DNA from: Candidatus Saccharimonadota bacterium
Lineage (GTDB): Archaea; Nanohalarchaeota; Nanosalinia; Nanosalinales; Nanosalinaceae
Assembly: GCF_029232205.1 (NCBI RefSeq)
Contig: NZ_CP107255.1
Coordinates: 60,001 to 92,000 of the forward strand
Direction of reading: 5' to 3'
Length of the DNA stretch: 32,000 bases
The notes under the pieces are model-generated. The model saw nothing but the letters and a program-made list of their open reading frames with translations, ran no database searches and had not been told where the DNA came from. Positions within the stretch are counted from its first letter, which is position 1. Each line of letters opens with the position of its first letter. Of this stretch, positions 1-32,000 are shown piece after piece. A program made the position numbers and the translations under genes.

Positions 1-21
1 AAGTTTCAGAAGGTGTATTGT

Positions 22-300
22 ATGGCTGATTTGCTTGAAGACGCAAGAGAGAACATTGATGAGATAAACCATGAGATAGCTGAACTGGTATCCGAGAGAA
101 TGGAGGAAGTGGTCAAAGTCGTTGAATACAAGGAAGAGAACAACATGGATGTCAAGGATGAAGGTAGAGAGGAACAGGTTATGCAGCAGTTTGGCGATCT
201 TTTCGAGGAGAGAGATCTTCCTCGTGAGAGAGGCCGTCAGTTAGGCCGTCTTTTGATTGATACTGCGGTCGATGCTGAAAGAGAGATGATGGATAAGTAG
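22..300 (+). CDS. chorismate mutase, AroQ-type (small helical form)
   Basis: ORF 13..300. The pattern R-x-x-IDEI-x-x-I-x-EL-x-x-ER...K...D..RE matches small archaeal/bacterial AroQ chorismate mutases. AAGGTG Shine-Dalgarno at 10-15 lies 6 nt before ATG 22. The frame stays open to the window edge, so a longer N-terminus or fusion cannot be excluded. Confidence 0.6.
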   Translation: MADLLEDARENIDEINHEIAELVSERMEEVVKVVEYKEENNMDVKDEGREEQVMQQFGDLFEERDLPRERGRQLGRLLIDTAVDAEREMMDK

Positions 301-301
301 T

Positions 302-2368
302 CTACCAGTCGTCCTTGCTTGCGCAGTCGGGATCTATACACATCTGGTAGTCCCTTCCTTTCTTTCTCTGAACATCGATCATCGGCTTTCCACATGTCTC
401 ACATTCTTTATCCAGACTGGAAATCTTTCCGTTGTTCGGAAGCGGGTATGTGTTTTCGCAGTCAGGGTAGTTGGAGCAACCCACAAACTTGCTGCCGTTT
501 GACTTGATAATTCTGAGTTTTCCGCCTTCGCGATCTTCTTCCTCACATTTATCGCAAGGCCCGAGAGTTCTCCTTCTCTTTCTCTCGGAATCAATAGTAT
601 CTACTAGCTGAGCACCAATCTTGGCCTCGTTCTCCTTGAATTTTTCCAGAGTCTCCTTGAGTTCTTCGCGGGCCTTTGAGAGAACGTCTTCTCGTGACTC
701 CTCCTCATTTCTGATTGACTGCATGTTCTCCTCGAATTCTCGGGTAAGTTCTTCGCTGAGAAGTGTTGGAGAGTACTCTTCGAGTGTTTCGACAATTGTC
801 AGGCCTAGATCTGATACCTCGATTGGATCTTCTTCAATATAGTTTCTGTTGTAGAGCCTGTCAACTACCTGTGCTCTCGTGGCCTTTGTACCAAGATTCT
901 TTTTCTCAAGTTCGGATACGATACCTGACTGGGAGTATCTTCTTGGTGGCTGTGTCTCTTTCTCGTCAAGTCTGAAGTCCTCGATATCCAGAACTTCTCC
1001 TTCTTCGAGGCCTGGAAGCTCTGCTTCTTCAACTCTGACGTATGGATCGTAGAGGTCAAACCAGTTTCTTTCCTTGGTGACTTTTGACTTGGCCTTGAAT
1101 TCGTGGCCTTCAACATCAAGTGTCAGTGTCAGTGACTGTCTCTTTGCTGCATCGCCGAATACCGCGCAGAAGCGCTTGGCAATCAGATCGTAGACCTGAC
1201 CTTCTCTCTTGGAGAGGCCCGAAGGATGTTCTCCTGTAGGATAGATTGCAGGGTGTGCATCGTCTTTCTTTTTACCCTGTCGAGGATATCTGTCGTCATC
1301 GTCTTTTTCAAGCACTTTTTTGGCGGGTTCCTCCAGTTTATCCTGCTTTTTGAGCTTCTTCAGAATATTTTCGTATCCAATCTTGGCAGGAAGCTTCTGC
1401 GACTCGGTACGCGGATAAGAAATCAGGCCGTTCTCGTAAAGAGTCTGTGCAATGGCCTGAGTCTGTTTAGGATTAATATTAAACTGTGAAGAGGCCTCTT
1501 TCTGAAGGCCTGTTAGGTTGAAAGGAATTGGAGGGTTGTGCTTGTAGTTATTGACCTTGATATTTGATACGTGTGTCTTTGTGGCGTCTTTTACTCTGTT
1601 GAATACTCCTTCAGCGACGTCCTCGTTCCATATTCGGTCTTCGTCGTCCTCCCACTGGGCCTCGAACTCTTCGTGGATCAGGTAGATTTCCCAGTAAGGA
1701 TCTGGCTCGAAGGCCATGATTTCGCGTTCTCTGTCTGCTAGAACTTTCAGTGCTGGGCCCTGTACACGCCCTGTTGAGAGTGTTTTGTATCTGTCGTTTT
1801 CTCTTACTGCCTGCATCAGTGCTCTTGAAACGTTGACACCGTAGTAGAAGTCCAGGAAGTGTCTTGTGAATCCGGCCTCTGTCATTCCTTTGTCGTAGCC
1901 TTCTAGATTGTCGTAGGCCTCTTGTAGGTCGCTTGCTGTCAGTGTTGAGAACTTCATTCTTTTGATTCTGTCTTCTGGCGCGTCAGCAATCTGTTTTATT
2001 ACGTTGGCTCCAATTACAGATCCTTCAAGGTCGAAGTCGCATGCGTTGATGTATTCGTCGGCCTTTTCGATCTGGTCGCGTAGGTTGTTGTAGTATTTTT
2101 TCATGTAGTCAGCGGAATCATCGGTTTCAAATGTTGGAACCCATTCTACATCGAATACAGGGTAGTCCCATCCTTCGCTGATCTGTTCAAGGTTGAATAT
2201 GTGGCCTACTGCTGGCGCAATTATTATCTGGTCTGTGCCCTTGTCTATAATGTAGTTTTTGACTCCACGGTTCTCTTCGATGGAGTAATCTCCCAGGGCC
2301 TGGGCGATACGGCTTGCTACCTTCGGTTTCTCACCAATCATTACTGTTGTTGCCATTGGTTTATCCAT
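302..2368 (-). CDS. topA: DNA topoisomerase I (type IA)
   Basis: 688 aa. N-terminal Toprim (MIGEKP..., DFDLEGS). Type IA core (GRVQGP, ISYPRTES with the catalytic Tyr context). C-terminal Cys4 zinc ribbons (CDKC...CSNYPDC, CETC...CIDPDC). Confidence 0.95.
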   Translation of the reverse strand: MDKPMATTVMIGEKPKVASRIAQALGDYSIEENRGVKNYIIDKGTDQIIIAPAVGHIFNLEQISEGWDYPVFDVEWVPTFETDDSADYMKKYYNNLRDQIEKADEYINACDFDLEGSVIGANVIKQIADAPEDRIKRMKFSTLTASDLQEAYDNLEGYDKGMTEAGFTRHFLDFYYGVNVSRALMQAVRENDRYKTLSTGRVQGPALKVLADREREIMAFEPDPYWEIYLIHEEFEAQWEDDEDRIWNEDVAEGVFNRVKDATKTHVSNIKVNNYKHNPPIPFNLTGLQKEASSQFNINPKQTQAIAQTLYENGLISYPRTESQKLPAKIGYENILKKLKKQDKLEEPAKKVLEKDDDDRYPRQGKKKDDAHPAIYPTGEHPSGLSKREGQVYDLIAKRFCAVFGDAAKRQSLTLTLDVEGHEFKAKSKVTKERNWFDLYDPYVRVEEAELPGLEEGEVLDIEDFRLDEKETQPPRRYSQSGIVSELEKKNLGTKATRAQVVDRLYNRNYIEEDPIEVSDLGLTIVETLEEYSPTLLSEELTREFEENMQSIRNEEESREDVLSKAREELKETLEKFKENEAKIGAQLVDTIDSERKRRRTLGPCDKCEEEDREGGKLRIIKSNGSKFVGCSNYPDCENTYPLPNNGKISSLDKECETCGKPMIDVQRKKGRDYQMCIDPDCASKDDW

Positions 2369-2450
2369 GAACTGAGAAGCTTAAAAGAAGAACGGGTCTC
2401 TCAGGCCCTGAAAAATAAAAAAGAAGAAAAAAGGTGTGAAAGGCTGAAAT

Positions 2451-2672
2451 TTATCTCATTGAGCCTGATAGCATTGATGCCGCTACCAGTAAAGCTGCTG
2501 AGAGAACTGCAAAGTCTCCACTAGGAGAGTAACCTGCGAGCTGTGATCCATACTGCACGATGAATACTGTTACGAAGAAGGATACTACTCCAAGCAGGAT
2601 CATTACTACATAGGCCACTACGCTCTCAACAAGCTCTGAAAGAGCTTCCATGATGCTCATAGTATTGTTCAC
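2451..2672 (-). CDS. small membrane protein (2 predicted TM helices), hypothetical
   Basis: 73-aa ORF with two long hydrophobic stretches. The GTG at 2672 is the first start. ATG at 2660 is preceded by GGTGA with 8-nt spacing and is the more likely start. An oligo-T run follows the stop. Confidence 0.5.
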   Translation of the reverse strand: MNNTMSIMEALSELVESVVAYVVMILLGVVSFFVTVFIVQYGSQLAGYSPSGDFAVLSAALLVAASMLSGSMR

Positions 2673-2724
2673 CAGCTGAAATTTTGTTTTACTGCTTAAT
2701 TTAGTTTGTGGTGGAGGACATTGG

Positions 2725-2740
2725 TTTTATAAAAATTATA
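2725..2740. promoter_or_regulatory. near-palindromic TATA box (TTTTATAAAAATTATA), possibly bidirectional
   Basis: Strongest A/T box in the 313-nt gap 2673-2985. About 27 nt downstream on the + strand is ATG 2757. On the minus strand it could drive the 2451..2672/topA unit through a short GGTGA-containing leader. Confidence 0.4.
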
Positions 2741-2756
2741 GAAAGATTCTATTCCT

Positions 2757-2822
2757 ATGAACGCATACACGACTTCAGGTGGATGTTTTGTGCCTAAGGG
2801 TGGATGCGTTCTGCTACAGTAG
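2757..2822 (+). promoter_or_regulatory. candidate leaderless mini-ORF (21 codons, MNAYTTSGGCFVPKGGCVLLQ) overlapping an 8-bp-stem hairpin
   Basis: The ATG sits about 27 nt after the TATA centre. GAACGCAT (2759-2766) pairs with ATGCGTTC (2803-2810). The internal direct repeat GGTGGATG occurs twice (2778-2785, 2799-2806). Coding versus structural RNA is unresolved. Confidence 0.25.
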
Positions 2823-2911
2823 ACTTTTCTCTAAAAATCTAGTTTCTGTGGAACTTGTGGCTCTATTGCTGCTAGTTTCGCTGCTGTAAAAATTCTAAGG
2901 TGATAATCAAC

Positions 2912-2986
2912 ATGAAACAACTACAACACAACGCTATACCATCTAAAACATCAAAACCAGCAGAAAAATCAGGAGGTAGATATTAA
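2912..2986 (+). CDS. candidate 24-codon upstream ORF (MKQLQHNAIPSKTSKPAEKSGGRY), translationally coupled to the next gene
   Basis: AAGGTGAT Shine-Dalgarno 7 nt before ATG 2912. Its stop TAA (2984-2986) overlaps ATG 2986 as TAATG. The peptide is basic, unlike the acidic proteome. Confidence 0.3.
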   Translation: MKQLQHNAIPSKTSKPAEKSGGRY

Positions 2987-3447
2987 TGGTCGATAGAAAG
3001 CCAGAATATGCTCCAACAAACCAAGAATACTGGGAAAGACAGTATGAGGGGGCTGATGGAGTTGAAGACAAAGCAAAAGAAGCTCACCAGAATGCAGAAG
3101 ATCTTATGAGCGCTATCTATGATGAAAAAGCTCCTTCATCTGTTCCAGAAGATTTTGATATGGATCCGAGACTTGTTTCTGCTGAAAGGTATGCCGGAGT
3201 GACTATGGATCGTCCTGGCAACAATCCTTCTCACTATAATCAAAGCGATCAGAGGCCAGAAGATGTAGAACCGCACACAGAAGGCCCTGAACATGAGCAG
3301 TGGGTTACTTTGTTGGAAGATGAAGAAGCTATGAAGGCTTTCTCTGGATTATTTGGTGAAGAAGAGACAAGAGAGATTGTAGGCCATCACTCAACTGAGG
3401 GCGATAAAGCCTTTGGAACAGGATACGATGCTGGCCTTCAAAATTAG
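2986..3447 (+). CDS. hypothetical acidic protein
   Basis: 153-aa ORF. Strong AGGAGGT Shine-Dalgarno 8 nt upstream. Acidic composition like its neighbours. No recognisable domain. Confidence 0.6.
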   Translation: MVDRKPEYAPTNQEYWERQYEGADGVEDKAKEAHQNAEDLMSAIYDEKAPSSVPEDFDMDPRLVSAERYAGVTMDRPGNNPSHYNQSDQRPEDVEPHTEGPEHEQWVTLLEDEEAMKAFSGLFGEEETREIVGHHSTEGDKAFGTGYDAGLQN

Positions 3448-3489
3448 AGAGCGAAGGAGAGGAAGGTTTACCCTCTCTTTTCTAACTCT

Positions 3490-4752
3490 CTAAACTTCCA
3501 GATATTCCTGACCGCCCATGTAGTCCTGTAGAGGTTCTGGGATCTTGACTCCTTTCTCAGTCATGTTGTTCTCAATAATTGCTGTGATAATTCTCTGAGG
3601 CACAAGGCCTGTTGCGTAGACTGTGTAAGGAGTCTTTCTTTCTCCTTTTTCTCGGTACTTGGTGTCGAACTCTCGGGCCTGGTAGTCTGTACAGCTACCG
3701 TAGCTGCCGACTTCTCCGTACTCTCCTAGAGGAGGCCTCCAGACCTCGATATCGTACTGTTTGAAGGTCTTATTGGAGATGTCGCCGTCGCAGATGTCGA
3801 CAACTCTGTATGGAAGGCCTAGCTCTTTCATGATTTTCTCTGCGTTGCCAAGGGTTTCTTGGAGAATGTCGAGATGGTTTTCTGGTTTGCAGAATGCGAA
3901 CTGTTCTACTTTCTCGAACTGGTGGACTCTCCAGAGGCCTCTGGTCTGTTTTCCGTGTTTTCCGGCCTCTCTTCTGAAGTTTGTGGAGTATCCTCCTAGT
4001 TTGAGGGGGAGGTCTTCTTCTATTACTTCTCCCTGGTATTTTGCTGCCAGTGCGTGTTCTGCTGTTCCGATCAGGTATCTTCCGTTTTCGTTTACCTGGT
4101 AGAGCTGGTCTTCGAATGTTTCCAGGTCTACAGCTGCTGCGATGGATTTTTCTTCCAGCATGTACGGTACCTGATAGACTCCGAAGTCTCTTTCTTTCAG
4201 GAAGTCGATTGAGAAGTTGATGAGTGCCTGGCTTAGTTTGAGTAGTTCCGGGTCTAGGAAGTAGGCTCTTTCTCCTCCTACTTCTGTGGCCTTTTCTGCT
4301 GTTAGAAGGTCGTGTTCTTCCAGGAAGTCGGCTGCGAGTTCGGAGTCTTCTTTTCTGCCGTTTTCCGGTTCCCAGTTTCTGAGTTCTGGGTTGTCTTCCT
4401 CACCTTCTCCTTCGGGTACGTCGTCGGCCAGAAGGTTTCCGACCTGATATCTTACTTCATCGCGTTCGTCTTTTAGTTCGTCGACTTTGTCTTCTAGCTC
4501 GCTTATGCGCTGTTTTACTTCCTGCATACGCTCTATTTTTTCGGAGGCATCCTCGCCTTCCTTTTTAAGTTCCGCGATCCTGTCTCCTACTTCGTTTCTT
4601 TCCTGTTGTAGGCTTTCAAGTTCCTGTAGTTTTTCTCTCCATTCTTTGTCGAGTTCAACTACTTCATCTACTTTTTCAGGGTCCTTTCCACGCCTTCTCT
4701 GCGCGTCCTTGATGTCCTCAGGATTATCGCGGAATACTTCTATACTGATCAT
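3490..4752 (-). CDS. serS: seryl-tRNA synthetase
   Basis: 420 aa. N-terminal coiled-coil tRNA-binding arm, then a class II core (NFRREAG...RVHQFEKVEQF, GEYGEVGS...). Confidence 0.95.
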   Translation of the reverse strand: MISIEVFRDNPEDIKDAQRRRGKDPEKVDEVVELDKEWREKLQELESLQQERNEVGDRIAELKKEGEDASEKIERMQEVKQRISELEDKVDELKDERDEVRYQVGNLLADDVPEGEGEEDNPELRNWEPENGRKEDSELAADFLEEHDLLTAEKATEVGGERAYFLDPELLKLSQALINFSIDFLKERDFGVYQVPYMLEEKSIAAAVDLETFEDQLYQVNENGRYLIGTAEHALAAKYQGEVIEEDLPLKLGGYSTNFRREAGKHGKQTRGLWRVHQFEKVEQFAFCKPENHLDILQETLGNAEKIMKELGLPYRVVDICDGDISNKTFKQYDIEVWRPPLGEYGEVGSYGSCTDYQAREFDTKYREKGERKTPYTVYATGLVPQRIITAIIENNMTEKGVKIPEPLQDYMGGQEYLEV

Positions 4753-4788
4753 ACTTAACCACTTATGCAGAAATTTTTATCTAGAACA

Positions 4789-4949
4789 GGTTTTGGGATC
4801 CGAAGCTCTCTGAGTTTCTGGTTGCAGAAACTTCGCAGAAGTTTCGAATAGAAAAGGCTCTCATCAAGCCTGGTTGGTTGCAATATGCGTCCGGTGAGAA
4901 AAGCGTCCACCTTTCATTGTAGAAAGGTATTTTTACACTGATCTTTAAA
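4789..4949 (-). promoter_or_regulatory. conserved structured upstream element of serS (copy A), including leaderless mini-ORF 4864..4917 (MKGGRFSHRTHIATNQA)
   Basis: Shares ordered blocks with 7267-7405, including an identical 16-mer at 4904-4919 and 7355-7370. TTTAAAG box at 4943-4949 (minus orientation), 26 nt before ATG 4917. Hairpins at 4802-4818, 4814-4831, 4827-4845 and 4855-4871. Confidence 0.5.
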
Positions 4950-5006
4950 CGGTTTTACACTGCTGAAACCCCAATCTTTATATGTTGTCATGAGCAAGTA
5001 GTAATT

Positions 5007-5480
5007 ATGGATGATTATGCTGAGGCCATGGATTATCTGCAAGAGTTTGATGAGAAACTTGGAGAAGAAGGTCTTGAGCTAGAAGGAGTGCTTATTGGCC
5101 AGGCTGCTCTCTGGGAGTATGCTGAAAGATATGATGAAGAGATGGAGGGCCGTGAAACTGATGATATTGACATTTATGTTCCTGACGTGATGCAGGCCTT
5201 TGATATTGCAGAGCTTTATGATGAAGTACCTCAGCAGACAGGTACCCGGCTGGAAGTTGACAAGGATCCGGAGATGTACATGGATCTTATATGGGATCAT
5301 CCAATGGCGGAAGAGTTTGTTGAAGCGATGGAGTCTGAAGAAGCAGAGATGGTTGAAGGACTTGAGAACATCGATCTCTACCTGCTTCCTGAAGACGTGT
5401 ACATTGAGAGCAAGAGAAACGCTGGAAGGGAAAAGGATGATGAAGATATTGCAAAGCTAGAGCAAATGATGGCTCTTTAA
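5007..5480 (+). CDS. putative minimal nucleotidyltransferase-fold protein (AbiEii/DUF6036-like)
   Basis: 157 aa. G-x-A...T-D-DIDIYV resembles the hG[GS]...D-x-D NTase signature. The C-terminal SKRNAGREKDDEDI resembles the K..AgR.KD..Di motif of this family. TATA-like CTTTATAT lies about 25 nt upstream. Assignment is from motif memory only. Confidence 0.4.
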   Translation: MDDYAEAMDYLQEFDEKLGEEGLELEGVLIGQAALWEYAERYDEEMEGRETDDIDIYVPDVMQAFDIAELYDEVPQQTGTRLEVDKDPEMYMDLIWDHPMAEEFVEAMESEEAEMVEGLENIDLYLLPEDVYIESKRNAGREKDDEDIAKLEQMMAL

Positions 5481-5481
5481 C

Positions 5482-5862
5482 CTATTTTTCTAATTGCAGA
5501 AGCTTTCTTTTTACATCGCTGTTTGATTCTCCGAGGTAGCCTCCGACTGAGTTCTTTCCAACTACTCTGTGGCATGGAATGATGAGTGGTAGAGGGTTCT
5601 GGGAGAGGGCCTGACCTACGGCTACAGGTATTCCGTCGACTTCCTCAGCTATATCTCCGTAGGTCTTGGTTTCTCCATAATCTATTTTCTGAATTTCTCG
5701 TAGAACATCTCCGACGAAACCTTCCGGTATATCATATTCAAGGTCAAATGTTTCCCGGTCGCCGTTGAAGTATTCGTTAAGCTGCTCGTTTACTTCTTCC
5801 CGCGGTTCCTCGATCAACTGCTCGTACACATTCAAGGTACGGCCGTAGATAGTGATCTTCAC
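5482..5862 (-). CDS. ogt: methylated-DNA--protein-cysteine methyltransferase (short form)
   Basis: 126 aa with the PCHRVV active-site motif and the YGDIA...helix-turn-helix region. GTG start. Confidence 0.85.
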   Translation of the reverse strand: MKITIYGRTLNVYEQLIEEPREEVNEQLNEYFNGDRETFDLEYDIPEGFVGDVLREIQKIDYGETKTYGDIAEEVDGIPVAVGQALSQNPLPLIIPCHRVVGKNSVGGYLGESNSDVKRKLLQLEK

Positions 5863-5941
5863 AACTGAAATTGTATCTGGATTCTTTTTAGTTCAACGCC
5901 AATCACTCTACATCATAAAGATGCCTGCACAATAACTTTAC

Positions 5942-6142
5942 ATGAAAGAAGTAGCAGGCTACAAGTTTGATGAAACACATCCTCTAGAACTGAAGGAAAA
6001 AGTAGTAACAGAAAAAGAGTTCGACAAGATAAAAGAAGCAATGGATCTTGCAGATAATATCAGATTTGGAAAAAGGCCTTTCGACGCTCCACCAGGAAAA
6101 GTACGTGTCTGGGTTGAAGAAGACGATCCTGAAGAAGAATAA
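5942..6142 (+). CDS. hypothetical small protein
   Basis: 66-aa ORF. CATAAAG box about 25 nt upstream of the ATG. Followed by a hairpin terminator candidate. Confidence 0.45.
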   Translation: MKEVAGYKFDETHPLELKEKVVTEKEFDKIKEAMDLADNIRFGKRPFDAPPGKVRVWVEEDDPEEE

Positions 6143-6159
6143 AAGATATGTAGAAATGT

Positions 6160-6180
6160 AGAGGCCTTTTTACGGCCTCT
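6160..6180. terminator. bidirectional hairpin between convergent genes (AGAGGCC-TTTTTAC-GGCCTCT)
   Basis: 7-bp perfect stem (6160-6166 / 6174-6180) with a T5-containing loop and T-rich flanks. It lies between the stop of 5942..6142 (+) and the stop of tyrS (-). Confidence 0.5.
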
Positions 6181-6184
6181 TAGT

Positions 6185-7210
6185 TTATTTGAGGTACTCT
6201 GGTTTTTCGTGGCCTATTTCTTCGAGTGGCTGCAGTAGTTCTGGTTCTTCTTTGAATCTTTCTCTTACTGGTTCGAGTCTTTCTACTGCTTCTTCTGCTA
6301 CGGCCTCTTTCAGGTCCAGTGGGTGGAGTTCTCCTGATTTGAAATCTTCAGCCATGTCTTCGAAGTTTTCGTAGTGGAGGTCGCCTCCGTATTCTTCTTT
6401 TCTCTCTATTTCAAGTTCTCTGTCTGCTCCGAAGATGAAGAAGTTGGCGATCTGGATGATTGGGTTGTCCTCTACTTCTCCCTGCGGGCAGTATGCGTCT
6501 TCCAGTACGTCTCTGATTCTTTCTGGGTCGGCGTGTAGTGGGAACATTGTGTTCTTCTTTGATGAAGACATTTTGTCTCCGTCTCCTGCCAGTGAAGATA
6601 GTAGAGGCCAGTGTAGGCATGTTGGTTTTTCGTATCCGAGTTTTGGTAGTTGTTCTCTTGCGAGCATGTGGATTTTTCTCTGTTCTATTCCTGCTACTGC
6701 AAGGTCGAGGTCCAGGTGGACGATGTCGAGGGCCTGCATCAGCGGGTATACGATCTGGCTGATGTAGACTTCGTCTTTGTCTCTGAGATCGTGCTGCATG
6801 CTTCTTTCTCCACGGTTGATTGTTGTTTTCTGTGTCATTGTCAGTAGGTCGTGGAAGTATTCGTCGCTTTCCTGGAAGTCTCTGCCGTGTACGTATTCTG
6901 CGTCGAGGCCCAGTGCTTCGAATGTTGCCTGCCAGTAGTCGATCATTTCTTCGATCCAGTCTTCCTCTCCTTTCTTGTTGAGGAATGTGTGTAGGTCGGC
7001 CCAGAGGATTACGGGTTGGAAACCTGCTTTCTGGATGTCCAGCATTTTACGTACTGAGATCCAGTGGCCCAGGTGTACAGGCCCTGAGGTTTCGTATCCT
7101 ACGTATGCGCGTGGTTCGTCTTTTTCCTTTAGTATTTCTTCAAGCTCTTCTTCCTGGATTATTTCCTCCGAGTTACGGAGTACCAGATTCTTACGTTCTT
7201 CATTATCCAT
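6185..7210 (-). CDS. tyrS: tyrosyl-tRNA synthetase (archaeal type)
   Basis: 341 aa, collinear with M. jannaschii TyrRS as I recall it (EEELxEILKxxxxxAYxGxExSGxxHLGH..., KMSSSK, ELHPxDLKxAVAEE). Confidence 0.95.
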   Translation of the reverse strand: MDNEERKNLVLRNSEEIIQEEELEEILKEKDEPRAYVGYETSGPVHLGHWISVRKMLDIQKAGFQPVILWADLHTFLNKKGEEDWIEEMIDYWQATFEALGLDAEYVHGRDFQESDEYFHDLLTMTQKTTINRGERSMQHDLRDKDEVYISQIVYPLMQALDIVHLDLDLAVAGIEQRKIHMLAREQLPKLGYEKPTCLHWPLLSSLAGDGDKMSSSKKNTMFPLHADPERIRDVLEDAYCPQGEVEDNPIIQIANFFIFGADRELEIERKEEYGGDLHYENFEDMAEDFKSGELHPLDLKEAVAEEAVERLEPVRERFKEEPELLQPLEEIGHEKPEYLK

Positions 7211-7266
7211 TTTCGATCTACCTGTGGAAAATTTTTGAGAGAACGCTTAAAGAGCTGTTGATAGAA

Positions 7267-7405
7267 GGTTTTATGGCATCCGAAGCAGCTACTGCTTCTG
7301 GATTAGAGAAACTCGTTGCGAGTTTCGATTGTTTCAAACTTCCGCTGATAAAAACGTCCACCTTTCATTGGTATCAAGGATGTATTCGGTCTGAAATGTT
7401 AAATT
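7267..7405 (-). promoter_or_regulatory. conserved structured upstream element of tyrS (copy B), including leaderless mini-ORF 7303..7368 (MKGGRFYQRKFETIETRNEFL)
   Basis: Paralogue of 4789-4949. AATTTAAC box at 7398-7405 (minus orientation). Hairpins at 7282-7298 (7 bp) and 7308-7326 (8 bp) keep their pairing through double compensatory changes relative to copy A. Confidence 0.5.
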
Positions 7406-7468
7406 GTTACGGAGAAAGGCCAGAAGGTTGCGGTCAGACCCAATGTTTTTCTTGGAGCTGTAAATATT

Positions 7469-7972
7469 TTGCTGCGTAATTATGTTTCTGTGAACGATAA
7501 GATCTCTCATAAAGAGCGTTTCTGGGATAGAATTACTCGAGAAAGGATGAGCGAGGTCGGAAGCGGCAGGCCTTTTGATGTACTGGTTAGAGGAGAGTAT
7601 AGGCCTGAAACTGGTGATGTAAAAGGTTTCAATCTCGGCGGTAGATCCGGTGTTTTTGTGGATATGGCGAATTTTGATCTTGAGAACCACTATTTCAGGG
7701 TTTACAATGTGGATTTTTCTCCTTCCTCAACTGATTTTGAGAGGGCTGCGGAGTTTTCCGAAGGCCGAAGTATTTCCAGTTCTATTAGAGGCCTTGAGAA
7801 TAACTGGGGTTATGAACTGAGTACTATTCCCTATGATAGAGGTGCTGAGTTTGAGGGGGTTGAGCCTGTTCAGGGCACTGTTTACTGGCCTGAAAAGGAA
7901 GATTTCATTGTTGATGAGGCCTATGAGGATTTTGTTGATCTTCTGGGTTCGGATGTTCTCTCCAGGCTTTAG
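7469..7972 (+). CDS. hypothetical protein (start uncertain: TTG 7469, GTG 7490 or ATG 7547)
   Basis: 167-aa ORF with acidic composition and no recognisable domain. TAAATATTTT at 7461-7470 could serve as a TATA box for a start near 7490. Confidence 0.5.
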   Translation: MLRNYVSVNDKISHKERFWDRITRERMSEVGSGRPFDVLVRGEYRPETGDVKGFNLGGRSGVFVDMANFDLENHYFRVYNVDFSPSSTDFERAAEFSEGRSISSSIRGLENNWGYELSTIPYDRGAEFEGVEPVQGTVYWPEKEDFIVDEAYEDFVDLLGSDVLSRL

Positions 7973-8011
7973 AAATATTTTTAACGGTAGGTTGCGCGGG
8001 TTTTCATATAG

Positions 8012-8887
8012 ATGAGGAGCCTTCAAGCTGAGAGAGCGTATGAGGAATTCGGTATTCCGGAGGCTGCTCACTTTTCTGTACTTGAAAATGCCAGTCAGGG
8101 CCGTCCGTGGACTCCTGATGTTATTTCCAGGCCCGGAGTTGAGATTGATGAGAACGTTTATGCTGAAGGTGTTTTGAGGGAGGATCCTCGTGAGAAACAG
8201 GACAGGCATGATCTTTTGATTGATGGCAGGCTTCAGCGCTATGCAAATAATATTGAGCAGGGCCGTTCCAAGTGGGATCTGGTTCTTACGGAGAGAGATT
8301 TCTATCAGCATCCAGATAATCTGGGGGTTGAAGGTGGTGTTGATCATGAGAGAAAGCCTGAGACCCATCTGAAGATGGGTGATGGAGATCTAATTTTTCT
8401 GGATCTTGACAGGTACGAGGCCCATATGGTGGAGGTCAAGCCTAATGATAGTTATGCTGCGCCGAGGGATAGGCCTCTGGATGAGGAGATCGATCCCTCT
8501 TTCTGGGAGGATTCAGAAACAGGTTACAGGCCTTCTCAGGGTTCTGCTGATGAGTCTGGCGGTGCTGTTATGAAGAAGACGGCGGCCTGGCGAGATGCAT
8601 GGGCCTCTGTCCTTGGTGAGCTGGATAATGACTGGAGTGTTTACCAGCCCGAGTTTGTTTTTGGTTCAGATGTTCTTGACGAAAGAAATCTGCTTGAGAA
8701 CAGCGAGTTTGCTCTACCTCCTCAATACTCTGACTCTCAGGGTTATGCAGTGGGAACAGAATATGGTTTCAGTAGAGCTGCTGAGATGGAGGATTTACAG
8801 GTTCTTAACGAGCTGTTTTTCCGTGATGGTATCTCGGAAATTGTTGAAGGCGAAAGGCCTGAGATGGATGGAGAAAGTGTTTTCTAG
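8012..8887 (+). CDS. hypothetical protein with possible PD-(D/E)xK nuclease-like core
   Basis: 291 aa. The segment GDGDLIFLDLDRYEAHMVEVKP fits the D...(D/E)-x-K pattern (compare G.xDLL..D..G..VVIEVK of NucS/DUF91-type nucleases). ATATTTTTAA box about 30 nt upstream. Confidence 0.55.
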   Translation: MRSLQAERAYEEFGIPEAAHFSVLENASQGRPWTPDVISRPGVEIDENVYAEGVLREDPREKQDRHDLLIDGRLQRYANNIEQGRSKWDLVLTERDFYQHPDNLGVEGGVDHERKPETHLKMGDGDLIFLDLDRYEAHMVEVKPNDSYAAPRDRPLDEEIDPSFWEDSETGYRPSQGSADESGGAVMKKTAAWRDAWASVLGELDNDWSVYQPEFVFGSDVLDERNLLENSEFALPPQYSDSQGYAVGTEYGFSRAAEMEDLQVLNELFFRDGISEIVEGERPEMDGESVF

Positions 8888-9403
8888 TTAGCGAGCTACA
8901 TCCACTACTTCAGCCTCTGTAACTTTTTTCAGGTCTTCTGAGCTGATTGTTACTCCTACTACGCGCGATCCTGCTGCTGGCTTAACTTTGTCCTGTTCCA
9001 GGATTTTCTCTTCCATGTAGACTGGTATCTCAAGGTCGAATGGTGATACTCCGCCGATATAGTACCCTGTTGCGTCTGTTACTTCGTCTGGAGAGGCCAT
9101 TCTGACTTCTGTATCTTTTATTTCTTCCAGTTTTTCTTCTGAGACTGATGTGTGGCCTGGACACAGTACGGCTACTGGTTCGTCGGCCATGAAGATCAGG
9201 GTTTTGATTATCTCTTTTTCTTCTATGTCAGTGTTTTCAGCTGATTCTTCTACTGTCTCAGACTTTGCATGAACCATGAAATCGGGTTTAAGACCTGCGT
9301 CTTCAACGCAGTCTATCACTCTTCTTACGTTGTCGATATCTTTCTCTATAAATCCAAGAAATTCTTTCAGTTGATCTGGTGACTGGTTGAAGTAGTTGCT
9401 CAT
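8888..9403 (-). CDS. YbaK/ProX-type aminoacyl-tRNA editing (trans-deacylase) domain protein
   Basis: 171 aa. KTLIFMAD...VAVLCPG...TGYYIGGVSPF is typical of the YbaK/EbsC family. Confidence 0.75.
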   Translation of the reverse strand: MSNYFNQSPDQLKEFLGFIEKDIDNVRRVIDCVEDAGLKPDFMVHAKSETVEESAENTDIEEKEIIKTLIFMADEPVAVLCPGHTSVSEEKLEEIKDTEVRMASPDEVTDATGYYIGGVSPFDLEIPVYMEEKILEQDKVKPAAGSRVVGVTISSEDLKKVTEAEVVDVAR

Positions 9404-9442
9404 TGCATTGAAAGTTGAAGAATCTGTAGCTTTTGTACTTTT

Positions 9443-10516
9443 TCAGTGCTCTAGCTCTGGAGTCCATTTTTCAGGCAGGTCGTCCCCTATTTCGTGGGCT
9501 TTCTCAGGTACTTTCTCCCTTCTGATCCTTTCCTGTACAGGCAGGTATCCTGAGTCAGGATTTATTTCCTCAGGTATCTCCACATCGAACATTTCCACAT
9601 CCCTGTCTGACTGCTGGAATACCTGGTGCTCGAATATCTGATCCTCTCCTGCGTCGAAATGCATGTGGTGTACTCTGCCGTCTTCGAAGCTGGATATGTG
9701 GATGCTCTCGCTCGGTAGTTTGCTGGATCCTGGGTCGTGATTGTTTTTCCTTCCGCCAAGGCCTAGAACAATTGTGTTTCCAACTGTGCGTGGGTAAGGC
9801 ATGTGTAGGTGATCGTATACTACCATGTCAAGGCCTCTGAGGCTTGGAGGGCTTTCAATTACATCATCTTCTAGAAGTTCTGGGTCTCCTTGATCGGCAT
9901 TTGTGTTTGCGGCTTTGTTGTTTGTTTCAGGGCTGTAGATCAGGCATTCTGCTGTGTTTTCGTTGGTGTATTTTTCTACAGAGAATAGATTTTCCAGTAC
10001 GCTGTCAGGCCGTGTATCAGGGCTGTTGAGGGTGTCTTCTCTTTTTGAGTTTCTTTGGTGGTGTGAGGCCTGTACTCTGTTGCCTGCTATCTGTTTTTCG
10101 AATCCTTCGTCGAATATCTGGTAGTCTATGTCGACATCGAAGGGCTGTCTACTGTTTATCTGTGTGTAGAATCCTGTAAAGTCGTCAGATTTTTCTCCTG
10201 GCGGAGGGTTGGCGTCTTTCTTGTCTTCGTCTCCTGCCACTATTATGACTTCGGTTCCGGGATTGAGCTGGTCCAAGAAGTTGTATACGTCGTCGAAGGT
10301 TCCGGTGTCGCCCATTACGTGTATTTCGTCTATATTGTATGTTTCTACGTAGTTGTTTACCTGGTCTGCTACTTCTCTGCTGTAGGCCTGGCTCTGTTCT
10401 TCTGTAAATTCCTCGAATGCGTGTATTTCGGATATCTGGAGAATGTTGTAGTTGTCAGGTATGTCAAAGTTGTCTGGCAGGTAGTTGGGGCCTGACTTTT
10501 CTGTCAGATAGGACAC
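9443..10516 (-). CDS. metallophosphoesterase-fold protein with divergent motifs
   Basis: 357 aa with a GTG start. Motif order is SEIH (for DxH), VMGDTG (GD), VAGDED (for GNHD/E), DHLH (for GHxH). A large insertion lies between motifs III and V. Confidence 0.45.
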   Translation of the reverse strand: MSYLTEKSGPNYLPDNFDIPDNYNILQISEIHAFEEFTEEQSQAYSREVADQVNNYVETYNIDEIHVMGDTGTFDDVYNFLDQLNPGTEVIIVAGDEDKKDANPPPGEKSDDFTGFYTQINSRQPFDVDIDYQIFDEGFEKQIAGNRVQASHHQRNSKREDTLNSPDTRPDSVLENLFSVEKYTNENTAECLIYSPETNNKAANTNADQGDPELLEDDVIESPPSLRGLDMVVYDHLHMPYPRTVGNTIVLGLGGRKNNHDPGSSKLPSESIHISSFEDGRVHHMHFDAGEDQIFEHQVFQQSDRDVEMFDVEIPEEINPDSGYLPVQERIRREKVPEKAHEIGDDLPEKWTPELEH

Positions 10517-10619
10517 CCTGTTTGAGAATTTTCCGGTTTCGGTGTCCTGGTAGAATTCTCCTCCTCTTCCATCTAGAAATCAACGGGGTGGAGAAATTGA
10601 AAAAGTTGTCGGGTAGGTT

Positions 10620-11045
10620 TTATTCTACCTCGACGTCGCGGCCTTCGTCTTCGTCTACTTCTGCTGTAACTTTCAGAACTCCGTCTTCGTACTCTGCTAC
10701 AATGCTTTCTGGGTTGACAGGCTTAGGCCATGCGACTGTTCTCTGGAATGTTCTGGAGGCCCTTTCTTTTCTGTAGTATTTTTCGTTTTCCTCCTTTAGT
10801 TCGTGGGAGCTTTCGGCCATGATTTCGATCTTGTCTTCGTCGGCTTTTACGTTGATTTCTTCTTTTTCTACGCCTGGTAGGTCAGCTTTTACTGTTAGTT
10901 TTCCGTCTTCCTCTGTTACGTCTACAGGCATTGAGCCTGTGAAGCTGGTTGCCATGTCGCGTCCGAAGTCCTGGAACTGTTCCACAAATTTTTGCATCTG
11001 GTTGAATACGTCATCTACGTCGTCTTCCCGATTGAGTCTTCTCAT
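10620..11045 (-). CDS. hsp20: small heat-shock protein, Hsp20/alpha-crystallin family
   Basis: 141 aa. The alpha-crystallin domain is clear (DVTEEDGKLTVKADLPGVEKEEINV...F.R....P..V....I.AEYEDGVLKV). AAGGTG SD 8 nt upstream. Confidence 0.9.
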   Translation of the reverse strand: MRRLNREDDVDDVFNQMQKFVEQFQDFGRDMATSFTGSMPVDVTEEDGKLTVKADLPGVEKEEINVKADEDKIEIMAESSHELKEENEKYYRKERASRTFQRTVAWPKPVNPESIVAEYEDGVLKVTAEVDEDEGRDVEVE

Positions 11046-11084
11046 TTCAGAACACCTTGTTTTTGTTTACGTCGATAAAAATAT

Positions 11085-11279
11085 TTATTCTTTGTCCTGA
11101 ATTCTCTCCATCTGTTCTTCCAGAAAGTCTATCTGTTCGTGTATCTCGCTCAGTAGGTTCTCTGCCATTACTTCCTTGTCGGTTTTCTCGTCGCCTTCGT
11201 GCTCTATTTCCGAGAATTCTTCTTCTACCTGGCCTACCTCTGACTCCAATTCATCCAGAACTTCCTCGTAGTCCGCCAT
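11085..11279 (-). CDS. hypothetical small acidic coiled-coil protein
   Basis: 64-aa ORF with heptad-like acidic sequence. CTTTAAAC box about 25 nt upstream. Confidence 0.4.
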   Translation of the reverse strand: MADYEEVLDELESEVGQVEEEFSEIEHEGDEKTDKEVMAENLLSEIHEQIDFLEEQMERIQDKE

Positions 11280-11310
11280 AGTAACATTTTAACGCTTCCA
11301 GAGTTTAAAG

Positions 11311-11526
11311 ATGTGTATGAAGCGAGGAGAAAAAGTACTGGAACAGGCCCAGAATATGATTGATGATGGAAGAAAGCCTTCTGCTAGTGTTCTCTCTCAG
11401 GAGCTTGGTTGGGCTGAAAATGATGTGCACAGGTGTCTTAACTCTCTTGAAAAGAAAGGAGAAATAGAGACGTATACTAAGGCCTTTATGGGGCGCAAAC
11501 ACCGTCTTGTCGGTGTGAAGAGATAG
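11311..11526 (+). CDS. small winged-helix DNA-binding protein (putative transcription regulator)
   Basis: 71 aa. The pattern ...SVLSQELGWAENDVHRCLNSLEKKGEIE... is typical of wHTH recognition helix plus wing. ATG 11311 or 11317. Confidence 0.5.
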   Translation: MCMKRGEKVLEQAQNMIDDGRKPSASVLSQELGWAENDVHRCLNSLEKKGEIETYTKAFMGRKHRLVGVKR

Positions 11527-11527
11527 T

Positions 11528-11923
11528 TTATTTCTGTACCTGTGGTGTTGGTACTGGTGGGAGCAGGTTGAGTGTGTCTGCGACTCCTACTGCTTCTGAG
11601 ATCAGTTTTCTGTACATGTCGTTCATTAGTGGTGCGTTGATGCTTTCTGGTAGCTGGTTGTCTTCTTCCCAGGCCTTTACTATTTCGTCTGTGTCTCCTT
11701 TCCAGAGTACGTTTCCTGAGAGCTTGATTTCGGCTCCTGTCTGGCCGTTTGCGTCGTAGCTTACGGTGAAGGTGTAGTAGATTTTTGCTACTGGTTCTTC
11801 GAATGCGTTTACGTTTGCTGATTCTACTGATGTTATTTCTGGTGTGTAGTTGATCTGGAGGTCTCCTCTTACGTTTTCTTCCTGTGATGCTTCGAGTTCC
11901 GTTACGTTGAATCCTACTATCAT
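11528..11923 (-). CDS. hypothetical protein (131 aa from internal ATG; ORF extends to 12040)
   Basis: Start chosen at ATG 11923 (MIVGFNVTELE...). The longer form would overlap the divergent gene 11977..12501, and an AAATAAA box sits about 27 nt upstream of 11923. Confidence 0.5.
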   Translation of the reverse strand: MIVGFNVTELEASQEENVRGDLQINYTPEITSVESANVNAFEEPVAKIYYTFTVSYDANGQTGAEIKLSGNVLWKGDTDEIVKAWEEDNQLPESINAPLMNDMYRKLISEAVGVADTLNLLPPVPTPQVQK

Positions 11924-11976
11924 GTATCGGTATTCTTCAGGCAAGTCCTTTATTTGTTTCCTGACAATGTGTAGAT

Positions 11977-12501
11977 ATGGGATTTGTGGAGAAATACGGT
12001 GTAGCAATTGTTGCAATTTTGATTGGAGGCGGTTTCGCATTCGGTGGAATAGCTTCTTACTCAGGCCTTACATCGGGTGGAGGATCAAACAATAATCAGC
12101 AGCAGGATGTACCACAACTGCCTTCACAGTCAATTAGTGAAGGCCCTCTTGACTTGACAAGCAGGGAGAAAAGCTATCTTGCAGCAGTGAATGATGTCGT
12201 GTTTGTAACTGGTTACTACAATACTTCTGAAGGCCGCTCGCAGGTTGAAACAGTGGAAACTGTTCAGAGCAACTTTGGGGAAAAAATGTACTTGAACTAT
12301 GTGAATACCAGTGAGATTCCTGCACAGACCCAGCTTCAGCAGACTCCAGCAGTTCACGTTGTTGGAGCTGTCATTCAGAACCGGCAAGCCGTTCCACAAC
12401 AGGGATTAGTCTACAATATTACGGAGCAGAACGTAGCTTCTTCGACCTGTAGCTACATCAGGGAGCTTCCTGACTCCGCAGTTGTCTACTGCTTCGGCTA
12501 G
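11977..12501 (+). CDS. membrane-anchored hypothetical protein (N-terminal TM helix, Gly/Asn/Gln-rich linker, extracytoplasmic domain)
   Basis: 174 aa. The hydrophobic segment VAIVAILIGGGFAFGGIA is followed by a low-complexity linker. CTTTATTT box 25 nt upstream. Confidence 0.55.
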   Translation: MGFVEKYGVAIVAILIGGGFAFGGIASYSGLTSGGGSNNNQQQDVPQLPSQSISEGPLDLTSREKSYLAAVNDVVFVTGYYNTSEGRSQVETVETVQSNFGEKMYLNYVNTSEIPAQTQLQQTPAVHVVGAVIQNRQAVPQQGLVYNITEQNVASSTCSYIRELPDSAVVYCFG

Positions 12502-15290
12502 ATATCGAAGGCCTTTGCAAACTCGGAGTCTCCCTGCACATTCTCCGAGTATTTCTCAAGTTTTTCTCTAGCACTCTCATCTGTCTGGGAGGCTGATACA
12601 GCTCCTTTCTCGCCAATTAAAGTTACACAGGCCTCGTGTTTTCTGGAGAGCTTCTGAGCTACCTGGATGAGCAGGCCTACGTTCTCTGTAGGTACTTCAA
12701 GTTCGACCTCATCTTTTTCCCCTATTTCGTCTTCTACGAACTGTTCTATCTCTGATTCAAGGCCTTCAACTTTTTTCTCCAGGTTCTTTCTCTGTTCGTA
12801 CAGCTTTCTGGCCTTTTCAACAGTATTTTCCTCTTCAATTCTTTCTACACTGGTTTCCTTGCCTAGGAATTCGCCTAGTTTCTCTACTCTGCTGGTGTTT
12901 TCCTCTATCTCCTCGTTGAATCTGGTGATTGTGTCTTCCAGGTGTTCTGGCTCTACTGAGAGAATACTGCATAGTTTTCTCTCTACGGTACGAGGCCTTG
13001 ACTTTGACTCTGTTTCCAGGAGGGTTTCTACTTCCTCGATTCTTTCCTGAATACCTTTGATGTATTCTTCTGCAGCGTTTCCTGCTACGTATTCGAGTCT
13101 GATAACTCCGTCCTGGATTCTTTTTGAGCCTGTGATGTAGAAGTTTTCTGCGTGGCCTGTGTTGGTGAGGTGTGTTCCTCCGCAGGCTTCGATGTCGATG
13201 TCTTCGATCTCTATAAGTCTGATCGTGTTGCCCGGCGGTGCACCTCCCTGGTAGATTCTGAAGCCGTACTGCTGTTCGGCCTCACTCTTCGGCATCTCCA
13301 GCTCGTTGATATCGTGTTCTTCGTTGATCATTTTTCTGACGCGGGCCTCGATCTCGTCAAGATCTTCGCGTGAAAGTTTCTCATAGTGTGTAACGTCGAG
13401 CCGTGCTTTTTCCAGTGTCTTGTTGGCGCCGGCCTGGTAGATATGTTCGCCAAGTTCTTCACGTGCTGCAGCGTTCACCATGTGGGTCGTGGAGTGGTGC
13501 TGGGTCAACTGCTTTCTCTTCTCGCCGTTGACCACACCCTTCACGCGCTTCCCTTCTTCAAGTTCGTGCTCTGGTGTTCGATGGAGTACCACGTTGCCCT
13601 GTTTCTGAACCTCCTCTACTTGATGGCCGTTGATCTTTCCGACGTCGTAGCGCTGACCTCCGCCCTGAGGATAGAACATCGTCTGATCAAGAACAACCCA
13701 TTCATCATCAATTATTCCGACTACCTCAGCCTTGAAGTTGAAATGTTCGGTCTCTCCATCCTGCCTGTAAGGTTCACGTCGCTCGTAGTACAGTTTTTCC
13801 GTGTCTGGAAGGCCTTCTACGTCGAATTTTTCCTCTGCTGCTTTTACTGTCTCATCTTCTTCGCTGACTATCGTGTAGAAATCTTCAGGTACTTCCAGGC
13901 CGTATTCTTCCATCATTTCAGGAGATACGCCGTGCGATTCGTAGAGTTCTACCATTTCCTCGACTGATGGCTGGCCTTCGACTTTTTCCAGTTGTTCGCG
14001 GGCTTTTTCCCGTGCTTTATCGTATTTCTGTTTTTCGACTCTGAGTATTTCCTCTATCTCATCCATTGAGGCCAGAAGCTCTGGGAACATGTCTTCAAGC
14101 TCCTCTGCGTTCCAGCGGGCGACCTCTACCATGTCCAGATCCCAGTCGTATTTTTCGATGAAGTCCTGGGCTCTTCTGTAGATCATTCTCAGGTTGTAGC
14201 CTCCCCCTGTGTTTGAAGGTATTTTTCCATCGGCTAATGCGAATATGAGTGCGCGGGCGTGTTCTGCGATGCTGTAGAGTCCTGCTGCCGGCTTAATCTC
14301 TGCCTTCAGTTCGTCGACGTCTTCATTTATTTTCTCTGCTATTTCTTCCCATTTTTCGTCGATGTCCTCCACTTCGTCGATGTTGAGTTCGGAGCTGTGT
14401 GGAAGGAATTTTTCCCATACTTCCTGGTCGATCTTGAGCCCGGTCTTCTCCTTCATTTTTTCCAGAGTCTCCGGCATGACGGACTCATAGGATGTTTCTG
14501 TACCGTTGGAGATCCATGTGATTCTTTCGTGGCCCATTCCCATGTCCAGTACTTTGAGATCTAGCTCTTCGTAGCCTTCTGGTGTCTGCTCGTAGAACAT
14601 ATAGACCTGGTTGAATAGCTCTAGGCCGTCTACGAAGAACTCCATGCATGCACCTAGGTTTCCTCCTCCGCCCCAGCTGTCTTCGTGTAGTATAAGTTTT
14701 TCTTCAGGTATTCCAAGGGCCTGTGTCGTGAATTCGAACATGTCACGGAAGTAGCGATCCTGGTCATATTCCTCACCTTCTTTGAAGCACGTCTGGCCTA
14801 TCATCGTGAAGTTTGTGTAGTGTCTGCCGGTGATGCCAACGTTGTCAACGTCATTGAAGCGTAAAGAGGGTTGTGGTATTATTAGTTCGTCTGCTGGTGG
14901 CTCTGCTTCGCCTGATACGACGTATGGCTGGAAGCAGTAGATTGATGCGCCTGTGAATTCTACGTCGTCTCTCCATCGGGCCACTACAGGGTATCTGTCG
15001 ATCGAGGTGTATCCACGAGATACCATGAATTCTTCGAAAAGTTCCCAAGATTCTGTATGGGTTAAAGTTTCCGAGGTAGGTGAGTCATTGATGAATGTGT
15101 ATCCGTCGCCGCATTCCGGTTCTCCGCAGATTTCTCTTTCGGGATCTGAGCTCCAGAAGTATAGTCCGCAGTTGCTGCATTGGCCTCGGTGGAATCCTTT
15201 TTCTCTTAGTACGTCTGTTGCGAAGAATTTCTCTGGATTATCTGATGCTTCCTGTTTGATTTCTTCTTTGAGTTGGTCGAGGCCTTTCAT
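12498..15290 (-). CDS. alaS: alanyl-tRNA synthetase (archaeal type)
   Basis: 930 aa. N-terminal C-x2-C...FW element of archaeal AlaRS. Editing-domain HxxxH (HHSTTHM) and CGGTH. C-terminal DHHA1-like region. Confidence 0.95.
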   Translation of the reverse strand: MKGLDQLKEEIKQEASDNPEKFFATDVLREKGFHRGQCSNCGLYFWSSDPEREICGEPECGDGYTFINDSPTSETLTHTESWELFEEFMVSRGYTSIDRYPVVARWRDDVEFTGASIYCFQPYVVSGEAEPPADELIIPQPSLRFNDVDNVGITGRHYTNFTMIGQTCFKEGEEYDQDRYFRDMFEFTTQALGIPEEKLILHEDSWGGGGNLGACMEFFVDGLELFNQVYMFYEQTPEGYEELDLKVLDMGMGHERITWISNGTETSYESVMPETLEKMKEKTGLKIDQEVWEKFLPHSSELNIDEVEDIDEKWEEIAEKINEDVDELKAEIKPAAGLYSIAEHARALIFALADGKIPSNTGGGYNLRMIYRRAQDFIEKYDWDLDMVEVARWNAEELEDMFPELLASMDEIEEILRVEKQKYDKAREKAREQLEKVEGQPSVEEMVELYESHGVSPEMMEEYGLEVPEDFYTIVSEEDETVKAAEEKFDVEGLPDTEKLYYERREPYRQDGETEHFNFKAEVVGIIDDEWVVLDQTMFYPQGGGQRYDVGKINGHQVEEVQKQGNVVLHRTPEHELEEGKRVKGVVNGEKRKQLTQHHSTTHMVNAAAREELGEHIYQAGANKTLEKARLDVTHYEKLSREDLDEIEARVRKMINEEHDINELEMPKSEAEQQYGFRIYQGGAPPGNTIRLIEIEDIDIEACGGTHLTNTGHAENFYITGSKRIQDGVIRLEYVAGNAAEEYIKGIQERIEEVETLLETESKSRPRTVERKLCSILSVEPEHLEDTITRFNEEIEENTSRVEKLGEFLGKETSVERIEEENTVEKARKLYEQRKNLEKKVEGLESEIEQFVEDEIGEKDEVELEVPTENVGLLIQVAQKLSRKHEACVTLIGEKGAVSASQTDESAREKLEKYSENVQGDSEFAKAFDI

Positions 15291-15351
15291 ACAGCAGGGT
15301 TTGTTCGAGAATTTTTTTATCTGCTGTGAGGTTTTGTTGGAAGAATAAAAG

Positions 15352-15380
15352 AAAAAGTCGGCCTGTAAAGGCCTTTTTTA
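15352..15380 (-). terminator. hairpin plus oligo-T terminator candidate downstream of 15378..16154
   Basis: GGCCT-GTAA-AGGCC (15360-15373), flanked by T5/T6 runs on both strands. Confidence 0.45.
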
Positions 15381-16154
15381 TTCAAGTGGGAGTTCTTCTG
15401 TGAAGTGGTTGAGCAGTGCGAGGAATACTGGTGTGAAGATAGGTACTACCAGTAGCTGTACTGCGTATGCTGCTGCCTGTTCTCCGCCTGCGATGTTGCC
15501 TATGACTCCTAGAAGGAGTGCTACTATTCCGTAGACGAGGAATGTTCCCAGTCCTGCTAGGAAGATTGATAGTCTGCTTCCTTTGGTTCTCTGGACTGAT
15601 TCGTCCAGTGACTGGAACATTCTTTTGTCTTCGATTGCGATCAGTGGCTGGGCCAGTAGCAGTGTTACTATTACGTAGCTGAATACTGCGAATCCGAGGA
15701 TTCCTCCTACGGCTGCTAGTGCGATTCCTGCTGTGCCTAGTCCTGATGCGATGCTTCCTGTTGCTGCTAGGCTTGATACTCCTCCGAGTACTGCTATGTA
15801 TGCTGGCAGTAGGAAGATTAGGCCTAGAAGGTATGCGAAAGCTGCGCTTGTCAGGTTGGCGCCCAGTGTTCTGATGAATGGCCAGAGAAGGTTGTCTGTA
15901 AATAGGCTTCTCTCTACTTCATCTTTTCTGTATGATCTGAGTCCTCCGATTGTTGCTGCTATACTTGCTAGTGCTGCAACAAGGCCGAGAACTACTCCAG
16001 CTATCTGGAGTGCGGTCATGCCCATGTTGGTAAGTACTGTCGATCCAATATTGACTAACTGTATTACAAAGAATAGTCCTATGAGCTTCTGACCTACATC
16101 TGTTTTAAGACTCCCAAATGCGGTCTTAATGGCTTCTGATGCGTTTAGTGCCAT
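15378..16154 (-). CDS. polytopic integral membrane protein, hypothetical
   Basis: 258 aa with about 6 hydrophobic segments. TCTAATTTAAG box about 30 nt upstream. Confidence 0.6.
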   Translation of the reverse strand: MALNASEAIKTAFGSLKTDVGQKLIGLFFVIQLVNIGSTVLTNMGMTALQIAGVVLGLVAALASIAATIGGLRSYRKDEVERSLFTDNLLWPFIRTLGANLTSAAFAYLLGLIFLLPAYIAVLGGVSSLAATGSIASGLGTAGIALAAVGGILGFAVFSYVIVTLLLAQPLIAIEDKRMFQSLDESVQRTKGSRLSIFLAGLGTFLVYGIVALLLGVIGNIAGGEQAAAYAVQLLVVPIFTPVFLALLNHFTEELPLE

Positions 16155-16261
16155 GTAAACGAATATGGTGCCGAGACTTAAATTAGAAATGGTGTGATGG
16201 TGTAAAATTTAGGTTGAAATAAGAATAAAGGATAGGAAAGGAAGTGAAGACAAGGACCTTT

Positions 16262-16570
16262 TTAGAACATTGATCCTAGGCCTTCAGCTGCGTCTTCTTC
16301 GGAAGTGTCTTCTTCCTCTTCTTCCTCTTCCTCTTCTTCGTCAGCTTCGTCTGCTCCGCCTTCGTCTCCTGAAGGTGCTGGTGCTGCGCCTGCTGCGACT
16401 GCTGTCTCCATTGCTTCTTCAATGTCGACGTCTTCGAGTGCTGCGACTAGAGCCTTGATTTCTGTATCTTCGACTTCTAGGTCTGCTGCGTCTACAATTG
16501 CCTGTAGATTGTCTTCGTTAACTTCTTTTCCAGCTTCGTGTAGTGTCAGTGCTGCGTAAACTAGTTCCAT
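16262..16570 (-). CDS. rpl12: 50S ribosomal stalk protein P1 (L12e)
   Basis: 102 aa. MEYVYAAL-like N-terminus ([15 protein letters not shown]). Ala/Pro hinge, poly-Glu tail and the terminal GLGSMF factor-binding peptide. GGTGA SD 8-10 nt upstream. Confidence 0.95.
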
Positions 16571-16608
16571 TGATTAATTCACCAATACCTCAATAACTGA
16601 AACCAACC

Positions 16609-16617
16609 CTTAAAAAC
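16609..16617. promoter_or_regulatory. shared TATA box (CTTAAAAAC) for divergent rpl12 and 16641..17345
   Basis: 28 nt before ATG 16641 on +. About 43 nt before the rpl12 ATG on the minus strand, which would leave a short leader carrying the GGTGA SD. Confidence 0.35.
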
Positions 16618-16640
16618 CTCTCCTGCATAATTGAATACAA

Positions 16641-17345
16641 ATGATGTTGAAGTTTGAGGATCTGCCAGAAGAGACCAGAGTAAAACTTACGGAGAAAGGC
16701 CGTGAAGATCTCTGGCACAGAGTAGACGAGTTTGGAGGAGTCAAACAGCTGTCAGAGGCCTTCGACTTCTCAAGTTCAAAGATGTACAACTGGAGGTCGA
16801 AAAACTCGTTCATGCCAATCAGCTTTATCAGGCGTTTAATGGGCCAGAACCCTCCAGAGATTGATGCTGTGAAAGGCAAAGGCCGTGGAAAGGCCTGGGG
16901 TATAGATCTTCCTGTAGAGGTAAGTGAAGAACTTTTGACCCGTGTAGAGGCCTCGGTTACAGTTAATCGGAAAGGCACGCCGGTGTATATTACAGATGAG
17001 AAGTCCTTGGCCTCAAGATTCCTGAATTTGCTTGAGGAGATCGGTGTGGATCAGAGCTTCTACAACCGTGAAGGCCGCTACGAGGTAAGATACTCGAAGT
17101 ACGCCCACAATGTTCTATCAGATATTGATTTTTCTGAGAAATTTTCTGCACTGGTTGATGAAGAAGGAGATATCACAGAGGAAAAAGTCAGGGCCTCTGG
17201 TAAAGGAGTTTCTGTTGAAGAATTTGATGCAGAGCTTTATTCCCGTAGTAAAATTTTTGATCTGGCATTGGCCCGTGGAGATAAGGAAAAGATTCAGGCC
17301 TTGATAGCTGAAGAGTCAAGTAGGGTAAGGAATCTGGTAAATTGA
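16641..17345 (+). CDS. hypothetical protein with N-terminal HTH-like segment
   Basis: 234 aa. GGVKQLSEAFDFSSSKMYNWRSKNSFMPISFIRRL resembles an HTH followed by a domain of unknown function. Opposite strand to the ribosomal operon it interrupts. Confidence 0.55.
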   Translation: MMLKFEDLPEETRVKLTEKGREDLWHRVDEFGGVKQLSEAFDFSSSKMYNWRSKNSFMPISFIRRLMGQNPPEIDAVKGKGRGKAWGIDLPVEVSEELLTRVEASVTVNRKGTPVYITDEKSLASRFLNLLEEIGVDQSFYNREGRYEVRYSKYAHNVLSDIDFSEKFSALVDEEGDITEEKVRASGKGVSVEEFDAELYSRSKIFDLALARGDKEKIQALIAEESSRVRNLVN

Positions 17346-18602
17346 TTATCTGAAGGTGCTTAATTTTTTGCAGGCCTTTTCGGTCTTGTCACATGGTTCC
17401 CAGATGTCTTTGCTGTACGGGTCAACTCTGTATCTTCTTGCGGTATCATTGACTATAGTAACGTAGGCAAATTTTTCTATCTGGCCTGTCGCTGGTCTCC
17501 CCGTGTATAAGCTGATTGTTTCGTTGTTTTCGATTCCTTTTCTGCCGTCTCCATCGCTGTCGGTAGAGTCTTTTCTTATTTTGAGAGTGTCGCCTTTGCG
17601 TACAGGGAATTCGGAAATTCCGCTGTGCCCGAAGTTTTTCAGGGCTAACTTCCAGCTTGAGTATCTTATACTTGTTAACGCATCTATGATGCCTGTTCTG
17701 GCCCAGATATTGTTTTCCTCAAATCTTTTTTCCGAGGTATCAATCATGTATCTTGGGTCGTGGCTTTTGTTTCCGATATAGATCCCGCCTGTTTCCGTTA
17801 TCAGAGGATTTCCCGAGTTTGTAATTACTAGCCATTCTTTCTCAGGCCTGTAACTATAATTTAGTCTTGGATAACCCCCTTCAGGGTTGCCAGCAGCTTT
17901 TTTCTCAATATCTGATAGATCACTGAACTCTTTCTGCGTAGTATGGCCTGATATAGAGAACACTCCAATGGCTACAACTACTAGGATGGCTACCGCTAAC
18001 TGTGTTTTGTTTTTACTTAATCCTGTTCTAACCTTTGATTTTGCTTGGGTAATGACTTCGATCTTGGAAAATACGGCCTGTTCCAGTTTTGCCACTAGAA
18101 ATGTCAGAACGAGAGGAGTCATAGGTTTCAGCGCATAGTCTGGCTGTGGAGGCCAGATCCCGTACTGTGGAAGCCCGCCAGATATCTGTTGGAATGTTGC
18201 GAGGCCTATCCCAAGCCATAGGATTATTGCTGTTAGAGGAAGGTATAGATTCTTCTTCAAGGCTAAATATGTTGGAACTGCTGCAACCAGGAAGTTCAGG
18301 ATGAATAGGATGCTGGCGATAATCAACAAAATTATTGCTCCCTTTGAGAAACCGATAAAATCGAGAGGAGAATATTGTGCTCGAGAAAGGAAGAACATTG
18401 AAGATGAAATTAGCGTGTAGACCAGGCCTGCTGCTATAGATTTCCTGGTAGTAGGATCTGATAAACTGATTCTGTCCCTGCCTTTTCTTATCAGCCATTC
18501 AATAGAACCTAGAGATACTGATGCTGCAGCGATAAGAATGAACAGCCAGCCCTCACCACCTAATTTCAATCCTATGGTGGGATAGTAAGTTCTGAAATCC
18601 AT
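17346..18602 (-). CDS. membrane protein with about 6 N-terminal TM helices and a C-terminal extracytoplasmic domain, hypothetical
   Basis: 418 aa. The hydrophobic N-terminal half is followed by a soluble domain of about 200 aa containing DSTDSDGDGRKG. Confidence 0.6.
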   Translation of the reverse strand: MDFRTYYPTIGLKLGGEGWLFILIAAASVSLGSIEWLIRKGRDRISLSDPTTRKSIAAGLVYTLISSSMFFLSRAQYSPLDFIGFSKGAIILLIIASILFILNFLVAAVPTYLALKKNLYLPLTAIILWLGIGLATFQQISGGLPQYGIWPPQPDYALKPMTPLVLTFLVAKLEQAVFSKIEVITQAKSKVRTGLSKNKTQLAVAILVVVAIGVFSISGHTTQKEFSDLSDIEKKAAGNPEGGYPRLNYSYRPEKEWLVITNSGNPLITETGGIYIGNKSHDPRYMIDTSEKRFEENNIWARTGIIDALTSIRYSSWKLALKNFGHSGISEFPVRKGDTLKIRKDSTDSDGDGRKGIENNETISLYTGRPATGQIEKFAYVTIVNDTARRYRVDPYSKDIWEPCDKTEKACKKLSTFR

Positions 18603-18735
18603 CTATGTAAACTTCCTATGTCTCGTTTAAAAATTCTTGATAGAAACTGCTGGAGGCACTCTAAATTTTTCTAATCTATGTAGGAGGTCTTAGAAAATAT
18701 TAAATGAGGAAAGAAATAAGGAAAGAGGAGGATTT

Positions 18736-19734
18736 TTATTCCTCTTCCTTGTCTTCTTCGTCTTCGGAATCTTCTTCAGATTCTTCTGACTCGTCTGAAT
18801 CTTGTTCGGATTCGTCCTCTTCTTCAGTCTCTTCACTTTCTGCTTCTTCTGTGTCTTCATCTAGGTCGACTGATTCAAGGTCTAGCTGGCTGTCGAGGCC
18901 GTCTGCGTTGGATTTGGCGTAGGCGAGGGCTTCTTCGATTGTTTCTTCGAATGGTAGGCCTTCGCTGATTGCCAGGTTCTTGGCCTTTCTGACTGCCTGC
19001 TGGACGATTGTCTCTGCAGTTGTTTCGTTGATGATTCCTGCGTTGACTGCGAGGTTGAATGCGCCGCTTGCTGCTGCTTCGACGTCTGTTCTGTACTGTT
19101 CTACGTCGATGTCTAGTTCTTCTGCTGTGAAGAGTTCTCCTTCGCTGTATGCTACGTCCAGGTCGAGTCCGATTTCCAGTGGTTCGATTCCGAGCTGGTT
19201 GAGGATTTCTGCGTCGTCTGCAGTGATTTCCTCTCCTTTTTCGATGATGACTCCTGGCTGCTGTACGTGGATGGAGCCGTCGTCTACCTGTACGTTCAGG
19301 CCTTTTTGCTGGAGTTTTCCAAGCATTGGTCCTGGCCCGATTCCTGTGTCTCCGTCAGGTACTTCTATGTCGTTCGGAGCGATTTCTCCTCCCTGTGCTG
19401 CGGCCGATGTTTTGTTGGCCTGGATTAGGGAGTAGAGCTGGAATGGGTCTTTTTCTGAGAAGATGAATGCTGGCTGGATTGCCTCGTTTTCTTCCAGTTG
19501 TGCGATGTCTTCTTTGTCGCTTTGTTCGATTGCGATCTGCATCAGTGTCTTTCTGGACATTCTGACTTTGGCGAACTCCTTCATTTCTTTCTTGATTTCC
19601 TGGAGTTGCTTTGCTGGAAGATTGTGCATGTCGAGGATTCCGATTACTGGGTTGGATTCGATTTCTTCTTTGAAGTACTCGACTTTCTCTTCTTTCTGTT
19701 CTCGTGTCAGTCTTTTTGGCTTTGGTTGCACCAT
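18736..19734 (-). CDS. rpl10: 50S ribosomal stalk protein P0 (L10e)
   Basis: 332 aa. Conserved N-terminal L10 domain, P1-dimer binding helices and a very acidic tail. GGTGA SD 7 nt upstream, inside the end of rpl1. Confidence 0.93.
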   Translation of the reverse strand: MVQPKPKRLTREQKEEKVEYFKEEIESNPVIGILDMHNLPAKQLQEIKKEMKEFAKVRMSRKTLMQIAIEQSDKEDIAQLEENEAIQPAFIFSEKDPFQLYSLIQANKTSAAAQGGEIAPNDIEVPDGDTGIGPGPMLGKLQQKGLNVQVDDGSIHVQQPGVIIEKGEEITADDAEILNQLGIEPLEIGLDLDVAYSEGELFTAEELDIDVEQYRTDVEAAASGAFNLAVNAGIINETTAETIVQQAVRKAKNLAISEGLPFEETIEEALAYAKSNADGLDSQLDLESVDLDEDTEEAESEETEEEDESEQDSDESEESEEDSEDEEDKEEE

Positions 19735-19736
19735 TT

Positions 19737-20363
19737 TTAGTTCACCTCGACTGTTGGACCCATAGTGGTCTTTATGAGTACGGATTTGATGTTGTTCTGT
19801 CCCTGTGGAAGCTGGCTTTCTACAAAGTCGTAGATTGAGGATGCGTTTCTTGCAGCTTCGTCTAGGTCTCTTTCCTCGTTTCCTACCTTGATCTGCATTA
19901 GTGGATCTTCACGAAGTCTGAGTGTTACTGTGTTTCTCAGGTCTTCGATTTTGTCAGTAGGGTCGGATCCTGGTGGCATTGGGTCAGGCATCATGTTTCT
20001 TGGTCCGAATACCTGTCCTAGCTGGGAACCGATCTTAGGCATCAGTGGTGCCTCTGCGATAAGGAATGAGTACTCATCTGCAAGGTCCTTTGCGTTTTTC
20101 GGATTTTCGAAGTATTCTTCTTCAAGCTCGCTTTCTGTAATTTCCAGGTCTGCGTTCTCTGCGTTCTTTGCAAGTGTATCTCCGATTACTGCGACTTTTA
20201 CGTCTTCGTCGGCCTGGAATGGTAGCTTGAAGTCTTCGTTGAATCTGTTGTCAGGGTCTGAAAGATCGAGGCCTTTGAAGTTGATGATTAGGTCGATGCT
20301 TTCTTTGAAGCCTCTTTCTTCAGAGTCTTCTACTGCCTGTTTGACTGCGTCTTCAAAATTCAT
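19737..20363 (-). CDS. rpl1: 50S ribosomal protein L1
   Basis: 208 aa, typical L1 family sequence. GGTGA SD 6 nt upstream. Confidence 0.93.
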   Translation of the reverse strand: MNFEDAVKQAVEDSEERGFKESIDLIINFKGLDLSDPDNRFNEDFKLPFQADEDVKVAVIGDTLAKNAENADLEITESELEEEYFENPKNAKDLADEYSFLIAEAPLMPKIGSQLGQVFGPRNMMPDPMPPGSDPTDKIEDLRNTVTLRLREDPLMQIKVGNEERDLDEAARNASSIYDFVESQLPQGQNNIKSVLIKTTMGPTVEVN

Positions 20364-20375
20364 TCTTGTTCACCT

Positions 20376-20873
20376 CTAGATGCCTTCCTCTGCTTCCAGT
20401 TTATCGTCGTATTTTCCTTCGTCGATCTCCTGTGCAACGTCGTATGCGTCTTTTCCGTCAATGGTTACTCCCATTGAGTGAGCTGTTCCGATAATTTCTT
20501 TGACAGCTCCACGCAGATCCATTGCTAGCAGGTCGGAGGCCTTCATTCTTGCTACTTTGCAAGCTGTTGCGAATTCCATGTCGGCTACCTTGTTCTTGTT
20601 TGGTTCGCCGGATCCGGATTCGATGCCCAGTTCGTCCTTGATCAGGACTGCTGCTGGTGGCTTTCCGACTTCTATCTCGAAGTCGCCTGTTTCTTCGTCT
20701 ACGATGACGTCAACAGGTACCTCCATTCCCTGGAAGTCTGCTGTTTTTTCGTTGATGGCTTTTACAACCTCTCCAACGTCAGTTGGTAGAGGCCCAAGTT
20801 CTGGTCCTAGCGGAGGGCCTGCTGATGCAGATCCACCCTCGACTAGTGTCGAAATCGTTGTTTTGTCTCCCAT
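20376..20873 (-). CDS. rpl11: 50S ribosomal protein L11
   Basis: 165 aa. GGxAxAGPPLGPxLGP motif of L11. Confidence 0.95.
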   Translation of the reverse strand: MGDKTTISTLVEGGSASAGPPLGPELGPLPTDVGEVVKAINEKTADFQGMEVPVDVIVDEETGDFEIEVGKPPAAVLIKDELGIESGSGEPNKNKVADMEFATACKVARMKASDLLAMDLRGAVKEIIGTAHSMGVTIDGKDAYDVAQEIDEGKYDDKLEAEEGI

Positions 20874-20889
20874 AAATTGATCACTTTAG

Positions 20890-20903
20890 ATTTTAGCTAA
20901 AAT
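20890..20903. promoter_or_regulatory. perfect 14-nt A/T-rich palindrome ATTTTAGCTAAAAT, candidate internal promoter for rpl11
   Basis: Lies in the 40-nt spt5-rpl11 spacer, 17-30 nt upstream of the rpl11 ATG. Confidence 0.3.
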
Positions 20904-20913
20904 AGTATTGATT

Positions 20914-21348
20914 TTATTGCTGAGCTTTTTTGCGCACCATGTCTGCGTCGACTGTTGTTGGAATCGGTACTGCGGCGTCTAGCAGTTCGATGGTGACTTC
21001 TCTGTTGGTTTCGTCTACTCTGTTGATTTTTGCTTCTTCTCCTTTGAAAGGCCCGCCGATTACTTCTACCTTGTCGCCTACTTCGAGCTTGATGTCTTCC
21101 TGTTCTTCGCTCAGGTATTTTTCTATCTCGTCGACTTCTACTTCTTCATCTATGATGCCGTTGATGTTTCTGGCGTCGTTTGCGACTTTTCTGATGTCTG
21201 CTTCGTTTCCTTCGATGAAGATGTATCCCTGGAGGTCTTCTGGGTGGAAAACCGCTCTTATGTCTACGTCTTTTCCTTTGACTTTGCTTTCAAGTGCGTT
21301 TATTGCGGTCTTCTCGCGTCCTCTTGTTGTTCGTGCGGTAAGTATCAT
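20914..21348 (-). CDS. spt5: transcription elongation factor Spt5 (NusG homologue)
   Basis: 144 aa. NGN domain plus KOW motif (GDKVEVIGGPFKGEEAKI). Confidence 0.92.
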   Translation of the reverse strand: MILTARTTRGREKTAINALESKVKGKDVDIRAVFHPEDLQGYIFIEGNEADIRKVANDARNINGIIDEEVEVDEIEKYLSEEQEDIKLEVGDKVEVIGGPFKGEEAKINRVDETNREVTIELLDAAVPIPTTVDADMVRKKAQQ

Positions 21349-21354
21349 TGTAGT

Positions 21355-21555
21355 TCACAGGTAGTTTGGAATCAGGTTTGAAAGCAGGTAGAAGATAAAT
21401 CCTATCAGTCCGATGATTATCATTCCTGCGCCGGTGACTTTGGCGCTCATCTCGAATTCTTCTCTGTCAGGTTTCTCGGATATTTTGAGCACTCTACGGT
21501 ACTCTCGTAGTTTATCCGTTGCATACTGCTTCCATTTTCCGGGGTTTAGTTCCAT
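21355..21555 (-). CDS. secE: protein translocase subunit SecE (Sec61-gamma)
   Basis: 66 aa. Charged N-terminus, KP..EEF motif and a single C-terminal TM helix. Position immediately upstream of spt5. Confidence 0.85.
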   Translation of the reverse strand: MELNPGKWKQYATDKLREYRRVLKISEKPDREEFEMSAKVTGAGMIIIGLIGFIFYLLSNLIPNYL

Positions 21556-21590
21556 TGGCTGATTACACCTATACCCGTATTTAGAGAGAA

Positions 21591-21675
21591 CTAGTCCATA
21601 AGACTTGGCCTCCCTCCCACCAAAGGTGGTTCCAACGGGCGATACATTAAACTTCTTGAACAGAAATTTTATAAA
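21591..21675 (-). promoter_or_regulatory. secE promoter (TTTATAAA 21668-21675) and about 90-nt leader with leaderless mini-ORF 21591..21647 (MYRPLEPPLVGGRPSLMD)
   Basis: Palindromic TATA about 25 nt before ATG 21647. Leader helices CCACC-TTT-GGTGG and GCCCGT...ACGGGT. AGGTG SD 13 nt before the secE ATG. Confidence 0.35.
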
Positions 21676-21693
21676 TCAGTTTTCTAACTTCAC

Positions 21694-22653
21694 TTACTCT
21701 ATGTATACTATTTTCCAGGTAATTCTGTCATCGCAGTAGTCTGCGCTTTTGTCAGCGTTATTGTACTCGAAACTGACAGAACTAGCTTTAGCATCTTTTA
21801 CCGTGTCAATAAGCTCTGCATTATAGAATGAGGCAGAACCACCATCTGCATAATCTACATCTATGCTGTATGCATTTCCATCATCGGTACAATAGCTAGA
21901 TCCATCTCCTAAGCCATCTACACTTATCTGGGTTTGAAGAATAACTCCATCGAGAGAAATAGTGTCGGCCGTACCGCTGTCTCCTCCTTGAGCTGTTACC
22001 GTGCGTGTTACAGTATTTGGTTGAAGGCCTGAGTTGCTGTCTACGTAGCTTTTTGTAGCGGCATCCTGTGGGTCTGTTGGGCCGTTAACATTCTTGATCT
22101 GGTTGTTGTTCATGTCAACGTTTGACGTTGCGGGGTCATCTGGTAGATATCCGTCGTCTGCGGTGCTGAATCTGTTGTCTACGTAGTTTTTGGTTGCTGC
22201 ATCCTGAGAGTTGCTTGGACTTCCCAGGCCTATGAGCTGGTTATTGTTCATTTCTATGTTTTGATTAGCGGTGCTTCCTTCGTTTAGAACTTCTCCAAGA
22301 GTCTGATTGTCTTCTGCATTGCTGTCTACGTAGTTTTTGGTTGCTGCATCCTGCGGGTTAACCGGAGATTGCACGCTGATTATTCTGTTGGAGCTCATGT
22401 TGACGTTCGATGTTGCTGGGTAATCGGGCAGATATCTCTCGGCGGTAGTGGATGAGTCTACATAGTCCTTTGTGGCGGCGTCGCCAGGGCTATTAGGGGT
22501 TGCTATGTTGGTGATCCTGTTGTTATTCATGTCTAGTTCGCCAAACATGTTGGTGACGTCACGTATATTTACATCTCCTGAAACGCTAGTCCCAAGAAGT
22601 ACTAATATCAGTATGAGAAACTTCGTTTTACCTATTTCTATGTTAATTTCCAT
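21694..22653 (-). CDS. secreted protein with four tail-fibre-like repeats (putative adhesin)
   Basis: 319 aa. Sec-type signal (KFLILILVLLGTSVSG). Four repeats of about 44-49 aa of the form h-D/N-M-N-N-N-R/Q-I-x-N-h-x-x-P-x-x-x-x-DAATK-x-YVD. C-terminal beta-rich domain with 2 Cys. Own TATA (AAATTTATAAAC) about 30 nt upstream. Confidence 0.75.
   Translation of the reverse strand: MEINIEIGKTKFLILILVLLGTSVSGDVNIRDVTNMFGELDMNNNRITNIATPNSPGDAATKDYVDSSTTAERYLPDYPATSNVNMSSNRIISVQSPVNPQDAATKNYVDSNAEDNQTLGEVLNEGSTANQNIEMNNNQLIGLGSPSNSQDAATKNYVDNRFSTADDGYLPDDPATSNVDMNNNQIKNVNGPTDPQDAATKSYVDSNSGLQPNTVTRTVTAQGGDSGTADTISLDGVILQTQISVDGLGDGSSYCTDDGNAYSIDVDYADGGSASFYNAELIDTVKDAKASSVSFEYNNADKSADYCDDRITWKIVYIE
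22036..22542 (-). repeat. intragenic tandem repeat array (4 units) encoding the DAATKxYVD motif
   Basis: DAATK at aa 58, 102, 151 and 197. A 30-nt perfect DNA direct repeat GTCTACGTAGTTTTTGGTTGCTGCATCCTG at 22177-22206 and 22324-22353. Units 2 and 4 also share YLPD(Y/D)PATSNV(N/D)M, indicating a two-unit duplication. Confidence 0.85.
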
Positions 22654-22692
22654 CTAACATCACTTTGTGGTTTCTCTTTGTTTATAAATTTC

Positions 22693-23574
22693 TTAGCAGG
22701 ATCCAATGCAGACATTGTTGGATTTTATCCTGTTTAATTCTAGAGGCCCTCTCATGAATGCAGAGCTATTAGATAGGTGATCTGTGCTTGAAGTTGTTAC
22801 ATTATCGCAGTTTTTACCTATGCATATATCAGAAGCTCCTGATGAATACCTTATTGCTGAAGTTAGAACGCTTCCGTTGATACTGTCGCCGCCGTTATCT
22901 ACTTTGCAGTCTGGGTCTCTATCTGTGCAGGTAGCAGTCTCAGACCCGCAGTTTCCTATACAGATTGTGTTGGATGAGTATGGGAGTATGCTGTTGTTTC
23001 CGGTGGAGGACATGATTATTATTTCCTGTATAGGGCCTCCTTTCTCAGCGAAAGGTGTTCCGGAACCTGGAGTGCCTGGGTTTGTGATTCCTGCGCTGTC
23101 GCCGGATTTTTTCTGGCATATGTAAGTGAGCTGGGTTTCTGGAGTTGCCAGTCTGATGCTTTCTGTTTCTCTCGAAACGTTTTCTGATATATTAATTGTT
23201 GAGGTTTGCTTCGGATTTACGATGTCCTGGCCTGTACTATAACTGGTTTTTTCTCCTTCCACATATACATTCAGTTTCGATAAGTTGACGGCCTCGTCGT
23301 TGTTGTTTCTTAAAGTAAGTACTGTGTTTTCATTATCTTTTGCACAGTTCTCCACGGATAATTGGCCTATTAGTTCTGTGTTCAAATTAGAGTTATCTTC
23401 CTGGGCCTGTATCTGCGAGCTTGCAATGAAATATGCTCCGCCTACAGCGCTTGTTGAGATTGCAATCAGAATTACTGTTGAGACTACGGGAGTAAGGCCT
23501 TTCAGGGTTTTTTCCTGTTTTTCCTGAATCTCCTCAACTTCTTCCTTTTTTCCGTGTTGAGGATTCTGGGCCAT
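22693..23574 (-). CDS. archaeal type IV pilin-like protein (class III signal peptide) with Cys-rich C-terminal CIGxC repeats
   Basis: 293 aa. KG|LTPVVSTVILIAISTSAVGGAYFI matches the prepilin-peptidase site plus hydrophobic helix of DUF1628-type archaeal pilins. The C-terminal 90 aa carry TICIGNCG, DICIGKNCD and NVCIGSC. 10 Cys in total. Confidence 0.7.
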   Translation of the reverse strand: MAQNPQHGKKEEVEEIQEKQEKTLKGLTPVVSTVILIAISTSAVGGAYFIASSQIQAQEDNSNLNTELIGQLSVENCAKDNENTVLTLRNNNDEAVNLSKLNVYVEGEKTSYSTGQDIVNPKQTSTINISENVSRETESIRLATPETQLTYICQKKSGDSAGITNPGTPGSGTPFAEKGGPIQEIIIMSSTGNNSILPYSSNTICIGNCGSETATCTDRDPDCKVDNGGDSINGSVLTSAIRYSSGASDICIGKNCDNVTTSSTDHLSNSSAFMRGPLELNRIKSNNVCIGSC

Positions 23575-23638
23575 ATTTTGATATTAGAAAACTGGAATAA
23601 AAAGAGTGGATAAATGGAAAGTTTGAGGGGCCTTGGCT

Positions 23639-24751
23639 CTAGATGAATTCTACGCCAAGTTCCTGCTCGATTTCTTCTTCGTACTCGTCCTGATGTGTGT
23701 TGTCAGGGCCGTAGATTTGAGGGCTGTCGACTCCTGTGACGATGATCATTGCCTGGAGTGCGTCGCTCATGTCTTCACGCACTTGTGCTCCCCAGATGAT
23801 CTTTGCTGAGTCATCAAGCTTTCCGCTGACAGTATTGACTACTTCTTGGGCCTCGTTGAGGGATAGTGATGATCCTCCTGTTACGTTTACGAGTGCTCCT
23901 TCTCCGCCTGCGATGTCTACGTCGAGCAGTGGGTTGCTTAGTGCTTTCTGCACTGCTTCGTTGGCTCTGGAGTCTGTGTCGGACTGGCCCATTCCGATCA
24001 TGGCGATTCCTCCTTCTCCCATGACTGCGCGGATGTCTGCGAAGTCTAGGTTGACGAGGCCTGGTTTTGTAACCAGTTCTGTGACTCCTTTGACTGCGTT
24101 TACGAGGATTTCGTCTGCGATCTTGAATGCTGTGTTCAGTGATACGTCTGGGACGATTTCGAGCAGTTTGTCGTTTGGTATTACGATTAGTGTGTCTACG
24201 ACTTCTTCTAGTCTTTCGAGGCCGTATTCTGCGTTTTCCTGTCGGCTGGTTCCTTCCATTTCGAATGGTAGTGTGACGATTCCTACGGTCAGTGCGCCTT
24301 CTTTTTTGGCCTGTTCTGCGATCACGTGTGCGGATCCGGTTCCTGTTCCTCCTCCGAGGCCGCAAGTGATGAATACCATGTCGCTTCCGCTGACCTGTTC
24401 CTTAATTTTTTGCTGTGACTCTTTTGCGGATTCTTCTCCGACTTTTGGGTCGGCTCCTGCTCCGAGGCCCTGTGTTAGTTCTTTTCCGATTAGTACTTTC
24501 TGGTCGGCGTTTGCGTATAGAAGATCCTGTGCGTCGGTGTTCATTGCGATTGTATCGCATCCTTCTATTCCGACGTCAACTAGGCGAGAAATTGTGTTGT
24601 TTCCGGCTCCTCCGGTACCGATGACTTTGATATCGGCTTTTCTCTGTTCTATTAGATTCTCGAGTTCTTCGTCGATATCGTGGCTTTTCTGACTTGATTG
24701 AGGTACTCCGCCTGCATCGTTTCTCTTTGCCTGTTCGATCTGATCTTCCAT
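23639..24751 (-). CDS. ftsZ: cell division protein FtsZ
   Basis: 370 aa. GTGGAGNN and the tubulin signature GLGGGTGTGS. Confidence 0.97.
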   Translation of the reverse strand: MEDQIEQAKRNDAGGVPQSSQKSHDIDEELENLIEQRKADIKVIGTGGAGNNTISRLVDVGIEGCDTIAMNTDAQDLLYANADQKVLIGKELTQGLGAGADPKVGEESAKESQQKIKEQVSGSDMVFITCGLGGGTGTGSAHVIAEQAKKEGALTVGIVTLPFEMEGTSRQENAEYGLERLEEVVDTLIVIPNDKLLEIVPDVSLNTAFKIADEILVNAVKGVTELVTKPGLVNLDFADIRAVMGEGGIAMIGMGQSDTDSRANEAVQKALSNPLLDVDIAGGEGALVNVTGGSSLSLNEAQEVVNTVSGKLDDSAKIIWGAQVREDMSDALQAMIIVTGVDSPQIYGPDNTHQDEYEEEIEQELGVEFI

Positions 24752-24853
24752 CTTGCGACCACTCTTGTTATGTATAAGAAGTAATCACCAACGTATATAA
24801 AAATGGCTGAAGGCCTCTAATACCTGATTTTTCTAATAGTGGCCTTTTGAAAG

Positions 24854-25117
24854 CTACGCGAGAGAGGCAACTAGCTGTAAATAGAGAGGGCTATTCGCAA
24901 TAACTTTCATAACTAGAAATCCTTCTAGAAGGCCTGATGTAACTGATAGGAGCATAATGAGTGTTTTCCGGTTGTTTTGTTGGCTTAAAATGCTGGACTT
25001 GTTTAGAATAAAGTAGTTGAGAATGCTACCAAAGATAAAAGGAATAAGGAATGCAGCTATGATTCCAACAGTGTCGATAAATGCTGTCTGCTGGATCATG
25101 CTGTTGAAAGCTGCCAT
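24854..25117 (-). CDS. small hydrophobic membrane protein, hypothetical
   Basis: 87-aa ORF with 2-3 hydrophobic segments, non-acidic. 18 nt downstream of the FKBP gene stop. No clear SD. Confidence 0.4.
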   Translation of the reverse strand: MAAFNSMIQQTAFIDTVGIIAAFLIPFIFGSILNYFILNKSSILSQQNNRKTLIMLLSVTSGLLEGFLVMKVIANSPLYLQLVASLA

Positions 25118-25135
25118 TGGAGGTCAGTTTCTTTT

Positions 25136-25783
25136 TTACTCGTCGAACTCTACTGTCTCGTACTTTGTGTAGTCTGTGATCTCTCTGCTGATCGCATCTT
25201 TTAGCTGTTGCGGTAGTTCGTGCTGGTGGCCATCGTCTTCGTGCTTGTGGACGATTGTGACTGTTTCTCCGTCGAATTCTATTTCTCCGTGGCCCAGTCT
25301 GTAGTCGAAGATGGTTCTTGCTTTTTCTTCGTCGTCTTCTACTTTCTCGACTACTTTTACCCAGTAATCAAGTTCTTTTCCTGCTAGCGGGTGGTTGAAG
25401 TCGATTCTTACCCGGCCTGATCCTTTGGAAATTACTCTTCCCTGTCTTCTTCCTACCATTAGTGTGTCTCCGACGCTGACCTGGACGTCTTGCTTGTTGA
25501 ATTCTTTTTCTGGGTAGGTTTCGATGTCTTCGGATTTTCTTTCTCCGTATCCTTCTTCAGGGCTTACTGTAAATTCTTTTTCTTCGCCTACTTCCATGTC
25601 CTCTACTGCTTTTTCGAATCCAGGGATTACGTATTCCTCTCCTACGAGGACTGGTACTGGTTCGAAGTCGAGCTGTGAGGTGTCGAGGCCTTCTTCCTCT
25701 GCTTTTTCTTTGTTTGAAAGGTCGAATATTTCTCCGTTGGATCTTCCAACGTAGTCAACTAGTACTAGATCTCCTTTTTCCAT
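25136..25783 (-). CDS. FKBP-type peptidyl-prolyl cis-trans isomerase (SlyD-like, with insert-in-flap and C-terminal extension)
   Basis: 215 aa. GDLVLVDYVGR..GEIFD..., then ...PGFEKAVEDMEVGEEKEF...YG.R, then ...HPLAGKELDY. Confidence 0.9.
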   Translation of the reverse strand: MEKGDLVLVDYVGRSNGEIFDLSNKEKAEEEGLDTSQLDFEPVPVLVGEEYVIPGFEKAVEDMEVGEEKEFTVSPEEGYGERKSEDIETYPEKEFNKQDVQVSVGDTLMVGRRQGRVISKGSGRVRIDFNHPLAGKELDYWVKVVEKVEDDEEKARTIFDYRLGHGEIEFDGETVTIVHKHEDDGHQHELPQQLKDAISREITDYTKYETVEFDE

Positions 25784-25893
25784 TGTTATTCACGAAAAGT
25801 AACTCTTGGTGAACCATTAAAACTTCCACCGATTCGGGAAGTTTTTCCGGATTTTCGCTATTGTTAAAAGATTTCTATACGTATAACGGTTCT

Positions 25894-26163
25894 ATGAGCT
25901 GGAGAAACAATCTTCCCTCCAAGTTGAAGAACTCTCTACAGTCACTTCTGAGATCTGTAGATAGACATGAAGAAGTTTATACACAGGCAGAAAACGTTTC
26001 TATAGGCCAGATATGGGTTGCGATGGCGATAATGAATCGCAGACTTGAGAAAATTGAGAAAGTAACACGTGCACAGAGAAAGGCCTTGCAGGAGATGAAT
26101 GCCGATGTTGACGTCGACAAGCATCTCAGTGAGAACCTTGAAGAAAGCCTGAAGAAATACTAG
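25894..26163 (+). CDS. hypothetical protein (ATG 25894; ORF opens at TTG 25861)
   Basis: 89-100 aa ORF, helical, no recognisable domain. Its TAG stop overlaps the stop of the convergent gene within CTAG (26160-26163). Confidence 0.4.
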   Translation: MSWRNNLPSKLKNSLQSLLRSVDRHEEVYTQAENVSIGQIWVAMAIMNRRLEKIEKVTRAQRKALQEMNADVDVDKHLSENLEESLKKY

Positions 26164-26501
26164 GTAAGCCAGTACACTATTTCTGCGCCGTCTTCGGCCA
26201 GATCCTCTTTTTCGTTTTCTGAAAGATCGATATCTCTCCATTCTCCGTTATAATCTATCTGCACCAGTTCTCCGATGGCCTCAGCATCTTCCTCGAACCA
26301 GGATCTTAATCTGTATTCATTGTCTTCCTGCTTTACGATACCGAACTTTTCCAGAACCTCTAGTTCTTCTTCCAGCGAGATCTGGGTGTGGGCGCTGCAG
26401 TTGATTTCATGTGCTGTGGCCGAACCCTGATAGTCCAATACGCTGACAGCGGCCATGTAGCGGGCCTCGCTGTATAGTTCGGGTTCTTCAAGCTCAGCCA
26501 T
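26160..26501 (-). CDS. hypothetical protein, possible winged-helix, translationally coupled to leuS
   Basis: 113 aa. Its ATG directly follows the leuS stop (TAGATG). ...ATAHEINCSAHTQISLEEELEVLEKFGIVKQE... resembles wHTH. Confidence 0.5.
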   Translation of the reverse strand: MAELEEPELYSEARYMAAVSVLDYQGSATAHEINCSAHTQISLEEELEVLEKFGIVKQEDNEYRLRSWFEEDAEAIGELVQIDYNGEWRDIDLSENEKEDLAEDGAEIVYWLT

Positions 26502-29273
26502 CTACTCGATCACTATCGCAGGCCTTCCAGGCTCTGCTCTTGAGGCCTTATCCTCTGAAGACTCATCCTCGGTCTCAACCTCGATTTCCGCGTCGAACTC
26601 CTCGGCCCATCTCCTCACGTTTTCGCCAAGAGCATCGGTCTCAGCGGCCTTCTTCATGAACTGTCCTTCGAACTTGCCAGGGTTTTCGACGGCCTCTACA
26701 ACCATCTGATTGACATCCTGTGCGTGCTGCTTGAGCTCGCCGTCAAGCACCTCACTCATGATGTCGCCGACATCTCTGAGCTCCAGATTATCGATTATAT
26801 TGGTGAAGGCCTGGTATTTCCAGTCTGCGGCCTGAATAATCTTGACATTCGAGGCCTCGCCATCGATCATTTCCTGGATATCTCTGATGTCGCTGGATAC
26901 TCTGTCAAAGTATTCGTCGACTCTCTCGGCCTGTTCATCGAGCAACTGCTCGTCTACTTCCGGCCAGTTTGAGTCCAGCATGAATTCTTCATGCCCTAGT
27001 TCTTCCCAGAGCTCTTCGGCGGTGTGCGGCGCATAAGGCGCGATAAGCTGGATCAAGGTTTCTACGCCGTGGCTGAAAATTGCAGGATCTGCATCGCGCT
27101 GTTTGTACCAGTACAGTTTTGTTAGGAGCTTATCGATTTCTCCGATAGCAAGGTTGAATTCGTAGTTCTCGGTGGTTTCGGTAACTTCTTCTATCGCTCT
27201 CTGTATCCTGCTTGAGACAATTCTATCCTCAAGATCTGAGTCTTCGAGGCCTGGTTCTTCATCGGTAAGCAGATCTTCATTTTCTTCTACAATTCTGAAA
27301 ACTCTCTGAAGCATCTCTCTGGAGGCTTCTACGCCGTCTTCGCTCCAGTCAAGTTCTTTGGTAGGATGCGAGGCCCGGAGGATAAAAGTCCTTGCCGTAT
27401 CTGCTCCATTCTCGTTAATAAGCTCAGTTGGATCCACTACATTGTGCTTGGACTTGCTCATTTTCCGGGTTTCTACTTCTACTTCTCTACCACATTTCTC
27501 ACATATATTCTCTCCTTCTACCTCATCAGGATACAGCCATCCATCCTCCGGACATTTGTATGCTGGATGGTTTACCATTCCAAGTGTAAGCAGTCTCTCG
27601 AAAGGCTCGTCCTCTTCAAGCATCTCTTCATCTCGCAGGAACTTTGTGAAGAATCTTGCGTAAAGCAGGTGCATAACTGCGTGTTCGATGCCGCCGATAT
27701 ACTGGTCTACGTTCATCCAGGAGTTTGCATCGTCAACGTCGAAAGGAGCACTGTCAAGTTCTGGTGAGATGTATCTTAGGAAGTACCATGAGCTTCCAAT
27801 AAATGTATCCATGGTATCTGTCTCTCTTCGAGCTTCTCCACCACACTCAGGGCATTCTGTGTGTTCGAAGGTGCCTGAAGTTTCAATTGGGTTTCCTGTT
27901 TCAGTGAACTCCACGTCTTCTGGAAGCTCTACAGGAAGGTCATCCTCTGGAACAGGGACTACGCCACATTTGTCACAGTAGACTACTGGGATCGGTGTAC
28001 CCCAGTAACGCTGCCTTGAGATCAGCCAGTCACGAAGCTTGTAGTTAACATCCTCTTCTCCAAGGCCTTCGTCCTCTAAATGTTCGATTATTTTTTCTAT
28101 TCCGTCGTCTTTGTCCAGGCCGTCTAAGAATCCTGAGTTTACGTGGTCGCCATCACCTTCATAGGCCTCTTCCTTGAAACTGTGGTCGCCTTCTGGTTCA
28201 ACTACTTTCTGAATATCTATTCCGTGCTCCTGCGCGAATTCAAAGTCTCTCTGATCGTGTGCTGGCACAGCCATTATCGCTCCGGTTCCGTAGTCTGGAA
28301 GGACGAACTCTGCAACATAGATTGGGATTTCTTCTCCTGTTACAGGATTTTCTGCGTATTTTCCTGTGAATACTCCGGCCTTTGATTTTTCCTCTCTTTC
28401 TTCGTCATCTTTCTTCTTGGCCTCTTCGATGTATTCTGCTACATCTTCGTTTTCTTCCGCTACTTCTTCCGCTAGCTCGTGTTCTGGAGCCAGGGCCATG
28501 AATGTTGCTCCAAAGATAGTGTCAGGCCTTGTAGTGAATACTTCTAGTTCTCCTTCATCTTTTACTGGGAAGTTGATTTTTGCACCTGTGCTTTTGCCGA
28601 TCCAGTCGTGTTGCATCTTTCTGACTTTCTCAGGCCATCCATCAAGCTGCTCAAGATCCTCAAGAAGTTCGTCTGCGTACTCTGTGATGCCGAGTTTCCA
28701 CTGCTTCATGTCTTTCTGTTCTACAACTGAGTCGCATCTCCAGCACAGGCCATCTTCTACCTGTTCGTCAGCTAGAACTGTTTCGCAGCTTGGACACCAG
28801 TTTACTTCTGAGTTTTCTCTGTATGCTAGGCCTTCTTCCAGCATTTTCTGGAAAATCCACTGGTTCCATTTGTAGTACTCCGGATCGCAGGTCGCTACCT
28901 CTCTATTCCAGTCATAGGAGAATCCTAGCCTCTTTAATTGGCCTCTCATGTTGTCAATGCAGTCACGTGTCCATTCTTCTGGGTCTACATCGCGATCGAT
29001 AGCTGCGTTTTCTGCAGGAAGGCCGAATGCGTCCCAGCCCATTGGATGCATCACGTCGTAGCCCTGCATTCTCTTCATTCTTGCTGGAGCATCTCCTAGA
29101 GAGAAGTTGCGGACGTGGCCCATGTGGATATCTCCGGAAGGGTATGGGAACATTTCCAGTACATAGTATTTTTCAGAGTCTGTGCGCTCTGCTTTGTGAA
29201 GTTCTGCGTCTTCCCATTTTTTCTGCCATTTTTCTTCGATCTGTTTGAGCTGTTCTGCGAATTCTTGGGCCAT
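26502..29273 (-). CDS. leuS: leucyl-tRNA synthetase (bacterial-type architecture)
   Basis: 923 aa. PYPSG.IHMGHVRNF, GWDAFGLPAE, NWCPSCETVLADEQVEDGLCWRC and KMSKSK are collinear with E. coli LeuS as I recall it. Confidence 0.95.
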   Translation of the reverse strand: MAQEFAEQLKQIEEKWQKKWEDAELHKAERTDSEKYYVLEMFPYPSGDIHMGHVRNFSLGDAPARMKRMQGYDVMHPMGWDAFGLPAENAAIDRDVDPEEWTRDCIDNMRGQLKRLGFSYDWNREVATCDPEYYKWNQWIFQKMLEEGLAYRENSEVNWCPSCETVLADEQVEDGLCWRCDSVVEQKDMKQWKLGITEYADELLEDLEQLDGWPEKVRKMQHDWIGKSTGAKINFPVKDEGELEVFTTRPDTIFGATFMALAPEHELAEEVAEENEDVAEYIEEAKKKDDEEREEKSKAGVFTGKYAENPVTGEEIPIYVAEFVLPDYGTGAIMAVPAHDQRDFEFAQEHGIDIQKVVEPEGDHSFKEEAYEGDGDHVNSGFLDGLDKDDGIEKIIEHLEDEGLGEEDVNYKLRDWLISRQRYWGTPIPVVYCDKCGVVPVPEDDLPVELPEDVEFTETGNPIETSGTFEHTECPECGGEARRETDTMDTFIGSSWYFLRYISPELDSAPFDVDDANSWMNVDQYIGGIEHAVMHLLYARFFTKFLRDEEMLEEDEPFERLLTLGMVNHPAYKCPEDGWLYPDEVEGENICEKCGREVEVETRKMSKSKHNVVDPTELINENGADTARTFILRASHPTKELDWSEDGVEASREMLQRVFRIVEENEDLLTDEEPGLEDSDLEDRIVSSRIQRAIEEVTETTENYEFNLAIGEIDKLLTKLYWYKQRDADPAIFSHGVETLIQLIAPYAPHTAEELWEELGHEEFMLDSNWPEVDEQLLDEQAERVDEYFDRVSSDIRDIQEMIDGEASNVKIIQAADWKYQAFTNIIDNLELRDVGDIMSEVLDGELKQHAQDVNQMVVEAVENPGKFEGQFMKKAAETDALGENVRRWAEEFDAEIEVETEDESSEDKASRAEPGRPAIVIE

Positions 29274-29403
29274 ATCCGGAGTTTTGTATCCAAGTTATTT
29301 TAATCTGTAGAAGGTGGTGGGAGAGATTGTTTCTGCTGTATAATAATCAGAAGGGGAAGGCCTCATAGATAATTTAAATGCGTGGAGTAAACAGGTTAAT
29401 ACG

Positions 29404-30171
29404 ATGACCCGATTGATCTGTGTGACTAGTGGAAAGGGAGGGGTCGGAAAGACCACGGTAACTTCAAATCTTGGAGCAGCGCTCACCAATTTTGGTGCAG
29501 ATACGGTGGTTCTGGATGCAAATCTTACTAACCCAAACCTTGGATTCCACATTGGAATTCCGCTATACCCAAAGACTCTTCACGATGTCTTGAAGGGTGA
29601 TGCACACATCACAGAGGCCATGTATATTCATGATTCAGGCCTTCGTGTTGTTCCAGCAGGTCTATCGGTAGAGGATCTTGAGGATACAGATCCTGCAAAT
29701 CTTTCTGATGTCTTGCTTGACGCAGTTGGAGAACCTGACTTTGTACTGGTTGACTCTGCGGCAGGACTTGGAAATGAATCTATTAATGCTATTGAGGCCT
29801 CGGATGAGGTACTCGTTGTAACTAATCCAAATCTTCCGGCTGTTACTGACGCGCTGAAGACTGTGAATATTGCTGAGGAAGCTGGTACGGAGATCAGAGG
29901 AGTTGTTCTTAACATGGTTAAGGGCCATGATTCCGAGCTTGATACTGAGGAAGTTGAGTCGATGATCGGCCACCCGGTTATGATGGAGATTCCTCACCAT
30001 GAGAAGGTTGAGGAAGCTCTTTCATTGAAGAAGCCGGTTGTACATCACGAACCTGATCACCATGTTTCCGAACGGTTTAAGGCCGTTGCAGGAGATCTTG
30101 CGGGTGTTGATTATGAGCCTAACCTTGCGGAGCCAGGGCTTTTCACTCGTTTGATGGGACGGTTCAGATAA
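29404..30171 (+). CDS. minD: MinD/ParA-family P-loop ATPase (archaeal MinD-like), copy 1
   Basis: 255 aa. Deviant Walker A SGKGGVGKTT. Switch regions. C-terminal amphipathic GLFTRLMGRFR. TATA (ATAATTTAAAT) 25 nt upstream. Confidence 0.88.
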   Translation: MTRLICVTSGKGGVGKTTVTSNLGAALTNFGADTVVLDANLTNPNLGFHIGIPLYPKTLHDVLKGDAHITEAMYIHDSGLRVVPAGLSVEDLEDTDPANLSDVLLDAVGEPDFVLVDSAAGLGNESINAIEASDEVLVVTNPNLPAVTDALKTVNIAEEAGTEIRGVVLNMVKGHDSELDTEEVESMIGHPVMMEIPHHEKVEEALSLKKPVVHHEPDHHVSERFKAVAGDLAGVDYEPNLAEPGLFTRLMGRFR

Positions 30172-30209
30172 GGGCACCTTTTTAACCCGCTGAATATAAT
30201 TTTACTTTA

Positions 30210-30971
30210 ATGACCAGGGTTATCTCTGTCGTATCTGGCAAAGGTGGTGTAGGAAAAACCACTGTAACATCTAATCTTGGCACAGCGCTCTCTAGACAGG
30301 GCCACGACGTGCTTATAATCGATGGTAACTTCTCGGGTGCGAATCTAGCCCAGCATTTTGGCCTAGGTTTTTCAGACGTAACTTTCAACGATGTTCTCAG
30401 AGGAGACGCATATATTACACAGGCTGTTTCCAAACATCCTGAAGGAGTTTCGATTGTTCCCGCCTCAGTACTGGAGTTCAGTACGAACGCAGATCAGCTC
30501 AAACACTCTCTAGTAGAGTTTCTGGGCGACAAGGATTTCGTGTTTATTGATGCTGCCGCAGGGATCGGAGATGAAGTAGAGGCAGCTATTGAGGCCTCGG
30601 ATGAGGTACTGCTTGTTTCAGAGCCAGAGCTTCCGGCATTGACTAACTGTCTTGGAGCAAAGAAGATGGCAGAGCAGCTTAACAGAGATGTTTTAGGCCT
30701 AGTTGTTAACGGCGTTAAGAATGAGAAATCAGAGGTCAGCCTTGAAGATGCACAGGATTTGATGGAAACAAATATTATCGGAAAAGTTCCTGATCACAAG
30801 CATGTTAGAGAGGCGATTGCCCTCAGAAAGCCGGTTGTATCTCATAAACCTCAGTCAAAGGCCTCTCTTGCTATAAGAGATGTTGCTCACAGAGTTAAGG
30901 GGAATGAGCCGCCTGAAAGAGGTTTGACGGTGAGGATTAAGTCAAGTATTCACGATATTGCTCCTTTCTAG
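30210..30971 (+). CDS. minD: MinD/ParA-family P-loop ATPase, copy 2 (tandem paralogue)
   Basis: 253 aa. Same SGKGGVGKTTVTSNLG start and shared IEASDEVL block with copy 1. Different C-terminus. Confidence 0.88.
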   Translation: MTRVISVVSGKGGVGKTTVTSNLGTALSRQGHDVLIIDGNFSGANLAQHFGLGFSDVTFNDVLRGDAYITQAVSKHPEGVSIVPASVLEFSTNADQLKHSLVEFLGDKDFVFIDAAAGIGDEVEAAIEASDEVLLVSEPELPALTNCLGAKKMAEQLNRDVLGLVVNGVKNEKSEVSLEDAQDLMETNIIGKVPDHKHVREAIALRKPVVSHKPQSKASLAIRDVAHRVKGNEPPERGLTVRIKSSIHDIAPF

Positions 30972-31022
30972 ATGGCCTTGTTACTCGCTAATCTTAAATT
31001 CAGGTATTTCTAATTTTACTTC

Positions 31023-31541
31023 ATGACTGACTTGAAGCCGTACGAGCAGTATTTATGGAGTCCAAAAAGATCAGAATATGAGGCCAAGCAGGTGCCGGAT
31101 GATATTGACTGTATTTTCTGTGCACAGGTTGAAGATGATGAAAGGGTCTCGAAGCTTCTGGTTTACGAAGATGATTTTCTGATGGTTGAACTGAATATTT
31201 TCCCATACAATACAGGCCATCTCATGGTTGTTCCGAAGAGGCACGTAAATGATCTGGCAGACCTTGAAGATGAGGAACGTGACAGGTTGTTTGCGATGGT
31301 TCAGAAAGTTGAAGAGCTTCAGGAGGAAGTTGTTGAGCCTGCAGGAATCGATATAGGTATGAATATTGGAAAGGCCGCAGGAGAATCAATTCCGCACCTT
31401 CACGTCCAGCTGGTTCCAATTTACGAAAAGGACAGAGGTTTCATGGAGACTTCTCTGGATACAAAAGTTATGAAGAAGTCTCTACCCGATGTTCAGGAAG
31501 AGTACAAGGAAAGAACAGACATTCTGGAAGACTACTGGTGA
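31023..31541 (+). CDS. HIT-superfamily nucleotide hydrolase/transferase with HxHxQ variant motif
   Basis: 172 aa. CIFC, NIFPYNTGHLMVVPKRH and IPHLHVQLVP (third His replaced by Gln, as in the GalT/Ap4A-phosphorylase branch). Confidence 0.8.
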   Translation: MTDLKPYEQYLWSPKRSEYEAKQVPDDIDCIFCAQVEDDERVSKLLVYEDDFLMVELNIFPYNTGHLMVVPKRHVNDLADLEDEERDRLFAMVQKVEELQEEVVEPAGIDIGMNIGKAAGESIPHLHVQLVPIYEKDRGFMETSLDTKVMKKSLPDVQEEYKERTDILEDYW

Positions 31542-31547
31542 TCAGCA

Positions 31548-32000
31548 ATGGTCTCCTTCTTCCATTCCTATGATCTAAGAGGAACCTATCCGGACGAAAT
31601 CTCAGAAGAGGAAGCAGAAAAAGTAGGGAAGGCCTATGGAACATTTACAGATGCAGAAAAAGTACTTGTCGGCAGAGATGGCAGAGAGCACGGAGATAAA
31701 GTTGCTGAGGCCTTTATCAGAGGCATTCTTTCCACAGGTACTGATGTAGATTACGCTGGCGTTGTTCCAACCCCTGTAGTATACTATGGTCAGGTGAAAG
31801 GAGACTATGGTTCTTCAGCTGTTGTAACGGCCTCTCATAATCCCTCTGAGTATACAGGTTTCAAGTTCTGCCTTGAAGATGCTCTTGCAATGTCTCGTGA
31901 AGGAGGCATGAAAGAGATAGAGGCAATCTACGAATCTGAAGATTTTGAAGAAGGAGAGGGCCAGAGAACAGAAGTTGAAATAGTTGAACAGTATGTAGAT
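31548..32000 (+). CDS. phosphomannomutase/phosphoglucomutase (alpha-D-phosphohexomutase), 5' partial
   Basis: Open frame from ATG 31548 to the window end (151 codons, absent from the ORF track because it has no stop). FHSYDLRG...VGRDGR...TASHNP active-site serine loop. GGTGAT SD 5 nt upstream, overlapping the HIT gene stop. Confidence 0.85.
   Translation, partial: MVSFFHSYDLRGTYPDEISEEEAEKVGKAYGTFTDAEKVLVGRDGREHGDKVAEAFIRGILSTGTDVDYAGVVPTPVVYYGQVKGDYGSSAVVTASHNPSEYTGFKFCLEDALAMSREGGMKEIEAIYESEDFEEGEGQRTEVEIVEQYVD

Follow-up and report, generated by a model that had tools for sequence, protein, structure and literature searches.

Bacteria control the genes of their aminoacyl-tRNA synthetases by T-boxes, attenuators and operator mimicry. 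We know of no gene-specific cis-regulatory mechanism for the corresponding genes of Archaea.

Programmed frameshifting provides another group of systems with which the locus described here can be compared. According to a review by Atkins and colleagues from 2016, no natural productive use of hungry-codon frameshifting was known (PMC5009743), and a review from 2021 gives a single case of programmed frameshifting, of the -1 type, for cellular archaeal genes (PMC8211752). In the ketolide-induced frameshift of ermC, the ribosomes that have shifted in the leader ORF continue through the spacer, and the gene beyond it is activated, while in the Ty1 (CUU-AGG-C) and Ty3 (GCG-AGU-U) elements a +1 shift is driven by a slow sense codon in the A site (PMC5009743). 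The leader element analysed in this work would share the first property with ermC and the second with Ty1 and Ty3, and the serS leader of Nanohalobium, with its GCG-UCU-A, is reminiscent of Ty3. However, the ermC shift is induced by a drug and is directed to -1, and the Ty elements are eukaryotic and produce fusion proteins.

The leader element of serS and tyrS

The window, by which we mean the whole stretch of 32,000 nucleotides analysed here, encodes a SerRS that is 100% identical to that of Ca. Nanohalovita haloferacivicina, a member of the Nanohaloarchaeota (DPANN), which are minute halophilic symbionts. The sequence-only reading of this stretch had pointed to a 16-nt block (CAATGAAAGGTGGACG) shared by the regions upstream of serS and tyrS, to two mini-ORFs, to a TTTAAAG box and to an A5T3 tract, and all of these were verified: the block has exact minus-strand matches at 4904-4919 and 7355-7370, the box is located at 4943-4949 and the tract at 4771-4780. 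A 14-mer has exactly two perfect copies within the window, with copies carrying three mismatches occurring at the chance level. The codon usage reported for the two mini-ORFs is likewise correct, i.e. codon 5 differs only synonymously (CGC in one, CGT in the other) and codon 7 is TCT before serS and TAT before tyrS, and the identities of both downstream genes agree with their profile matches. The features of the two loci are as follows.

4943..4950, minus strand: predicted TATA box GTTTAAAG (P1) of the serS leader transcript, from the leader alignment
4864..4917, minus strand: serS leader mini-ORF in the 0 frame, encoding MKGGRFSHRTHIATNQA, with its stop 114 nt before the serS AUG
4907..4912, minus strand: SD-like AGGUGG within codons 2-4 of the serS mini-ORF; it includes a +1-frame GUG at 4908-4910
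4900..4902, minus strand: codon 6 of the serS mini-ORF, UUU, the putative shift-prone P-site codon
4897..4899, minus strand: codon 7 of the serS mini-ORF, UCU (Ser; TCT in DNA), the candidate sensor codon, cognate to SerRS
4755..4898, minus strand: serS +1-frame ORF, 47 codons and UAA, starting at the putative shift site and ending 2 nt short of the serS AUG
4797..4847, minus strand: lineage-specific insertion of 51 nt (17 codons) with three overlapping hairpins
4771..4794, minus strand: proximal block AAAACCUGUUCUAG-AUAAAAAUUU, the probable ordinary serS promoter P2
3490..4752, minus strand: serS, seryl-tRNA synthetase, 420 aa (TIGR00414, 1.4e-117)
7397..7404, minus strand: predicted TATA box ATTTAACA (P1) of the tyrS leader
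7303..7368, minus strand: tyrS leader mini-ORF in the 0 frame, encoding MKGGRFYQRKFETIETRNEFL and ending with a stop
7348..7363, minus strand: putative tyrS shift cassette, with AGGUGG at 7358-7363, ACGU, UUU at 7351-7353 and the candidate sensor UAU at 7348-7350
7218..7349, minus strand: tyrS +1-frame ORF, 43 codons and UAG, the stop being part of an SD-like AGGUAG and located 10 nt ahead of the tyrS AUG
6185..7210, minus strand: tyrS, archaeal-type tyrosyl-tRNA synthetase, 341 aa (NF006330, 2.1e-121)

In both loci the element follows the same order, with a TATA box approximately 30 nt upstream, a 5'-terminal AUG, AAA-GGU-GGA, two codons and then "codon 7", and in related genomes and metagenomes it is also found upstream of thrS and glyS. 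The alaS and leuS genes of the window lack it, and both carry a block of the form ACCU-N7-9-AGAU(A/U)AAAA located 20-22 nt before the AUG, the same as that found proximal to serS. The serS gene of L197 has lost the leader and kept the proximal promoter block. We therefore regard the proximal block as the probable ordinary promoter (P2) of serS. As both serS and glyS retain an ordinary-looking proximal promoter, the leader may control only a part of their expression.

Codon 7 and the promoter in related leaders

We compared 38 distinct leaders from Nanohaloarchaeota, including 14 that entered the set without selection by the search pattern (the tyrS leader of L132, the serS leader of L137, two leaders of L195, and those of L196, L198 and L199-L203 in related genomes, as well as three L165/L156 serS and L081 copies). 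The scan of a genome collection used a 15-base pattern, which is too short for 596 Gb and returned chance matches; among the matches listed, that in L081 alone was informative. The search of metagenomes returned 74 matches, about 44 of which (non-hypersaline, without a TATA box or a downstream synthetase, and including a repeat family in Ga0126325-334) were set aside because their number equals that expected by chance for an 18-base pattern.

The search in related genomes and metagenomes revealed that 37 of the 38 leaders have a codon 7 that matches the amino acid of the synthetase encoded downstream, as the sequence-only reading had observed for two, and that this holds across four synthetase families, including those of the downstream genes whose identities as ThrRS and GlyRS were confirmed. 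The variation at this position is exclusively synonymous: UCU, UCC or UCA for Ser (all 12 serS leaders), UAU or UAC for Tyr (eight of nine tyrS leaders), ACC or ACU for Thr, and GGA or GGG for Gly. In the tyrS leader of L165, the UAU codon is out of frame because a run of six T residues replaces the usual five. Codon 7 stays cognate where the two preceding codons differ (RF, CF, HV, CV, YA, HP or RP). The naive probability of meeting a cognate codon at this position in each of four unrelated synthetase families is approximately 1e-5 (6/61 x 2/61 x 4/61 x 4/61). There is one such codon per leader, in a fixed position, and no tandem run of regulatory codons is present.

The alignment of 33 leaders revealed an A/T-rich TATA box at -34..-28 from the mini-ORF AUG, preceded by an A-rich BRE-like stretch at -40..-35, and the dinucleotide CA directly before the AUG. 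The same TATA-to-AUG geometry is seen at ordinary leaderless genes in the window. This position of the TATA box fits a leaderless leader transcript, in agreement with the earlier suggestion that the mini-ORF is leaderless. An in-frame AUG is present in every case, the lengths of the first ORF (15, 16 and 17 codons) differ by whole codons, and a UGA at nt 2-4 shuts the +1 frame upstream. Taken together, these comparisons strongly support the prediction that the mini-ORF is leaderless and translated, and that its codon 7 reports the amino acid used by the downstream synthetase. Four unrelated synthetase families use one and the same cassette, in which the sensor codon is exchanged to suit each enzyme, and this provides strong comparative evidence for a putative sensor of charged-tRNA supply. 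The core of the original idea of a cognate-codon leader sensor is retained and extended to Thr and Gly, and its proposed read-out by mutually exclusive hairpins is not supported, as discussed below.

Codon constraint and the +1 reading frame

The conserved cassette consists of an SD-like AGGUGG, four nucleotides, the presumed P-site codon (codon 6) and the cognate codon, which would occupy the A site. This geometry is identical to that of known +1 PRF sites, in which a short spacer separates an SD-like element from a shift-prone P codon and a slow A codon. The SD-like sequence (GGUGA in L203) ends 4 nt ahead of the P-site codon in every copy, and the distance from GGUGGA to the sensor codon is constant at 6 nt, with the AUG located 2, 4, 7 or 15-17 codons upstream. 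In 37 of the 38 leaders, AAAGGUGGA shows no variation at synonymous sites. In the glyS leader of Nanohalobium, which reads CCGGUGAA, the peptide has changed (MTGE, extended to MTGECF), yet the SD-like core and the arrangement GGUGA-N4-UUU-GGG are retained. Codon 6 is UUU in 32 leaders, CCU in two, GUU in two, CCC in one and GCG in one. Several codons fixed in the leader are rare ones, namely GGU (13% of the Gly codons of the genome), CGU (9%) and UUU (17% of the Phe codons of genes in the window); the sensor codons do not belong to the rare ones, e.g. GGA accounts for 48% of Gly codons.

In the +1 frame, the sequence following codon 6 is open for 23-56 codons, and in 36 of the 38 leaders it meets a stop that falls at -12..+11 relative to the synthetase AUG; in the tyrS leader of L132 it is joined in frame to TyrRS. 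The commonest position of the stop is +1, i.e. an AUGA overlap (12 leaders), and the remaining ones are +4, +5, +7, +10, +11, -3, -5 and -10..-12. All 12 serS leaders have the stop at -5..+11, and the tyrS leaders have it at -10..-12 in six cases and at +7 in one. Shuffled sequences yield an open +1 frame with a probability of 0.05-0.38 per leader. The leaders range in length from 86 to 186 nt, and therefore the +1 frame has survived many indels, including the 51-nt insertion in the window, the length of which is a multiple of three and thus preserves the frame. The 0 frame, on the other hand, terminates 5-32 codons past the putative shift site and ends 39-114 nt upstream of the synthetase AUG in every leader. 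The overlapping or abutting stop and start codons (AUGA, UAAUG, or a stop in or near the SD) are of the kind found in termination-reinitiation coupling, which has been demonstrated for overlapping stop and start codons in Haloferax (PMC6728339).

The proposed read-out and its closest rival

We consider it fairly probable that the element is a ribosome-read sensor of the supply of cognate aminoacyl-tRNA, the read-out of which is most likely a programmed +1 frameshift. The promoter geometry, the cognate codon 7, the spacing of the SD-like sequence, the fixation of rare codons, the open +1 frame and the juxtaposition of stop and start codons are directly visible in the aligned leaders; from them we infer that a frameshift takes place and depends on the charging of tRNA, that reinitiation follows, and in which direction the gene is regulated. 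According to this proposal, promoter P1 would give rise to an essentially leaderless RNA beginning at the mini-ORF AUG, on which the ribosome would read AUG-AAA-GGU-GGA-YRY-UUU and bring the cognate codon 7 into the A site. When the cognate aminoacyl-tRNA is plentiful, decoding would continue in the 0 frame and terminate 39-114 nt before the synthetase start, and little or no enzyme would be made from this RNA. When it is scarce, the A site would be left empty and the peptidyl-tRNA would slip by +1 on the shift-prone codon (UUU, CCC, CCU, GUU or GCG), while the SD-like AGGUGG located 4 nt upstream may base-pair with the tail of the 16S rRNA in the manner of bacterial prfB. The ribosome that has entered the +1 frame would then translate 23-56 codons and terminate on or beside the synthetase AUG (at an AUGA overlap or at a stop inside the SD), and termination at this point would allow reinitiation and hence the production of more synthetase. 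The proximal promoter P2 probably provides basal expression. With respect to the shift itself, the +1 re-pairing of tRNA-Phe in the Thr and Gly leaders (on UUA and UUG) is imperfect, and that of CCU to CUA is also poor.

Two other kinds of slippage were considered and rejected. For a -1 frameshift, the corresponding frame shuts early in most leaders (the exceptions are some thrS leaders, namely those of the L130 lineage, L199 and L200, and the aberrant tyrS leader of L165). Transcriptional slippage would have to occur on a run of T4-T5, which is too short, and would not be expected to depend on codon 7.

The rival that survives best, although we regard it as unlikely, is a sensor based on stalling without any frameshift, in which the +1 ORF would be initiated independently at a GUG and a ribosome paused at the hungry codon 7 would cover both the 5' end and the GUG, thereby altering the translation of the long ORF and the coupled, or interfering, translation of the synthetase. 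The GUG in question (nt 8-10) is contained in GGUGGA, is invariant and is in the +1 frame, and therefore the long ORF could indeed initiate there; no stop is present between the GUG and the putative shift site. Read in the 0 frame, the variants found at nt 13-15 (CGU, UGU, CAU and UAC) are radical changes (R, C, H, Y), whereas the +1 frame renders them synonymous or conservative (GAY, i.e. Asp, followed by V, A, M, I or T), a pattern that fits reading of the +1 frame from the GUG. In the Trp-type copy described below, a start at the GUG would also place the N-terminus of the M20 protein some 10 residues ahead of the family profile, where it looks natural. However, initiation is unlikely at a GUG that is located 8 nt from the 5' end and is not preceded by an SD, and this rival explains neither the fixed 6-nt spacing from GGUGGA to the sensor codon nor the fixation of rare, shift-prone codons (UUU at 17%, CCC, CCU, GUU, GCG) at position 6. 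Its regulatory consequences are also awkward: with positive coupling, less synthetase would be made when charged tRNA is scarce, which is counter-homeostatic, and with negative coupling the outcomes would be opposite for the fused cases (L132 tyrS and the M20 gene) and the unfused ones.

RNA structure and the remaining rivals

The sequence-only reading had interpreted the serS leader as an attenuator with mutually exclusive hairpins. In such classical leader-peptide attenuation, a ribosome stalled at codon 7 would select among exclusive structures that terminate transcription or hide the synthetase RBS, as happens in the mycobacterial attenuators with leaderless Cys sORFs (bioRxiv 10.1101/834739). 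The hairpins that it named do exist in the serS leader of the window, one of them followed by a U-rich run, and the glyS leaders possess a hairpin just past codon 7 that is supported by three compensatory pairs. Nonetheless, the three overlapping hairpins reside entirely within the 51-nt insertion (4797-4847), which is present only in the serS leaders of the window, L132 and L167 and is missing from the related 114-nt leader of L165, from the serS leaders of 86-108 nt and from most leaders of the set; the hairpin at 4855-4871 recurs only in some longer serS leaders, and nothing comparable is present in the shortest leaders (86-89 nt). The whole serS leader folds no better than its shuffled versions (z = -1.16), no terminator-like element is conserved across leaders of 86-186 nt, and RNAalifold detected neither a conserved structure over the synthetase start nor conserved alternative structures. 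A long-range helix that RNAalifold proposed for the glyS leaders (UGGA.GUUUU with AAAAU.UCCA) was rejected as a designed structure; it shows no covariation, because both arms are invariant, it is lost in L195, and its 3' arm coincides with the ordinary promoter block of alaS, leuS and the leaderless serS of L197. Attenuation also leaves the conserved +1 ORF unexplained, and we find it improbable.

Even less credence can be given to the possibility that the conserved block is a DNA-level element, such as a transcription-factor or promoter-proximal site, or that it encodes an active MKGGRF micropeptide, with the match at codon 7 being incidental. The block is located directly downstream of the TATA box, where archaeal repressors often bind, and its nucleotide conservation exceeds the needs of the peptide. 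However, a DNA site explains neither the cognate codon 7 with its purely synonymous variation in four families nor the open +1 frame of 23-56 codons that ends at the AUG, and a micropeptide is difficult to reconcile with the variation of the peptide (MKGGRF, MKGGYA, MKGGHP, MTGECF) and with the sequences past codon 7, which are likewise not conserved.

The least probable of all is a riboswitch similar to the T-box, in which the leader codon would act as a "specifier" paired directly with the anticodon of uncharged tRNA without any ribosome: the codon does track the specificity of the synthetase like a T-box specifier, and conservation at the RNA level extends to the nucleotides on either side of it, but Rfam yielded no family at the gathering thresholds or at the permissive E <= 10, the 19 nt between the predicted 5' end and the codon are too few to accommodate Stem I or a platform, none of the T-box features (Stem I specifier loop, antiterminator, UGGN bulge) is conserved in the leaders, every copy keeps the codon in the frame of an AUG, even though the AUG itself is shifted by 2-17 codons, with indels of whole codons, and the conservation of the +1 ORF is unexplained.

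Copies upstream of other genes

The sequence-only reading had named copies in front of unrelated genes among the findings that would refute its proposal. Formally this is the case, as we found a Trp type and a Val type upstream of non-synthetase genes; they keep the same frame architecture, and therefore they broaden the idea of a sensor rather than refute it. The Val-type copy is the third module of the window:

2729..2889, plus strand: Val-type module, with a TATA box at 2729-2736, a mini-ORF at 2757-2822 and a +1 ORF at 2791-2889

The translation of its mini-ORF, MNAYTTSGGCF-V-PKGGCV-L-LQ followed by a stop, includes two cassettes with different candidate sensor codons, the first being CAGGUGGA-UGU-UUU-GUG and the second GGUGGA-UGC-GUU-CUG, and this arrangement is conserved in L165 and L198 (MNAH..GGRF-V). 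Downstream there is an SD (AGGUGA) with a 24-aa sORF (2912-2986), which overlaps through UAAUG with an acidic ORF of 153 aa (2986-3447) that has no match in Pfam, NCBIfam or PDB. In the Trp-type copy, the +1 frame is the main ORF itself and encodes a deacylase of the ArgE/DapE family (M20), with the family profile beginning about 5 codons past the putative shift site, in a layout similar to that of prfB. A Pfam search with the N. constans ORF downstream of a Trp-type copy returned no hits. The trpS gene was considered as a fifth synthetase target and rejected: the trpS genes of L177 and L182 lack the element, and the second tRNA-synt_1b gene of L197 is a paralogue of TyrRS and not TrpRS.

It is tempting to regard all these copies as one modular family of switches in Nanohaloarchaeota, in which a hungry sense codon would trigger an SD-stimulated +1 frameshift that delivers the ribosome to the start of the regulated gene, with swapped codons for SerRS, TyrRS, ThrRS and GlyRS and with Trp and Val/Leu codons for non-synthetase genes, possibly those of amino-acid salvage; we see the case for and against this generalization as evenly balanced.

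Comparison with known systems

The leader element of Nanohaloarchaeota has no counterpart in Rfam or in the literature that we searched, and its motif is absent from the highly expressed ncRNAs reported for cultivated nanohaloarchaea. If the proposed read-out is real, it would represent a new archaeal way of sensing the supply of amino acids and the first natural productive use of hungry-codon frameshifting. Among cellular archaeal genes, it would be the first regulatory frameshift and only the second that is programmed. Nanohaloarchaea are unable to make most amino acids (PMC10266531); in such symbionts, the element may therefore reflect monitoring of the host supply. In practical terms, a short portable cassette of this type could act as a codon-specific reporter of tRNA charging in vivo.

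The element shares with the attenuators of bacterial amino-acid operons and pheST a translated upstream ORF that contains the relevant codons and in which the ribosome senses charged tRNA, and with the mycobacterial poly-Cys sORF attenuators (bioRxiv 10.1101/834739) the leaderless character of the sORF. It differs from them in the presence of a single sensor codon at a fixed position instead of a codon run and in the lack of a conserved terminator/antiterminator or of a duplex that sequesters the RBS; in place of these, the leaders conserve an alternative reading frame that terminates at the start of the regulated gene. With the T-box riboswitches it has in common the role proposed for it, gene-specific control of synthetases by a matching codon, and the use of one module with different codons for many genes. 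There is, however, no likeness in sequence or structure, and the codon of the leader is read in a translated frame. If our interpretation is correct, Archaea would have in this element a counterpart of the bacterial T-box regulon that is analogous in function and operates through translation.

The closest resemblance is to the +1 frameshift of prfB (RF2), with which the leaders share an SD-like element a few nucleotides 5' of the shift site, a shift-prone codon in the P site, an A-site codon that is decoded slowly (as we suppose for the leaders) when the product or activity of the gene itself is low, a short 0-frame ORF that ends soon after the site, and, as proposed here, the autoregulatory logic. 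On the other hand, the slow codon of the leaders is a sense codon that would act via aminoacyl-tRNA, whereas that of prfB is a stop codon that acts via the protein product; the +1 frame of the leaders does not as a rule encode the enzyme and would bring the ribosome to its start codon, a fusion being limited to L132 tyrS and the Trp-type M20 gene; and the leader element is archaeal, is located on a predicted leaderless RNA and uses one cassette with varied sensor codons for several genes. If the +1 read-out holds true, the switch logic of prfB would have been reinvented for sense codons.

Leaders of serS and tyrS in the window

The 16-nt block CAATGAAAGGTGGACG shared by the leaders of serS and tyrS was recovered as exact copies at 4904-4919 and 7355-7370, together with the two mini-ORFs that had been read from the sequence alone, in which codon 7 is UCU ahead of serS and UAU ahead of tyrS. 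The TTTAAAG box 26 nt 5' of the mini-ORF AUG in the serS leader and the A5T3 tract at 4771-4780 are likewise present.

3490-4752, minus: serS (TIGR00414, 1.4e-117)
4864-4917: mini-ORF MKGGRFS... in the serS leader
6185-7210, minus: tyrS, archaeal-type (NF006330, 2.1e-121)
7303-7368: mini-ORF MKGGRFY... in the tyrS leader

An archaeal topA lies near these genes. Candidatus Nanohalovita haloferacivicina, a nanohaloarchaeon (DPANN) that has been brought into culture, has a SerRS with 100% identity to the one encoded here. The element matches no Rfam family at gathering thresholds or at E <= 10. As a separate observation, the LeuRS encoded at 26502-29273 (minus) scores far better with the bacterial-type profile (TIGR00396, E = 0) than with the archaeal one (TIGR00395, 5e-96), which suggests that this archaeon may have acquired it horizontally.

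Occurrence in related genomes

A scan of species genomes with a short pattern returned mostly chance matches; among the matches listed, the archaeal MAG L081 has MKGGRF-Y (UAC) ahead of tyrS and MKGGRF-S (UCC) ahead of serS. The metagenome scan with an 18-base pattern, which fixed the 5' nucleotides, yielded 74 loci, about 30 of them hypersaline contigs where a synthetase gene follows 86-165 nt after the mini-ORF; the others have neither a TATA box nor a synthetase gene on the 3' side, and their number equals the chance expectation. Codon 7 is a Ser codon at the SerRS loci, Tyr at the TyrRS loci, Thr (ACC or ACU) at the ThrRS loci (TIGR00418, 6e-197) and Gly (GGA) at the GlyRS loci (TIGR00389, about 1e-186). 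The 18-mer also occurs in the Ga0126325-334 repeat family of a non-hypersaline metagenome (L121, L127, L133, L136, L140, L176, L185, L190 and others), which was ruled out as a copy of the element, having neither TATA box nor downstream ORFs.

Further leaders were collected without use of the motif, from neighbouring genes in the same loci and from complete-genome loci reached through SerRS, ThrRS and GlyRS homologues.

Leaders collected without the motif (codons 1-6, then codon 7)
Nanohalobium constans tyrS: MKGGCF-Y
Nanohalobium constans serS: MKGGYA-S (UCU)
Nanohalobium constans thrS: MKGGHP-T (ACU)
Nanohalobium constans glyS: MTGECF-G (GGG)
Nanosalina VS9-1 serS: MKGGCV-S
Nanosalina VS9-1 thrS: MKGGRP-T
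SG9 thrS: MKGGRP(CCC)-T
L198 (related locus) serS: MKGGHV-S
Nanohalovita glyS: MKGGRF-G

The search for copies in related genomes, proposed on the sequence-only reading, thus places the element also ahead of thrS and glyS, and codon 7 is cognate to the downstream enzyme in 37 of the 38 distinct leaders compiled. Codon 7 undergoes only synonymous changes, while codons 5, 6 and 8 onward are free to vary. The exception is a tyrS leader (L165:5824-5850, plus) with a T6 run where T5 is expected: codon 7 is UUA (Leu), UAU shares its frame with the GUG of GGUGGA and no longer with the AUG, and, counted from the AUG, the long ORF occupies the -1 frame. Genuine variation, decay of this copy or an error in the assembly could each account for it (coverage of the contig, about 25x).

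The element is absent ahead of alaS and leuS in the window, of trpS in L177 and L182, of tyrS in L156, L196 and L198, and of all three genes examined in SW_7_43_1 (tyrS, a tyrS paralogue and serS). In the latter genome (L197:3771-5930, plus) two adjacent TyrRS paralogues of 341 and 367 aa, the second 52% identical to the window TyrRS, are packed against serS with 30-70-nt spacers devoid of leader elements.

Promoters

Alignment of 33 leaders at the AUG reveals an A/T-rich TATA box at -34..-28 (P1), an A-rich stretch 5' of it and CA just before the AUG. Ordinary genes of the window have the same layout (TATA 8-mer, 21-26 nt, AUG), and therefore the mini-ORF transcript is predicted to be leaderless, or almost so. 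Just 5' of serS and glyS lies the block AAAACCU-N-AGAUAAAAAUUU, which is also found ahead of alaS and leuS, genes with no leader, and which one genome keeps at serS despite loss of the leader; most simply, it would be a second, ordinary promoter (P2). In the form ACCU-N7-9-AGAU(A/U)AAAA this block, situated 20-22 nt before the AUG, is common to serS, alaS and leuS, and to glyS elsewhere; it could represent an extended promoter or a site for a factor shared by translation-related genes:

4781-4794 and 4771-4780, minus: serS copy
15300-15345, minus: alaS copy
29285-29320, minus: leuS copy

The +1 frame and the codon 6/7 cassette

When one nucleotide is skipped after codon 6, the reading frame remains open for 23-56 codons, and in 36 of 38 leaders its stop falls at -12..+11 of the synthetase AUG. 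The commonest position is +1, an AUGA overlap (12 leaders); others are +4, +5, +7, +10, +11, -3 and -5. That of tyrS leaders, at -10..-12, is contained in an SD-like AGGUGA or AGGUAG. In the tyrS locus L132 (L132:1474-1590, plus) the +1 frame has no stop and continues in frame into TyrRS, so that a frameshift would yield an N-terminally extended enzyme, a layout resembling the prfB arrangement. The 0 frame ends 39-114 nt before the synthetase AUG in every leader, and the -1 frame meets an early stop in all but some thrS leaders (L130 lineage, L199, L200) and the aberrant L165 tyrS leader. Leader lengths range from 86 to 186 nt, the insertion in the window being exactly 17 codons; the +1 frame has therefore survived many indels. 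In shuffled sequences the probability of an open +1 frame is 0.05-0.38 per leader. On the 5' side the frame is closed by UGA at nt 2-4. Of the three frames, a single one can pass through the P2 block CUAGAUAAAAA, the remaining two being stopped there by UAG and UAA.

The cassette consists of AGGUGG, 4 nt, codon 6 and codon 7. AGGUGG can presumably pair with the archaeal anti-SD ...UCACCU..., and the SD motifs GGAGG and GGUGA do occur 5' of internal genes in these loci. Codons that are rare in the genome are fixed (UUU, 17% of Phe; CGU, 9% of Arg; GGU, 13% of Gly), and the Nanohalobium glyS leader keeps GGUGA-N4-UUU-GGG although its peptide is altered to MTGECF; hence the constraint acts on nucleotides and spacing rather than on the peptide. 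Codon 6 is UUU in 32 of 38 leaders, CCU or CCC in three, GUU in two and GCG in one; codons of all these types have precedent at +1 shift sites, among them CCC_N and the Ty3 site GCG-AGU-U (PMC5009743). Most Ser, Tyr and Thr leaders also have a conserved CGG/GGN at nt 25-27, six nt 3' of the sensor codon (4891-4893 and 7342-7344 in the window); CGG is rare in this genome (2% of Arg codons), and the triplet might contribute to the shift site as a 3' context element.

Val-type and Trp-type copies

Relaxed criteria (in-frame AUG; GGUG(G/A)A, two codons and the sensor codon; open +1 frame), applied to 323 kb of nanohaloarchaeal DNA, disclosed two further classes. The Val-type copy of the window encodes MNAYTTSGGCF-V(GUG)-PKGGCV-L(CUG)-LQ*, with two cassettes, UUU-GUG and GUU-CUG. 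Its arrangement is conserved in L165 and L198, and the +1 ORF ends 26-36 nt before a 24-aa ORF with an SD. The 153-aa acidic ORF that follows has no match in Pfam, NCBIfam or PDB.

2729-2889, plus: Val-type copy (TATA 2729-2736; mini-ORF 2757-2822; +1 ORF to 2889)
2912-2986, plus: 24-aa ORF with SD AGGUGA, UAAUG overlap with the next
2986-3447, plus: 153-aa acidic ORF

Trp-type copies form tandem pairs in three loci (positions in plus coordinates):

L204 (SW_7_43_1), about 1830 and about 1600, minus strand
L203 (N. constans), about 600 and about 360
L181, near 1-310

The first copy reads M-x-x-KGG(R/C)F-W, and its +1 ORF ends about 120-140 nt before anything recognisable. The second, after an ORF1 of 15, 16 or 17 codons, is located at a gene's 5' end. 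Its +1 frame in L204 is itself the ORF for an M20 deacylase (ArgE/DapE family), with the match to the family profile beginning about 5 codons past the shift site, and an MR_MLE-domain gene comes next; in N. constans the copy precedes a different ORF. In Geobacillus an M20 desuccinylase and an enolase-superfamily racemase constitute a pathway of D-to-L amino-acid conversion; by analogy, the L204 locus could serve Trp salvage.

The sequence-only reading had counted copies ahead of unrelated genes against itself, and formally the Val- and Trp-type copies are such copies. Since they keep the frame architecture and vary by whole-codon indels, they argue for the cassette as a portable module, probably with a translated 0 frame.

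Proposed mechanism and alternatives

We consider it highly probable that the element is a translated sensor of the cognate codon, and somewhat favour a +1 frameshift as its read-out. On the best-supported reading the ribosome would sense cognate aminoacyl-tRNA at codon 7, shift into the +1 frame at codon 6/7 and, by termination-reinitiation, start again at the AUG of the synthetase; in Haloferax volcanii, overlapping stop and start codons have been shown to be strictly coupled (PMC6728339). Scarcity of the aminoacyl-tRNA would increase frameshifting and thereby the enzyme, the only direction that is homeostatic and at the same time lets coupled and fused cases respond alike. Such frameshifting with coupling appears to fit all conserved features.

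In the main rival, translation of the +1 ORF begins on the GUG of GGUGGA, and stalling of a ribosome at codon 7 does no more than block that start. This would account for the variation at nt 13-15, synonymous or conservative in the +1 frame and radical in the 0 frame, but initiation at the GUG is disfavoured by its context, the fixed spacing and the choice of shift-prone codons are left unexplained, and the regulatory logic becomes counter-homeostatic or inconsistent.

The hairpins named on the sequence-only reading exist in the serS leader, but an attenuator switching between them is unsupported: the three overlapping stems lie inside the 51-nt insertion 4797-4847, absent from the 114-nt L165 leader and the 86-108-nt leaders, and, taken in full, the leader folds with no greater stability than its shuffled versions (z = -1.16). 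In the aligned families RNAalifold predicts just two structures: in glyS leaders, a hairpin on the 3' side of codon 7 that contains three compensatory pairs, and a long-range helix of invariant sequence, which uses the P2 block as its 3' arm and is lost in L195. Of that interpretation, then, the cognate-codon sensor stands and the hairpin read-out falls.

Comparison with known systems

Our literature searches found no description of this element, and the motif is absent from the ncRNAs reported in PMC10266531, according to which the organism is unable to synthesise most amino acids. A 2021 review lists one programmed frameshift (-1) only in cellular archaeal genes (PMC8211752), and a 2016 recoding review knows of no natural productive use of hungry-codon frameshifting (PMC5009743); the case given there for activation of a downstream gene by translation in the new frame is ketolide-induced frameshifting in the ermC leader (PMC5009743). 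The closest leaderless sensors are the poly-Cys sORF attenuators of mycobacteria. The prfB site, AGGGGG-UAU-CUU-UGA, has the same layout as the cassette, except that the element carries a cognate sense codon where prfB has a stop codon.

Follow-up and report, generated by a model that had tools for sequence, protein, structure and literature searches.

Two related elements lie in this stretch of DNA, one upstream of tyrS (copy B) and one upstream of serS (copy A), raising the question of what the element is, which of its parts matter, and on which strand it is read. A sequence-only reading of the window (the whole stretch of 32,000 nucleotides that was analysed) had aligned the two copies block by block, and the blocks are indeed where it placed them, the same set occurring in copy B (7267-7405) and copy A (4789-4925). 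The window contains exactly two copies of the 16-mer CAATGAAAGGTGGACG, each on the minus strand, against 0.25 occurrences expected from dinucleotide shuffles. Core-motif scans of the sequence collection recovered 49 distinct leaders, all on nanohaloarchaeal contigs, a sample that exact-motif searching biases toward conserved cores. Each of the 49 lies upstream of an aaRS gene, upholding the suspected linkage of the element to such genes. Rejected along the way were i) about three quarters of the genome-contig matches to the 16-mer, which are chance bacterial occurrences without context; ii) 8 chance matches in a scan of viral contigs, none of them nanohaloarchaeal; and iii) the Ga01263xx metagenome repeat family, which shares AAATGAAAGGTGGACGTTTT and is unrelated. 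We conclude that both window copies are 5′ leaders of nanohaloarchaeal (DPANN) tyrS and serS mRNAs.

The features of the two leaders, all on the minus strand, are as follows.

Copy B and tyrS
6185..7210, minus: tyrS, archaeal-type tyrosine--tRNA ligase (NCBIfam NF006330, E = 2e-121)
7215..7222, minus: SD-like GGTAGATC upstream of the tyrS ATG (7208-7210)
7218..7352, minus: +1-frame ORF, crossing both hairpins and ending at TAG (7218-7220), 7 nt short of the tyrS ATG
7267..7272, minus: AAAACC box, then a second TATA-like element, TTTAAG (7246-7251)
7282-7298, minus: hairpin 2 (stem 1 of the sequence-only reading), GAAGCAG/CTGCTTC, optional cassette
7308-7326, minus: hairpin 1 (stem 2 of that reading), GAAACTCG/CGAGTTTC, optional cassette
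7303..7368, minus: frame-0 mini-ORF, MKGGRF-Y-QRKFETIETRNEFL and stop, starting at the predicted 5′ end of the transcript
7348..7353, minus: proposed +1 shift site TTT-TAT (P-site Phe, A-site Tyr; tRNA-Phe would re-pair on UUU)
7357..7362, minus: SD-like GGTGGA, invariant in the leaders including diverged ones, 3 nt (CGT) before the slip codon
7398..7405, minus: TATA-like box AATTTAAC, ending 27 nt before CAATG, putative promoter

Copy A and serS
3490..4752, minus: serS, bacterial-type serine--tRNA ligase (TIGR00414, E = 1e-117)
4758-4764, minus: SD-like AAGTGGT of serS
4755..4901, minus: +1-frame ORF, to TAA (4755-4757), 2 nt before the serS ATG
4789-4794 and 4774-4781, minus: AAAACC box and second TATA-like element GATAAAAA
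4802..4845, minus: twin-hairpin cassette, stems at 4827-4845 and 4802-4818
4856..4870, minus: Ser-class hairpin GGCTTGATGAGAGCC, with the frame-0 stop in its loop
4864..4917, minus: frame-0 mini-ORF, MKGGRF-S-HRTHIATNQA and stop; codon 7 is TCT (4897-4899), cognate to serS
4897..4911, minus: GGTGGA-CGC-TTT-TCT (SD-like element, spacer, slip codon, Ser codon)
4943..4950, minus: TATA-like box GTTTAAAG, putative promoter

A Candidatus Nanohaloarchaea genome encodes a TyrRS 92% identical to the one encoded here. An archaeal topA is also present in the window.

Hairpins, strand and promoters

The pairing on which the sequence-only reading had built its case is real. In copy A the stem at 4827-4845 is GAAACTTC/GAAGTTTC and that at 4802-4818 is GAAACTC/GAGCTTC, with a single A.C mismatch on the minus strand; in copy B, flanking ATCC/GGAT lengthens hairpin 2 to 7278-7302. 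The twin-hairpin fold of copy B reaches -22.1 kcal/mol, where shuffles average -9.0 (z = -5.1); for copy A z = -3.6, and the minimum-energy fold is an alternative in which the cassette halves pair with one another. In an alignment of 6 cassettes, 97.8% of cells are paired, pairing is lost when the 3′ partners are shifted as a sliding control, and 5 pairs have changed on both sides (1.2 expected; reached by 1 of 500 shuffles), although all 5 double changes come from copy B and thus represent one lineage event. Four such compensatory changes had been counted earlier. The hairpin said to be missing from copy B is indeed confined to copy A of the two (4856-4870), and is kept, with changes, in other serS leaders.

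Pairing is one thing and conservation another. The twin hairpins form a cassette of 51-54 nt that is present in 8 of the 49 related leaders and missing from 41, so that the stems stand as structures but not as a conserved functional core. In the closest genome (L001, TyrRS 92% identical) the orthologous tyrS leader is free of hairpins; the serS leader of the same genome has the cassette at another position, and the cassette occupies two different positions among the leaders as a whole. A twin-hairpin HMM run over the scanned DNA placed the cassette mainly in leaders, and a looser structural scan of about 0.4 Mb of nanohaloarchaeal DNA found GAAAnnn...nnnTTTC hairpin arrays at 4 unrelated sites off the leaders (L001 17703-17746, L045 448-514, L039 7605-7682, and L160 13842-13911). 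The possibility raised beforehand as fatal to the hairpin reading, that the blocks belong to a dispersed repeat family, is therefore partly borne out, since copies at unrelated sites and presence or absence between close genomes are both REP- or MITE-like. With REP/BIME palindromes and MITEs the cassette shares short arrays of two or three hairpins, conserved stem ends (GAAA...TTTC), free interior sequence, unrelated intergenic locations, and variability between close genomes; as a point of difference, neither an associated transposase nor a clear target duplication was identified.

What is conserved is what had been taken for the flanks. The TGA-AAAA-CGTCCACCTTTCATTG block is the 5′ core plus a sensor codon, the GGTTTT block is the AAAACC box, and the difference between TAT and TCT within the core follows tyrS versus serS. 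The mini-ORF at 7303-7368 and the AATTTAAC box at 7398-7405, both correctly located before, turn out to be central to the element.

The strand question can be regarded as settled at the level of the family, on the comparative sequence evidence, in favour of the aaRS sense strand. All 49 leaders are co-oriented with their aaRS gene, the window elements accordingly being read on the minus strand, and the 49 leaders show an A/T-rich information peak at -34 to -28 relative to the ATG and an invariant CA at -2/-1. An independent plus-strand small RNA, kept earlier as a live alternative, is unsupported, because the plus-strand hairpin and T5 of copy A are not conserved; nor is there a conserved T-run terminator across the leaders. 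We find it barely credible that the covarying hairpins are themselves the functional unit, whether as a structured cis-RNA or as a divergent plus-strand small RNA. In its favour are stems that covary and are significantly stable, and a mismatch in copy A that is A.C on the minus strand but G.U on the plus. Against it, 41 of the 49 leaders do without the hairpins, among them the leader of the tyrS orthologue in the closest genome; where present, the hairpins take up two different positions, and they recur at non-leader sites; and the TATA box, ATG, sensor codon and reading frames that mark the family all lie on the aaRS sense strand.

Closer to the gene, the AAAACC box and the second TATA-like element, about 22 nt before the ATG, are also found at the leader-less alaS and leuS of the window and at the leader-less serS of L004, which has a homologous TTCTAGTTAAAAATTTCC upstream. 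They are thus probably the ordinary aaRS core promoter, and the second TATA-like element is probably the ancestral promoter. Pairing of the AAAACC box with the 5′ core or the aaRS SD was sought, and only helices of 4-5 bp without covariation were found. SD-like hexamers precede the leader-bearing aaRS genes, and none were seen in the leader-less ones examined.

A mini-ORF with a cognate codon

The mini-ORF reads M-K-G-G-R-F-X, where X is a codon for the amino acid of the downstream aaRS. In copy B codon 7 is TAT (7348-7350), cognate to tyrS. Across the family it is i) TAT or TAC (Tyr) at tyrS; ii) TCT, TCC or TCA (Ser) at serS; iii) ACT or ACC (Thr) at thrS; iv) GGA (Gly) at glyS; and v) CAT (His) at an operon ending in hisS. 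Among the Tyr, Ser, Thr and Gly classes, with aaRS identities from blastp and NCBIfam, codon 7 agrees with the downstream gene in 44 of 45 testable leaders, a match with a chance probability of about 4.5e-7 even when each class is counted as one event. Diverged cores for which the exact motif was not required obey the same rule (MKGGCF-S and an AAG-synonymous MKGGRF-S at serS, MKGGCF-Y at tyrS), and a Trp class (...KGGRF-W or ...KGGCF-W) heads GNAT-(M20)-trpS operons in L192 and L193. A TrpRS was also located in L177 by tblastn, where trpS has no leader; a candidate TrpRS in L004 proved by protein search to be a TyrRS paralogue. The mini-ORF is 11-38 codons long and carries a single cognate codon at a fixed place rather than a run, and the upstream ATG occupies 5 different positions, each in frame with the sensor codon.

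A triplet matched to the aaRS is also what the specifier of a T-box-like riboswitch would look like, and the 44 of 45 agreement, together with the His and Trp classes, is what such a leader, binding its cognate tRNA without translation, would give; GGUGG moreover resembles the T-box core. A further point for that reading is the tyrS leader of L160, in which T6 replaces T5, so that the ATG frame reads TTA while TAT is retained in the GTG frame; a mutation in this allele or a faulty assembly may account for it, but it is also compatible with an ATG-independent reading and to that extent counts against the frameshift proposed below. We nonetheless consider a T-box-like riboswitch very unlikely. 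The UGGA is fixed over six amino-acid classes instead of covarying with the discriminator base; placed only 7 nt 5′ of the triplet, it has neither the order nor the distance that a spanning tRNA would require; no Stem I-like or antiterminator structure is present; and an upstream ATG keeps frame with the triplet whichever of five distances separates them. Rfam gave no hits over the window at gathering thresholds, and a search of 4700-7450 for the T-box (RF00230) at E up to 10 gave none, with chance snoRNA and CRISPR-repeat noise away from the leaders. The T-box analogy was dropped on order, spacing, and the absence of discriminator covariation.

The +1 frame and a proposed frameshift

The cognate codon closes an invariant unit: SD-like GGUGGA, then CGY, then slippery UUU, then the codon itself. 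GGUGGA stands 3 nt before the P-site codon at every site, being GGUGAA at one. After a +1 slip the P-site triplet would be UUU (Tyr, Ser, Trp) or UUC (His), allowing perfect re-pairing, or UUA or UUG (Thr, Gly), on which tRNA-Phe would re-pair at only two of three positions, a point that counts against frameshifting. Variants at codon 6 (CCC, GUU) are also shift-prone: UUU-U, UUU-C, CCC-U, CCC-A and GUU-U all re-pair fully or are of known shift-prone types, and the one CCU-A site would re-pair poorly. Of the words at -18 to -3 of 155 long ORFs of these genomes, AGGT and AGGTG are the most enriched. If AGGUGG meets the anti-SD in the canonical register, the spacing to the P site would be nearer to that of initiation than to the strained 3 nt of prfB, which would weigh against a prfB-like shift.

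The frames beyond this unit are unequal. In 42 of 43 leaders (which, being related to one another, do not amount to 42 independent events) the +1 frame runs open from the core to a stop at -12 to +10 nt relative to the aaRS ATG, where shuffles predict 0.07-0.5 per leader; 13 leaders have an overlapping ATGA. Frame 0 reaches the zone of the aaRS ATG in none of the 43, stopping at least 47 nt before it in every case, and frame -1 does so in about 4. As in prfB, frame 0 thus closes early and the functional continuation is in +1. In the window, the +1 frame of copy B comprises 47 codons counted from the core GTG, and that of copy A corresponds to an entry of the ORF list (4755..4910, 51 aa, GTG start). 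Three further independent leaders share the architecture, and the +1 frame of L127 continues without a break into TyrRS as an in-frame fusion. In operon variants the +1 frame of the sensor site is a GNAT, AbrB-like or 285-aa ORF; the GNAT ORF is exactly the +1 frame of the Trp sensor, the GTG in the core being its only start of its own, and the his operon of L052 carries three serial sites, with the next ORF in +1 after each. Two Trp-type units (L176 and L103) speak against frameshifting, as their +1 ORFs end about 150 nt before anything recognisable.

The match between codon and aaRS, the unit of SD-like element, spacer, slip codon and sensor codon, the frame architecture, and the operon variants can be read from the sequences directly. 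On their strength we consider it likely that a prfB-like +1 frameshift at a hungry codon senses tRNA charging and turns on the aaRS by translational coupling. Slippage in the P site is favoured when a starved or rare codon leaves the A site empty, as at CUU-AGG-C of Ty1 and under aminoacyl-tRNA limitation in E. coli. Transcription would start at or beside the A preceding the ATG, as the TATA spacing suggests, so that ribosomes would begin directly on the mini-ORF M-K-G-G-R-F-X, and with UUU (Phe) in the P site the codon X, cognate to the downstream aaRS, would stand in the A site, where its decoding should be slow under limitation. When aminoacyl-tRNA(X) is plentiful, X would be decoded and the ribosome would stop in frame 0 at least 47 nt before the aaRS start, with nothing further. 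When it is scarce, the A site would stay empty and the peptidyl-tRNA would slip +1 on UUU-N, perhaps aided, as the bacterial prfB shift is, by pairing of the GGUGGA 3 nt upstream with the 16S rRNA 3′ end; the shifted ribosome would carry on in the +1 frame, open over the whole leader, terminate on or beside the aaRS start (ATGA, TAAATG and similar), and re-initiate there with the local SD. Under-charging of the product tRNA would thereby yield more synthetase, a homeostatic feedback loop. The transcription start, frame-0 translation, the anti-SD role and re-initiation are inferences, as is the frameshift, which is drawn from the frame architecture alone. A trans-frame GNAT protein or +1 leader peptide would begin MKGGRF... 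or MTQDASTKGGRF... (MTQDASTKGGRF-GTLQLNLH... for GNAT), whereas a GTG start would give (M)DVF.... If the second promoter still fires, much aaRS mRNA would skip the leader, which tells against the frameshift.

A leader peptide without any shift would do part of this work. In such a scheme the ribosome stalls at codon 7 for want of the charged cognate tRNA and, for example, either remodels the RNA or shields its 5′ end, as in ermC-type induced stability, where a stalled ribosome protects the 5′ end from 5′-to-3′ decay, and the aaRS is translated from its own SD. Several features would suit it: a mini-ORF that begins at the 5′ end and has its cognate codon in a set position, an SD-like core that could hold a paused ribosome, the SD-like hexamers upstream of the aaRS ATG, and, among the Gly, His and part of the Thr leaders, stable hairpins that begin with the sensor codon. 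The scheme leaves unexplained why 42 of 43 leaders keep the +1 frame open as far as the aaRS start, why GNAT, AbrB-like and 285-aa ORFs occupy the +1 frame of sensor sites, and why the codon before the sensor is constantly shift-prone. RNAalifold on 4 classes, with inspection, gave only class-specific local hairpins, with no conserved terminator/antiterminator pairs or SD-sequestering helices in any class; and the distance to the 5′ end varies in the Trp class, where the ATG is 6-42 nt further upstream, making protection by a stalled ribosome less attractive. We therefore hold stalling without a frameshift to be rather unlikely.

The open +1 frame could also be entered by initiation of its own, the GUG in GGUGGACG starting the coupling ORF and the ATG mini-ORF tuning access to it. 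Gene callers do place the starts of the GNAT, AbrB-like and 285-aa ORFs at the core GTG, and 4755..4910 of the window is likewise listed with a GTG start. This arrangement of two independently initiated, overlapping uORFs is nevertheless unlikely in our judgement: the GUG lies 7 nt from the predicted 5′ end without an SD, and is thus neither a leaderless nor an SD-led start; the cognate codon, present only in the ATG frame, is given no role; a ribosome stalled at codon 7 would cover the GUG, giving the wrong regulatory sign; and L127 would constitutively make an N-terminally extended TyrRS. If the frameshift mechanism is true, annotation pipelines mis-start the GNAT, AbrB-like and 285-aa ORFs at an internal GTG.

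Returning to the frameshift reading, the twin hairpins lie within the +1 ORF, downstream of the frame-0 stop and ahead of the aaRS start, and inserts of 51 or 54 nt leave that frame open, suggestive of selection acting on the host element; the hairpins may curb leaky re-initiation, or may be a merely tolerated insertion. The movable parts of the system are an in-frame upstream ATG (5′-terminal in most leaders), GGUGGA, CGY, UUU, and one cognate codon, and we are inclined to think, from these comparisons, that they constitute a portable and re-programmable nanohaloarchaeal recoding cassette that senses charging and controls at least six aaRS genes or operons.

Relation to known regulatory systems

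Almost nothing has been established about how Archaea match aaRS levels to tRNA charging, and the T-boxes and leader-peptide attenuators described so far are, to our knowledge, all bacterial. A search of the literature found no prior description of this leader family. If the proposed mechanism is true, no regulatory +1 frameshift system would have preceded it among the cellular genes of Archaea (for which a 2021 review names just one case of programmed frameshifting, a -1 shift; PMC8211752), and it would provide amino-acid-specific feedback in a DPANN symbiont with a 1-Mb genome. Codon X would then predict what any such leader responds to, and a design of less than 25 nt in which one codon sets specificity is attractive as a synthetic sensor of charged tRNA.

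Like the Gram-positive T-box, these are cis leaders at aaRS genes in which one triplet sets specificity and under-charged tRNA leads to more synthetase. Unlike the T-box, they have no Rfam match, the triplet is read from an ATG, there is no covarying element for the tRNA acceptor, and the proposed reader is the ribosome rather than the RNA, so that the leaders would be a functional analogue of the T-box on an entirely different principle. Attenuators (E. coli pheST, his and trp; mycobacterial uORFs) also use a short leader ORF to sense a specific charged tRNA, and the Cys-rich uORF attenuators of mycobacteria are leaderless sensor ORFs (bioRxiv 10.1101/834739); the present leaders differ in having a single sensor codon instead of a run, in that no terminator/antiterminator helices were found, and in a proposed output that consists of a frame change followed by termination and re-initiation.

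Frameshifting within leaders has precedents. In the ermC leader, ketolide-shifted ribosomes run into the spacer and activate ermC (PMC5009743), so that shifted ribosomes there, as proposed here, leave the leader ORF and activate a downstream gene; the trigger in ermC is a drug, while in these leaders it would be the natural charging of one tRNA. Frameshifting in the pheL leader was judged incidental rather than regulatory, and hungry-codon frameshifting in general has been treated as a starvation effect of unclear use (PMC5009743); if our reading is correct, what was mostly deemed a side-effect of starvation has been harnessed as a sensor.

The closest relative in design is prfB, in which a short frame-0 ORF has an internal SD-like hexamer 3 nt before a slip-prone P-site codon, slow decoding of the A-site codon serves as a gauge of how much of the gene's product is present, and the output comes from the +1 frame (PMC5009743). 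The leaders share the frame-0 ORF, an SD-like hexamer 3 nt upstream that may stimulate slippage, the putative slip codon, an A-site codon that should be slow to decode under limitation (here cognate to the downstream aaRS), and a proposed +1 output. They differ from prfB in that i) a sense codon would await aminoacyl-tRNA, where the stop codon of prfB awaits RF2; ii) the +1 frame is mostly a non-conserved bridging ORF that ends at the regulated start, rather than encoding the gene itself; iii) the register with the anti-SD may differ, the case here being a sequence-based one; and iv) they belong to Archaea, where one cassette serves six amino acids.

Proposed sensor leaders of tyrS and serS

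The window is archaeal DNA, and the best relatives of its TyrRS (up to 92% identity) are all Nanohaloarchaea (DPANN archaea). Copies A and B are read here on the minus strand as leaders, that is, 5′ regions of aaRS mRNAs containing a mini-ORF M-K-G-G-R-F-X whose codon 7 (X) is the proposed sensor codon.

Genes and leader features of the window
302-2368: archaeal-type topA
3490-4752, minus: serS, copy A directly upstream
4755-4757 (TAA) back to 4901, minus: +1 frame of the serS leader, stop 2 nt before the serS ATG
4943-4950, minus: TATA-like box GTTTAAAG of copy A
6185-7210, minus: archaeal-type tyrS, copy B directly upstream
7218-7220 (TAG) back to 7352, minus: +1 frame of the tyrS leader, stop 7 nt before the tyrS ATG
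7398-7405, minus: TATA-like box AATTTAAC of copy B
12498-15290, minus: alaS, without sensor leader
26502-29273, minus: leuS, without sensor leader

The TATA-like box lies 23-27 nt upstream of CA-ATG in both copies; over 49 leaders there is an A/T-rich peak at -34 to -28 from the ATG and a nearly invariant CA at -2/-1, a geometry typical of a leaderless or near-leaderless archaeal mRNA, with its predicted start site at the mini-ORF. The tyrS mini-ORF reads MKGGRF-Y-QRKFETIETRNEFL-stop and the serS mini-ORF MKGGRF-S-HRTHIATNQA-stop, and this contrast at codon 7 mirrors exactly that between the downstream enzymes (Tyr versus Ser). A second TATA-like element about 22 nt 5′ of the aaRS ATG, common to leader-less aaRS genes, probably gives basal leaderless expression. 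Upstream of alaS and leuS we found AAAACCT or ACCTTCTACAG and, some 22 nt from the ATG, a TATA-like element (GATAAAAAAA or GATTAAAATAA); neither gene has a Shine-Dalgarno (SD) sequence there. These regions suggest leaderless mRNAs and a promoter-proximal motif common to aaRS genes.

The twin-hairpin cassette

The sequence-only reading had described blocks shared by the two copies, which are indeed in place, and paired stems, which are confirmed by fold energy, pairing and shuffle tests. Specifically, i) the 16-mer CAATGAAAGGTGGACG has exactly two occurrences in the 32 kb, versus 0.25 expected; ii) copy B folds into two hairpins (-22.1 kcal/mol, z = -5.1), and the fold of copy A has z = -3.6; iii) in an alignment of six cassettes, pairing holds in 97.8% of cells and is destroyed when the stem partners are slid; and iv) five pairs in this alignment, to be counted as one lineage because all are in copy B, have changed on both sides, as much as is reached by 1 of 500 shuffles, in agreement with the claim that double substitutions maintain the stems.

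Comparison with the syntenic tyrS-ogt-serS-topA loci of relatives (handles beginning with L denote loci of related genomes or metagenome contigs) reveals that in L001 (strain M3_22), the closest genome, tyrS is preceded by the same 5′ core with hairpins absent, that the L001 serS leader carries the cassette elsewhere, directly after codon 7, and that the serS core of L002 is present without hairpins. The cassette is found in only 8 of 49 distinct leaders, just 5′ of the AAAACC box in six (window tyrS, window serS, L127, L162, L045, and L103) and just after the sensor codon in two (L071 and L099). A structural scan also located arrays of this kind outside leaders, each of two or three hairpins whose ends are GAAA...TTTC and whose interior sequence is free.

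Non-leader hairpin arrays
L001 17703-17746: between two biosynthetic genes
L045 448-514: after a tRNA gene
L039 7605-7682
L160 13842-13911

The MITE-like repeat family that the sequence-only reading had named as a counter-possibility is thus borne out in part, in that similar hairpin arrays lie at non-leader sites. We conclude from both distributions that the cassette is real and structure-conserving, but optional and dispersed; the hairpins do not form the conserved centre of the element. It is extremely improbable that the hairpins are the functional unit, a role contradicted by the distribution of the cassette, or that an independent plus-strand sRNA is, which is contradicted both by that distribution and by the family features, all of which are on the opposite strand (aaRS sense); the plus-strand hairpin and T5 that the sequence-only reading had noted in copy A (4904-4932, plus), a CCTTTC/GAAAGG inverted repeat between promoter spacer and core, are kept neither in copy B nor in other leaders. 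As a separate observation, a tRNA gene in L045 440-700 (minus) is succeeded by an incomplete second copy of its 3′ half and then by an array of three hairpins; the arrangement looks like an integration scar beside the hairpin cassette.

The codon rule across relatives

Scanning one genome per species for the exact motif yielded 102 loci, of which about 26 are nanohaloarchaeal with full context and the remainder are chance matches without context; a metagenome scan gave about 25 more leaders, and diverged members were sought by an HMM search without the exact-core requirement.

Codon 7 and downstream gene (NCBIfam for representatives)
TAT or TAC: tyrS
TCT, TCC or TCA: serS
ACT or ACC: thrS
GGA: glyS
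CAT: operon ending in hisS

In this sample, skewed by the exact-motif searches and made up of phylogenetically related leaders, codon 7 matches the aaRS in 44 of the 45 leaders having a downstream protein in the locus (blastp); the sole mismatch is L160 tyrS, with T6 rather than T5, so that TAT is out of the ATG frame. With each class taken as a single event, five matches would arise by chance with a probability of about 4.5e-7; the His class is represented by one locus. The HMM search recovered diverged cores that keep the rule (CGT to TGT, which yields MKGGCF-S ahead of serS and MKGGCF-Y ahead of tyrS; synonymous AAA to AAG before serS) and a sixth class, TGG, in which MTQDASTKGGRF-W and MKEQLTKGGCF-W head GNAT-(M20)-trpS operons and MAQKGGRF-W occurs in L176 and L103; this class comprises four loci, two with trpS downstream. 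Its ATG lies 6-42 nt farther upstream, yet is in frame every time. As judged from these leaders, the fixed unit is GGUGGA + YGY + NNN + cognate codon, and its distance to the 5′ end is not fixed.

The strict frame of the triplet with ATGs at five distances also speaks against T-box-like direct tRNA binding, for which the L160 variant alone would speak: element order and spacing are wrong, discriminator covariation is absent, and the leaders have no Rfam T-box match, making this reading very improbable.

Several loci deserve separate mention. In the Trp-type units of L176 (~1-310, minus) and L103 (~100-260, minus), the +1 ORFs are 28 and 47 codons long, have a common C-terminal YLQI(S/A)S(I/V)KNFSW, and end about 150 nt before the next unit; no recognisable gene follows in these loci, and a second L176 unit, MEQTENYSTSEAREQGGRF-W, is cut at the locus end. 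The class-I W/Y-family synthetase beside tyrS in L004 (11057-12160) shares about 50% identity with TyrRS and is a paralogue of it, not a TrpRS. The core has 19 nt in common, whether by chance or by descent, with an unrelated dispersed repeat, ttgacagagttattcaaaAAATGAAAGGTGGACGTTTTTTGGGACACAGTGTA, which is present in many copies per metagenome without aaRS context (Ga01263xx contigs, L116-L185).

The +1 frame and a proposed frameshift

Relative to the ATG, the +1 frame is the one in which the GTG within GGTGGACG lies. Among the 43 leaders whose aaRS start is known, 42 keep this frame free of stops from the core until it closes between -12 and +10 nt relative to the aaRS ATG; stop and ATG overlap as ATGA in 13, several leaders have TAAATG or TAGATG, and the Tyr class has AGG-TAG-ATC...ATG. 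Frame 0 closes 47 nt or more ahead of the aaRS ATG in every leader, and only some four leaders have an open frame -1. When the interior is shuffled with dinucleotides preserved, the open-frame outcome has a probability of 0.07-0.5 per leader. Leaders of one class are related, but the four classes are unalignable in this region. Cassette-bearing variants (inserts of 51 or 54 nt) also preserve the frame, as do three more independently found leaders, the L127 +1 frame being fused in frame to TyrRS. The serS +1 frame appears in the ORF list as 4755..4910 (51 aa, GTG); independent initiation at the core GUG is quite unlikely, as it leaves the cognate codon without a role and a plausible initiation signal is absent.

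At the site itself, a +1 slip from UUU would place tRNA-Phe on UUU in the Tyr, Ser and Trp classes and on UUC in the His class, with perfect re-pairing, and on UUA (Thr) or UUG (Gly), with re-pairing at 2/3 positions. The codon-6 variants CCC-U, CCC-A, and GUU-U, classic shift-prone contexts, are rare; re-pairing would be poorer at the single CCU-A site. GGUGGA, invariant 3 nt 5′ of the proposed slip codon (GGUGAA once), looks like an internal SD sequence, since AGGT (26 versus 8) and AGGTG (9 versus 1) show the strongest enrichment ahead of long ORFs in these genomes. A stable hairpin of -9 to -14 kcal/mol with covarying arms begins at the sensor codon or at most 4 nt from it in all 12 Gly leaders, the His leader and Thr subclass 2 (L036, L052, and L058 are examples from these three groups). 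Tyr and Ser leaders lack this hairpin, which may stimulate the shift from the 3′ side.

Two operon variants would be difficult to account for without a change of ribosomal frame at these sites. In L192 and L193, a 240-aa GNAT ORF without its own start except the core GTG coincides exactly with the Trp-sensor +1 frame, and would be a trans-frame product starting MTQDASTKGGRF or MKEQLTKGGCF; this acetyltransferase, between pgk and trpS (L192 1173-1936, L193 2214-2950), is annotated from the core-internal GTG. L052 has three serial sites, UUU-CAU, GUU-CAC, and GUU-CAU: the +1 frame of the first leads in frame into the second, whose +1 frame is an AbrB-like ORF; a GUG overlapping its stop opens a short frame containing the third, whose +1 frame is a 285-aa ORF (no NCBIfam match), with hisS 16 nt later. 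L052 (JBLGBK010000010.1) and L075 (JBLGBK010000002.1), binned as a ‘Colwellia polaris’ MAG, have nanohaloarchaeal-type hisS and serS leaders and genes, and therefore are probably mis-binned.

A pure stalling leader peptide without frameshift would account for the cognate codon, but leaves the +1 frame, slippery codon, and operon fusions unexplained, and we looked for alternative helices in the leaders and found none; we consider it unlikely. We favor regulatory +1 frameshifting, a mechanism proposed from sequence, in which ribosomes would begin at the predicted 5′ end on the mini-ORF and pause at UUU|X for aminoacyl-tRNA(X); when it is present they would complete frame 0 and stop far from the aaRS; when it is absent the P-site tRNA would slip +1, possibly aided by SD/anti-SD pairing, and the ribosome would traverse the open +1 frame, terminate at the aaRS start and presumably re-initiate there, resulting in negative feedback on tRNA charging. 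Leader-bearing genes have SD-like hexamers 6-9 nt ahead of the ATG; such hexamers are absent before the leader-less serS of L004 and L005 and window alaS and leuS. The codon rule, the constant layout of the site, the pattern of frames and the operon variants are read directly from sequence; the transcription start, frame-0 translation, the slip, a part for the anti-SD and re-initiation are inferences.

Full-text searches for the mini-ORF peptide, for leaders or frameshifting in Nanohaloarchaea, and for archaeal aaRS leaders found nothing, and the one cellular programmed frameshift recorded in Archaea is -1, in fucA1 (2021 review, PMC8211752). The site resembles the prfB +1 frameshift site in its layout of a putative SD-like element, 3-nt spacer, slippery P-site codon, and an A-site codon that would be slowly decoded, but the latter is a sense codon in the leaders and a stop codon in prfB. 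The nearest mechanism is that of prfB, along with frameshifting at hungry codons and the frameshift that ketolides induce in the ermC leader (PMC5009743); according to the same review, pheL leader frameshifting appears incidental. Elsewhere, nearest in function is the T-box, and in sensing, leader-peptide attenuation, including mycobacterial leaderless Cys uORFs (bioRxiv 10.1101/834739). Relative to known regulatory +1 frameshifting, the leaders would be new in the ligand sensed (aminoacyl-tRNA), in deployment as a modular leader serving six aaRS classes, and in domain (Archaea).

Follow-up and report, generated by a model that had tools for sequence, protein, structure and literature searches.

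A Sec-exported protein with tail-fibre shaft units and a pilin-like partner, a candidate attachment fibre of Candidatus Nanohalovita haloferacivicina

Little is known about the means by which DPANN ectosymbionts recognise their hosts and stay attached to them; the present candidates are giant proteins or proteins with lectin domains. Among the nanohaloarchaea, Ca. Nanohalovita attaches to Haloferax lucentense (PMC10266531), and the candidates for host interaction are LamG/PKD proteins, DGR-diversified C-type-lectin proteins, and SPEARE-type giant proteins (PMC10266531, PMC7443923). There is a precedent for phage-like parts in these archaea: in another nanohaloarchaeon that has been cultured, an R-type pyocin knob domain was noted in the protein SVXNc_0798 (PMC10266531). 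The protein that we describe here is from the same organisms and has the same presumed role as the LamG/PKD, lectin, and SPEARE-type candidates, but it is small (319 amino acids) and ends in an orphan tip. Neither PMC10266531 nor PMC7443923 mentions this protein, tail-fibre units, or the two-gene module to which it belongs.

Among the closest described counterparts are fibres of viruses. The fibres of T7-like podophages (the T7 gp17 family, PF03906) share with our protein a unit of the form (YLxxxGxxMxGxLx)MxxNxIxNLxxPxxxxDAATKxYVD. In the fibre of Synechococcus phage WH11-B (XYR95436.1), three tandem units lie between a gp17-like virion-binding N-domain and a C-terminal receptor-binding domain; another tail fibre of a T7-like podophage is gp47 of Pectobacterium phage PhiM1 (PDB 8vbx). 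The modular order, a shaft and then a variable tip, is alike in the podophage fibres and in the archaeal protein, and the best identity of phage fibres to the archaeal units (by tblastn) is 38-42%. In contrast to the T7-like fibres, the archaeal protein has a Sec signal peptide in place of the gp17-like virion-attachment domain, its tip bears no relation to known receptor-binding domains, and its gene is a cellular one that comes with a pilin-like partner. Tandem-unit proteins also occur in polinton-like viruses and large eukaryotic DNA viruses, and the best non-archaeal sequence matches (33-36% identity, 4-8 tandem units) are of this kind. These differ from the archaeal protein in their viral context (the genes of the best matches adjoin those for an A32 ATPase, a double-jelly-roll capsid protein, an integrase, and pPolB), in having no signal peptide, and in their unrelated C-terminal domains.

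Phage-fibre-like proteins can also be encoded by cells that attack or attach to other prokaryotes, as in the mosaic adhesive trimer (MAT) fibres of Bdellovibrio bacteriovorus (PMC10769870). In the MATs, a signal peptide and a proximal part that does not vary are combined with C-terminal tips that can be swapped, and binding to prey glycans was shown for one of them (PMC10769870). They are much larger than the archaeal protein, with a conserved, beta-rich N-domain of ~130 amino acids behind the signal peptide, trimeric beta-helix or beta-prism shafts, and often an S74 chaperone; they are from another domain of life and have no pilin-like partner gene. We liken them to the archaeal protein as a functional analogue only, by description.

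The archaeal gene lies at 21694..22653 of the 32-kb stretch of DNA that we analysed (the window), and it was recognised from its open reading frame and its matches to tail-fibre PHROGs. It is on the minus strand, as are its sub-features, its partner gene, and the flanking ftsZ and secE. Its product is 100% identical to a "hypothetical protein" from NCBI (P0001) of Candidatus Nanohalovita haloferacivicina, which bears out the guess in a first-pass annotation of this DNA that the organism is an ectosymbiotic nanohaloarchaeon. The protein is composed of a signal peptide, four repeat units, and a C-terminal domain of 114 amino acids. As that annotation had also proposed, the putative signal peptide (aa 1-26; 22576..22653) is of the Sec type, with MEINIEIGKTK as its n region, FLILILVLLGTSV as its h region, and SG|D as its c region and cleavage site. 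In an alignment, the SG|D site matches, column for column, the AXA-type sites of the homologues (VSA|D, VGA|D, and AAA|D), and the signal peptide is probably cleaved there. The mature protein would then begin with the D-h-x-h-R that is conserved in alignments with the homologues, followed by a fibre unit, which is the combination that marks the family.

Unit 1 (aa 27-66; 22456..22575) includes this mature N-terminus (DVNIRD...), followed by LDMNNNRITNIATPNSPGDAATKDYVD, and aa 29-73 of the protein are covered by PDB alignments to phage fibres. Units 2 (aa 74-110; 22324..22434) and 4 (aa 169-205; 22039..22149) are of the YLPD type and end in DAATKNYVD and DAATKSYVD, respectively; unit 3 (aa 116-159; 22177..22308) is of the QTLGEVLNEGSTANQ type and also ends in DAATKNYVD. 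The motif DAATKxYVD is present four times, as the first-pass annotation had it (at aa 58, 102, 151, and 197), and it does not occur in any six-frame open reading frame of the window outside of the gene at 21694-22653. The remaining 114 amino acids (21697..22038) form an orphan domain that is predicted to be beta-rich and has two conserved cysteines. This domain is the candidate distal tip.

The units are homologous to units of phage fibres. The first-pass annotation had proposed this link, and it is backed by profile, sequence, and structure searches. In a profile search, 13 PHROG families match the protein (E = 6.6e-29 to 1e-9; these include 1640, 2710, 26630, 11393, and 6518), each at four stretches, and each stretch is only ~30-45 positions of profiles that are 336-1084 positions long. 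Ten of these families are tail, tail-fibre, or head-decoration families, and three are of unknown function. The Pfam family PF03906 (Phage T7 tail fibre protein N-terminal domain) gives 22.1 bits (E = 1.3e-4), which is below its gathering score of 25.2 bits, and the match is confined to positions 120-150 of the profile's 157, with positions 1-119 absent. The motif at the end of this family, hxMxxNxIxNLxxPxxxxDAxxKxYVD, occurs four times in the protein, and the PDB alignments are to residues 103-153 of phage fibres. The Nanohalobium-type homologues (P0016, P0043, P0006, and the protein from locus L169) are above the PF03906 threshold (best E = 5.4e-12). The sequence matches in the PDB are to tail-fibre and tailspike chains of podophages, including PhiM1 gp47, which is described as trimeric. 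Foldseek against BFVD gave 15 matches at E ≤ 1e-3, all of them to proteins of phages or large DNA viruses (including an iridovirus, an asfa-like virus, and an algal virus). The gp17-like virion-attachment domain is absent, and the signal peptide is at the N-terminus instead. No haloarchaeal virus is among the phage-database matches, so acquisition from a Haloferax virus is without support.

The AlphaFold2 monomer model of the full-length protein is poor (mean pLDDT 59.9, with about 45 in the tip). Within the units, pLDDT is 77-85, and helices are predicted at TKxYVD, with no fixed arrangement of the units. When this model was compared to the PDB with Foldseek, nothing was found at E < 0.01, and there were only generic beta-sandwiches for the low-confidence tip.

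The gene is in a cellular, housekeeping context. It lies between ftsZ (23639..24751; Pfam Tubulin and FtsZ_C) on the upstream side and secE (21355..21555; Pfam SecE; 100% amino acid identity to the sister locus L004) on the downstream side, and nusG (20914-21348) follows secE. We confirmed that the ftsZ-secE linkage is interrupted: 2083 nt separate the stop of ftsZ from the start of secE, while across 50 DPANN loci the median distance is 74 nt, with 41 of the 50 at 500 nt or less. The spacer genes of the relatives L007, L008, and L012 have no detectable homology to the partner gene in the window. As for the possibility of an intact provirus, the genes across the 32 kb are housekeeping genes. 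None of them encodes a capsid protein, a terminase, an integrase, or anything else that is viral, and the fibre gene lies outside of any provirus.

The interrupting genes had been described as two surface-protein genes. There are indeed two, but the neighbour is more than a second surface-protein gene: it encodes a conserved pilin-like partner with CxGxxC motifs. The partner gene (22693..23574) encodes 293 amino acids. Its probable class III (prepilin-type) signal, KG|LTPVVSTVILIAISTSAVGG (23431..23502), was read from a sequence motif: the KG|LTPVVSTVILIAI motif is there, the match to TIGR02537 stays below the cut-off (15 bits, with 20 required), and that to UpsA is weak (E = 0.008). Relatives of the partner carry KGQSAIEYLTTYGW in the pilin-type N-module. 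This N-module (KGQSAIEYLTTYGW..., then a beta-sandwich) is also found on LamG and FGE/CLec proteins of Ca. Nanohalobium, and it carries LamG and DGR-diversified lectin domains (PMC7443923).

The C-terminal module of the partner (22696..22992) contains fibre-like units with three CxGxxC motifs (C205/C210, C251/C256, and C289/C293), and the cysteines and glycines of the module are invariant across 23 family members. The module matches the L006 protein (BLASTP E = 3e-6). By hhalign, its similarity to the fibre units is modest, with E = 7.7e-4 and a probability of 25%, as compared to 5% for the 319-amino-acid protein itself. The AlphaFold2 model of the partner, which was made with a 23-sequence alignment, is uninformative (pLDDT 41, with the cysteine module unpredicted).

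In the window, the fibre gene is directly downstream of the partner gene on the same strand, with 39 nt between them, and across loci the spacing ranges from a 4-nt overlap to 39 nt. The order of a pilin-like gene and then a fibre-repeat gene is found at 8 of the 9 nanohaloarchaeal loci that were examined, namely in the window and at L004, L001, L006, L166, L169 (Ca. Nanohalobium constans), L172, and L173. The pair occurs at different genomic sites in distinct nanohaloarchaeal genera, and all of the named members of the partner family are from Nanohaloarchaea. The pair is thus conserved across the Nanohaloarchaeota. The closest genomes of the clade do not have the pair at the ftsZ-secE site, which means that the lifestyle does not depend on it.

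The tip is peculiar to a few proteins. Most members of the pair carry a terminal ...NITxxxxxC(I/L)GxxC, which is absent from the 319-amino-acid protein. This protein and P0121 end in the 114-amino-acid domain, ...CDDRITWKIVYIE, in which VDGLGDGSSYC is a weak echo of the cysteine motif. (The end of the 413-amino-acid partner at L172 also differs from the usual motif.) The conserved features of the tip are the cysteines, DYADG, and TW..YIE. An exhaustive phmmer search of 1.84 billion (1.84e9) representatives yielded just two true relatives; P0122 and P0123 were discarded as compositional or short matches. The tip has no match in Pfam, PHROG, or PDB, including by profile searches against PDB and PHROGs, and searches of the same three resources found no relation to known receptor-binding or depolymerase domains.

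The fibre gene is hyperdivergent at the level of strains, and it is under purifying selection. When the window is compared to the sister strain, DNA identity is 94-100% in secE and nusG but drops to 64-78% in the tip domain, which is the most divergent part. In a sliding-window comparison, the identity changes from ~70-80% at the 3' end of the gene to 100% in the region upstream of secE, with the boundary at 21650..21693. Synonymous divergence (dS) is 0.11-0.21 for nusG and secE, 0.41 for the partner, and 1.16 for the fibre gene, and dN/dS is 0.07-0.16 at the locus and 0.07 for the fibre gene. Such a sharp difference between close strains, together with the pairing with a pilin-like gene, fits an attachment fibre on the surface, although pressure from viruses on a surface protein would produce it equally.

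We tentatively favour, with somewhat less than even confidence, the explanation that this is a Sec-exported, fibre-like surface protein which, with its partner, most likely serves in adhesion to the Haloferax host, with specificity in the tip. After cleavage of the signal peptide, the mature protein would start with its short conserved N-terminus, and then the four tail-fibre shaft units, each with a short helix at TKxYVD. By analogy with the trimeric fibres of phages, the units would form an extended, probably trimeric stalk, which would display the lineage-specific, beta-rich C-terminal domain as the distal binding tip. The partner, with its prepilin-type N-terminal helix, its beta-sandwich, and its three cysteine-bearing, fibre-like units, would work together with the fibre protein. 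It most likely provides an anchor, in the membrane or on a pilus, for docking of the secreted fibre. Adhesion to the Haloferax surface would be the likeliest task of the two proteins, and the tip would set which surface is bound.

It is unlikely, but worth weighing, that the pair builds a surface fibre or a pilus accessory with no part in recognising the host: the structure might tether the S-layer or envelope, aggregate symbionts with each other, or bind polysaccharides such as xylan or chitin particles. The anatomy would be identical under this explanation, related clusters carry carbohydrate-type domains (LamG and NosD-like beta-helix), and Ca. Nanohalobium has filaments whose role is unknown (PMC7443923). 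A purely structural role, however, does not predict a strain-specific tip, nor saturated synonymous divergence beside near-identical housekeeping genes. We consider it quite unlikely that the protein, instead of being a fibre bound to the cell, is a lectin, an effector, or a toxin-like factor that is set free in the medium. We did not find a C-terminal anchor, a transmembrane segment, or a PGF-CTERM in the 319 amino acids, which would suit a free factor, as would the cleavable-looking Sec signal. But the conserved, tight linkage to a pilin-like, membrane-anchored partner with fibre-like units points to a fibre that is assembled on the cell, and a search for enzymatic or toxin domains detected none.

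Viruses might instead be what mainly shaped the locus, if nanohaloarchaeal viruses use the protein as a receptor or if it is a decoy in imitation of viral fibres; its variability would then reflect an arms race and not the choice of host. A hypervariable island between close strains, with units that are common to viral fibres of many lineages, would be expected in that case. We judge this to be very unlikely because no IMG/VR contig has a related gene for either member of the pair (a scan with the archaeal alignment gave repeat-level matches only), because the phage matches do not include a haloarchaeal virus, and because the window has no defence genes near the locus. (A scan of JGI metagenomes for close relatives also gave repeat-level matches only.) That the gene is a leftover tail-fibre gene of an integrated virus with no current cellular function, as the viral-type units and the variable insertion site between ftsZ and secE might suggest, is hardly credible and largely refuted, given the lack of viral genes in the 32 kb, the absence of the pair from the IMG/VR matches, the replacement of the virion-binding domain by a signal peptide, the selection that is implied by a dN/dS of 0.07, and the retention of the pair at different genomic sites in distinct nanohaloarchaeal genera.

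If the pair is an attachment fibre, then a shaft unit of tailed phages, polinton-like viruses, and large DNA viruses serves cell-cell contact in a third domain of life, and the locus gives a handle on host specificity; if not, it encodes an ordinary lineage-specific surface protein. Going further, it is conceivable, though doubtful, that the Nanohaloarchaeota have a previously undescribed two-component attachment fibre in which a pilin-type anchor and a virus-type stalk carry strain-specific, interchangeable tips that are swapped by recombination (for instance, in the ftsZ-secE spacer) and choose the haloarchaeal host. Such a fibre would be the archaeal counterpart of the receptor-binding proteins of phages and of the MAT fibres of Bdellovibrio. 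The locus is a small and tractable candidate in a cultured pair of organisms (Ca. Nanohalovita and Haloferax lucentense), and the cultured Ca. Nanohalobium constans has a homologous pair of genes. The features to test are an exported protein of 319 amino acids with a recognisable shaft, an orphan tip that is the part most divergent between sister strains, and a conserved pilin-like partner.

Each of the two genes was said to have its own TATA box, and TATA-like sequences do precede both start codons: TTTATAAA (22681..22688) is 28-35 nt upstream of the ATG of the fibre gene, and AT-rich, TATA-like elements are 22-41 nt 5' of the ATG of the partner gene. The element at 22681..22688 is possibly the fibre gene's own promoter, which would give a near-leaderless mRNA. 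In the paper that describes the genome (PMC10266531), the sole transcriptome is from another strain, and none is reported for BNXNv. Neither an Rfam scan nor a tRNA scan of the window gave a match, and the predicted fold of the region upstream of secE is not significant (z = -1.3).

The first-pass annotation had also inferred a recent intragenic duplication from a 30-nt perfect DNA repeat and a segment common to units 2 and 4. The segment is there, as YLPD(Y/D)PATSNV(N/D)M at aa 74 and 169, and the repeat is real but is 31 nt long (22176..22206 in unit 3, where it encodes QDAATKNYVD, and 22323..22353 in unit 2). Given the identical peptides and the codon usage of the window, the probability that the coding would be identical is ~1e-3. 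We reject a recent duplication. The four units are just 57-69% identical to each other at the DNA level, and of the 25 residues that are identical between units 2 and 4, only 12 have the same codon in both, so the duplication of the units is old. Furthermore, the order of the units (N-terminal, YL-type, QTL-type, YL-type) is common to homologues from the Nanohalobium lineage. Tandem Repeats Finder reports no repeats in the DNA; the repeats are visible only in the protein and in one 45-nt family. The relatives do differ in their number of repeats (from 1 to about 7), and the unit 2 copy of the 31-nt repeat is nearly conserved in L004 as well.

The open reading frame at 21694-22653 (minus strand) is genuine. 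Its product, 319 amino acids long, has an exact match in a "hypothetical protein" of Candidatus Nanohalovita haloferacivicina that carries no annotation. This cultured nanohaloarchaeon has an attached lifestyle on Haloferax lucentense (PMC10266531). The protein has an N-terminal signal-peptide-like segment (residues 1-26), four units with DAATKxYVD at the end of each (at residues 58, 102, 151, and 197), and a C-terminal domain of 114 amino acids, which we call the tip. The DAATKxYVD motif does not occur in the window outside this gene.

The first-pass annotation linked this motif to phage tail fibres, and we confirmed the resemblance in several ways. First, 13 PHROG families match the protein (E = 6.6e-29 to 1e-9), each along four separate stretches; 10 of these are annotated as tail, tail fibre, or head decoration, and 3 have no annotated function. 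The match to Pfam's T7 tail-fibre N-terminal domain is below threshold (22.1 bits, with a cutoff of 25.2) and involves only the last 30 positions of the model (120-150 of 157). Second, in a sequence search of the PDB, each matching chain carries the motif a single time, at residues of about 103-176. The chains are tail fibres and tailspikes of podophages: PhiM1 gp47 (8vbx, a fibre described as trimeric), gp9 (23sh), Gp44 (8es4), and the depolymerases 9m4c and 9m4d. Third, in the 689-residue fibre of the T7-like cyanophage WH11-B, a gp17-like N-terminal domain is followed by three tandem units of the form YLxxxGxxMxGxLxMxxNKIxxLxxPxxxxDAATKNYVD and then by a receptor-binding domain. By analogy, the archaeal protein corresponds to a "shaft plus tip" with a signal peptide instead of the virion-binding domain. 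Fourth, the best relatives outside the archaea, with 33-36% identity and 4 to 8 units in tandem, are located in polinton-like elements, near genes for a double-jelly-roll (DJR) capsid, an A32-like ATPase, a protein-primed PolB, and an rve integrase. The strongest of these homologues (P0020 and P0005) lie inside very large ENA contigs (1.38 Mb and 0.79 Mb), and a protein from the coral Porites evermanni is also among the matches.

As a whole, the AF2 model of the monomer is poor (pLDDT 59.9), and it has no significant match among PDB folds. The units are locally confident (pLDDT 77-85), with a short helix at TKxYVD in each, and the tip is predicted to be beta-rich (pLDDT about 45). A Foldseek comparison of the model with predicted viral structures gave 15 matches (E ≤ 1e-3), which are phage fibres and proteins of iridovirus, asfa-like virus, and algal virus; the TM-scores are low, which is expected of extended monomer models.

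The tip is an orphan domain. An exhaustive phmmer search with residues 205-319 against 1.84 billion representatives found only two true relatives: the protein's own cluster and P0121, which combines a signal peptide, one unit, and the same tip in 214 amino acids. Two cysteines, DYADG, and TW..YIE are conserved among the tip sequences. PDB and PHROG searches with the tip gave no match.

Beyond what the first-pass annotation had noticed, we found that the fibre gene belongs to a conserved nanohaloarchaeal two-gene module. The gene directly upstream (22693-23574, minus strand) is a partner and not a bystander. It encodes a protein with a probable prepilin-type N-terminus (KG|LTPVVSTVILIAI; curated models score under threshold), a beta-sandwich that is the sole confident part of its AF2 model, and a C-terminal module with three invariant CxGxxC motifs. 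The distribution of this protein is very restricted: a single-sequence search found only itself and the copy from a sister strain, and in the family found by a profile search, every named member belongs to the Nanohaloarchaea, with two paralogues in the cultured Ca. Nanohalobium constans. In 8 of the 9 loci examined (the window, the sister strain's L004, L001, L006, L166, L169 from Nanohalobium, L172, and L173), the gene that follows the pilin-like one, with a spacing of at most 39 nt or an overlap, encodes a Sec-signal protein containing tail-fibre units. Most of the fibre-repeat proteins in these pairs terminate in NITxxxxxC(I/L)GxxC, as in the C-terminal unit of the pilin-like protein, and comparison of the Cys-module and fibre-unit profiles gave a modest link (E = 7.7e-4, probability 25%; for example, YVNRSGDxMxGTL aligns with YLxRNGDSIDGNL). 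The exception is the second Nanohalobium paralogue (P0134, at 13362-14429 of locus L170, from CP040089), which lies in a LamG cluster and has no fibre-repeat partner. On the same strand, an FtsZ-family gene is located about 5.5 kb downstream of it, which echoes the proximity to ftsZ in the window and may be a coincidence.

In Nanohalobium-type clusters, the pair is enlarged (L001, 1152-8697; L006, 3837-4436; L169, 8650-10287; L173, 6428-7626, with TatC directly upstream of the pair; and L172, 7000-8588). The additional genes encode Tat-signal (RRxFxK) proteins, some with one fibre unit (DINTNSIKNLSDPNNNQDAATKNYVD in L006); three LamG_3 and three NosD-like beta-helix proteins; and, in L172, a 201-residue protein with a sub-threshold match to Phage Tail Collar (22.1 bits, with a cutoff of 24). 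A pilin-type N-terminal module, comprising KGQSAIEYLTTYGWMLLVVAIVGG and a beta-sandwich of about 110 amino acids, is found in Ca. Nanohalobium and relatives (P0166, P0171, P0191, and P0219). It stands alone in pilin-like proteins of about 150 amino acids and is also fused to LamG, to the CxGxxC module, or to the FGE/C-type-lectin fold of DGR variable proteins. (Nanohalobium lectin proteins are diversified by diversity-generating retroelements, or DGRs; PMC7443923.) Because it is common to the pilin-like, LamG, and DGR lectin proteins, this module looks like a general display scaffold; its occurrence alone and in these fusions points to a display system in Nanohaloarchaeota that is modular and pilin-based.

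The sister strain (Logan contigs from two runs) also has the pair, with 85% amino-acid identity for both proteins. The neighbouring nusG (dS = 0.11) and secE with its upstream spacer (dS = 0.21) are 94-100% identical at the DNA level and have no amino-acid changes (dN/dS = 0). The partner gene is 81-93% identical (dS = 0.41, dN/dS = 0.16). For the whole fibre gene, dS = 1.16 and dN/dS = 0.07; unit 4 and the tip are just 64-78% identical, and dS is saturated in the tip. The boundary of divergence is sharp and lies at the 3' end of the fibre gene. Such a pattern is characteristic of a surface allele that is old, recombining, and under selection.

The units themselves are old. The perfect DNA repeat that had been reported does exist, at 31 nt rather than 30 (22176-22206 and 22323-22353), and is almost present in the sister strain as well. 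The recent intragenic duplication that was read from it did not hold up: DNA identity between units is 57-69%, units 2 and 4 share codons at only 12 of their 25 identical residues, and the order of units (N-terminal, YL-type, QTL-type, YL-type) is common to the Nanohalobium-type homologues. Repeat number does vary across the family: P0121 has a single unit, the present protein has 4, and the homologue P0006 has about 7. Unit 4 (22039-22149) is the least conserved relative to the sister strain (72% amino-acid and 77% nucleotide identity). The sister strain's unit 4 loop (QITSLGNPSNAQ) resembles unit 3 (KIVGLGSPSNSQ), pointing to gene conversion among the units of that lineage.

The best-supported reading is that the protein would be exported by Sec, that its viral-type units would form a stalk, probably trimeric, bearing a lineage-specific tip, and that it would act with its pilin-anchored partner as a surface fibre. 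The original observation is confirmed and its interpretation is partly supported. Cell-encoded phage-fibre-like surface proteins are already known, and this is a new variant; in terms of function, the MAT fibres of Bdellovibrio (PMC10769870) are the family closest to it. Host attachment would be the most likely role for the predicted fibre, at slightly less than an even chance. The rivals are an adhesive role that is not aimed at the host, or a structural role; a released factor; and a virus-driven receptor or decoy. By itself, the divergence from the sister strain is silent on the target of selection.

That the gene is a remnant of a provirus, despite its viral-type units, is largely refuted. 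The window is housekeeping chromosome (aminoacyl-tRNA synthetases, the ribosomal proteins L11, L1, L10, and L12, nusG, secE, ftsZ, and MinD-like ATPases), no capsid, terminase, or integrase gene is present in its 32 kb, and neither member of the pair was found in IMG/VR viral contigs. The ftsZ-secE linkage is indeed interrupted, as first noted: the gap is 2083 nt, versus at most 500 nt in 41 of 50 DPANN loci (median 74). Five relatives have a spacer without an insert (186-470 nt; L009, L010, L011, L069, and L013), and others carry unrelated cargo: 184- and 128-residue ORFs (L007), two bPH-like membrane proteins and small ORFs (L008), or a 245-residue hydrolase-like ORF and a 158-residue ORF (L012). 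In L007 and L008, the small membrane-anchored proteins encoded immediately before secE share homology with one another (E = 1e-5) and not with the window's genes. Because the spacer is empty or has unrelated cargo in close relatives, it (21556-23638 in the window) is a variable insertion site in this clade.

Between the fibre gene and secE (21556-21693, 138 nt), positions 21559-21650 are 100% identical in the sister strain, which exceeds the flanking coding DNA. Besides a CCACC-TTT-GGTGG hairpin, the 138-nt spacer has a TATA-like GATTTATAAAA, which precedes the secE ATG by about 115 nt. The spacer has no Rfam or tRNA match, and its fold z-score is only -1.3. The adjacency of L10 and L12, which is usual elsewhere, is also broken (16262-19734). 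Between L12 (16262-16570) and L10 (18736-19734) are a 234-residue ORF (16641-17345, plus strand) and a 418-residue multi-pass membrane protein (17346-18602, minus strand), neither with a Pfam match. Finally, 29404-30971 encodes two tandem MinD/ParA-type P-loop ATPase paralogues (255 and 253 amino acids) with similar N-termini, MTR(L/V)I(C/S)V(T/V)SGKGGVGKTTVTSNLG.
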